A DNA stretch of 40,411 bases from Sideroxydans sp. (GTDB lineage Bacteria; Pseudomonadota; Gammaproteobacteria; Burkholderiales; Gallionellaceae), in assembly GCA_020053195.1 (NCBI GenBank), contig JAGVNQ010000118.1, positions 1 to 40,411 on the forward strand, read 5' to 3'. Of this stretch, positions 1-40,411 are shown piece by piece. The notes under the pieces were generated by a model. That model saw only the letters and a program-made list of their open reading frames with translations. It was not told the DNA's origin and did not search any database. Made by a program: the position numbers and the translations under genes. The stretch's first letter is position 1. Each line of letters opens with the position of its first letter.

Positions 1-15
1 GTGCTCTTCCGATCT
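1..15. other. Illumina TruSeq adapter remnant (artefact, not genomic)
   Basis: GTGCTCTTCCGATCT equals the 3' end of the TruSeq read-2 primer/adapter (…AGACGTGTGCTCTTCCGATCT) and sits at base 1. Confidence 0.9.
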
Positions 16-31
16 CTAAAGCCCGACCTAC
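16..31 (-). repeat. Partial GTAG-family REP element
   Basis: Minus strand reads GTAGGTCGGGCTTTAG, a GTAG-started half palindrome just downstream of the last gene of the cluster; truncated by the contig edge. Confidence 0.55.
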
Positions 32-73
32 GAATCCCATGTTGTCGCAAGGAATCAGCATCTGATGAATTGT

Positions 74-1900
74 TCAGTGCCCGTTCGGGGTCGGCGTGTA
101 TTCGGGCACCCAGCGGCGCAAGCCTTCGCGCACTGCGTCGTCGGCGTGTGGCACATCGTGGCTGACCCAATCCACCAAAGTTTGCAATTCGTCGGCGGAG
201 ACTGCGCGCGCCTGCGCGATGCGCAATTTTTGATGCGGCGTGGGCAGGGTCTGTTCGCTGTCGGCCAGCAATTCTTCATACAGTTTTTCGCCAGGGCGCA
301 GGCCGGTAAATTCGATCTTGATGTCGTCTTCGCTGAAACCGGAAAGACGGATCATGTCTTTGGCCAGATCGACGATCTTCACCGACGCGCCCATATCCAG
401 CACGAAGATTTCACCGCCTTTACCCATGCAGCCAGCTTGCATCACCAACTGTGCGGCTTCGGGGATGGACATGAAGAAGCGCGTGATCTCGGGATGGGTG
501 ACCGTGATCGGTCCGCCGTTGGCAATCTGTTCATGGAATTTAGGAATCACGCTGCCATTGCTGCCCAGCACATTGCCGAAGCGCACGATAACTAATCCTG
601 TACCGCTTTCCTGCTGCATGCCCTGGCATACCATCTCGGCCAGCCGTTTGGTGGTGCCCATCACGTTGGTCGGGTTCACCGCTTTATCGGTGGAGATCAG
701 CACGAACTTTTCCACACCGTGTTTCTGCGAACATTTCACCACCTGCCACGTGCCGAACACGTTGTTGCGCACAGCTTGCCATGTGTTGTGGCGCTCCATC
801 AGCGGCACGTGTTTGTAGGCGGCGGCATGAAACACCACGGCGGGTTTATATTCCACAAACACTTGATCCAGCCGCACCGCATCGCGCACATCGCCCGCCA
901 GATACACGATATTCAGTTGCGGGAATTTTTTGTTCATTTCCTGTTCGATGTTGTACAGCGCGAACTCACTGGCCTCGAACAGCACCAGCCTTCCGGGCGC
1001 AAAGCGCGCGATCTGGCGGCACAACTCGGAACCGATGGAACCGCCCGCGCCGGTGACCAGCACGACTTTGTCGGTCAATTGCCGGTGCAACCCGGCATCA
1101 TCCAATAACACAGGATCACGCCCGAGCAAATCATCCAACTCCACCGCGCGCAATTGCGAAATGGCGACGCGACCGCTCAACAAGTCTTCGAAACCCGGTA
1201 CGGTTAACGCTTTGACCCCATTCTGGGTGGCCAGGTCAATGGCGCGTTTGCGTTTCTGGTGGGCGGCGGAAGGCATAGCGATAATGACTTGTTGCAGGCT
1301 GAAACGATGTTTCCATTGCGGCAGGCTTTCCAAATTGCCCAATACTTTTATACCGTTCAGCGTACGACCCTGTTTGTTCGAGTCGTCATCGAGAAAACCC
1401 ACCAGATGCCAGTCGTTGCTGCGCGCCAGTTCTTTGGACAGCGCCACGCCCGCTTCGCCTGCGCCCAAAACCAGCACCGGTTCGCCGCGCAGATGAAAAT
1501 CGCCGTACAACAAGTTTTCTTTCCACAGCCGGTACAGCAGACGGCTGCCGCCCATCATCAGCATCAGCAGCAGCGGGTCTATAATCAGCACCGAACGCGG
1601 CACTACAGCTTCGACGCGGAACAAGCCCAGCACCATGGGAATAAGCGCGGTGGCCGCGATAACCGCAAACAAGATACGGCGCAGGTCGGCCACGCTGGCG
1701 TAGCGCCACACACCGCGATACAGGCTGAAGCCCCAGAAAACTGCGCCTTGCAGCGGCACGACCCAAATTATTGTTTGCCACAGTTCTTCCCGGAAACCTT
1801 CCGGCAAATCAAAATTGAAACGCAGCAGATAGGCAAACCACCATGCGAGCACTGCCGCAAGTAAATCGTGCAATATGGCGATCAGGGTATTCTTGCTCAT
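74..1900 (-). CDS. Membrane-bound UDP-GlcNAc 4,6-dehydratase (WbpM/PglF/CapD family)
   Basis: 608 aa; four N-terminal hydrophobic helices, GAGEAG, then GAGGSIGSE, HAAAYKHVP, STDKAVNP, MxxxK (MGTTK), RFGNVLGS and GLRPGEKL motifs. Confidence 0.95.
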   Translation of the reverse strand: MSKNTLIAILHDLLAAVLAWWFAYLLRFNFDLPEGFREELWQTIIWVVPLQGAVFWGFSLYRGVWRYASVADLRRILFAVIAATALIPMVLGLFRVEAVVPRSVLIIDPLLLMLMMGGSRLLYRLWKENLLYGDFHLRGEPVLVLGAGEAGVALSKELARSNDWHLVGFLDDDSNKQGRTLNGIKVLGNLESLPQWKHRFSLQQVIIAMPSAAHQKRKRAIDLATQNGVKALTVPGFEDLLSGRVAISQLRAVELDDLLGRDPVLLDDAGLHRQLTDKVVLVTGAGGSIGSELCRQIARFAPGRLVLFEASEFALYNIEQEMNKKFPQLNIVYLAGDVRDAVRLDQVFVEYKPAVVFHAAAYKHVPLMERHNTWQAVRNNVFGTWQVVKCSQKHGVEKFVLISTDKAVNPTNVMGTTKRLAEMVCQGMQQESGTGLVIVRFGNVLGSNGSVIPKFHEQIANGGPITVTHPEITRFFMSIPEAAQLVMQAGCMGKGGEIFVLDMGASVKIVDLAKDMIRLSGFSEDDIKIEFTGLRPGEKLYEELLADSEQTLPTPHQKLRIAQARAVSADELQTLVDWVSHDVPHADDAVREGLRRWVPEYTPTPNGH

Positions 1901-2865
1901 ATTTTATTGAATTCTTTCCAGCGCATATCCAAAACCAACATCAGCAAAACGTAGATGCCGCCCCAGAGCAGAAGCATTTGCCACGGCAAAGCCCGTTGTA
2001 ACGAGCACAAGGCCGAGATGCCCGCACACAGCATCAGTACGTATTCGAGCAACGCGACATTATGATGTTTCCAACCCATTTGCACGGCGCGCTGATAATA
2101 ATGTTCGCGGTGCGCTTCGGTGATCTTCACTCCGCGCAAAGAGCGTCTTACCAGCGTCGCGCTGGCATCCACAATGAACGGCGAGAACACCAGCAGCGGA
2201 AACCACGCTTGCCAGCAGCCGAGCTGCCAACCTTGCAAACCCAGCGCTGCCACCAGAAATCCCAGCGGGACAGAACCGGCATCGCCCATGAACACGCGAG
2301 CCTTGGGAAAATTGAATAAGAGAAAACCCAACGCTGCCGCCGCCACGGAAAAATTCAACAGGGCAAAATTTTCGTGGCCGCCCTGCATGGCGGCAATACC
2401 GAACACGCCGAAGCCAAACAACGCCATGCCGCCCGCCATACCGTCCGAGCCATCCATGAAATTGTAGAGATTGGTCATCCATACAGTGAGCAGGATTGCC
2501 GCTACGCCGACCGCTATGCCTTGTTGCGCGAGCAGACCGGAACCGACCACAAGCATCATGGCAGCCAGCAGTTGCACCGCCAAGCGCTGCTTCACCGGCA
2601 GGCAGTAAATGTCATCCAGAAAAGAAACCGCCAGCAAGCCGAGCATCGGCAGCAGCAGCCACCATTGCAGCGATGCGAACAGCAGCGTCCAACCCGCGAG
2701 TATGCCGGCCATCAATCCCACGCCGCCGATGCGCGGAGTGGGGGCGGCATGCAGCGAGCGCTCATTGGGAATGTCCTGTACTTTCGCGCCCCACTTGCTG
2801 CGCAAGATGGCGGCGATCATTAGCGCCGAAACCAGCGCAGCTACGATAGGAGCATATCTATTCAT
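1897..2865 (-). CDS. Polyprenyl-phosphate HexNAc-1-phosphate transferase (WecA/WbpL, MraY-like family)
   Basis: Polytopic; DIPNERSLHxxPTPRIGG, DD, NLYNFMDGxDG, FMGDAG and AHREHxYQR motifs; ATGA overlap with the next gene. Confidence 0.93.
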   Translation of the reverse strand: MNRYAPIVAALVSALMIAAILRSKWGAKVQDIPNERSLHAAPTPRIGGVGLMAGILAGWTLLFASLQWWLLLPMLGLLAVSFLDDIYCLPVKQRLAVQLLAAMMLVVGSGLLAQQGIAVGVAAILLTVWMTNLYNFMDGSDGMAGGMALFGFGVFGIAAMQGGHENFALLNFSVAAAALGFLLFNFPKARVFMGDAGSVPLGFLVAALGLQGWQLGCWQAWFPLLVFSPFIVDASATLVRRSLRGVKITEAHREHYYQRAVQMGWKHHNVALLEYVLMLCAGISALCSLQRALPWQMLLLWGGIYVLLMLVLDMRWKEFNKI

Positions 2866-2974
2866 ATTCGAAAATTCGATGTCACCCTGCGGTAAGACTC
2901 ATTCAATGCCTCATCAGAGCTTGAACCAGATTGCCACCAATAATCTGATGCCATATTAGAAATGCGGCAGCCGC

Positions 2975-4105
2975 TTAAATATGTTTTGACCAGACAGTGC
3001 GATTCACATAATCCACATAGCTCATCACAATCCGCAACATCTGCTTGGATACCGGACCCGCCTCGTAATCCTGCACCGGGCGCATGATTCGCTTGGTCTT
3101 GTCATGTTGGCTGATGATGACCTGCACGGCATCCAGCACGCGCTCTTTCCTCAGCCCGCTCATGATGAGCGTGCCGACATCCATGCCTTCCGGGCGCTCG
3201 TGCGCGTTGCGGATAGTGATCGCGGGCAGGTTGAGCAGCGAGCCTTCTTCGGTGATGGTGCCACTGTCAGAGACGACGCACAGCGCCTCCATCTGCAATT
3301 TAATGTAGTCGCAGAAACCGAACGGTTTGAGGAATTGGATGTGCGGGTTGAGCTGGCCCAACTCCATCGAATCCAAACGTTTGCGCGTGCGCGGGTGGGT
3401 TGAGACGATGACCGGGCAGTCATAGGTTTCGGCCAGCGCGTTGAGCGTTTCCACCATGTTGCTCATGTTTTCCGGGCTGTCGATGTTTTCTTCGCGGTGC
3501 GCGCTTACGATAAAGAATTTGTTCGCGGTCAAACCCATACGTTGCAATATGTCCGATTGCACGATCTTCGGCATGTAGTGTTCCAGCACCTCGTGCATGT
3601 GCGAGCCGGTTTTGATGATGGTCTCGGGACGGATTCCTTCGGCGATCAAGTAACGGCGCGCGTGTTCGGTCAGCACAAGATTGATGTCGCTCAGATGGTC
3701 GAGCACTTTGCGGTTCAACTCTTCCGGCACGCGCTGGTCGAAACAGCGGTTACCCGCTTCCATGTGAAACACCGGAATTTTGCGGCGCTTGGCCGCGATG
3801 ACCGCCAGACAGGAGTTGGTATCACCGTACAGCATGACCGCATCGGGCTGCTCTTTTTCCATGACGGCATCGGATTTTTCGATCACGCGTGCAATGGTTT
3901 GTGCGGCGTTCTCGCCCACCGCTTCGAGAAAATGATCCGGCTTGCGAATGCCCAAGTCTTCAAAGAATAGTTGGTTCAACTCGTAATCGTAATTTTGTCC
4001 AGTGTGAACCAGCACATGCTGCGTGTGCTGATCGAACTCGGCGATCACGCGGCTCATTTTGATCAGTTCGGGGCGAGTCCCGACGATGGTCATCACTTTA
4101 AGCAT
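2975..4105 (-). CDS. wecB: UDP-N-acetylhexosamine 2-epimerase, non-hydrolysing (WbjD/FnlC/QnlB-type, WecB family)
   Basis: GTRPELIK, HTGQNYDYEL, GDTNS, HMEAGNR, SAHREEN, SDSGT and HERPE motifs; adjacent to fnlA. Confidence 0.93.
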   Translation of the reverse strand: MLKVMTIVGTRPELIKMSRVIAEFDQHTQHVLVHTGQNYDYELNQLFFEDLGIRKPDHFLEAVGENAAQTIARVIEKSDAVMEKEQPDAVMLYGDTNSCLAVIAAKRRKIPVFHMEAGNRCFDQRVPEELNRKVLDHLSDINLVLTEHARRYLIAEGIRPETIIKTGSHMHEVLEHYMPKIVQSDILQRMGLTANKFFIVSAHREENIDSPENMSNMVETLNALAETYDCPVIVSTHPRTRKRLDSMELGQLNPHIQFLKPFGFCDYIKLQMEALCVVSDSGTITEEGSLLNLPAITIRNAHERPEGMDVGTLIMSGLRKERVLDAVQVIISQHDKTKRIMRPVQDYEAGPVSKQMLRIVMSYVDYVNRTVWSKHI

Positions 4106-5108
4106 TTAATTCTTCCTTGATGTAATCCAGTTTCAACAGCAACGCTTTGACTTGTTCGACATTCAGCCGCTCGGTGTTGTGCGAGGTGTAATCCTCCTGC
4201 TGCGAAATTTTCTCTTCGCCTTCGCTGAAATATTTCGCGTAATTGAGGTCGCGGTTGTCGGCAGGGATGCGGTAATAGCCGCCCATATCCTGGGCATGCA
4301 CCATTTCTTCGCGCGAGATCAACGACTCGTACAACTTCTCGCCATGGCGCGTGCCGATGATGCGCACCGCACTGTCGCCCTCGAACAACTCTTTTAGTGC
4401 TTGCGCCAGATCGGCGACCGTTGACGCGGGCGCTTTTTGCACGAAGATGTCGCCCTGCTTGCCGTGCTCGTAGGCATACAACACCAGATCGACAGAGTCT
4501 TCCAGCGACATCAAAAAACGTGTCATGTTGGGGTCGGTCACCGTCAGCGGCTTGCCCTCTTTCAACTGCGACACAAACAAGGGGATAACCGAGCCGCGCG
4601 AAGCCATCACGTTGCCGTAGCGCGTGGCGCAGAACACCGTCTCGGTCTCGCGCTGTATGCGCGATTTGGCCACCATCAGTTTTTCGGCCATCGCTTTGGA
4701 GATGCCCATGGCGTTGATCGGATACACCGCCTTGTCAGTGCTCAATACCACCACACGTATTACCCCGTTGGCAGTGGCCGCATTCAACACGTTCTCGGTG
4801 CCGACCACATTGGTGCGCACCGCTTCCATCGGGTAGAACTCGCACGAGGGGACTTGTTTCAATGCAGCCGCATGGAACACATAGTCCACGCCGCGCATGG
4901 CCTGATAGACGCTGTCGTAATCGCGCACATCGCCTATGTAGAACTTCAACTTGCTGTTGTTGAGCGCGATGCGCATGTCCTCCTGTTTCTTTTCGTCGCG
5001 ACTGAAAATGCGTATCTCGCCCACTTCGGTTGAGAGGAAACGATTGAGCACGGTATTCCCGAAAGAACCCGTGCCGCCGGTAATCATCAATGTTTTGCCT
5101 TTGAACAT
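4098..5108 (-). CDS. fnlA: UDP-GlcNAc 4,6-dehydratase/5-epimerase (FnlA/WbjB/CapE)
   Basis: TGGTGSFG, FSRDEKKQ, AAALKQVPSCEF, STDKAVYPINAMGISK, DNRDLNY; ATG at 5108 preferred over TTG at 5120. Confidence 0.93.
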   Translation of the reverse strand: MFKGKTLMITGGTGSFGNTVLNRFLSTEVGEIRIFSRDEKKQEDMRIALNNSKLKFYIGDVRDYDSVYQAMRGVDYVFHAAALKQVPSCEFYPMEAVRTNVVGTENVLNAATANGVIRVVVLSTDKAVYPINAMGISKAMAEKLMVAKSRIQRETETVFCATRYGNVMASRGSVIPLFVSQLKEGKPLTVTDPNMTRFLMSLEDSVDLVLYAYEHGKQGDIFVQKAPASTVADLAQALKELFEGDSAVRIIGTRHGEKLYESLISREEMVHAQDMGGYYRIPADNRDLNYAKYFSEGEEKISQQEDYTSHNTERLNVEQVKALLLKLDYIKEELNA

Positions 5109-5122
5109 AATTCGATCCAAGT

Positions 5123-5977
5123 TTATTTATATGCGTGCATCAATTCGATCAGCTCCGGCCACCCGGGTGCGATATAGCCTGTTGCTGACTGGAAGCGCCC
5201 GGCGTTAAGCGAACGATCAATCACCAGTTTCTCGTCCGGCACGATGTCGATGTTCTTGCCATAGACATCTGCAATCAACGTTAGTAGATCGTATTTGTTG
5301 ATCGGCTTGGCTGCCACGTGGTACAGCCCGGACAGCTCGGTATGCGGGATCACCACGTCCCGTATCACCCCGGCAAAAACCACCGTTGGCAAGCCGGAAA
5401 AAACGGCGCGAGTATAACCTTTGCAGCGCCCCTGTTGCGACATGAACCAGTCCAGCAATCCATAATTGCTTTGCAATTCGTGGCCTATGGTCGAGGTGCG
5501 CAAGGTAATGCAGTGCGCATCAAGCACTTCACCCAATGCCTTGGATTTGCCGTACACATCGCGCGCATCGGCGAAATCATCTTCGGTGTAATTGCCCTTT
5601 TCGCCGGAGAATACGCAGTCGGTGCTGATATGAATCAAACGTGCGCCAGCCAGTTTGCTCAGCCCCGCCAAGCGATGCGGCATCAGCGTGTTGATCGGAA
5701 TGGAAACCAGCGGGTCTTCGGCTTCCGGCTTGTGTTTGGTTAAGCCCGCACAATTGACGACCACGTCGGGACGAATTTGATCCATAACTCTGACCAGAGC
5801 ATCATGGTTTTCTACATCAATGTTGGCGATCAGGCGATTGCTGATTGGGGCGGAAAAAAATCGCTTGGACCTTTCATTGCGAACGCTGCCGAAAATTTCC
5901 CAGGATTTGTTTTCACGCAGCACGCGCAGCACCGCACTGCCTATCATCCCACTCGCTCCAATTACCAATATTCTCAT
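5123..5977 (-). CDS. RmlD-like SDR 4-reductase (WbvR/QnlA type)
   Basis: 284 aa; GASGMIG, ISTDCVFSG, YGKSK; no C-terminal cupin domain as in FnlB/WbjC. Confidence 0.85.
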   Translation of the reverse strand: MRILVIGASGMIGSAVLRVLRENKSWEIFGSVRNERSKRFFSAPISNRLIANIDVENHDALVRVMDQIRPDVVVNCAGLTKHKPEAEDPLVSIPINTLMPHRLAGLSKLAGARLIHISTDCVFSGEKGNYTEDDFADARDVYGKSKALGEVLDAHCITLRTSTIGHELQSNYGLLDWFMSQQGRCKGYTRAVFSGLPTVVFAGVIRDVVIPHTELSGLYHVAAKPINKYDLLTLIADVYGKNIDIVPDEKLVIDRSLNAGRFQSATGYIAPGWPELIELMHAYK

Positions 5978-7206
5978 TCCAGAACCTCTTTACTTTGCGA
6001 CACCGACTGTAGATACCCGATCAACTCTTCAACCAAACGCTCGTGATCAAAATGCGCCTGATAATATTTTCGGCCATTTTCGCCCATTTGATTGCGGGCT
6101 TCAGGGGATAATTTGTATAGCTGCAATACTGTTTCTGCCAATGCCTGAGCATCCTCAGCCGGTGTGGCAAACCCTGCCCCTGCCTCGACCACCAAGTTCG
6201 CTCCCTCACCATTCAAGCAGGCAATGATGGGTCTCCCAGCCGCCAAGTAAGCCTGGATTTTGTTGGGGACGGTCGCTGCAAAAATCAGCCTATCCGTCAG
6301 CGTCACCAACAATGCGGATGCTTTTTGCATGAATCCCGGCATCATTTCCACCGGGAATCTTCCCGGCAAATGCAGGTTGCCAAGCCCGAGCCGTCGCGCT
6401 TCGTTCACCATCCATTCGCGGGAACTTCCATCTCCCAACACAACAAAATGGATTGCCACATGCTCTTTCAACAAAGAGGCAGCTTCGACGATCACTTCGA
6501 CGGCCTGTGCCGCGCCAATATTGCCCGCGAACATCACACTGAATCCCCCGTCAAGTCCCTCGACTTGAGGGGTTTCGACAGCGGACGGTCGGGCAAAGGA
6601 ATCATCCACCGAGTTGGGGTAATACGCGATAGGCGTGCTTGGTGCCAATGCGCTCACCGGCTTCTCGAAAGCCCGCGACTGCACCAGCAATAAATCGGAA
6701 TGGCGATAGATGAAGCAAACCACTTGGCGCACTGCGCCGATGATAAATCCGTTTTGAACATAGCCCGTCGCCGATAGACTTTCCGGCCATAAATCCTGCA
6801 CCCAAATAATGATTTTTTTACCTTTTAGCCACCCGATAAAAAGCGCGGGGATTGCCAGCAGAATAGGGGAAAGCCCGTACACAAAGATGACATCATATTG
6901 ACGTTTGCGCAGCAACCACGAGCCACTGACCAAGCCGAAAAAAATGAATGAAAGATAGTTCAGCATCAGCCTGAAACGGCTATTGCGGCCTCGCGGAAAT
7001 AACGGGACGCGATGCACGGTCGCGCCTTGCCACTGCTCCTGCTGGCAACCCCAGGCACGGTAGCCGGGCGAAATTTTTCCTTCGGGATAATTGGGCTTGC
7101 CCGTGAGTATCTCAACTTCGATCCCGCGCGCAACCATGCTTTCCACAATCGCGTTGATGCGAAAATTCTCCGGCCAGAAATATTGGCTCACAACAAGCAC
7201 GCGCAT
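5974..7206 (-). CDS. Glycosyltransferase family 4 (WbuB/WbjE-like)
   Basis: VSQYFWPE, TGKPNYP, WVQDLWPES, FAGNIG, VPNKIQAY motifs. Confidence 0.9.
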   Translation of the reverse strand: MRVLVVSQYFWPENFRINAIVESMVARGIEVEILTGKPNYPEGKISPGYRAWGCQQEQWQGATVHRVPLFPRGRNSRFRLMLNYLSFIFFGLVSGSWLLRKRQYDVIFVYGLSPILLAIPALFIGWLKGKKIIIWVQDLWPESLSATGYVQNGFIIGAVRQVVCFIYRHSDLLLVQSRAFEKPVSALAPSTPIAYYPNSVDDSFARPSAVETPQVEGLDGGFSVMFAGNIGAAQAVEVIVEAASLLKEHVAIHFVVLGDGSSREWMVNEARRLGLGNLHLPGRFPVEMMPGFMQKASALLVTLTDRLIFAATVPNKIQAYLAAGRPIIACLNGEGANLVVEAGAGFATPAEDAQALAETVLQLYKLSPEARNQMGENGRKYYQAHFDHERLVEELIGYLQSVSQSKEVLE

Positions 7207-7207
7207 G

Positions 7208-8260
7208 CTATTCCGCCTTCACCAATATGTTTTTCAAGAACGCTCCAGCATCCAGCAATGGTAACGCCTCGTCCTTGAGACCCATGAAACGCTTCACCGC
7301 TCTGGCAATGGAGACCGGAGACTCTGGATCAAAGGTCTGCTCCGGGTCTAGAACATCGCGCACATAATCCAGTTCCGATGCCAGCACAGGCAAGCCTGCC
7401 TGGCGTGCCTCGATCAACGGCAAACCGAACGATTCGAACGTCGAAGGATATATCGAGGCGGATGCTTTTTTATAAAGCTCTAAAACCTTCTGATGGGACA
7501 ACACACCCAGATTCTCCACTTTCAATCCATACTGTTGCCGCAACGCTTCAATCTCTCCGCATAACCCGGCAAAACAGCCCTTATCCAGAGTCAAACATAA
7601 CGAAGGGAACACGCCTTCCTCCGCCAACAAACACCAAGCTTTGAGCAGGCGACGATGGTTCTTGTGCGGCTCGCCGGACGCGATATAGACGAAGTCGCAA
7701 CTTCTCGCTGCAAGTTGTTTTGCTTGCGATGCGCTACGCGCATAACCATTTGACTCCGCCACAAAGGGGAGGACTCGTACCGGTACTTTTCCGCCCGTTT
7801 TATTATCCAGCAATCTTTTCATCGTCGGCGTTTGTACGATAAACTCATTGACGTTTGACATCCTGCCGGATAACCACAGCCGCTCCAAAACAAGCCGTAA
7901 CCTCACCCTTAAAGAAAATCCATCTAACTTGACATCATCTATAAGATAGCGATTCTGCACAAAGACCCGCGTATGTCCGCTTAGCTTGAACAAGGGAGGA
8001 AGATTGCCGAAACACAAGACAATATCTTCTGAAACAACACTCCGGGCAAGCCATCTTTCTGCCCGCAATCGTTGCATAACAGTCGGTTTAACGCGCTTGA
8101 TTTGAACGTTATCAGGCATGCTCCTTGGAGCAGGCATACGCTCATCCAGAGACAATACAAACTCCGTTCCGCAATCAAGCTCTTTCAACAACGCATCGAG
8201 CAAAGACCGCCCGCCACCTTGATGCACGTTCGTCGCATGAATAAATACTCTGATTGCCAT
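7208..8260 (-). CDS. Glycosyltransferase family 4
   Basis: PHKN and YPSTFESFGLPLIEA (EX7E) motifs. Confidence 0.88.
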   Translation of the reverse strand: MAIRVFIHATNVHQGGGRSLLDALLKELDCGTEFVLSLDERMPAPRSMPDNVQIKRVKPTVMQRLRAERWLARSVVSEDIVLCFGNLPPLFKLSGHTRVFVQNRYLIDDVKLDGFSLRVRLRLVLERLWLSGRMSNVNEFIVQTPTMKRLLDNKTGGKVPVRVLPFVAESNGYARSASQAKQLAARSCDFVYIASGEPHKNHRRLLKAWCLLAEEGVFPSLCLTLDKGCFAGLCGEIEALRQQYGLKVENLGVLSHQKVLELYKKASASIYPSTFESFGLPLIEARQAGLPVLASELDYVRDVLDPEQTFDPESPVSIARAVKRFMGLKDEALPLLDAGAFLKNILVKAE

Positions 8261-8319
8261 GATCTTCTTGACGGCTCAGTCAGCTTGGCTTTGTTCAGCC
8301 GAAGGGAGGAGGCAACTCA

Positions 8320-9414
8320 TCATCCGATTACTCGCTTAACTACCTGCAAATATTGCCTGCCCCATTTCGTATCTGGCTCCAGATGATTTCCTTCAGCCCA
8401 CTCGTTCCATGATTTCACAAAGACCAGTTTGTGTTCATCATCACGATGATCCAACTCACTCACTGCCTCTTGTAAATGTTTCTCAAAAAGCGCGGGGGTA
8501 GAATTCGCTACGACCAACCCCTTGCGTCCCTTGCGAGGCGTGTTATCCCAATTGGGAAAAACGCAAGGATAGGCTTCGCACCCGAACTGATTGAGATCGG
8601 GAATAAGATGTTTGATCACCTCGCTATATTCGACAATACGCGGTCCGCCCAAAGCCAGCCGCCGCCTGATTCCCCATATTATTCTGGAGGCCTCGTTTAC
8701 CACCGAATTGGCTGTGTTAGTCACGGCCAGCGTGGATACTAAAACCGCATCCAAACCAAGAGCGCCTGCATCTTTGAAGTCCAGCATATTGATGCCCACG
8801 ATATGCAAGCCCTTAAGCCCGGCCTGCAATGCCAACTCACGCCAAAGATCAAATCTTCTCTTAGCTTCAGGGATGTCTGTCGGCTTGAATATTACAAATA
8901 TCGGCTTGCCATCCACCGTCATATAACGGTGATCTCGAAAGGCGGTTAGCAGATAATCAAAGTGCGCTCTATCATCTGCCTCGCCGGGATAAGTTTGGTC
9001 AATCAACAAGCGATGCGGTTCGTCTTTCCAGATTCCGCTCCACGAATGATTGGCCCATCCCAAACAAAATGGAAAATCTGGTGAACCGGATTCAAGCACC
9101 TCGTTAAACGGTCGCTCCAACATGCGGCGACCTGCAAACCAATAGTGCCAGTAGCAAAAACCTTCCACCCCGTATGCGGCAGCCATTTCTGCCTGAGCTA
9201 CTCTCGTCTCAGGCAGCCTGAGGTCATAAAAACCCAAATCTGCCGGAACAACCGGCTGTTCATGCCCCTTGAACAGAGACTTCGCACTGGCCACATTTGT
9301 CCACTCTGTAAAGCCTTTGCCCCACCATTCATCATTTTCGGGTGTGGGATGAAATTGGGGTAAATAGAACGCGATTACGCGAGCCTTTTTTTTCATGCTG
9401 ATTTCTTCATTCAT
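8320..9414 (-). CDS. WbsX-like / GH99-like domain protein (putative glycosyltransferase)
   Basis: IAFYLPQFH, ENDEWWGKGFTEWTNV, LGFYDLR, GFCYWHYWF, WDNTPR, SWNEWAEG; start could be ATG 9396. Confidence 0.88.
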   Translation of the reverse strand: MNEEISMKKKARVIAFYLPQFHPTPENDEWWGKGFTEWTNVASAKSLFKGHEQPVVPADLGFYDLRLPETRVAQAEMAAAYGVEGFCYWHYWFAGRRMLERPFNEVLESGSPDFPFCLGWANHSWSGIWKDEPHRLLIDQTYPGEADDRAHFDYLLTAFRDHRYMTVDGKPIFVIFKPTDIPEAKRRFDLWRELALQAGLKGLHIVGINMLDFKDAGALGLDAVLVSTLAVTNTANSVVNEASRIIWGIRRRLALGGPRIVEYSEVIKHLIPDLNQFGCEAYPCVFPNWDNTPRKGRKGLVVANSTPALFEKHLQEAVSELDHRDDEHKLVFVKSWNEWAEGNHLEPDTKWGRQYLQVVKRVIG

Positions 9415-9468
9415 ATTTATATCTTCAACTGCGCTTCAATTGGATGGGCTGACATTTTCCTGCATGGC

Positions 9469-10170
9469 TCATGACTCTTCTAACGCCTCCCACTTGCCGC
9501 TTGTAAAATTGAACCGCTTTAATATCTTTGCGGGAATACCCGCGACAATTACATTGTCAGGCATATCGCGCGTTACCACCGAGTTTGCTCCAACGACAAC
9601 ACCATTCCCAATTCGCACAGGGCCGACGATGGTAACGTTGTCACCCATCCAAACATTGGAGCCAATAACGACAGGCCCATGCGAAACCAACTCACGCATG
9701 ACAGGCGGCTCACTTGGATGGCTGTGTTTTGCCCCCTTGTAAGACCCATGATTATGGTCGCTGATATACACACCGCTACCAAACAGGCAGTTATCACCAA
9801 TCTCTATACGATTGATTGCTGAAATATGCAGGCGCTCAGAAGCGTGAAACCCATTTCCGAATTTAATTTTCGGCTTATATGCGTCTTCGCCAGATTCCGT
9901 CACTGCCTCGATCCACGCATTGCGACCAATAGATGACCGCTCACCCACCGTGATGAAGCAGGTACCTATCACTCTTGATCCGCGCCCCAAATATGCCTTC
10001 TCCCAGCCGGCCAAATAAGCTGAAATCTTTCCTTCGATTATGTAAACGAACCAACCAACCAATCGAAACAGCACCACCCGAGGTTGTTCTTGAGCAGCCA
10101 CTTTCGCAATTTGCAATAAGCGTCTTGAAAAGCCAGCTATGAAAGGAATTCGCTGCATGAATAATTTCAT
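9469..10170 (-). CDS. Hexapeptide-repeat (left-handed beta-helix) sugar O-acetyltransferase
   Basis: IGDNCLFGSGVYISDHNHG, IGSNVWMG, IGNGVVVGANSVV, GIPAK; start moved to ATG 10170 to avoid overlap with GT2. Confidence 0.85.
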   Translation of the reverse strand: MKLFMQRIPFIAGFSRRLLQIAKVAAQEQPRVVLFRLVGWFVYIIEGKISAYLAGWEKAYLGRGSRVIGTCFITVGERSSIGRNAWIEAVTESGEDAYKPKIKFGNGFHASERLHISAINRIEIGDNCLFGSGVYISDHNHGSYKGAKHSHPSEPPVMRELVSHGPVVIGSNVWMGDNVTIVGPVRIGNGVVVGANSVVTRDMPDNVIVAGIPAKILKRFNFTSGKWEALEES

Positions 10171-10183
10171 TTTCGGCAATCGA

Positions 10184-11197
10184 CTACACCAACACTGAAC
10201 GGAAAAGACGGCGAAACACTTTGAGCAATACGTTGTAATAATTGGCCGCAAATAATGGCAGCCACATTAACGGTGCTAGAAAAACGTAATACCTCCAGTT
10301 ATCGCCAAACGCCTCTTTTAGCCCGGCCGACATATCCTGATCCGAAAACTTACTTGCCCCTTTGCGGAATTCAAAAATAAAACCCGGGAAGAAATTTACG
10401 ATAGTGCCATTTTGAATGGCTCGGGCTATTTCTGGTTTGCCTTGCAAAAGATCGTTGGTAATTTTTACCAAATTACTTCCAAATACTTTAACCAAGCCAT
10501 AGCCACCAGAGTTTGAACCTTTCGCTGCGACCACCCAATCTTGTATCACTGCAAAACGTTTCCCTTCACGCATAAGCGGTAGAACCCAACTTAACTGTAC
10601 AAGATTGCTAGCCATCAACTGATTTTGATAATTGAGCCCAACACCACTGCGCACTATTTGACCCGAAATAAAAGTAAGCATTACATTTGTATAACGGGAA
10701 AATGCCAAAGAACTAATGTATGAAGATGTGCCGTGATTTTTGTTTAGCTTAGGTTTATCCGTATAGCTTTCGTTGAACCAGTAATTATTGACATACAAAA
10801 TATCAACCTCGTCGTTGACAAGAACATCTAACACTTTCTTTAGTCCGCCAGAAAGAATCACATCATCGTCACCCATGATCCACACATAGGGAGTTGTTGC
10901 AGCACCATAGCATTGGGCGATATTTTTATCCGCACCAATATTCTCAATATTGCGTACCACCTCGAAAGCTCCTGTATGTCTCTTGCGATAGTGCGCGATA
11001 ACGTCAGGTGTTTTGTCCGAAGAAGCGTTATCAGATACATACAGCTTGACCAAACACTGCTGGTCTTTATTGAGGCTATCAATTTCATCACCAATTTTTT
11101 CCATGCAGAGAGCAAGATAATCTGCCCTGTTGTATGTGGGTATAGCGATGGTCAATAGCGGATGGCTTCTTATTACAACAATTTCTATATCTTGCAT
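10184..11197 (-). CDS. Glycosyltransferase family 2 (RfbV/WbaV dideoxyhexosyl-transferase-like)
   Basis: LTIAIPTYNR, SDNAS, NIGADKN, MGDDD; ATG 11197 directly follows the flippase stop. Confidence 0.85.
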   Translation of the reverse strand: MQDIEIVVIRSHPLLTIAIPTYNRADYLALCMEKIGDEIDSLNKDQQCLVKLYVSDNASSDKTPDVIAHYRKRHTGAFEVVRNIENIGADKNIAQCYGAATTPYVWIMGDDDVILSGGLKKVLDVLVNDEVDILYVNNYWFNESYTDKPKLNKNHGTSSYISSLAFSRYTNVMLTFISGQIVRSGVGLNYQNQLMASNLVQLSWVLPLMREGKRFAVIQDWVVAAKGSNSGGYGLVKVFGSNLVKITNDLLQGKPEIARAIQNGTIVNFFPGFIFEFRKGASKFSDQDMSAGLKEAFGDNWRYYVFLAPLMWLPLFAANYYNVLLKVFRRLFRSVLV

Positions 11198-11198
11198 C

Positions 11199-12575
11199 TT
11201 AACTTGGCCTTTCATGACACTGCTGTCGCGCAGTTTCCTGCCACTCACGCCGCTTCGAAAGGAATATTTTACTGCCCCATCCGACCCCTACAATACTATA
11301 AACAGCTGCATAGGCCGCCATCAGTCCAGTTGATCCATATTTATTACCCAACAGGACAGTAAGGCTACCAATTAGCGCGGCGCTGATTAAGCTTATCAGC
11401 ATAAACGGCTCTTCCTTATGCGCGCGCAGGTATGTTGCCTGGGCGTAGGTTACATATGCGAGTATGGTCGCCAATATCAGAAGCAGGAATGGCAAAGGGT
11501 CAAGAATACGATACGCAAACGGCATGAGCTCAATATGGGCGATATAGTTCATTGCGCACAAGCCCCCTCCAATCACCACCATTACTGCGAGTGAACGCGA
11601 TAAAGTTAATGCAAACACGCGATCCAGATTGTCGTAATCTTTTTTTGCAACAAGGGAGCCGAATCCTGGTGCCTTGGTATTCATCCAAGCTATCGCAATT
11701 CCCATCAACGCATTTGCGATCGAAATGCTCATGCCCATTTGCCCGGCTTCCACAGCTCCACGATATGCAAATATTGTCGGTGTAAATAATTGAAAAATAA
11801 AATAGCCACTCAGCCAACTTAATGCAATTCTCCACTGAAATGGCCAAATTTCAGTTTTCCATCTAACGCTACCGGCAGACAGCCTTTGTGCTAACAAATT
11901 AACTATAAAATTTTTCTTTGTGCGCCACAGCCATATAAATGCTGTCAATGCCAAGCCTGTATTCATTGCAGGCAAAGCTAGCAAACCTCCCCCCCCCATT
12001 AACACTAGCCATGCGAATAGACTGCTTACCATGCTCTGCTTCATTCTTAACCGCGCGACTTCGGTTACCCGGCCACAGCCTTCCAGCAAAGATAAATATG
12101 GCATGAGAAAAATATTTATCGCGGCAGCAAACACCAGCCAAATCCAAGCCAACTGCCAGTTGACTGAAGTTTGCGAATGGTTCGAGGAAAAGAAAATCCA
12201 ACCAATCGGAAGTATCACAACGATGATAAGAACTGCGATGACTCCGTACCATTTGGTTACCAGTAAGATCAGCGAACGCAGCCGACTTTTCGCGCCCACG
12301 TCTCCCTCCAGAGTATCCGTCACGGACCATGATAAGTTTGCCATTTCATGGCTAGCAAATTGCATGACCACGACACTCATGCCCAACTCAAAAAGTATCT
12401 GCATCGCCAATAGACTGGCAAAGGTGTAGTAATAACCTTGTTCATCAGGCGTTAGGTAACGCACAACCAGAAACAATGTAACGATGCCAGAAAGCAAACC
12501 CCAGCCTCGACCTGCCAAGGTATAAACAACTGCTCGATCTACACCCATAAAGACCAGCAATTTTTTCATACTCAT
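11199..12575 (-). CDS. Wzx-like O-unit flippase (MOP superfamily)
   Basis: 458 aa with many hydrophobic segments; LTPDEQGYYYTF…FELG N-terminal pattern; cluster context. Confidence 0.75.
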   Translation of the reverse strand: MSMKKLLVFMGVDRAVVYTLAGRGWGLLSGIVTLFLVVRYLTPDEQGYYYTFASLLAMQILFELGMSVVVMQFASHEMANLSWSVTDTLEGDVGAKSRLRSLILLVTKWYGVIAVLIIVVILPIGWIFFSSNHSQTSVNWQLAWIWLVFAAAINIFLMPYLSLLEGCGRVTEVARLRMKQSMVSSLFAWLVLMGGGGLLALPAMNTGLALTAFIWLWRTKKNFIVNLLAQRLSAGSVRWKTEIWPFQWRIALSWLSGYFIFQLFTPTIFAYRGAVEAGQMGMSISIANALMGIAIAWMNTKAPGFGSLVAKKDYDNLDRVFALTLSRSLAVMVVIGGGLCAMNYIAHIELMPFAYRILDPLPFLLLILATILAYVTYAQATYLRAHKEEPFMLISLISAALIGSLTVLLGNKYGSTGLMAAYAAVYSIVGVGWGSKIFLSKRREWQETARQQCHERPS

Positions 12576-12624
12576 CTATTTGCTTAGTTAAACTTCAAAG
12601 AAAAAATAAGTTCTCGATGTCGGA

Positions 12625-13785
12625 TTATTTCTTCTTATATAAAAATTCAAATTCATCCATATTTGAATTTCTGCCCAGATTCCATGCTGCGAATTCTTCG
12701 CTAATCAGTTCAAAATTATCCGGTATTGGAAAATCTCTAGCTGACACAAGACTATGTTTTGTGTGGTTCACGTGAAAAAACCAGCCGCCTTCTTTTATTA
12801 GCTTGGATGATCGCAATACATAATGGCTTATTGTTTTTGCTGACATTTCAGCAAGGCTGTATGAATTAAATATCAAATCGCATGTGGCATCAGGCAGCTT
12901 ATCCAATTGGAAACTCGGCATCAAAATGATGTCGTAGTCAGCCAACTTCATTCCATCAAGCTCCGCCTCTCCGTATAGCAAAACCTTCTTTTCTGGAAAT
13001 GCTTTCAATAAGTAATAAGTTGTAAGCGCCAGGTTTTCGGGTAAATCAAAATCTATGTAAGTAGAATTTTTTGCATCACGTATCAAGTAATATGCCATCC
13101 CGCCAAAACCGCCACCAATCTCAGCAACAATCTTTCGACCTTGTTTCACATTGAGCAAGTCGTTTATCCGAGTGGCATAGTAGTGCTGGTAATCCGCTCC
13201 TGACTTGATAAATTTCTCATCAATGAAATACCCATATGGGTTGCCGATCACTGGCGAGATCAGGCTATCAATAGGGAATCGTTGACCCAATAATTTCTTC
13301 CACAAATTAAATCTGTGGATAGAGTCATTCAAATATAGCGACTTATTAACATAGCTTATATTTTGAGCCTTCCCAAAAAACGAGCTCTTCATATCAACAG
13401 GCAAACCGACTAATCCAGTGCTACAAGGCTCGCGCCAAAAATTTCTGTAAATTTTATCAAGGTCGCTTGTATTGCATTCCTCCAAGGCCTGAATTGCCTC
13501 TTTAAGATTATGTTTATATATGGGCAACCATTCGTTGCTTGGTCGAAATACTTCCGAGTGCGCAAGAAGATCATTCGATGCTTTTATATAGGCAACTGAA
13601 ATACGCTTGAGTAATGCCGAATCATCACCGGACAACTCTTTCCTATCTTCGACGCACTTGGCAACGTCACTATTCATTCTGTAGTTCTTATCGTTTCTAA
13701 AGCTATTACTCTTTAGCAAAACGTTGATAGGTGTGTATATCCATTTATTAAAGCGATTTACGTTCTTTCTAAAAAAATTCGACAT
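12625..13785 (-). CDS. Putative SAM-dependent sugar O-methyltransferase
   Basis: EIGGGFGG motif I, YIDFDLPE, DLIFNSYSLAEM; very AT-rich gene. Confidence 0.75.
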   Translation of the reverse strand: MSNFFRKNVNRFNKWIYTPINVLLKSNSFRNDKNYRMNSDVAKCVEDRKELSGDDSALLKRISVAYIKASNDLLAHSEVFRPSNEWLPIYKHNLKEAIQALEECNTSDLDKIYRNFWREPCSTGLVGLPVDMKSSFFGKAQNISYVNKSLYLNDSIHRFNLWKKLLGQRFPIDSLISPVIGNPYGYFIDEKFIKSGADYQHYYATRINDLLNVKQGRKIVAEIGGGFGGMAYYLIRDAKNSTYIDFDLPENLALTTYYLLKAFPEKKVLLYGEAELDGMKLADYDIILMPSFQLDKLPDATCDLIFNSYSLAEMSAKTISHYVLRSSKLIKEGGWFFHVNHTKHSLVSARDFPIPDNFELISEEFAAWNLGRNSNMDEFEFLYKKK

Positions 13786-13803
13786 GCTTGATCCTCTATA
13801 TGA

Positions 13804-14739
13804 TTAACTTTGATGCGGATTTAATATGCCATACGATTCCAACAGCACCCCTTCAAGAGAGGTCAGGCTTGGCTGGTATCCAAAGTCGGCAGCACGAGTG
13901 TTCAGTGAGTAATAGTGAGGTTTTCTTCCTGTTGCATTTATGCCGACTGACGCGCCGGCAATTTCATAACGCAGGTCAAACTTTTCTTGCATTGCTACCA
14001 ACAGTTGCTGCTTTTCAATAGGCGCACGGCTATAACAATCTACTACTGCATTGGCAACAGGCGCAGAAAGTAGCACATTGACCAAACTATAGAAATCGGA
14101 TGGATGTAGATAATCGCGCACAATAAAATCAGGTGAGATTTTCAACACAGTTTTATCGCGAATTGCGCGCAAAATATCCATAATTAAAAAACGTGCTGAA
14201 ATATCTTGCGAACGACTAAAGTAATTAAACACGCGAATGTCGATGATAGACAATTCGGGATGTGCGCGATGTCTGCACTCTGCGTGCAACTTGGCTACAC
14301 CATACCAATCCTGCGGTGTTAGCTTGTTTATTGCCACAACGGCTGGCGTATCCTTGGTGGCTGGCTCGTTGAAATTCGAGCCGTATGCAGCACCACTGCT
14401 CAAGAATAAATATCGACATGCCGAATGAGTATGCAAATAATCCAGCACCATTTCGTCAAAGTGCAGGGTTATGTCAAAGATCGCATTCCCCATCGCGGCT
14501 GCCTGTGCCGGATTGCCCACTCCGACGAAATTGATGATCACATCAAACTCCTGCTTGGCGAACGCAGAAAACTCGTCTATCGGACAGCGCCCTGATAGTC
14601 CTGCATTTCCCAACCACTTTGCCAACTCATCTGTCCGACGCGCAAATAAATGCAAATGTTTGTCAGTTTCGGCTGAGCACGAAACGATCAGGTCTCTGGC
14701 GATCTGACTGGTTGCTCCTAGAATAGCTATGCGCATCAA
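13804..14739 (-). CDS. NAD-dependent epimerase/reductase (extended SDR)
   Basis: Degenerate Rossmann motif GATSQIA, LSSGAAYG, YGVAK (YxxxK), RDYLH. Confidence 0.82.
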   Translation of the reverse strand: MMRIAILGATSQIARDLIVSCSAETDKHLHLFARRTDELAKWLGNAGLSGRCPIDEFSAFAKQEFDVIINFVGVGNPAQAAAMGNAIFDITLHFDEMVLDYLHTHSACRYLFLSSGAAYGSNFNEPATKDTPAVVAINKLTPQDWYGVAKLHAECRHRAHPELSIIDIRVFNYFSRSQDISARFLIMDILRAIRDKTVLKISPDFIVRDYLHPSDFYSLVNVLLSAPVANAVVDCYSRAPIEKQQLLVAMQEKFDLRYEIAGASVGINATGRKPHYYSLNTRAADFGYQPSLTSLEGVLLESYGILNPHQS

Positions 14740-14751
14740 GAAGACAACCTT

Positions 14752-16557
14752 CTATTCTTCTAGCGGTTTAACAATCATGTTGGCAAGAAATTCTGTCCGA
14801 TCCAGAAAGGGATACATGTCCTCTAAAGGTTTGGACACCATACGTCCATCCGGCATTTTCTTGGAGCTGGCGGTCGGAATGATCTCCTGATTTTGCGGGC
14901 ACATCACTTCAAGAATCATTGGGCCGGCGGTCTTCATCATTATTTCCAATGCCGCATCCAGCAAGGCCGGCTCCGCCACGCGATGAAATGGAATGCCATA
15001 TGCGGCAGCGATCTTCTCATTGGATGGAAATGACACGCCATTTTGTGCATCGGTTCCCAGTTCACGGCCTGAAAAGAATTTGCGTTGGGTGGCGCGGATG
15101 GAAAGGTAGCCGTTGTTGTTCCATACCACGAGCTTTACCGGGAACTGGTGGTATACCAGTGTCTGCAATTCCTGAATATTCATCTGCAGCGATCCATCGC
15201 CGGTGATACCGACAACTTCTCCGCCATTTCTAGCCACGCTGACACCGATTGCAGCAGGCAGCGTAAAGCCCATATCCGCTTGTGCGCCGGAGGTCACATA
15301 GCGTTGCTGATCTCTGATTTTCAAGGCTTGCGAGGTGACGTAGTACGATGAGCCGGCATCTGACACCACCACTGAATCTGCTTTGAGATGATCTTTCAGC
15401 TTTTCAACGAAAAGGTATTTGTTGATGCCCTCTTTTTCTTCAGCATAGTCTGACAAGCAAACCGGCCATTGCTCTCGCCACTTGCGGCAAGTTTCTCCCC
15501 ATCCAAGCCAATCTTCTGAGGATTTGGGGGCTGCGAATTTTGCAAAGAACTCCGCCACATCCGCATGAATGAATTGATCGATTTTGACGGTATTTTTTTG
15601 ATGTTCTTCAGGGTCGATGTCTATCACCACCAGATCGGCTTCTCTGGCAAATAACTCGTACTCAAAGCCGGTCAGAGCGACGCTGAGATGGCAGCCAATT
15701 GAAATGACCAAGTCAGCATTTTGTACCGCAAAGTTTCCGGCTCGATCTCCCTTGATACCGAGACGACCAACATACTGAGGATGATCGCTGGAGAGCAAAT
15801 CGACTCCCAGAAACGAGACAGCAACCGGAATCCTGCTCTGTTCGATAAATTTCTGGAACGATTCTACAGCCCCCCCCAAACGTATGCCGTTTCCCGCAAT
15901 GATAATTGGACGTTTGGCCTTTGCGAGCTTGTGTCGCAACGCATCAAGGTCTTGCGTTGTTGGAGCTGGCTTGGTATCTGCACCAAGCTCCGGCGTGAAA
16001 TGTCTCAGCGCGCCCGGATCAACCGTCGCGCCCTGCACATCAAGCGGCACATCAATCCACACTGGACCGGGACGGCCTGTCTTCGCCAGAAAGGCCGCCT
16101 TTTCCAGTTCAAATAAAATATCCTGCGGATCGTTAATCATCACCGCATATTTGGTGAGCGGCTTGACTACCGCAACAATATTCGCCTCTTGAACACCGAA
16201 CTGCCTGAGCGACACAGTTGCGTTGTAGCAAGTTTCCTTCCGTTTGACTTGCCCGGACACGAAAATGCACGGCACATTGTCTTGCCACGCATCGAGCAGG
16301 CCAGTGATGGCATTGGTCGCACCGCAACCGGTCGTCACAATTGCCGAGGCGTAACCATTGCGCAGCTTGGCATAGCCGACAGCACCCATCGCACAAGCCT
16401 GCTCGTGATGGTTGCATACCGCTTTCATTTGAGGATGCGCTGCCACCGCATCATTCAGAAACATCGCGCCGCCACCGGTCACGGTGAAGACCGTATCGAC
16501 ACCCAACTTGTATATGAAATCAACAAGAACATCGCTAACTCTATTCATTTGGCTCAT
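14752..16557 (-). CDS. Thiamine-diphosphate enzyme, acetolactate-synthase-like (YerE-like sugar carboligase candidate)
   Basis: HHEQA catalytic Glu, GRPGPVWIDVPLD, GDGS…NN ThDP motif; embedded in the CDP-sugar operon. Confidence 0.88.
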   Translation of the reverse strand: MSQMNRVSDVLVDFIYKLGVDTVFTVTGGGAMFLNDAVAAHPQMKAVCNHHEQACAMGAVGYAKLRNGYASAIVTTGCGATNAITGLLDAWQDNVPCIFVSGQVKRKETCYNATVSLRQFGVQEANIVAVVKPLTKYAVMINDPQDILFELEKAAFLAKTGRPGPVWIDVPLDVQGATVDPGALRHFTPELGADTKPAPTTQDLDALRHKLAKAKRPIIIAGNGIRLGGAVESFQKFIEQSRIPVAVSFLGVDLLSSDHPQYVGRLGIKGDRAGNFAVQNADLVISIGCHLSVALTGFEYELFAREADLVVIDIDPEEHQKNTVKIDQFIHADVAEFFAKFAAPKSSEDWLGWGETCRKWREQWPVCLSDYAEEKEGINKYLFVEKLKDHLKADSVVVSDAGSSYYVTSQALKIRDQQRYVTSGAQADMGFTLPAAIGVSVARNGGEVVGITGDGSLQMNIQELQTLVYHQFPVKLVVWNNNGYLSIRATQRKFFSGRELGTDAQNGVSFPSNEKIAAAYGIPFHRVAEPALLDAALEIMMKTAGPMILEVMCPQNQEIIPTASSKKMPDGRMVSKPLEDMYPFLDRTEFLANMIVKPLEE

Positions 16558-17732
16558 TTATTACGCTCCTGTATTGCCTGCTTGAGCTTACCGATCGCAA
16601 GCTCAATATTTTCCAAGGTGTTCACATAACACAGGCGAACAAAATCCTCGCCATGTTCGCCAAAATTGTTGCCCGGCAGCAGTGCCACACCGGCTTTTTC
16701 CAAAGCAAAATCGGCAAATTCTTCGCTCGTCATGCCAGTGCCAGAAATGTTCGGGAAGGCATAAAGCGCCCCTTCCGGCTTCACGCATTTAACTCCTGGA
16801 ATGCTATTTAGTCCTGCTACCAGCACATCGCGTCGCTGCTGATAAGCATCCAGCATTTCTGTCAACGCAGATTGATCTCCCTTGATCGCTTCAATTCCGG
16901 CAAGCTGAATAAATGGCGGCACGCAGGAAACAATCGTTTGCACCACCAGTCCCATTTTTTCGATGACCTCTTTAGGTCCGATAGCCACTCCCAGCCGCCA
17001 CCCGGTCATCGCAAACGCTTTGCTAAAGCCGTTGATGATGATGGTTCTTTCCTTGCATTGGTCAAAGATTGCCGGTGTGTGGAAACGGTTTTCGCCGTCG
17101 AACACCATGCGCGCATAAATTTCGTCGCTCAACAGGTAAATGTCATGTTCCTTGGCGATACGCGCCACCTCGTCAATTTCTTCTGGAGTCATAACAGCCC
17201 CAGTCGGATTGCTCGGTGAGTTGATGATTATCAATCGCGTCTTGGAAGTGATACGTTTGCGCAGATCGTCCGGGTTCAGCCTGAATTGATTGGATTCATG
17301 CAAAGGCACGCTGACCGGGATAGCCCCGCAGTATCGAATTGCCGAGTAGTAAGTCGGAAACCCCGGATCAGGAACTATCACCTCTTCGCCCGGATTTACC
17401 AAACAACTGACGGCCAAGTAAATGATCGCATTGGCTCCCGGCGTGACCAGTATCTGCTCAATTTCAGGCTTGAAGCCGCGAGAAATTTGCGTCGTCTGTT
17501 GCACTACTTCACGAAAGGCATATATCCCCATCGAACTTGTATAGTGTGTCTCGCCGTTTTTTAATGCGTGACAAGCGGCATCAACAATGTTTGCGGGCGT
17601 GTCGAAGTTGGGTTCACCCAGCTCGAAGTGAAGAATTTCGCGCCCTGTTCGTTCAAGTTTTTGAACTTTGTCCAGCATCTTGAACATCGGCTGGCCTTCC
17701 ACATTGAGAGCTGCTATCGACAGATGTTTCAT
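16554..17732 (-). CDS. PLP-dependent class I/II (aspartate-aminotransferase-like) aminotransferase
   Basis: GEPNF, NSPSNPTG, SDEIY, SKAFAMTGWRLG. Confidence 0.92.
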   Translation of the reverse strand: MKHLSIAALNVEGQPMFKMLDKVQKLERTGREILHFELGEPNFDTPANIVDAACHALKNGETHYTSSMGIYAFREVVQQTTQISRGFKPEIEQILVTPGANAIIYLAVSCLVNPGEEVIVPDPGFPTYYSAIRYCGAIPVSVPLHESNQFRLNPDDLRKRITSKTRLIIINSPSNPTGAVMTPEEIDEVARIAKEHDIYLLSDEIYARMVFDGENRFHTPAIFDQCKERTIIINGFSKAFAMTGWRLGVAIGPKEVIEKMGLVVQTIVSCVPPFIQLAGIEAIKGDQSALTEMLDAYQQRRDVLVAGLNSIPGVKCVKPEGALYAFPNISGTGMTSEEFADFALEKAGVALLPGNNFGEHGEDFVRLCYVNTLENIELAIGKLKQAIQERNK

Positions 17733-17740
17733 AATTTTCC

Positions 17741-19060
17741 TTAGAAATTCACGCCGAAAAATGCTTCAATTTTCTCGACCACGAAACTCAGCATCTCTTC
17801 GCTCAATCCCGGATACACACCGATCCACAAGGTGTCGTTCATGATCTTGTCGGTATTGGACAGTTCGCCGCTAATGCGGTAAGCACGCCCCGCAAAGTAC
17901 GGCTGGCGCGTGAGGTTGCCAGCGAATAGCAGGCGCGTGCCGATCTTGTATTGATCCAGATATTTCAACAGTTCGACACGTTCAACTCCCGCCTCTTCGC
18001 GCAGGGTGATCGGGAAGCCGAACCAGGAGGGTTCGCTGCCCGCAGTGGCTTCGGGCAGGATCAGGAATTCTTCGCAGGATTTCAGGCGTTCTTTGAGGAA
18101 GGCGAAGTTGCGTTGGCGCGCTTCGATGAAGTCCGGCAGCCTGTCCATTTGCGCCAGCGCACAGGCCGCTTGCATGTCGGTGATCTTGAGGTTGTAGCCC
18201 AGATGCGAGTAGGTGTACTTGTGGTCGTAACCTGAAGGCAATGAGCCCAGTTGCTGACCGAAGCGTTTGCCGCAGGTGTTGTCGCAGCCCGGCGCGCAAT
18301 AGCAGTCGCGTCCCCAATCGCGGAACGATTCGATGATGCTGCGCAGGTCGCGGTCTTTGGTGAATACCATGCCGCCTTCGCCCATGGTGATGTGGTGCGC
18401 GGGATAGAAGCTGCAAGTGGCGATGTGGCCGAAGCTGCCGACGTGCCGACCTTTGTAGCGCGAGCCTAGCGCATCGCAGCAATCTTCGATGACCCATAGC
18501 TTGTGTTTTTCAGCCAAGGCCATGACGGCATCCAGATCGAACGGGTTGCCCAGCGTGTGCGCCACCATGATGGCTTTGGTCTTGGGACTGATTGCCGCTT
18601 CAATTTTGTTCGGGTCAATGTTGTAGGTGGGGATGTCCACGTCCACGAATACCGGCACCATGCCGTTTTGCATCATGGGGTTCACGGTGGTGGGGAAGCC
18701 CGCCGCGACGGTGATGACTTCGTCGCCCGGTTTCAAGGCGCGCGCGCCCAGTTTGTGCGAGGTGAGTGCGGTGAAGGCCAGCAGATTGGCCGATGAGCCG
18801 GAGGTGGTGGTCAGCGCGTAAGGCACGCCGACGAATTCGGCGAAACGTTTTTCAAATGCTTCGTTGAAACGCCCGGTGGTGAGCCAGCCATCGAGGGAGG
18901 CCTCGACCATGTTCTTCAGTTCGGCAGCACCCAGCACTTTGCCGGAAGGCGGGATGACGCTGCTGCCTGCGTTAAACGGCTTGGCCGCATATTGCAGCGC
19001 GCTGTATTGTTCGACCAGATTCAATATTTGTTGTTTTATTTCTGTCTTTTCCACTTGCAA
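17741..19060 (-). CDS. rfbH: CDP-4-keto-6-deoxyglucose 3-dehydrase (E1, DdhC/AscC)
   Basis: [23 protein letters not shown] (His in place of the Schiff-base Lys), GRDCxCxxxCDNTC [2Fe-2S] motif, YDHKY; GTG 19054 is an alternative start. Confidence 0.95.
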
Positions 19061-19068
19061 ACTCCCGC

Positions 19069-20148
19069 TTAGTGTCTTTGAATGCTTTTGTTGTAGGCGC
19101 TGATCTGACTCAAGGTCAGTTCGCGCATGTCTTTTCCGTCACGATGGGCGCGATGCCATTCAACGATCGCGCTCAATGCGTCTTCAAGATGCCATCGCGG
19201 ATGCCAGTCCAGTCGCGCTTTAGCTTTTGAACAGTCCAGCTTCAGGTAATGCGCTTCGTGCGGATGCTCGCCGCCATCCAAGACCCAGCTCGCGCCTTCG
19301 CCCCACGCCCCGGTCAGTTTTTCGACTATCCATTGCACGGGTTTGGCATCTTCTTCGGCAGGTCCGAAGTTCCAGCCTTCGGCATATCCCGCGCCTTCTT
19401 CGTAGAGTTTTTGTGCCAGTTGCAGATAGCCCGCCAGCGGCTCCAATACGTGCTGCCAGGGACGGATGGCATGCGGGTTACGGATGTTGACGGGCTTGCC
19501 TTGGGTAATGGCGCGCATGATGTCGGGAATGAGCCGGTCGCCCGCCCAATCGCCGCCGCCGATGACATTGCCCGCTCTGCCGGAGGCGATAGCGACTCCG
19601 TGGGTTTGATATTTGTCGGGGTGGAAATACGAGTTGCGATAGGCGGCAGCCACCAGTTCCGCGCAGCCTTTGCTGCTGCTGTACGGATCATAGCCGCCCA
19701 TGGCTTCGTTCTCGCGGTAGCCCCACACCCATTCGCGGTTCTCATAGCATTTGTCGCTGGTCACGTTGACCACGGCTTTGACGCTGGCCGTGCTGCGTAC
19801 CGCTTCCAGCAGGTTCACCGTGCCCATCACGTTGGTGGAATAAGTCTCGACCGGTTCGATATAGGAGTAGCGCACCAGCGGTTGTGCCGCCATGTGGATC
19901 ACGATTTGCGGCTGGTGTTCGGCGAATACGCGGCGCAGGTGTTCCAGATCGCGGATGTCGCCAATGATGCTGGTCATGCCTTTCGCAACTTCTGCAACCT
20001 CGAACAGGCTGGGGTTGGTCGGCGGCGCGAGCGCATAGCCCACCACGTGTGCGCCCATGGATTGCAGCCAGAGCGACAGCCAGCTTCCTTTGAAGCCGGT
20101 GTGTCCGGTCAGCAGGACGCGTTTGTCTTGCCAGAATGACGGGTTCAC
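19069..20148 (-). CDS. rfbG: CDP-glucose 4,6-dehydratase
   Basis: FW…[42 protein letters not shown]; GTG start in a GTGA overlap with rfbF. Confidence 0.96.
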
Positions 20149-20918
20149 TTCCACACCTTCCATGGTGCTTTGCCGGATTGCCATAATTCTTCCAGGTGCA
20201 TTTTGTCGCGCAGGGTGTCCATCGGTTGCCAGAATCCCTGGTGATGGAATGCTGCCAGGTTGCCCTCTTCCGATAGCCGTTCCAGCGGTTCGCGCTCCCA
20301 GGTTGTTTTGTCGTCAACGATGTAGTCAATGACTTCAGGCGACAGTACGAAGAAGCCGCCGTTGATCATGGCTCCGTCGCCTTGGGGCTTTTCCCGGAAG
20401 CTGTTGACTCTGTTGCCTTTCATGTCCAAAGCACCAAAGCGTCCGGGCGGCAGGGTGGCTGTCAGGGTGGCTTTGACTTTCTGTGCTTTGTGGAAGGCGA
20501 TCAGTTCTGTGATGTTGACATCGCTTACGCCGTCGCCATAGGTGAAGCAGAATGCTTCTTCGTCCTTAACGTAGTTCGCCACGCGTTTCAAGCGTCCGCC
20601 GGTCATGGTGTCTTCGCCGGTATCCACCAGGGTCACTTTCCACGGTTCGGCATAACGCTGATGAACTTCCATCCGGTTGTTCTGCATGTCGAAGGTCACG
20701 TCCGACATGTGCAGGAAGTAGTTGGCGAAATATTCCTTGATGACATAGCCCTTGTAGCCACAGCACACCACGAATTCGTCGATGCCGTGTGCCGAATAAC
20801 TCTTCATGATGTGCCACAGGATAGGCTTGCCGCCTATCTCGACCATGGGCTTGGGACGGGTCGAGGTCTCTTCGCTGATGCGTGTACCCAAACCGCCTGC
20901 AAGTATGACTGCCTTCAT
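20145..20918 (-). CDS. rfbF: Glucose-1-phosphate cytidylyltransferase
   Basis: [45 protein letters not shown]. Confidence 0.97.
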
Positions 20919-20949
20919 TTACGTCTCCTGAGAATCAGCGCAATTAAGT

Positions 20950-21297
20950 TCATTCAAGTTCCTTATCAAGCAGCCCCTTTTGTTCTGCTTCGTACTTGAG
21001 CTCCTCAATTTCTTTGCGAAGCTGTTCATATTCACATAATTTTATTTGCAAAAACTCTACGGTCATTCGTGCTTTTTGTTCAACTCCGCGCGGAGTTAAC
21101 AGATACGCATAAGCCAACTTATTTTCGCTATTGCGAAAGTTGTTGATCTTGAGGCTGCCTTTTTCCACCAGCGCATTCAAACAGAAATTGATTTTGCCAA
21201 GGCTGACACCCAGCCGTTTCGCCAAATCTCTTTGCGAAAGTCCGGGGTTTTCTTCCAGGGTCTTGAGCAGACCGTAATGGGTGGCTTCGTCTAGCAT
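20950..21297 (-). CDS. EPS-associated MarR-family transcriptional regulator
   Basis: SQRDLAKRLGVSLGKINFCL HTH and YAYLLTPRG; ATG 21297 preferred because ATG 21330 lies in the predicted -10 box. Confidence 0.9.
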   Translation of the reverse strand: MLDEATHYGLLKTLEENPGLSQRDLAKRLGVSLGKINFCLNALVEKGSLKINNFRNSENKLAYAYLLTPRGVEQKARMTVEFLQIKLCEYEQLRKEIEELKYEAEQKGLLDKELE

Positions 21298-21305
21298 TGA
21301 TAGTG

Positions 21306-21322
21306 TGTTCAATCTGTGAACA
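21306..21322. promoter_or_regulatory. Putative operator of the MarR regulator
   Basis: Perfect inverted repeat TGTTCA-N5-TGAACA between the predicted -10 box and the start codon. Confidence 0.6.
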
Positions 21323-21328
21323 GTGCGC

Positions 21329-21358
21329 ATTACATCAGTTGCAGGCGAAGGGTGTCAA
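21329..21358 (-). promoter_or_regulatory. Sigma-70 promoter of the polysaccharide cluster
   Basis: TTGACA (21358-21353)-N18-TGTAAT (21334-21329). Confidence 0.6.
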
Positions 21359-21413
21359 GCGGGGAAATCCGCTCGTGTATCATGGCGACCTTGTTTCCGC
21401 TTAAAGCCTCTGC

Positions 21414-22379
21414 ATGCATACCGCGCCGAAAATCGTTCTGATTAAAACTTCCTCGCTGGGCGATGTTTTGCACAATCTCCCGGTAGTGACCGATATTTGC
21501 CGAAACATTCCCGATGCGCGCATTGACTGGATTGTGGAAGAAAGTTTTGCGGCTTTGCCCGCGCTGCATCCGAAAGTGAAATGTGTCATCCCGGTCGCTA
21601 TAAGGCGCTGGCGTAAATCCTGGCTGGCTGCGCGTGGTGAGATTCAAGCTGTTCGCCATAAACTGCGCGACCGCCATTACGACTTTGCACTGGATACTCA
21701 AGGCCTGCTGAAAAGTGCGCTAATCACTCATTTCACTCACACCAAGCTTTGCGGCTACGACTGGAAAAGCGCACGCGAGCCGCTAGCTAGCTGGTTCTAT
21801 GACTGCACTTATGCTGTCCCCAAGGATCAACATGCAGTGGAACGCAACCGTCAGCTCGCCGCCGCTGCTCTCGGCTATACCGCGCTTGGCGCGCCGGACT
21901 ACGGTATTTGCACGCCGGAGATTGCGCTGCCATGGTTACCGAACAAGGCTTATGTTGTGTTACTGCACGCCACCAGCCGCGACGATAAATTGTGGGACGA
22001 ACATAACTGGATCGCGCTGGGCAAACATTTGCACCAAGCCGGATTGAATTCTATTTTGCCTTGGGGCAACGCACAGGAAAAAACACGAGGCGAACGTTTG
22101 TGCGCCGCCATTCCAGAATCCATCTGTGCGCCGCGTCTGAACTTGAACGAAGCTGCCGCCTTGTTGGGCAAGGCGCGTGCCGTGGTCGGCGTGGATACCG
22201 GCTTGAGCCATCTAGCTGCCGCACTTGATGTGCCCACTATCGGCATCTACACCGCCACCGACCCCGGCCTGACTGGGCTGTATGCCGGGGCGCGCGCCGT
22301 TAATCTTGGCGGCAAGGCGGCATCGCCTTCGGTTGATGCTGTGATCGTAAAGCTCACCGAACTGGACATCTATGCTTAA
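21414..22379 (+). CDS. waaC: LPS heptosyltransferase I
   Basis: KTSSLGDVLH, DTQGLLKSA, HAVERNR, HATSR, GVDTGLSHLAAA (GT9). Confidence 0.95.
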   Translation: MHTAPKIVLIKTSSLGDVLHNLPVVTDICRNIPDARIDWIVEESFAALPALHPKVKCVIPVAIRRWRKSWLAARGEIQAVRHKLRDRHYDFALDTQGLLKSALITHFTHTKLCGYDWKSAREPLASWFYDCTYAVPKDQHAVERNRQLAAAALGYTALGAPDYGICTPEIALPWLPNKAYVVLLHATSRDDKLWDEHNWIALGKHLHQAGLNSILPWGNAQEKTRGERLCAAIPESICAPRLNLNEAAALLGKARAVVGVDTGLSHLAAALDVPTIGIYTATDPGLTGLYAGARAVNLGGKAASPSVDAVIVKLTELDIYA

Positions 22380-23652
22380 TCCGCGCGCAATTTACTCGCT
22401 GGGTTTATGGCTGTTGCTGCCTTATGTTTGGTTACATTTGTGGTGGCGCGCGCGCAAACAGCCCGAGTATTTGCAACACGTAGCCGAGCGCTTCGGTTTT
22501 TATGCTGCTCGCAACGACAAGCCTGTCCTCTGGCTACACACCGTGTCGGTCGGCGAAACACGCGCCGCCGCCACCTTGGTGCAGCGTTTGCGTAAGCAGT
22601 ATCCCGACCACCAGATTTTGCTCACCCACACCACGCCCACCGGGCGCGCTGCCAGCGAACAGCTTTACGGCGACGAAGTAATCCGCGTCTATCTGCCTTA
22701 CGATTATCCGTTTGCTGTGCGCCGCTTCTTGCGCCATTTTCAGCCGCGCATCGGTATCCTGCTGGAAACGGAAATCTGGTTCAATCTGGTGCATCTTTGC
22801 CATACCTCGAACACCCCGTTGTTGCTGCTCAACGCGCGTTTGTCGGAAAAATCAGCGGCGCGTTATGCGCGTATTTCCAAATTAATTCGTTCGGGTTTGC
22901 AGGAACTCAACCTTATCGCGGCGCAGACTGAAGACGATGCCATGCGCCTGGCAAAATTGGGTAGCCGCGCGGTATCGGTCATGGGTAATCTGAAATTCGA
23001 CATCGCACCGCCCGAAGAAATGTTGCGGCTTGGCGCTCGTTTGCGTCAACTATTTGGTGAACAACGCCCGGTCTTTCTCGCCGCCAGCACGCGCGAAGGC
23101 GAAGAGGTGCTGCTGCTGGATGCGCTACAGCAGGCGCATATAGACAACCTGCTCACCGTAATCGTGCCGCGCCATCCGCAACGCTTTGACGAAGTTGCTG
23201 CACTAATCGAACAACATGGCTTGCGCATGCAACGCCGTAGCGAAAACGTCGCCATCGCCGCCGATACGCAAGTCGTTCTCGGAGACAGCATGGGCGAAAT
23301 GTTCGCCTACTATGCGGCCTGCGATGTGGCTTTTATCGGCGGCAGCTTGCTACCTTTCGGCGGGCAAAACCTGATCGAAGCCTGCGCAGAGGGCAAGCCC
23401 GTATTCATCGGGGCACACACCTATAACTTTGCCCAAGCCAGCGAACTCGCCCTTGCCTGCGGTGCTGCGTTACGAGTCAATGATGCTGACGACCTTGTTC
23501 TTCAATTGAATACATTGCTGCGGCAAACCAATCGCTTGCAACAGATGGGACGTGACGGCGAACGTTTTGTTTGCGACAATCGCGGCGCAACCGAGCGGGC
23601 GATGACGCATATTACAGCGACTTTGAACCTACCTACATCCACGAATTCCTAA
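22372..23652 (+). CDS. waaA: Kdo transferase
   Basis: [43 protein letters not shown]. Confidence 0.96.
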
Positions 23653-23662
23653 AATTTTTCTT

Positions 23663-24730
23663 ATGAAAACCATCCTCGTTACCGGCGGTGCCGGATTCAT
23701 CGGCTCCGCAGTTGTGCGCCAATTCATCAATGACACCGAGCATCGCGTAGTTAATCTGGACAAGCTGACTTATGCGGGCAACCTGCAATCGCTGGCTTCG
23801 GTTTCAGACAATCCGCGATACCGCTTCGAGCAAGTAGATATTTGCGATGCGACCGAACTGGCGCGCGTATTCCGCGAACACCAGCCGGATGCGGTGATGC
23901 ACCTGGCTGCCGAGTCGCATGTGGATCGCTCCATTTCCGGGCCAGCCGCCTTCATCCAGACCAACATTGTCGGCACTTACACCTTACTGGAAGCCGCGCG
24001 CACGCACTGGAACACGCTGAATGCCGAACGCAAAGCCGCGTTCCGCTTCCACCACATTTCCACCGATGAAGTGTATGGCAGTCTGGGCGAAACCGGTTTC
24101 TTCACCGAAGACATGCCGTACGAACCCAATTCGCCTTACTCAGCAAGTAAAGCGTCAAGCGACCATCTGGTACGCGCCTGGCATCACACTTACGGTTTCC
24201 CCGTGGTCACCACCAACTGCTCCAACAACTACGGCCCGTACCACTTCCCCGAAAAACTCATTCCGCTGGTGATCCTCAATGCGGTCAACGGCAAGCCGCT
24301 GCCCATTTACGGCAAAGGCGACAACATCCGCGATTGGTTATATGTGGACGACCATGCGCGCGCGTTGCGTCTGGTATTGGAGAAGGGCAAGCTGGGCGAA
24401 ACTTACAACATCGGCGGCTGGAACGAAAAAACCAACTTGCAAGTAGTGCAGTCCATCTGCTCGATTCTGGACGAACTGCACCCGCAAGGCGCGCCGCACA
24501 ACAAGCTCATCACCTACGTGACCGACCGTCCCGGTCACGACCAGCGCTACGCAATTAATGCCAACAAAATCGCGCGCGATTTGGGTTGGAAACCTCTGGA
24601 AAATTTTGAATCCGGCCTGCGCAAAACAGTCGAGTGGTATTTATCCAACGACGCTTGGGTCAAGGGGGTCACCAGCGGCGAATATCAAAACTGGGTTCAG
24701 TCCAACTACACCAACAGGAGTGCAGCATGA
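23663..24730 (+). CDS. rfbB: dTDP-glucose 4,6-dehydratase (RmlB)
   Basis: [37 protein letters not shown]. Confidence 0.97.
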
Positions 24731-25602
24731 AAGGCATCATCCTCGCCGGCGGTTCCGGCACACGGCTCTATCCGGTCACGCAAACCATTTCCAAACAACT
24801 GCTGCCGGTGTATGACAAGCCGATGATTTACCATCCGCTGACCACGCTGATGCTGTCCGGCATCCGCGATGTACTGGTGATTTCCACCCCGCAAGATACG
24901 CCGCGCTTCGAACAACTGTTGGGCGACGGCGCGCAGTGGGGCATGAATTTCAGTTATGCGGTGCAGCCTTCGCCGGACGGCTTGGCGCAGTCGTTCATCA
25001 TCGGCGAATCGTTTATCGGTAACGATGCCTGCTCGCTGGTGTTGGGCGACAACATTTTCTACGGCCACGCTTTTGATACCCTGCTCACTCCCGCTGCCGC
25101 CAAAACCAGCGGAGCCACGGTTTTCGCTTACCACGTGCACGACCCCGAGCGTTACGGCGTGGTCGATTTCGACGCGTCGGGTCGCGCGCTCAGCATCGAA
25201 GAAAAACCGCTCAAACCGAAATCCAATTACGCCGTCACCGGCTTGTATTTCTACGACAACGATGTGGTACAAATCGCCAAGTCAATCAAACCTTCCGCGC
25301 GCGGCGAACTGGAAATCACCACGGTGAATCAGGTGTATCTGGATCACGGCAAACTGGATGTACAGTTGATGGGGCGCGGCTACGCGTGGCTGGATACCGG
25401 CACGCACGAGTCGCTGCTGGAAGCCTCCATGTTCATTCAGACGCTGGAAAAACGTCAGGGATTGAAGATCGCCTGCCCCGAGGAAATCGCCTATCGCAAA
25501 GGTTACATTACTGCCGAGCAACTGGAAAAGTTGATCGCCCCGTTGGCCAAAAACGGCTACGGCCAATATCTGCAACGCCTGTTGCAGGAAGAGCGACGTT
25601 AA
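24727..25602 (+). CDS. rfbA: Glucose-1-phosphate thymidylyltransferase (RmlA)
   Basis: [33 protein letters not shown]; start ATG 24727 (ATGA overlap, AGGAG RBS). Confidence 0.97.
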
Positions 25603-26150
25603 TGCAAGTCGTCACCACCTCCATTGCCGGTTTGCTTATCATTGAGCCCAAAGTGTTCGGCGATGACCGGGGATTCTTCTACGAGAGTTTCAACCAGCGC
25701 CGCTTCGCCGAATTGACCGGCGTGACCGACGCTTTCGTGCAGGACAACCATTCCAAATCGGCACGCAACGTGCTGCGCGGCTTGCATTATCAGATCCAAC
25801 AAGCGCAAGGCAAACTGGTGCGCGTGACGGCGGGCGAAGTGTTGGACATCGCGGTCGATATTCGCAAAAACTCGCCCAGCTTCGGCCAATGGGAAGGCAT
25901 CATTCTTTCTGCCGAAAATAAAAGAATGTTGTGGATACCCAAGGGGTTCGCCCACGGTTTTGTAGTGAAAAGTGAATCGGCGGAATTTTTGTACAAAACC
26001 ACCGACTATTGGGCACCGGAGCACGAACGCTGCATCGCTTGGAACGATGCCGATCTGGCGATTAACTGGCAGCTTGGCGGGGCGACCCCGCTGCTTTCTG
26101 CCAAAGACAATGCCGGAAAGCCGTTGAAACAAGCCGAGGTGTTTGCGTGA
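25602..26150 (+). CDS. rfbC: dTDP-4-dehydrorhamnose 3,5-epimerase (RmlC)
   Basis: FGDDRGFFYES, FVQDNHS, LRGLHYQ, GFAHGF; start ATG 25602 (TAATG overlap). Confidence 0.96.
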   Translation: MQVVTTSIAGLLIIEPKVFGDDRGFFYESFNQRRFAELTGVTDAFVQDNHSKSARNVLRGLHYQIQQAQGKLVRVTAGEVLDIAVDIRKNSPSFGQWEGIILSAENKRMLWIPKGFAHGFVVKSESAEFLYKTTDYWAPEHERCIAWNDADLAINWQLGGATPLLSAKDNAGKPLKQAEVFA

Positions 26151-27055
26151 AAACCATTTTAGTGACCGGAGCCAACGGCCAGGTGGGCTGGGAATTGCAA
26201 CGCTCACTGGCTTCGCTTGGCCGGGTAATCGCCATCGACCAAACGCAGCTCGACCTGAGCCAGTCCGATGCCATACGCCGCTACGTGCGCGAATGTAAAC
26301 CCGACATCATCGTCAACCCGGCGGCTTACACCGCCGTGGATAAAGCCGAGAGCGAAGCCGAACTGGCGCAGGCGGTGAACGCCACTGCCGCCTCCGTGTT
26401 TGCCGAAGAAGCCAAAAAACTTGATGCCGTGCTGATCCACTATTCCACGGATTATGTTTTTGACGGCAGCAAAACCTCGGCTTACACCGAAGACGACGTA
26501 CCCAATCCGCAAAGCGTTTACGGGCGCACCAAGCTGGCGGGCGAACTCGCCATCCGTGAGGTCGGCGGCAAACACATTATCCTGCGCACCAGCTGGGTGT
26601 TCGGTGTTCATGGCGCGAATTTCATCAAAACGATTTTGCGCCTGGCCAAAGAGCGCAGCGAATTACGCATCGTCGCCGACCAGTTTGGCGCGCCGACCTG
26701 GGCGCGATTGCTGGCGAATTCCACCGCGCAAATTTTGGGGCAATGGCAACAAAAGGATTTCGACAATAACTTGTCCGGTTTGTACCACCTGACCGCAGGC
26801 GGGGGCACCAGTTGGCATTTATACGCCGAAGAAATCGTGCGTTTGGCGCGCCAGTACGACGAAACTCTCCAGCAAAAATCGCTGACCATCCACCCCATCG
26901 CCACCAGCGACTACCCGCTACCGGCCAAACGCCCCGTCAATTCGGAATTATCGAACGACAAAATCAAGCAGGCTTTTGGTTTATTGCAGCCCGCATGGCA
27001 AGCCGATCTGGCTGACTGTGTGGGCGAGATATATTCAGCCGAAGCATCGAAATAA
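26147..27055 (+). CDS. rfbD: dTDP-4-dehydrorhamnose reductase (RmlD)
   Basis: GANGQVG, AAYTAVDKAE, STDYVFDG, YGRTK, DQFGAPT. Confidence 0.96.
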   Translation: MKTILVTGANGQVGWELQRSLASLGRVIAIDQTQLDLSQSDAIRRYVRECKPDIIVNPAAYTAVDKAESEAELAQAVNATAASVFAEEAKKLDAVLIHYSTDYVFDGSKTSAYTEDDVPNPQSVYGRTKLAGELAIREVGGKHIILRTSWVFGVHGANFIKTILRLAKERSELRIVADQFGAPTWARLLANSTAQILGQWQQKDFDNNLSGLYHLTAGGGTSWHLYAEEIVRLARQYDETLQQKSLTIHPIATSDYPLPAKRPVNSELSNDKIKQAFGLLQPAWQADLADCVGEIYSAEASK

Positions 27056-27091
27056 CCCTGTTTTTCAAAGCCACCTCATCGCCAAGCCAAT

Positions 27092-27131
27092 AAAAACGGC
27101 CATCTACATGAAGTGCATCATGTAGATGGCC
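27092..27131 (-). terminator. Intrinsic terminator between convergent rmlD and tolC
   Basis: 14-bp perfect stem GGCCATCTACATGA-N6-TCATGTAGATGGCC (27098-27131) followed on the - strand by GTTTTT. Confidence 0.75.
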
Positions 27132-27158
27132 TATTGACGGGCGTTCCCGTGATGTTGC

Positions 27159-28469
27159 TTAGTGCAAAGCCAGATTTACCCGGTTCAAATCGGCTTCGTT
27201 CAATTGGCCGACCGCTGCCTTCAAACGCAAGTGGCTGACCAGATAGTTGTATTGCGCCTGATACAAATCGCGGCGGGTGGCAAACAGTTGTTGCTGCGCG
27301 TTGAGCACATCCAGACTGGTGCGCACGCCGACTTCCTGCCCCAGCTTGCTGGCTTCGAGCAGGCTCTGGCTGGATTTCAAAGCTTGTTGCAACGCCTGCA
27401 CTTGCGCGATCCCGCTGACTACGCCGAGATACGCCTGACGGGTTTGCAACTCGACGTTGCGCCGCGTGTTTTCCAAATCCTGTTTGGCTTTTTCGCGGTT
27501 GGCGCTGGCTTCGCGCCATTTGGATTGGGTCGCGCCGCCCTGAAACAGCGGCAGGTTGAGCTGCACGCCGATCGAGGTGCTAGTCGTGTCGGTGGCACCG
27601 TAAATGCCACCGCTCGCCTTGTTCTTGGCGTAGTTCGCCACCAGATCAACCGTGGGCAAATGGCCGCCGCGATTGCGCGCCACTTCCTGCTCCGCCAACT
27701 CGAAACCCGCCTGCGCCATGGCGATTTGATAATTGCCGAGCAGCGCATCGGACACCCATTTTTGCGCATCGGAAGGCTCGGGTGTTTCCAGTTTAAACGC
27801 CGCGCCCAGCACGTTCAGCTCTTTGACTTCGCCGTTGACCAATTGCTGCAACGTGCGCTGTTTGACTTCGAGATTGTTCGCGGCCACCAGCTCCTGTGCC
27901 ACGATCAAGTCGTAACGTGCTTGCGCTTCGTGCGTGTCGGTGATGGTGGCTGTGCCAACTTCAAAATTGCGCTTGGCCTGCTCCAATTGTTGCGCGATGG
28001 CGGACTTCTGCGCGGCGGTGAGTTGCACCGTGTCCTGCGCGATCAGCACGTCGAAATAAGTTTGCGCGCTGCGCAGGATGACATCCTGTTCGGCCAGTTT
28101 GAACTGCGCTTCGGAAATCGCCACCTGCAACTCGGCCTGGTTATACATCGCCCAGTTCTGTTCGCGGAACAGCGGCTGCACCAGGCTCACACCGTAACCG
28201 TTGGTATTGTATTGGCCGCTGTAGGATGAGGCACCCGAATAAGTCAGATCGTTGCTGGTCGTGTTCGCGCTCAGATTGACGCTGGGCAGCAGCAGTGAGC
28301 GTCCCTGCGTCAGCTTCTCCTGTCCCGCCTGCTGCGCCGCGCGCGCGGATGCGAACACCGCGTCCTGGCTTTGTGCCGCGTGATAAATCTCGATCAGATC
28401 GACCGCTTGCGCTTGGGTCTGAAAACCCAGCGCCAGCAACACGCTTAAAGCTGTTTTGGTCAGTTTCAT
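27159..28469 (-). CDS. tolC: TolC-family outer membrane channel
   Basis: Signal peptide ending AQA-VDL, QPLF, RNFEVG, GVRTSLDVLNAQ; ATG 28469 with GGAG RBS. Confidence 0.93.
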   Translation of the reverse strand: MKLTKTALSVLLALGFQTQAQAVDLIEIYHAAQSQDAVFASARAAQQAGQEKLTQGRSLLLPSVNLSANTTSNDLTYSGASSYSGQYNTNGYGVSLVQPLFREQNWAMYNQAELQVAISEAQFKLAEQDVILRSAQTYFDVLIAQDTVQLTAAQKSAIAQQLEQAKRNFEVGTATITDTHEAQARYDLIVAQELVAANNLEVKQRTLQQLVNGEVKELNVLGAAFKLETPEPSDAQKWVSDALLGNYQIAMAQAGFELAEQEVARNRGGHLPTVDLVANYAKNKASGGIYGATDTTSTSIGVQLNLPLFQGGATQSKWREASANREKAKQDLENTRRNVELQTRQAYLGVVSGIAQVQALQQALKSSQSLLEASKLGQEVGVRTSLDVLNAQQQLFATRRDLYQAQYNYLVSHLRLKAAVGQLNEADLNRVNLALH

Positions 28470-28568
28470 TTGTTGCTCCAATATTAGAATTCGCTAATAT
28501 TACACGGTAACGGGGGACGATACAACCGGGTGCCACTACCCGATCCAACTCTATAACTTCAATTGAAA

Positions 28569-28592
28569 CAGACCGGGCCAAAGCCCGATCTG
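28569..28592 (-). repeat. Degenerate REP-like hairpin / possible weak terminator after pcm
   Basis: CAGACCGGGC-CAAA-GCCCGATCTG, 10-bp stem with one G-U pair on the - strand; similar to CTAAAGCCCGACCTAC at 16-31. Confidence 0.45.
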
Positions 28593-28614
28593 CGCTAACA
28601 GGGAAAATCCGGCG

Positions 28615-29265
28615 TTAAAACACGAACCGTCTCGGTTGCAACGCATTCTTCAGCGGGGCAACATCGGTCTCGAACAAGGTGGTGGTTTCAAACAGTTCGG
28701 GCGTAACGCGCGTAATCAGTTGCGCCTGCATGGCGGGCGCATCGCCCACCACCACGAACAAACGTCCGCCGACTTTCAACTGGTTTTTATAGGCTTCGGG
28801 CAGCATCGGCACCGAACCGGTGAGCACGATGGCATCGTATTCGGATTCGCCCCATTGCCGCGCGCCATCGCCGACTTGCAGGGTGACATTCTCGATATGC
28901 GCAGTGGCCAGATTGCGCGCCGCGCCCGCACTCAATTCCGCGTCGATTTCCACACTGGTGACTTGCCTGGCCATTTTCGCCAGCAAGGCCGTCACATAGC
29001 CGCTGCCGCTGCCCACTTCCAGCACGCTGTCGGTCGCCTTAAGGCTCAATGCCTGCAACGCGCGCGCTTCCAGTTTCGGCGACCACATGCTCGCGCCGTG
29101 ACCCAGCGAAATTTCGGTATCCACAAAAGCCAGCGCCTTGCTGGCCACCGGCACGAACTGTTCGCGGCGCACCTGTTTGAGCATATCCAAAACACGTGCA
29201 TCCAGCACATCCCATGGGCGAATCTGCTGCTCGATCATATTGAAGCGTGCTTGTTCCAAATTCAT
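28615..29265 (-). CDS. pcm: Protein-L-isoaspartate O-methyltransferase
   Basis: ARFNMIEQQIRPWDV, VLEVGSGSGY, YDAIVLTGS, LKVGGRL; ATG 29265 with GGGAG RBS; usual neighbour of tolC. Confidence 0.92.
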   Translation of the reverse strand: MNLEQARFNMIEQQIRPWDVLDARVLDMLKQVRREQFVPVASKALAFVDTEISLGHGASMWSPKLEARALQALSLKATDSVLEVGSGSGYVTALLAKMARQVTSVEIDAELSAGAARNLATAHIENVTLQVGDGARQWGESEYDAIVLTGSVPMLPEAYKNQLKVGGRLFVVVGDAPAMQAQLITRVTPELFETTTLFETDVAPLKNALQPRRFVF

Positions 29266-29320
29266 TTTTTTCTCCCTCTCCTGTGTGCTGCGAGTATGCG
29301 TGTTATTTGAAGTGCGCGGC

Positions 29321-29349
29321 AGTATAACAACAGCCCTCTGCCGCCTCAA
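29321..29349 (-). promoter_or_regulatory. Sigma-70 promoter for pcm-tolC
   Basis: TTGAGG (29349-29344)-N17-TATACT (29326-29321) with an extended -10 TG. Confidence 0.6.
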
Positions 29350-29351
29350 CC

Positions 29352-32300
29352 TCAAGCATTAGCGGAGCCGGATCGGTTAAACCGGCTGCGCATCCATTCA
29401 ATCAAGTCATCCACATAGGTATAAACCACCGGGATCACCAGCAGGCTGAGGAAAGTCGAGGTAATCAAGCCGCCGATCACCACAATCGCCATGGGCGAAC
29501 GGAAACTGCCGTCGCCCATGCCCATGTCCAGCGCCACCGGCAGCATGCCCGCGCCCATCGCCATGGTGGTCATCACGATGGGACGCACGCGCTTCTTGCA
29601 CGCATCGATCAGCGCTTCGGCGCGACTCATGCCACGCTCGCGGCGCGAAACGATGGCGTATTCCACCAGCAGGATGGAGTTCTTGGTGGCGATGCCCATC
29701 AGCATGATGAGGCCGATCATCGACGGCATGGAAATAGCCGTGCCGGTCAAATACAAGGCCAGAAACGCGCCGGGAATCGACAGCACCAGCGCGCCTAAAA
29801 TGGTGGCGGGCTGCATGAAGTCCTTGAACAGCAACACCAGCACAATGTAGATACACATCACGCCGGTGAACATCGCCAAGCTGAAACTCTCGAACAATTC
29901 GTTCATCGCCTCGGCATCACCGATGGGCGCGACCGCCACACCGTCCGGCAAATTTTTCAGCGAAGGCAAGGCCAGCGCCGCCGCCTGTACTTCACCCAAA
30001 GGCTGGCCGGCCAGTTCAATATCGAAAGTGATGTTGCGCTGGCGGTCGTAGCGATCGATTTGCGCCGGGCCGCTTTCCAGCGTCAGCGTCGCCACATTGC
30101 CCAGCATCACCGGCCCGTGCGTGCCTTGCACCACCAGACGCGACAACAGACCGATGTCCTGTCGCGCGTCGTCGCGCAGCTTGACGATGATGGGCAATTG
30201 CCGCTCCGGCAAATTGAGCTTGGCCAGCGACTGGTCATAGTCGCCGTTGGTCGCCACGCGCAGCGTTTCGGCGATGGCGCTGGAGGTCACGCCCAGATCG
30301 GCGGCGCGCGCGAAGTCGGGACGCACCACCAACTCGGGACGCAGGATGCTGGAATTGGACACCACGTTGCCGATGCCGTGCAGGGTGCGCAATTCCTGCC
30401 CCACCTTCAACGCTTGCTCGTTGAGCAGCAGGCTGTTCTCGCTGGTCAGCACCAACTGGTATTTGTCCGCCGACGCGCCCATGCCCACTTTTACGCGCAC
30501 GCCCGGCAACACCGTCATCGCGTCGCGCAAATCGTTTTCGATCTGCTGTTTCTGCACGCGCTCGTCGCGCGGTTTCAACTGGATGGACAGTGTGGCGGTG
30601 CGCGCATCGGGCGTGCCCGTCGGCTCAAACGCGTTGCCGCCCGATGCGCCGCCGCCAATGGCGGTGTAAACCAGCGTCACGTTCGGGTTCTGCATCACAA
30701 TGGCGCGCGCTTCCTCGGACAGCGCCAGCGTTTGCTCGAACTTGCTGCCCGGCGGCAACGTGATCGTCACCTGGGTTTGCGACTGGTTGTCTTTGGGCTG
30801 AAACGCGGTTTGCAATGTCCCGGCCAAGGCGAACGAGCCGAAGAAAAATGCAGCGGTCACCAGCAACGTGGTTTTGCGATGATGCAAACACCATTGCGCC
30901 CATTTGAGATAAATCTCGATCCAGCCGGGTGTGGCATGCGCCACGCGCGGACGCAGGAAATAGGCGGCCATCATCGGGGTCAGCATACGCGCCACCACCA
31001 GCGAAAACAGCACGGCCACCGCCGCCGTCCAGCCGAATTGCACGAAGAATTTGCCCGCGATGCCGCTCATGAACGCGGTCGGCAAAAACACCGCGACCAG
31101 CGTGAAAGTGGTGGCGATCACCGCCATGCCGATTTCGTCGGCGGCTTCCATCGCCGCCTGATATGGGGTTTTGCCCATTTCCAGATGACGCATGATGTTT
31201 TCAATTTCGACGATGGCATCGTCCACCAGCACGCCCACCACCAGCGACAGTGCAAGTAACGTCACGATGTTGATGGAAAAGCCGAACAGATACATTAGCG
31301 CGAAAGTGGGCACCACGGCCAGCGGCAGCGCGGTCGCGGCCACAATGGTGGCGCGCGTGTTGCGCAGGAAAAAGATCACCACGATCACCGCCAGCAACGA
31401 GCCTTCGAAGATCATTTCCATCGAGCCTTTGTAGGTCTCATAAACCATATTGACGGTGTTGAACACCAGCTCCACGGTGAACTCGGGGTGGGTCGCTTTC
31501 AACTCCGCCAATGCTTTGGCTACGCCGTCACCCACCGCCACATCGCCCGCGCCCAACGAGCGCACGATTTCAAAACCAACCACGGGCTTGCCGTCGTGCA
31601 GCGCCGCCGAACGGCGCTCGGCGATGGTGTCGCTCACCTGCGCCACTTGATCCAGGCGCACCGTGCGCCCGTCGCGCAAACCGATTTCCATGCGCGCCAA
31701 TTCTTCCGCCGACTTTACCGTGGCCACGGTGCGCACGGATTGCTCCATGCCGCCCAGATCGGTGCGCCCGCCCGGCGCTTCCTGCTGGATCTGGCGCAAC
31801 TGGCCGGAGATTTCAGCGGCGGTAAGGTTCAGCGCCAACATCTTGGTCGGGTCCAGCTCTACGCGCACTTGGCGCGTCACGCCGCCCACGCGGTTGACCG
31901 CGCCCACACCTTTCACGCCCAGCAGCAATTTGGTAATGTTGTTGTCCACATACCAGGACAATTCTTCCTCGCTCATGTCGGGCGCGAAAATGGTGTAAGT
32001 CAGAATCGGCTTGCCGCTCAGCTGCACTTTGTTGATGCTGGGATCGAGCATCTCGCGCGGCAATTCGCCGCGTATGCGCGACATGGTGGAGCGCACGTCT
32101 TCCAGCGCTTCGCGCGAATCGCGCTCCAGACGGAACTCGGCGGAGATAATCGCCGTGCCGTCTTTGACCTGGGTATAAAGATGTTTAAGCCCCTGCGCGC
32201 TGGCCAGCGCGTTCTCGATCTTGCGCGCCACCTCGACTTCCATCTGGTCCGGCGACGCGCCCGGCAAGGTTGCCGTCACTGTCACCATGGGCAGGTCGAT

Positions 32301-32417
32301 GTCGGGGAACATCTGGATTTTCATGGCCTTGAACGCCATGATGCCCATGAACGAGAGCATGATAAAAGCCAGTACCGCCGGAATCGGGTTGCGGATGGAC
32401 CAGGCTGAAACGTTCAT
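29352..32417 (-). CDS. RND efflux transporter permease (AcrB/AcrD/AcrF family)
   Basis: 1021 aa; SIRNP N-terminus, VDDAIVEIENI, TKNSILLVE, RVRPIVMTT proton-relay motifs. Confidence 0.95.
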   Translation of the reverse strand: MNVSAWSIRNPIPAVLAFIMLSFMGIMAFKAMKIQMFPDIDLPMVTVTATLPGASPDQMEVEVARKIENALASAQGLKHLYTQVKDGTAIISAEFRLERDSREALEDVRSTMSRIRGELPREMLDPSINKVQLSGKPILTYTIFAPDMSEEELSWYVDNNITKLLLGVKGVGAVNRVGGVTRQVRVELDPTKMLALNLTAAEISGQLRQIQQEAPGGRTDLGGMEQSVRTVATVKSAEELARMEIGLRDGRTVRLDQVAQVSDTIAERRSAALHDGKPVVGFEIVRSLGAGDVAVGDGVAKALAELKATHPEFTVELVFNTVNMVYETYKGSMEMIFEGSLLAVIVVIFFLRNTRATIVAATALPLAVVPTFALMYLFGFSINIVTLLALSLVVGVLVDDAIVEIENIMRHLEMGKTPYQAAMEAADEIGMAVIATTFTLVAVFLPTAFMSGIAGKFFVQFGWTAAVAVLFSLVVARMLTPMMAAYFLRPRVAHATPGWIEIYLKWAQWCLHHRKTTLLVTAAFFFGSFALAGTLQTAFQPKDNQSQTQVTITLPPGSKFEQTLALSEEARAIVMQNPNVTLVYTAIGGGASGGNAFEPTGTPDARTATLSIQLKPRDERVQKQQIENDLRDAMTVLPGVRVKVGMGASADKYQLVLTSENSLLLNEQALKVGQELRTLHGIGNVVSNSSILRPELVVRPDFARAADLGVTSSAIAETLRVATNGDYDQSLAKLNLPERQLPIIVKLRDDARQDIGLLSRLVVQGTHGPVMLGNVATLTLESGPAQIDRYDRQRNITFDIELAGQPLGEVQAAALALPSLKNLPDGVAVAPIGDAEAMNELFESFSLAMFTGVMCIYIVLVLLFKDFMQPATILGALVLSIPGAFLALYLTGTAISMPSMIGLIMLMGIATKNSILLVEYAIVSRRERGMSRAEALIDACKKRVRPIVMTTMAMGAGMLPVALDMGMGDGSFRSPMAIVVIGGLITSTFLSLLVIPVVYTYVDDLIEWMRSRFNRSGSANA

Positions 32418-33346
32418 TTCACCACCTGCACGACATCGCCTTCGGTCAAAAATGCGCCGCCGCTTTCCACCACGGTTTCATTCGCCTTCAAGCCCTGTTT
32501 GATCTCGATGCGGTCGCCAGTGCGCTGGCCGATTTTTACCGGTCGTTCATGCACGCGCTTGTCCGCATCAACCACCAGCACGTAAGTCGTGCTGCCGCGT
32601 TGCATCACGGCGGATTGCGGCAACGACGACAAAGTTCTTTTGCCGCCGCTGACATCGAACGTGCCGCGCGCATAAACGCCCGCGATGATGCCCGAACTAT
32701 CCGGCAACGAAACCAGCGCGTAGCCGTAACGCGTTTGCGCACTCACCGACGGCGAAATTGCGCGCACCGTGCCCTTGATGACACGCCCTTCACCCACGGT
32801 AATGTCGGCGCTCATGCCTTTGCGCAACAACATCAATTCTTCCGCCGTCAGTTCGGCGCGCCATTCCAGACGGCCTTTGCGGATCAGGCGAAACACTTCC
32901 ACGCCCGGTTGCGACATGGAACCCACGTTGGCGTTGGCCGCCGAGATGACCCCGGAATCGGGAGCCACAATGCGGCTTTGCGTGGCGCGCGCGGCAGCGT
33001 CGTCGGCGCTGCGCGCAAAATTGTCCAGCGTCAGCAACACGTCGCCTTCTTTCACGTGATCGCCGATGCTGACCATCACTTCCGCGATGCGCAGACCCTG
33101 CACCTGCATGCTGATGATGGCTTCCTGCCACGGCAGAATGCTGCCGTTGGCGGTCAAGGTGCGCGTCCATTTGTCGTCGCGCAACAGCGTGGTGCGCACG
33201 GTCAGCGCGGGGCGGCTAACCGCTGGCGCAGGTACAGCCTGTTCCGCCTTGCTGTTACCGGCCAGCCAAAACGCGCCGCCTGCCAGCAGCAGCCCGGACA
33301 AAGCCAATTTCAGGAATAACGAATTTTGTTGGATGGCAACACGCAT
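32414..33346 (-). CDS. RND periplasmic adaptor (membrane fusion protein), short form lacking the alpha-helical hairpin
   Basis: N-terminal TM anchor, lipoyl halves GDHVKEGDVLLTLD and IVAPDSGVIS, beta-barrel, LPQSAV, GLKANETVV; ATGA overlap with the RND gene. Confidence 0.9.
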   Translation of the reverse strand: MRVAIQQNSLFLKLALSGLLLAGGAFWLAGNSKAEQAVPAPAVSRPALTVRTTLLRDDKWTRTLTANGSILPWQEAIISMQVQGLRIAEVMVSIGDHVKEGDVLLTLDNFARSADDAAARATQSRIVAPDSGVISAANANVGSMSQPGVEVFRLIRKGRLEWRAELTAEELMLLRKGMSADITVGEGRVIKGTVRAISPSVSAQTRYGYALVSLPDSSGIIAGVYARGTFDVSGGKRTLSSLPQSAVMQRGSTTYVLVVDADKRVHERPVKIGQRTGDRIEIKQGLKANETVVESGGAFLTEGDVVQVVK

Positions 33347-33375
33347 GTTTTTTCTACCTTTAAACCGTATTTTTG

Positions 33376-34128
33376 TTATTTGCTTTTGGCCTGCTTCGCC
33401 GCTGTCCGGCGTTTCGCTTCGGCTTCGATGATCGCCATGGCGTATTCGACCAGCCTTTGCACCATGGCCTCCTTTGCCTTTTTTCCGGCGATCAGGTTTG
33501 GCACAAAAGTCTCGACTGCCATGCGATTATGGAAATACACCGTCGCCAGACCGAACACCGCAAAAACCAGTCTATCCACCTCCGCGTCCGGTTTTTTCAG
33601 CCCGAACTCGCGGCACAACAGCGCCTGCATTTTTTCGTGATTGGGGCGAAACGCCTGCACCATGGCATCGCCCAACACCCCGCTGGGCTCGGCATCCTCG
33701 CGCGCATGCAAGCGCATGAACAGCCTCTGCATCGGGTCTTCCTCGGCCGCTGACGGGAACAGCCAGCCGTAGAACCCCTGCAATGCCTCTCGCGCCGTGA
33801 CTTGCGCAATATCCATCGTGACCAGGGTGTTGCACTCTTCAAGGAAGGGCAGACGGAACACCTCGCGGTACAACTCGGCCTTGTCGCCGTAGTAATAGTG
33901 AATGGAGGCGAGGTTGACCCCGGCGCGTTTGCAAATCTCGCGCGTGGTCGCTGCATGGTAGCCGGACTCGGCAAACACCTCGGTCGCCGCTTGCAGCAAG
34001 CGCCAGCGCGTTTCTTCCTGCGCGTTCGGTTCATGCCCGAGCACGCGCTGCGCGGTTTGCAGCAACAGGCATGGATTTTGTGTTTTAGCAGTCACGTCGG
34101 GTTTGGAAATTTGTGAAAGGATGCGCAC
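33376..34128 (-). CDS. TetR-family regulator with CecR/YbiH-like (DUF1956) C-terminal domain
   Basis: TRWRLLQAATEVFAESGY…TREICKRAGVNLASIHYYYGDKAELY HTH; true start probably downstream of 34128 (e.g. GTG 34095). Confidence 0.88.
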   Translation of the reverse strand: MRILSQISKPDVTAKTQNPCLLLQTAQRVLGHEPNAQEETRWRLLQAATEVFAESGYHAATTREICKRAGVNLASIHYYYGDKAELYREVFRLPFLEECNTLVTMDIAQVTAREALQGFYGWLFPSAAEEDPMQRLFMRLHAREDAEPSGVLGDAMVQAFRPNHEKMQALLCREFGLKKPDAEVDRLVFAVFGLATVYFHNRMAVETFVPNLIAGKKAKEAMVQRLVEYAMAIIEAEAKRRTAAKQAKSK

Positions 34129-34164
34129 CTTATTTCAGTCGCTTGCTTAAGTCAAGCGACTGAA
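34127..34164 (-). promoter_or_regulatory. Promoter overlapped by a TetR-type operator
   Basis: Perfect 12-bp inverted repeat TTCAGTCGCTTG-N7-CAAGCGACTGAA (34134-34164) overlapping TTGACT-N17-TAAGGT on the - strand. Confidence 0.7.
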
Positions 34165-34184
34165 TTGGAGCGGTCGCGCATTGA

Positions 34185-34246
34185 CTGTAGGAGCCAGCTT
34201 GCTGGCGAAGATATGTATTCATTCGCCAGCAAGCTGGCTCCTACAG
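34185..34246. repeat. REP doublet (REPIN), GTAG family
   Basis: Two inverted copies of CTGTAGGAGCCAGCTTGCTGGCGAA (25 bp, each with an internal palindrome) separated by 12 bp. Confidence 0.88.
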
Positions 34247-34250
34247 CATC

Positions 34251-34571
34251 TCAAACCTCATCCTGCTTGGGTTTGCTACTGCAACATCCGCTCATGCCCG
34301 CCTGAAATTTTTCGCGTTGCTCCGGTGTCATGTTTTTCAGATGATGGTGATGCATACGCTTGTGCATGCCGCCGTGCCCGCGAAATCCGCCAAACAATAT
34401 CTTGCTCAATACCAATATACCCAGCGCTTGCACATAGCCGATTTCATGCACCCCGACAAACAAGTTCGGCAACAACCAGTTCCACAACGCCATCACCACA
34501 AACCCCAGCGCCAAAATTCCCGCCACCACCATCACCACAATCTTGAAAACTTTTGCTTTGTTCATACACAT
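34251..34571 (-). CDS. Small membrane protein co-transcribed with the ECF sigma factor
   Basis: Two hydrophobic segments (VMALWNWLLP, QALGILVLSKILFGG), MTPEQREKF, AAGGAG RBS, 11 bp after the sigma stop. Confidence 0.8.
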   Translation of the reverse strand: MCMNKAKVFKIVVMVVAGILALGFVVMALWNWLLPNLFVGVHEIGYVQALGILVLSKILFGGFRGHGGMHKRMHHHHLKNMTPEQREKFQAGMSGCCSSKPKQDEV

Positions 34572-34582
34572 AACCGCTCTCC

Positions 34583-35152
34583 TTAAAGAATAAATTCGTC
34601 ATAAATCGTTTGCAGCCGCGCCCGCAAATGCAGCACTGCATAGCGTTTGCGCGCCAGCAGCGTGTTCATACTCACACCGCTTTCAAACGCCAACTCTTTG
34701 AAACTGCGCCCGTCCAGCTCGTGGGCGATGAACACATCGCGCTGCTCCCCCGGCAATTCCTCCAGCGCGGCCAGCAACTCGCGCAACAACACCTTGCGCG
34801 CATATTCCGCTTCCGGCCCAGCCTGAGCCGACGGCAACACTTCATCCAGCCAATGCCCGTCGTCGTCCGCCATTTCCGGCAACTGCACTTCGCGCTTCTT
34901 GCGGAAGCGGTCGATGATGCGGTTGCGCGCCACGCGAAACAACCACGCGCCCACCTGCTCAATCGGCTCTGGCAGCCGATAGTTCTCCACATACTCGAAG
35001 AACACATCCTGCAAAATATCCTCTGCCTCGTCGGCATCCGGCACGCGCCGCCGGATAAAATTCCGCAACCGCCCGCGCTCGCGCGAGACGGTTTCTGTGA
35101 TGTGTTTATCCTGTTCAGCCATCAGCGCAAGTTGGGTGAGCGTCGTGTCCAT
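34583..35152 (-). CDS. ECF (sigma-70 group 4) RNA polymerase sigma factor
   Basis: Region 2 EAEDILQDVF…WLFRVARNRIIDRFRK; region 4 LEELPGEQRDVF…SFKELA…TLLARKRYA. Confidence 0.93.
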   Translation of the reverse strand: MDTTLTQLALMAEQDKHITETVSRERGRLRNFIRRRVPDADEAEDILQDVFFEYVENYRLPEPIEQVGAWLFRVARNRIIDRFRKKREVQLPEMADDDGHWLDEVLPSAQAGPEAEYARKVLLRELLAALEELPGEQRDVFIAHELDGRSFKELAFESGVSMNTLLARKRYAVLHLRARLQTIYDEFIL

Positions 35153-35231
35153 GCCAGTGAAGACGAAGCAAACACGGAAATATTGTATGAGAGAAAAAAT
35201 TTATGATTTCAAATGTAAACATCGCGGGAAG

Positions 35232-35287
35232 GCGCATGGATAGGGCATCTACGCAATATGATTGATGGAGATGCCCTATCCATGCGC
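35232..35287. repeat. Long inverted repeat
   Basis: 19-bp perfect arms GCGCATGGATAGGGCATCT / AGATGCCCTATCCATGCGC with an 18-nt spacer. Confidence 0.8.
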
Positions 35288-35308
35288 TTCTTCACGAGGG
35301 CAATGCCT

Positions 35309-35782
35309 TCAGGCTGGCTTCAATACCATCCAGTAGAGATTCATCAGCGGCAGCAAAGTCGCAATGCTGCCCCAGATATTCCAGCGCCGGCACAAGCGCC
35401 AATACTCCTGCGGAATGCCACCACTGACGGAGAATTTTGCAGCCATGCGCTCCTGACGAATCTGGGTAGGGATCAAGACCGCCACCCAGATCACCCCGGA
35501 AGCGCTGAACAGCCACAGGCCCCATGACAGCCAGTTAATTTGCATCACATCCATGCCGTGCAAAGCCGCATTGCCCCATCCCGCCGCGAACAGAATTGTC
35601 GCGCCACCTGCTGTGAACACGTAATCGGTGAGCGTAACCTGGTGCTGCGCAAAAGCGATGACTTGAGGATTGCGCGTGCGGTCGGCCATGAATTTCCACC
35701 AGCCGGTCACGATGATGTTGCCCATGAATAGCATCACCCCGAGCAGGTGCAGCGCTTTTAACCACAAGTAGCTATCGTCCAA
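35309..35782 (-). CDS. DUF2269-like integral membrane protein
   Basis: WLKALHLLG N-terminus, four hydrophobic segments, WMVLKP C-terminus; TTG start with GAGGAG RBS. Confidence 0.8.
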   Translation of the reverse strand: MDDSYLWLKALHLLGVMLFMGNIIVTGWWKFMADRTRNPQVIAFAQHQVTLTDYVFTAGGATILFAAGWGNAALHGMDVMQINWLSWGLWLFSASGVIWVAVLIPTQIRQERMAAKFSVSGGIPQEYWRLCRRWNIWGSIATLLPLMNLYWMVLKPA

Positions 35783-35874
35783 AATTATTCTCCTCGCTCC
35801 AGTTATTACCGCGTTTCAACCGTGCTGATTAAAAGCCGCGTCTTCAGAGGAAGAAAGTTTGTTGCGACGAAACG

Positions 35875-35905
35875 AAAAAAACGGGGAGCGAAGTGCTCCC
35901 CGTTT
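35875..35905 (-). terminator. Intrinsic terminator of the LysR gene
   Basis: Stem CGGGGAGC-N5-GCTCCCCG followed by a run of 7 T on the - strand. Confidence 0.85.
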
Positions 35906-35940
35906 GAATCAATTGCGTTGATGGAGGATAGCCCGCCCCG

Positions 35941-36876
35941 TCACACCGCCATGATCGAACCTTTTTCCCGATACACCTCGGTCAGCATTTCGACAAAGCG
36001 GTTGGCTTGCGGCGACATGAATTTGCCTTTGCGCAAGACCAGGCCGTAGCCGCGTCGCGGGAAATATTGCGAGAGCGGGATGCGCACGAGTTGTTCTTCC
36101 CCGGTCAGGCAGATGTCGGTGACGATGGAAATGCCCATGCCCAGTTCGACGTATTTCTTGATGACTTCCCAGCCGCCCGCTTCCAGTGTGACTTTGAACG
36201 ACAGATTGTGTTGCTGGAACACGTATTTGACCACACCCCAAGTGGAAAGGTGGCGCGGCGGCAGGATCAGGCCATATTGGCTGACATCTTCCAGCGTCAC
36301 ATTCTTTTTCAGCGCCAGCGGATGACCAACAGGGGTGATGAGTACCGGGTCGAAGGTGACGATGGGCTGGTAGGTAATGTCTTCCGGCACGTCGAGCATA
36401 GAGCCGACGGCGAAGTCGATCTCGTCCGACTTGAGCATTTTTAATCCATCGCGTCCGGTCACGTTGTACAGGCGCAGATGTACGCCGGGATAGGCTTTGG
36501 TAAAACGGCGCACGGCTTCGGGCAAAATATAGAGAATGGTTGACTCGCCCGCCCCGATATTAAGTTCACCGGATTCCAGTCTGCCGTGCTGTGCGATAAA
36601 ATTGGAATACAGATTGTCCACACCCTGCACCAGCGGCTCTGACAACACATATAGAGCCTCGCCGTCAGGGGTCAATTTGAGCACGGGACCGCGCCGCTCG
36701 AACAAGGTGGTGTTCAGTTCGCGCTCAAGCGCTTGTATCTGCAAGGTAATCGACGGTTGGCTGAGAAACAGCTTTTGCGCGGCTTGGGTGATGCTGCCAC
36801 TGCGCACCACTTGGCAGAAGGCACGGATTTGTTTGAGACGATTGTTTTTGTAATAGGCCTGTTTATCTGTAGGCAT
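35941..36876 (-). CDS. LysR-family transcriptional regulator (CysB-like substrate-binding domain)
   Basis: LKQIRAF…SITQAAQKLFLSQPSITLQIQALE HTH, LTPDG, VIKKYVELGMGIS; ATG 36876 follows GAGGAG. Confidence 0.93.
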   Translation of the reverse strand: MPTDKQAYYKNNRLKQIRAFCQVVRSGSITQAAQKLFLSQPSITLQIQALERELNTTLFERRGPVLKLTPDGEALYVLSEPLVQGVDNLYSNFIAQHGRLESGELNIGAGESTILYILPEAVRRFTKAYPGVHLRLYNVTGRDGLKMLKSDEIDFAVGSMLDVPEDITYQPIVTFDPVLITPVGHPLALKKNVTLEDVSQYGLILPPRHLSTWGVVKYVFQQHNLSFKVTLEAGGWEVIKKYVELGMGISIVTDICLTGEEQLVRIPLSQYFPRRGYGLVLRKGKFMSPQANRFVEMLTEVYREKGSIMAV

Positions 36877-36915
36877 CTCCCGCTCCTCGTTGGTATTGGC
36901 TATACTCACGGACTA

Positions 36916-36932
36916 TATTGAAAATTGAAATA
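36916..36932. promoter_or_regulatory. Putative LysR binding box
   Basis: TATTGAAAATTGAAATA: T-N11-A inside a TATT-N9-AATA dyad in the AT-rich divergent intergenic region. Confidence 0.45.
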
Positions 36933-37045
36933 ATTGATTCTCTAAACGATTGTAACTTCAATAACCTTGCGCCTACAAATAGGAACTTTGCCGTTCATTT
37001 TTGAGTCACAAAATAATTAGCGTTGAATGGCAGCCAGGAGGCAGC

Positions 37046-37927
37046 ATGGAAGCACTGCACAGCATACTTATTACGTCCGCGTTTATGGGCGGGCTGGGCG
37101 TATTGCTGGCAATTATATTGGCAATCGCCAGCAAACGCCTGTACGTGTTCGAAGACCCGCGCATCGGCGAGGTCGAAGAGTTGCTGCCGCATTCCAATTG
37201 CGGAGCCTGCGGTTCAGCGGGGTGTCGCAATTTTGCCGAACTGGTGGTCGAAGGCAAAATGTCCCCGGCATCCTGCACTGTCAATTCACCCGATCAAACC
37301 AATAGTATTGCCGAACTGCTGGGCGTTGCCGCCGGTGAGGTGGAAAAACGCACGGCGCGGCTGGCCTGCGCAGGCGGCAAACATGTCGCTACCATGCGCG
37401 CCAAATACGCGGGGCTTTCCTCTTGTCGTGCCGCGACAGTCGCTGGCGGCGGCGGCAAAAGCTGCGCTTGGGGTTGTTTGGGTTTGGCCGATTGCGCCGA
37501 GGTGTGCGAGTTCGATGCCATCACCATGGACAAAAACGGTCTGCCAGTGGTGGATAGCGCCAAATGCACGGCTTGCGGCGACTGCGTGGATGTCTGCCCG
37601 AAAGATTTGTTCTCCATTCATGGCGTGACCCACAAACTGTGGGTGGCCTGCCGCAACGAAGCTGAAGGCGACGCGGCAGAAGCCGCTTGCGAAGTGGCGT
37701 GTACCGCCTGCGGGCGTTGCGTGGTGGATGGCGCGCCCGGCCTGATTCATCTGGAACGTAATCTGGCCGTGATCGATTACGACAAGAATTCAAGTGCGAA
37801 ACCGATAGCGACAGACCGCTGCCCCACGGGCGCGATTGTCTGGCTGATTGGTGACCGCATCGTCAAGGGAAAAGCCGCAAAGAAAATCATCCGTATCCAA
37901 CCATTACCCGTCACTTCAGCATCTTAG
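37046..37927 (+). CDS. RnfB-like membrane-anchored polyferredoxin
   Basis: N-terminal TM, LPxxNCGACGxxGC, and three further CxxCxxCxxxC(P)-type motifs; ATG 37046 with AGGAGG RBS. Confidence 0.88.
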   Translation: MEALHSILITSAFMGGLGVLLAIILAIASKRLYVFEDPRIGEVEELLPHSNCGACGSAGCRNFAELVVEGKMSPASCTVNSPDQTNSIAELLGVAAGEVEKRTARLACAGGKHVATMRAKYAGLSSCRAATVAGGGGKSCAWGCLGLADCAEVCEFDAITMDKNGLPVVDSAKCTACGDCVDVCPKDLFSIHGVTHKLWVACRNEAEGDAAEAACEVACTACGRCVVDGAPGLIHLERNLAVIDYDKNSSAKPIATDRCPTGAIVWLIGDRIVKGKAAKKIIRIQPLPVTSAS

Positions 37928-37937
37928 GGAGAAAATT

Positions 37938-40411
37938 ATGTTATCCAAGCTCAAGCAATTCAAACTATCCGGCTCTGACTCCAAGTCGGAAGGCACGCAC
38001 ACCCAGTACAAATATCCCGGCGTGCGCGATGCCATTGACGGCAACACCGCCGTGATTATGGTGGAGCGCGAAGCCTCGCAAGCGGCGGGCGCTTACCCCA
38101 TCACGCCTTCCACGCAAATGGGCGAATACTGGGCGGAAGAAGTCGCCAAAGGTCACCTCAACACGGCGGGCAAACCGCTGATTTTCGTCGAGCCGGAATC
38201 CGAACATGCCGCAGCCGGGGTCACCGCCGGGATGTCCATGACCGGCTTGCGCGCGGTCAACTTCACTTCGGCGCAAGGCTTGGCTTTCATGCACGAGTCG
38301 CTGTACGCCGCCGTCGGAAAACGCCTGCCTTATGTGTTGAACCTAGGCTGTCGCGCCATTACCAAGGCCTCGCTCAACGTGCATTGCGCGCATGACGACT
38401 ACCACTGCGCCGACGATACCGGCTTCATTCAGGTTTTTGCCAAAAACGCGCAGGAATCCGCCGACCTCAACATGATCGCGCGCAAGACCGCCGAACTGTC
38501 GCTGACTCCGGCCATGGTGGGTCAAGACGGCTTCCTCACCACGCATCTGATCGAGCCGATGATGGTGCCCGAGCGCGAGCTGATCGCCGAATATCTGGGC
38601 AACGCCGACGACATCATCGACACGCCCACGCCCGCCCAGCAAATGTTGTACGGCCCCAAACGCCGCCGCATTCCGTCGATCTGGGACGTGGACAACCCCA
38701 TGCAGAGCGGCATCGTCGCTAATCAGGATGCCTACATGCAGGCCGTGGCTGGACAACGCCCGTATTTCTTCGAACATATTCCCGCGCTGTTCGACCAATC
38801 GGCCAAAGAATTCCATGCCCTGACTGGTCGTTCCTATGACCGCATCGGCTGCTACCGTTGCGACGATGCCGACTACCTCATCCTCGGCATGGGCAGCATG
38901 ACCGTGCAGGCAGAAGCTGTGGCCGACTGGATGCGCGATCATCGCCAAGTCAAAGTGGGTGTAATCAACCTGACCATGTTCCGTCCCTTCCCCGGCGATT
39001 TGCTGGGCAAAGTGCTCAAAGGTAAAAAAGGCGTGGCGGTGCTGGAACGCACCGACCAGCCGCTGTCGGAAGATTTGCCGGTGATGCGCGAAGTGCGCGC
39101 CACAGTAACCAAGTGCGTGGAAAACGCGCGCGAAAATTCCTATGCCGACTACGCCACCTACGAGTCCGCCAAAGACATGCCGTCGCTGTATTCCGGCTGT
39201 TATGGTCTGGGTTCACGCGACCTGCAACCGGAAGGCTTGATCGCCGCCGTGGAAAACATGTTGCCCGGCGCGGCACACCGCAAGTTCTACTATTTGTCGG
39301 TGGATTTTGTGCGCGACGAATCGGCCAACCCGAAACAGGAAATCCGCCAGCAGGAATTGCAAGCCGCTTATCCCGGCATCAAACACATGGCGCTGCGCGG
39401 CAGCGAAAACCCCAATCTGTTGCCTGCAAAAGCCGTGGCCGTGCGCTTGCACTCCATCGGCGGCTGGGGCATGGTGACCACCGGCAAGAATCTGGCGATG
39501 ACGCTGTTTGAACTGTTGGGTTGGGACATCAAAGCCAACCCCAAATACGGTTCGGAGAAAAAAGGCCAGCCGACTACTTATTATTTGTCCGCCGCACCGG
39601 AACCCATCCGTATCAACTGCGAATACACCCACGTTGACGTGGTCATGTCGCCCGATCCTCAAGTGTTCGGCCACACCAATGCGGTGGAAGGCTTGAACAA
39701 GGGCGGCGTGTTTATTATCCAGAGCAATCTGGGCAGCGCCGAAGCGCTGTGGCAATCCTTCCCGGTCCACATCCAGAAATACATCGCCGATAACAAAATC
39801 CGCGTGTTCTATCTCGATGCGTTCAAAATCGCACGCGAAGAATCCAGCAACGTCGAACTGCAACTACGCATGCAGGGCAACGCCTTCCAGGGCGCATTCT
39901 TCCATGCCTCCGACGTGAAAGAGCGCGCCGGGTTGAGCGAAGAAACGTTGTTCACCGCCATCCAGAACCAGCTCGAAGCCAAATTCGGCAGCAAGGGCAA
40001 ACGCGTGGTTGACGACAACTTGCGCGTGGTGCGTCGCGGCTACGAAGAGCTCAAAGAGATCAAACCTGAATTGATGATCGTCGGCCAGCGCGCCAAAGTT
40101 GTAGCCAAAGCCGCCCCCTCTTTGCCAGTCATGCTCAAGCGCATGCCGGAAGGCGACGGCGGCGTGGCCGACGTACACCGTTTCTGGGAACAGACCGGCA
40201 GCTTCTATATGAAGGGACAAGGCTCGGACAATCTGGTTGACCCGTTCATGGGCCTGTCGATTATTCCCGCCGTGACCGGGGTTTACCGCGACATGACCGG
40301 CGTGCGTTTCGAGCACCCGGAATGGAAAGCCGAAAACTGTACCGCCTGCGGCGAGTGTTACACCGTGTGCCCGGACAGCGCCATTCCCGGACTGGTTTCC
40401 ACCAGCGCCGA
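37938..40411 (+). CDS. Pyruvate(2-oxoacid):ferredoxin oxidoreductase, fused multidomain (NifJ/POR type); 3'-truncated by the window
   Basis: Hand translation from ATG 37938 (GGGAG RBS): DGNTAV…AYPITPSTQMGE, ESEHAAAG, FTSAQGL, HSIGGWG, NPKYGSEKKG, and in-frame CTACGECYTVCP at 40338; absent from the ORF track because there is no stop. Confidence 0.93.
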   Translation, partial: MLSKLKQFKLSGSDSKSEGTHTQYKYPGVRDAIDGNTAVIMVEREASQAAGAYPITPSTQMGEYWAEEVAKGHLNTAGKPLIFVEPESEHAAAGVTAGMSMTGLRAVNFTSAQGLAFMHESLYAAVGKRLPYVLNLGCRAITKASLNVHCAHDDYHCADDTGFIQVFAKNAQESADLNMIARKTAELSLTPAMVGQDGFLTTHLIEPMMVPERELIAEYLGNADDIIDTPTPAQQMLYGPKRRRIPSIWDVDNPMQSGIVANQDAYMQAVAGQRPYFFEHIPALFDQSAKEFHALTGRSYDRIGCYRCDDADYLILGMGSMTVQAEAVADWMRDHRQVKVGVINLTMFRPFPGDLLGKVLKGKKGVAVLERTDQPLSEDLPVMREVRATVTKCVENARENSYADYATYESAKDMPSLYSGCYGLGSRDLQPEGLIAAVENMLPGAAHRKFYYLSVDFVRDESANPKQEIRQQELQAAYPGIKHMALRGSENPNLLPAKAVAVRLHSIGGWGMVTTGKNLAMTLFELLGWDIKANPKYGSEKKGQPTTYYLSAAPEPIRINCEYTHVDVVMSPDPQVFGHTNAVEGLNKGGVFIIQSNLGSAEALWQSFPVHIQKYIADNKIRVFYLDAFKIAREESSNVELQLRMQGNAFQGAFFHASDVKERAGLSEETLFTAIQNQLEAKFGSKGKRVVDDNLRVVRRGYEELKEIKPELMIVGQRAKVVAKAAPSLPVMLKRMPEGDGGVADVHRFWEQTGSFYMKGQGSDNLVDPFMGLSIIPAVTGVYRDMTGVRFEHPEWKAENCTACGECYTVCPDSAIPGLVSTSA

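What the first reader, a model, noticed from the sequence alone, without database searches (positions are those of the whole stretch)
32414..33346. RND adaptor protein with no alpha-helical hairpin
Seen: the two lipoyl half-motifs (GDHVKEGDVLLTLD, ending residue 108; IVAPDSGVIS, starting residue 126) are joined by only 17 residues (NFARSADDAAARATQSR, 32972-33022). The frame is intact and coupled to an intact RND gene. Established: in AcrA/MexA-type adaptors a coiled-coil hairpin of several dozen residues sits here and docks and opens TolC; Borrelia BesA is the known hairpin-less exception. Inference: this could be a pump that exports only to the periplasm, uses another partner or engages TolC differently. 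It could also be a recent loss-of-function deletion.
Basis: partly seen in the sequence, partly recalled or inferred. Interest (0 to 1): 0.75.

Follow-up and report, generated by a model that had tools for sequence, protein, structure and literature searches.

The report
Hairpin-less RND adaptor of Gallionellaceae
The adaptor protein of this efflux pump lacks the helical arm that normally grips and opens the outer-membrane channel TolC; the armless form is conserved across a family of iron-oxidising bacteria whose close relatives still carry the arm, and it likely still works with an ordinary TolC, which would give a natural with-and-without pair for testing how such pumps assemble.

Summary
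Observation confirmed: only 17 residues (32972-33022) join the lipoyl halves. It is no private deletion. All 120 best homologues have 13-23 residue linkers, and 60 of 151 family genomes (6 genera; named relatives are Gallionellaceae) carry the short form under purifying selection (dN/dS 0.01-0.18), beside an RND with intact proton-relay motifs. Orthologues carry a fixed 78-residue hairpin; two are 76-80% identical to this protein. One old deletion fits the trees. The model (pLDDT 90) has no hairpin, and its best fold match is BesA (19% identity; convergent). Neither the RND nor the TolC tip shows a compensating change, and no free hairpin gene was found. tolC lies just downstream in 41 of 70 informative short loci, often as an extra copy 5-50 bp behind the RND, against 0 of 11 hairpin-bearing orthologues. 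Best reading (0.55, inferred): a BesABC-like tripartite pump docking an unmodified TolC on the lipoyl ring. Main rival (0.28): export to the periplasm only. The kind is known (BesA), and this scan noted hairpin-less adaptors before in other lineages (unchecked). The value here is the matched natural pair.

The parts
32414..33346 (-). RND periplasmic adaptor (MFP), 310 aa: membrane-proximal, beta-barrel and lipoyl domains, no alpha-helical hairpin
   Evidence: (TIGR01730 145.6 bits, cut-off 94.9)
32972..33022 (-). 17-aa linker (residues 109-125) in place of the 78-aa hairpin. Ends conserved (N109, F110, R112; Q123, R125); middle variable and S/A/D/T-rich
   Evidence: pLDDT 62 at 111-120, no helix
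33245..33322 (-). N-terminal hydrophobic helix followed by conserved S/G32-x-A34 and E/K35; possibly a cleaved signal peptide (inferred from the pattern; no predictor run); no Cys, so no lipobox, in this protein
29352..32417 (-). RND transporter, 1021 aa, intact, with D399/D400, K912, R943, T950 relay-type motifs
33376..34128 (-). TetR-family regulator with CecR_C domain (start probably at 34095, where homologue alignments begin)
34134..34164 (-). Conserved inverted repeat with a TTGACT box upstream of tetR; likely operator/promoter of the cassette; single copy in the assembled genome
29321..29349 (-). sigma70-like promoter match between the RND stop and pcm (1 found, 3.3 expected in shuffles; weak)
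28615..29265 (-). pcm, protein-L-isoaspartate O-methyltransferase
27159..28481 (-). tolC, the only close TolC found in the 87%-complete genome; ordinary family-type tips

Best explanation
This is a conserved, selected adaptor that lost its 61-residue hairpin, likely once and long ago in Gallionellaceae, and it likely still forms a proton-driven tripartite pump with its RND and an ordinary TolC, whose tip would dock directly on the adaptor's lipoyl ring and short loops, as proposed for BesABC. Shown: hairpin absent; gene pair intact and under purifying selection; relay motifs kept; tolC repeatedly placed and kept right behind the RND. Inferred: a single origin; a TetR-controlled operon for small hydrophobic compounds; a hexameric adaptor ring on the RND trimer (from known pumps); contact through the newly conserved T106-L-D-N109-F110-x-R112 apex; a shorter membrane-to-membrane span; TolC use itself. 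The substrate is not known.
For: (1) tolC lies within about 4.6 kb downstream in 41 of 70 informative short loci (20 more end too soon), against 0 of 11 informative close hairpin-bearing orthologue loci. (2) In 23 of 40 linked loci (window aside) pcm is gone and tolC starts an estimated 5-50 bp after the RND stop. The reverse, pcm kept without tolC, was seen once with enough sequence (L153). (3) 4 of 5 such genomes keep a separate pcm-tolC elsewhere, so the copy behind the pump is extra. In G127 the two copies are nearly identical, and linked copies fall in several places on the TolC tree. (4) dN/dS is 0.013-0.18 for the adaptor core in 19 close pairs and 0.02-0.19 for the RND in 16 pairs. 73 of 74 complete RNDs beside short adaptors keep all relay motifs. 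(5) New conservation at the loop base: T106 100%, N109 100%, F110 90%, R112 85% of 120 short proteins, while these positions vary in 121 hairpin-bearing ones. (6) Precedent: BesABC is co-transcribed and its loss lowers MICs (PMC3807786, PMC2279261). S. maltophilia tolC-pcm-smeRo-smeO-smeP has the same gene set and needs TolC (review PMC4557615; orthology not tested).
Against: 29 of 70 informative short loci have no adjacent channel gene. Linkage tracks the TetR cassette (39 of 46 with TetR, 2 of 24 without) and kin are not independent. In the window, tolC is the housekeeping copy and may have its own promoter. Extra TolC copies also occur behind unrelated TetR genes. TolC tips are the same in genomes with short, long or no such adaptor (61 sequences), unlike the altered BesC gate. 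The RND shows no docking-domain change or insertion (75 vs 11 sequences). The loop middle varies from 12 to 23 aa. Solved pumps join only through hairpin tips, with no RND-channel contact (PMC8868134). The conserved loop base could simply stabilise the lipoyl domain.
Confidence: 0.55

Rival explanations
1. Channel-independent pump. The RND and its armless adaptor move substrate from the inner membrane or cytoplasm into the periplasm only; the adaptor just stabilises or activates the RND. The hairpin became dispensable, and tolC sits nearby as a passenger of the TetR cassette.
For: No compensating change in TolC or RND. Loop length and sequence drift. 29 of 70 short loci have no channel gene. 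Both RND types pair with short and long adaptors, at least 3 changes forced by starred branches, as if the arm did not matter. Canonical geometry needs hairpins.
Against: An extra tolC is kept 5-50 bp behind the RND while pcm is dropped. The operator occurs only once in this genome, so no other pump is seen to share the regulon. Close long orthologues keep the hairpin, its R-L-S tip motif and purifying selection, so the ancestral pump was tripartite.
Confidence: 0.28
2. Borrowed arm. The short adaptor forms mixed rings with a hairpin-bearing adaptor from another operon (TriAB-like division of labour), or an unlinked accessory protein bridges to TolC.
For: The genome encodes at least six other adaptors with hairpin-profile hits.
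Against: No free-standing hairpin ORF among 42,748 frames of G000 or 3,736 ORFs of the short loci. No conserved extra gene beside the pair. Three hairpins would not seal a six-helix channel (inference from known structures).
Confidence: 0.13
3. Recent loss-of-function deletion, decaying remnant or assembly error.
For: A few copies are broken: a TAG in G030, a two-piece match in G183, frameshifts in L169.
Against: 60 of 151 family genomes carry it. dN/dS is at most 0.18. Independent contigs span the junction. The short forms are down to 62% identical to each other, so the loss is old.
Confidence: 0.02

Closest known systems
BesA of Borrelia burgdorferi BesABC (PDB 4KKS/4KKT/4KKU; Greene 2013 PMC3807786; Bunikis 2008 PMC2279261)
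   Same: Three-domain adaptor with a short flexible loop instead of the hairpin. Top fold match: Foldseek E 2.7e-18, VIA Z 19.4, rmsd 3.8 over 250 residues. Encoded with an RND and often a TolC-type channel.
   Different: Only 19-20% identical, and BesA is not among the sequence hits: independent origin from a 78-aa-hairpin betaproteobacterial subfamily. Loop 12-23 aa vs 9. No lipobox here; BesA is lipidated. TolC here is family-typical and in a genome with hairpin-bearing adaptors, whereas BesC has an altered gate and Borrelia has no other adaptor. Hairpin-bearing orthologues at 76-80% identity exist here.
AcrA/MexA-type RND adaptors (TIGR01730 RND_mfp)
   Same: [quoted passage not shown]
   Different: No hairpin, no R-L-S tip motif, so tip-to-tip docking as in cryo-EM structures is impossible.
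Stenotrophomonas maltophilia tolC-pcm-smeRo-smeO-smeP cluster (review PMC4557615; primary paper not held)
   Same: Same five-gene set (TetR, adaptor, RND, pcm, tolC); there the pump needs TolC.
   Different: Orthology not tested and SmeO hairpin status not checked; a lead only.
Hairpin-bearing orthologues in the same family (L051, L170, L052-L061)
   Same: Same adaptor-RND pair; RND 68-87% identical to the window's; L051/L170 adaptors 76-80% identical.
   Different: 78-aa hairpin with R-x3-L-x6-S motif; no adjacent TetR or tolC.

Membership tests
RND periplasmic adaptor (MFP) family | profile score above the curated cut-off | tested here: met
   TIGR01730 145.6 bits vs 94.9; PF13437
RND periplasmic adaptor (MFP) family | [quoted passage not shown] | tested here: met
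   model pLDDT 89.7; matches cover residues 45-310
RND periplasmic adaptor (MFP) family | encoded with an intact RND transporter | tested here: met
   ATGA overlap; ACR_tran 746 bits; relay motifs kept
canonical AcrA/MexA-type adaptor | alpha-helical hairpin with RLS tip between the lipoyl halves | tested here: not met
   17-aa loop, no helix
BesA-like hairpin-less adaptor (architecture) | short loop joins the lipoyl halves; other three domains kept | tested here: met
BesA orthologue (descent) | closer in sequence to BesA than to hairpin-bearing adaptors | tested here: not met
   19-20% to BesA vs 76-80% to hairpin-bearing L051/L170; BesA absent from the PDB sequence hits
BesABC-type pump | co-transcribed with its channel gene | tested here: inconclusive
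   tolC 5-50 bp behind the RND in 23 loci, but pcm and a possible promoter lie between them in the window; no transcript data
BesABC-type pump | channel with a disrupted periplasmic gate, as in BesC | tested here: not met
   T152/D153, R367 and D371 equivalents are kept in all 61 TolCs. The Y362 equivalent is mostly Q/H and the D374 equivalent N, family-wide whatever the adaptor (E. coli numbering of D153, Y362, R367, D371, D374, T152 recalled)
BesABC-type pump | physical tripartite assembly and channel-dependent efflux | not testable with these tools
   needs bench work
SmeOP-TolCsm | sequence orthology to SmeO/SmeP | not tested
   no named sequence available; only gene content compared

The most novel reading that the evidence does not exclude
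One unmodified TolC serves both canonical hairpin adaptors and an armless one in the same cell, so TolC can be recruited and opened with no hairpin at all, by the lipoyl ring and its N-F-x-R loop. The armless segment spread by recombination into other alleles (L071-73), and near-identical orthologues differ just by the arm, so the hairpin is an optional spacer in this pump.
Probability: 0.4. Interest if true: 0.75.

Novelty: new variant of a known kind. Interest (0 to 1): 0.5.

Why it matters
All solved tripartite RND pumps connect to the outer-membrane channel only through adaptor hairpin tips. Reviews call BesA the biggest challenge to that model (PMC4446572), and BesB and BesC could not be expressed or crystallised (PMC3807786). 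This family offers a non-pathogen system with natural controls: adaptors 76-80% identical that differ by the 61-residue arm, the same RND type and the same ordinary TolC. Testing them would show whether TolC can be opened without a hairpin, or whether an RND-adaptor pair can work as a periplasmic exporter. Either answer bears on pump assembly models. The architecture itself is not new, which caps the score.

Tried and rejected
First AlphaFold2 run with an 18-sequence alignment failed (pLDDT 38.6) and was not used. Complex prediction (three copies of TolC 140-422 plus adaptor 72-160) gave 'no answer', score 0.00; it is not used as evidence either way. Sequencing runs: no holder had more than 0.10 of the words and no RNA holder was listed; no piece spans the whole stretch. 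The ESM Atlas held neither P0001 nor P0006. Lin 2014 (SmeOP) is not held. Hairpin supplied in trans: nothing found; the assembly is 87% complete. Compensating RND change: only 2 columns differ (523, 537), both outside the docking loops. BesC-like TolC change: none specific to short-adaptor genomes. Several independent losses: not needed; a single short clade is not rejected (AU p 0.42; p 0.68 and higher likelihood on the central segment). Mosaic origin of L071-73 is suggested by segment identities and a starred branch, but the AU test does not reach significance (p 0.064). Regain versus retention of the hairpin in L051/L170 could not be decided. A wider TetR regulon: only one operator copy in G000. 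Five paper searches listed no description of this Gallionellaceae adaptor; most subscription papers and Greene's Supplemental Fig. 2 (list of other hairpin-less sequences) were not seen. The first large tree is a quick tree because the careful search did not finish. The script failed at a final file write after printing its results.

Full report
Observation. The minus-strand ORF 32414-33346 encodes 310 aa. Its two lipoyl half-motifs are joined by residues 109-125, bases 33022-32972. Its stop overlaps the start of a 1021-aa RND gene. Pfam and NCBIfam call the neighbourhood ECF sigma - small ORF - TetR/CecR_C - adaptor - RND - pcm - tolC. An AlphaFold2 model from 150 sequences (pLDDT 89.7) has no helix in the linker and only one long helix, the N-terminal one at 9-29. 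Its best structural matches are the BesA entries (Foldseek E 2.7e-18, 19% identity; VIA Z 19.4, rmsd 3.8 over 250 residues).

It is a family trait. The 120 best of 3,850 protein hits all have 13-23 aa linkers. Named relatives are Sideroxydans, Gallionella and other Gallionellaceae. Of 151 family genomes, 96 match at 1e-27. Of these, 59 match in one piece, one more (G183) in two overlapping pieces, and 36 only as a split match. The short form spans 6 genus codes and 38 of 39 genomes of the window's genus. I measured 140 fetched loci directly: 111 have 12-23 aa, 27 have exactly 78 aa, one has 64 aa, and one was unscorable (duplicates included). Outside the family, all 22 matches among 389 genomes of the order begin at query residue 111-119, the split pattern. 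Among the 150 best clusters at 50% identity, 4 are short, 139 have 51-92 aa (121 exactly 78), one has 260 and 6 were unscored. So the subfamily norm is a 78-aa linker, with a full R-x3-L/I-x6-S tip motif in 86 of 121, and this lineage lost about 61 residues. Related contigs from three studies span the junction without an insertion.

History. After removing 20 duplicates and 3 broken copies, 90 short and 28 long adaptors remain. Long forms are basal, and the state needs 3 changes on a quick tree, with one origin not excluded. Two long adaptors, L051 and L170, are 76-80% identical to the window's. They sit among the short ones, but a single short clade is not rejected (AU p 0.42), and on the central segment it is the better tree. 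They are therefore the surviving sister state or a regain. L071-73 have a short-type centre inside flanks like those of long forms (starred branch, AU p 0.064), which suggests the armless segment moved by recombination. Two RND types, about 82-87% and 71-73% identical to the window's, each pair with both adaptor forms.

It is functional by sequence criteria. In 19 close pairs that I chose from the tree, adaptor-core dN/dS is 0.013-0.18. RND dN/dS is 0.02-0.19 in 16 pairs; five long pairs give 0.09-0.17. 73 of 74 complete RNDs beside short adaptors keep the DD, K, R and T relay-type motifs (equivalence to AcrB residues recalled). The loop middle drifts, but its base became conserved: T106 100%, N109 100%, F110 90%, R112 85% of 120, against variable residues in long forms. 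A conserved S/G-x-A at 32-34 suggests a cleaved signal peptide (inference). A conserved dyad upstream of tetR occurs once in the genome.

How could it reach the outside? Established: cryo-EM pumps join channel and adaptor tip to tip through six hairpins, with no RND-channel contact (PMC8868134, passages). BesA is called incompatible with that model, and BesC has a disrupted gate (PMC4446572, passages). Here nothing compensates visibly. TolC tips are alike in 61 sequences from genomes with short, long or no such adaptor. RNDs beside short and close long adaptors (75 vs 11) differ at 2 columns outside the docking loops. No free hairpin gene was found. G000 has one close TolC and at least six other adaptors with hairpin hits. 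Yet gene order ties the pump to TolC. tolC follows in 41 of 70 informative short loci and in 0 of 11 close long loci. In 23 of 40 linked loci it starts about 5-50 bp after the RND stop with pcm gone. In 4 of 5 such genomes a second pcm-tolC exists elsewhere. In 5 of 5 genomes with the window's RND-pcm-tolC order, the linked copy is the only close TolC. Against over-reading this: linkage follows the TetR cassette (39 of 46 vs 2 of 24); kin are not independent; extra TolC copies also sit behind other TetR genes; and a weak promoter match precedes pcm in the window.

Verdict on mechanism. I put 0.55 on a BesABC-like tripartite pump in which an ordinary TolC docks on the lipoyl ring and short loops, giving a shorter assembly. 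I put 0.28 on export to the periplasm without a channel, 0.13 on a borrowed arm or bridging partner, and 0.02 on a dead or artefactual gene. Docking, opening, stoichiometry and substrate are all inferred.

Comparison and novelty. It is a member of the RND adaptor family, not a canonical AcrA-type adaptor. It works like BesA in architecture but is not its orthologue. Greene 2013 (abstract, methods, results and discussion read; supplements not seen) already notes hairpin-less sequences in other spirochetes and rarely in proteobacteria. Bunikis 2008, Symmons 2015, the 2021 Chem Rev review, PMC4557615 and PMC8868134 were read as passages only. Five searches listed no paper on this adaptor. Unchecked notes of this scan report hairpin-less adaptors in Bradyrhizobium, Verrucomicrobia, Bdellovibrionota and metal pumps, and none on this sequence. 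The kind therefore recurs. What is particular here is a traceable loss with near-identical arm-bearing orthologues and an unmodified TolC. New variant of a known kind; interest 0.5.

Noticed in passing
window 34134-34164 (-): 31-bp inverted repeat with a TTGACT box upstream of tetR. Its core 10-mer is present in 55 of 63 upstream regions, including the paralogous TetR-OMF-long adaptor-RND cassette (L064-L066); single copy in G000. Likely operator.
   Followed up: partly
L066 51-7462 vs window 29352-35152: The same ECF sigma - small ORF - TetR head stands before two different pumps: a NodT-type OMF + long adaptor + distant RND in L066, and the short adaptor + RND here. This suggests pump replacement behind a fixed regulator.
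   Followed up: partly
L205, L207, L210, L211: Second near-equal TolC copies sit behind other TetR or cytochrome c'-like genes in several family genomes; TolC duplication is frequent in this family.
   Followed up: partly
L044, L047, L071-L073, L081 vs window 29352-32417: Two RND types (long internal branch, 0.32) coexist in the family and are shuffled against adaptor type and genus; differences are spread over the periplasmic domains.
   Followed up: partly
window 33245-33322: Conserved S/G-x-A then E/K after the hydrophobic helix (A34 93%, S/G32 97% of 120): the adaptor may be a soluble periplasmic protein rather than anchored.
   Followed up: partly
window 27159-28481: Family TolC has mostly Q/H at the E. 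coli Y362 position and N at D374 in all 61 sequences. A weaker gate could have permitted hairpin loss; not compared with other Betaproteobacteria.
   Followed up: no
G030:C1:138929-139834; G183:C110:70968-71850; L169: A few short-adaptor copies are broken (TAG, two-piece match, frameshifts); assembly error or real decay not distinguished.
   Followed up: no
L071 7225-9534, L075 7262-9700, L053 1400-2422: MlaE/MlaD-type genes lie next to the pump in three loci; probably incidental.
   Followed up: no
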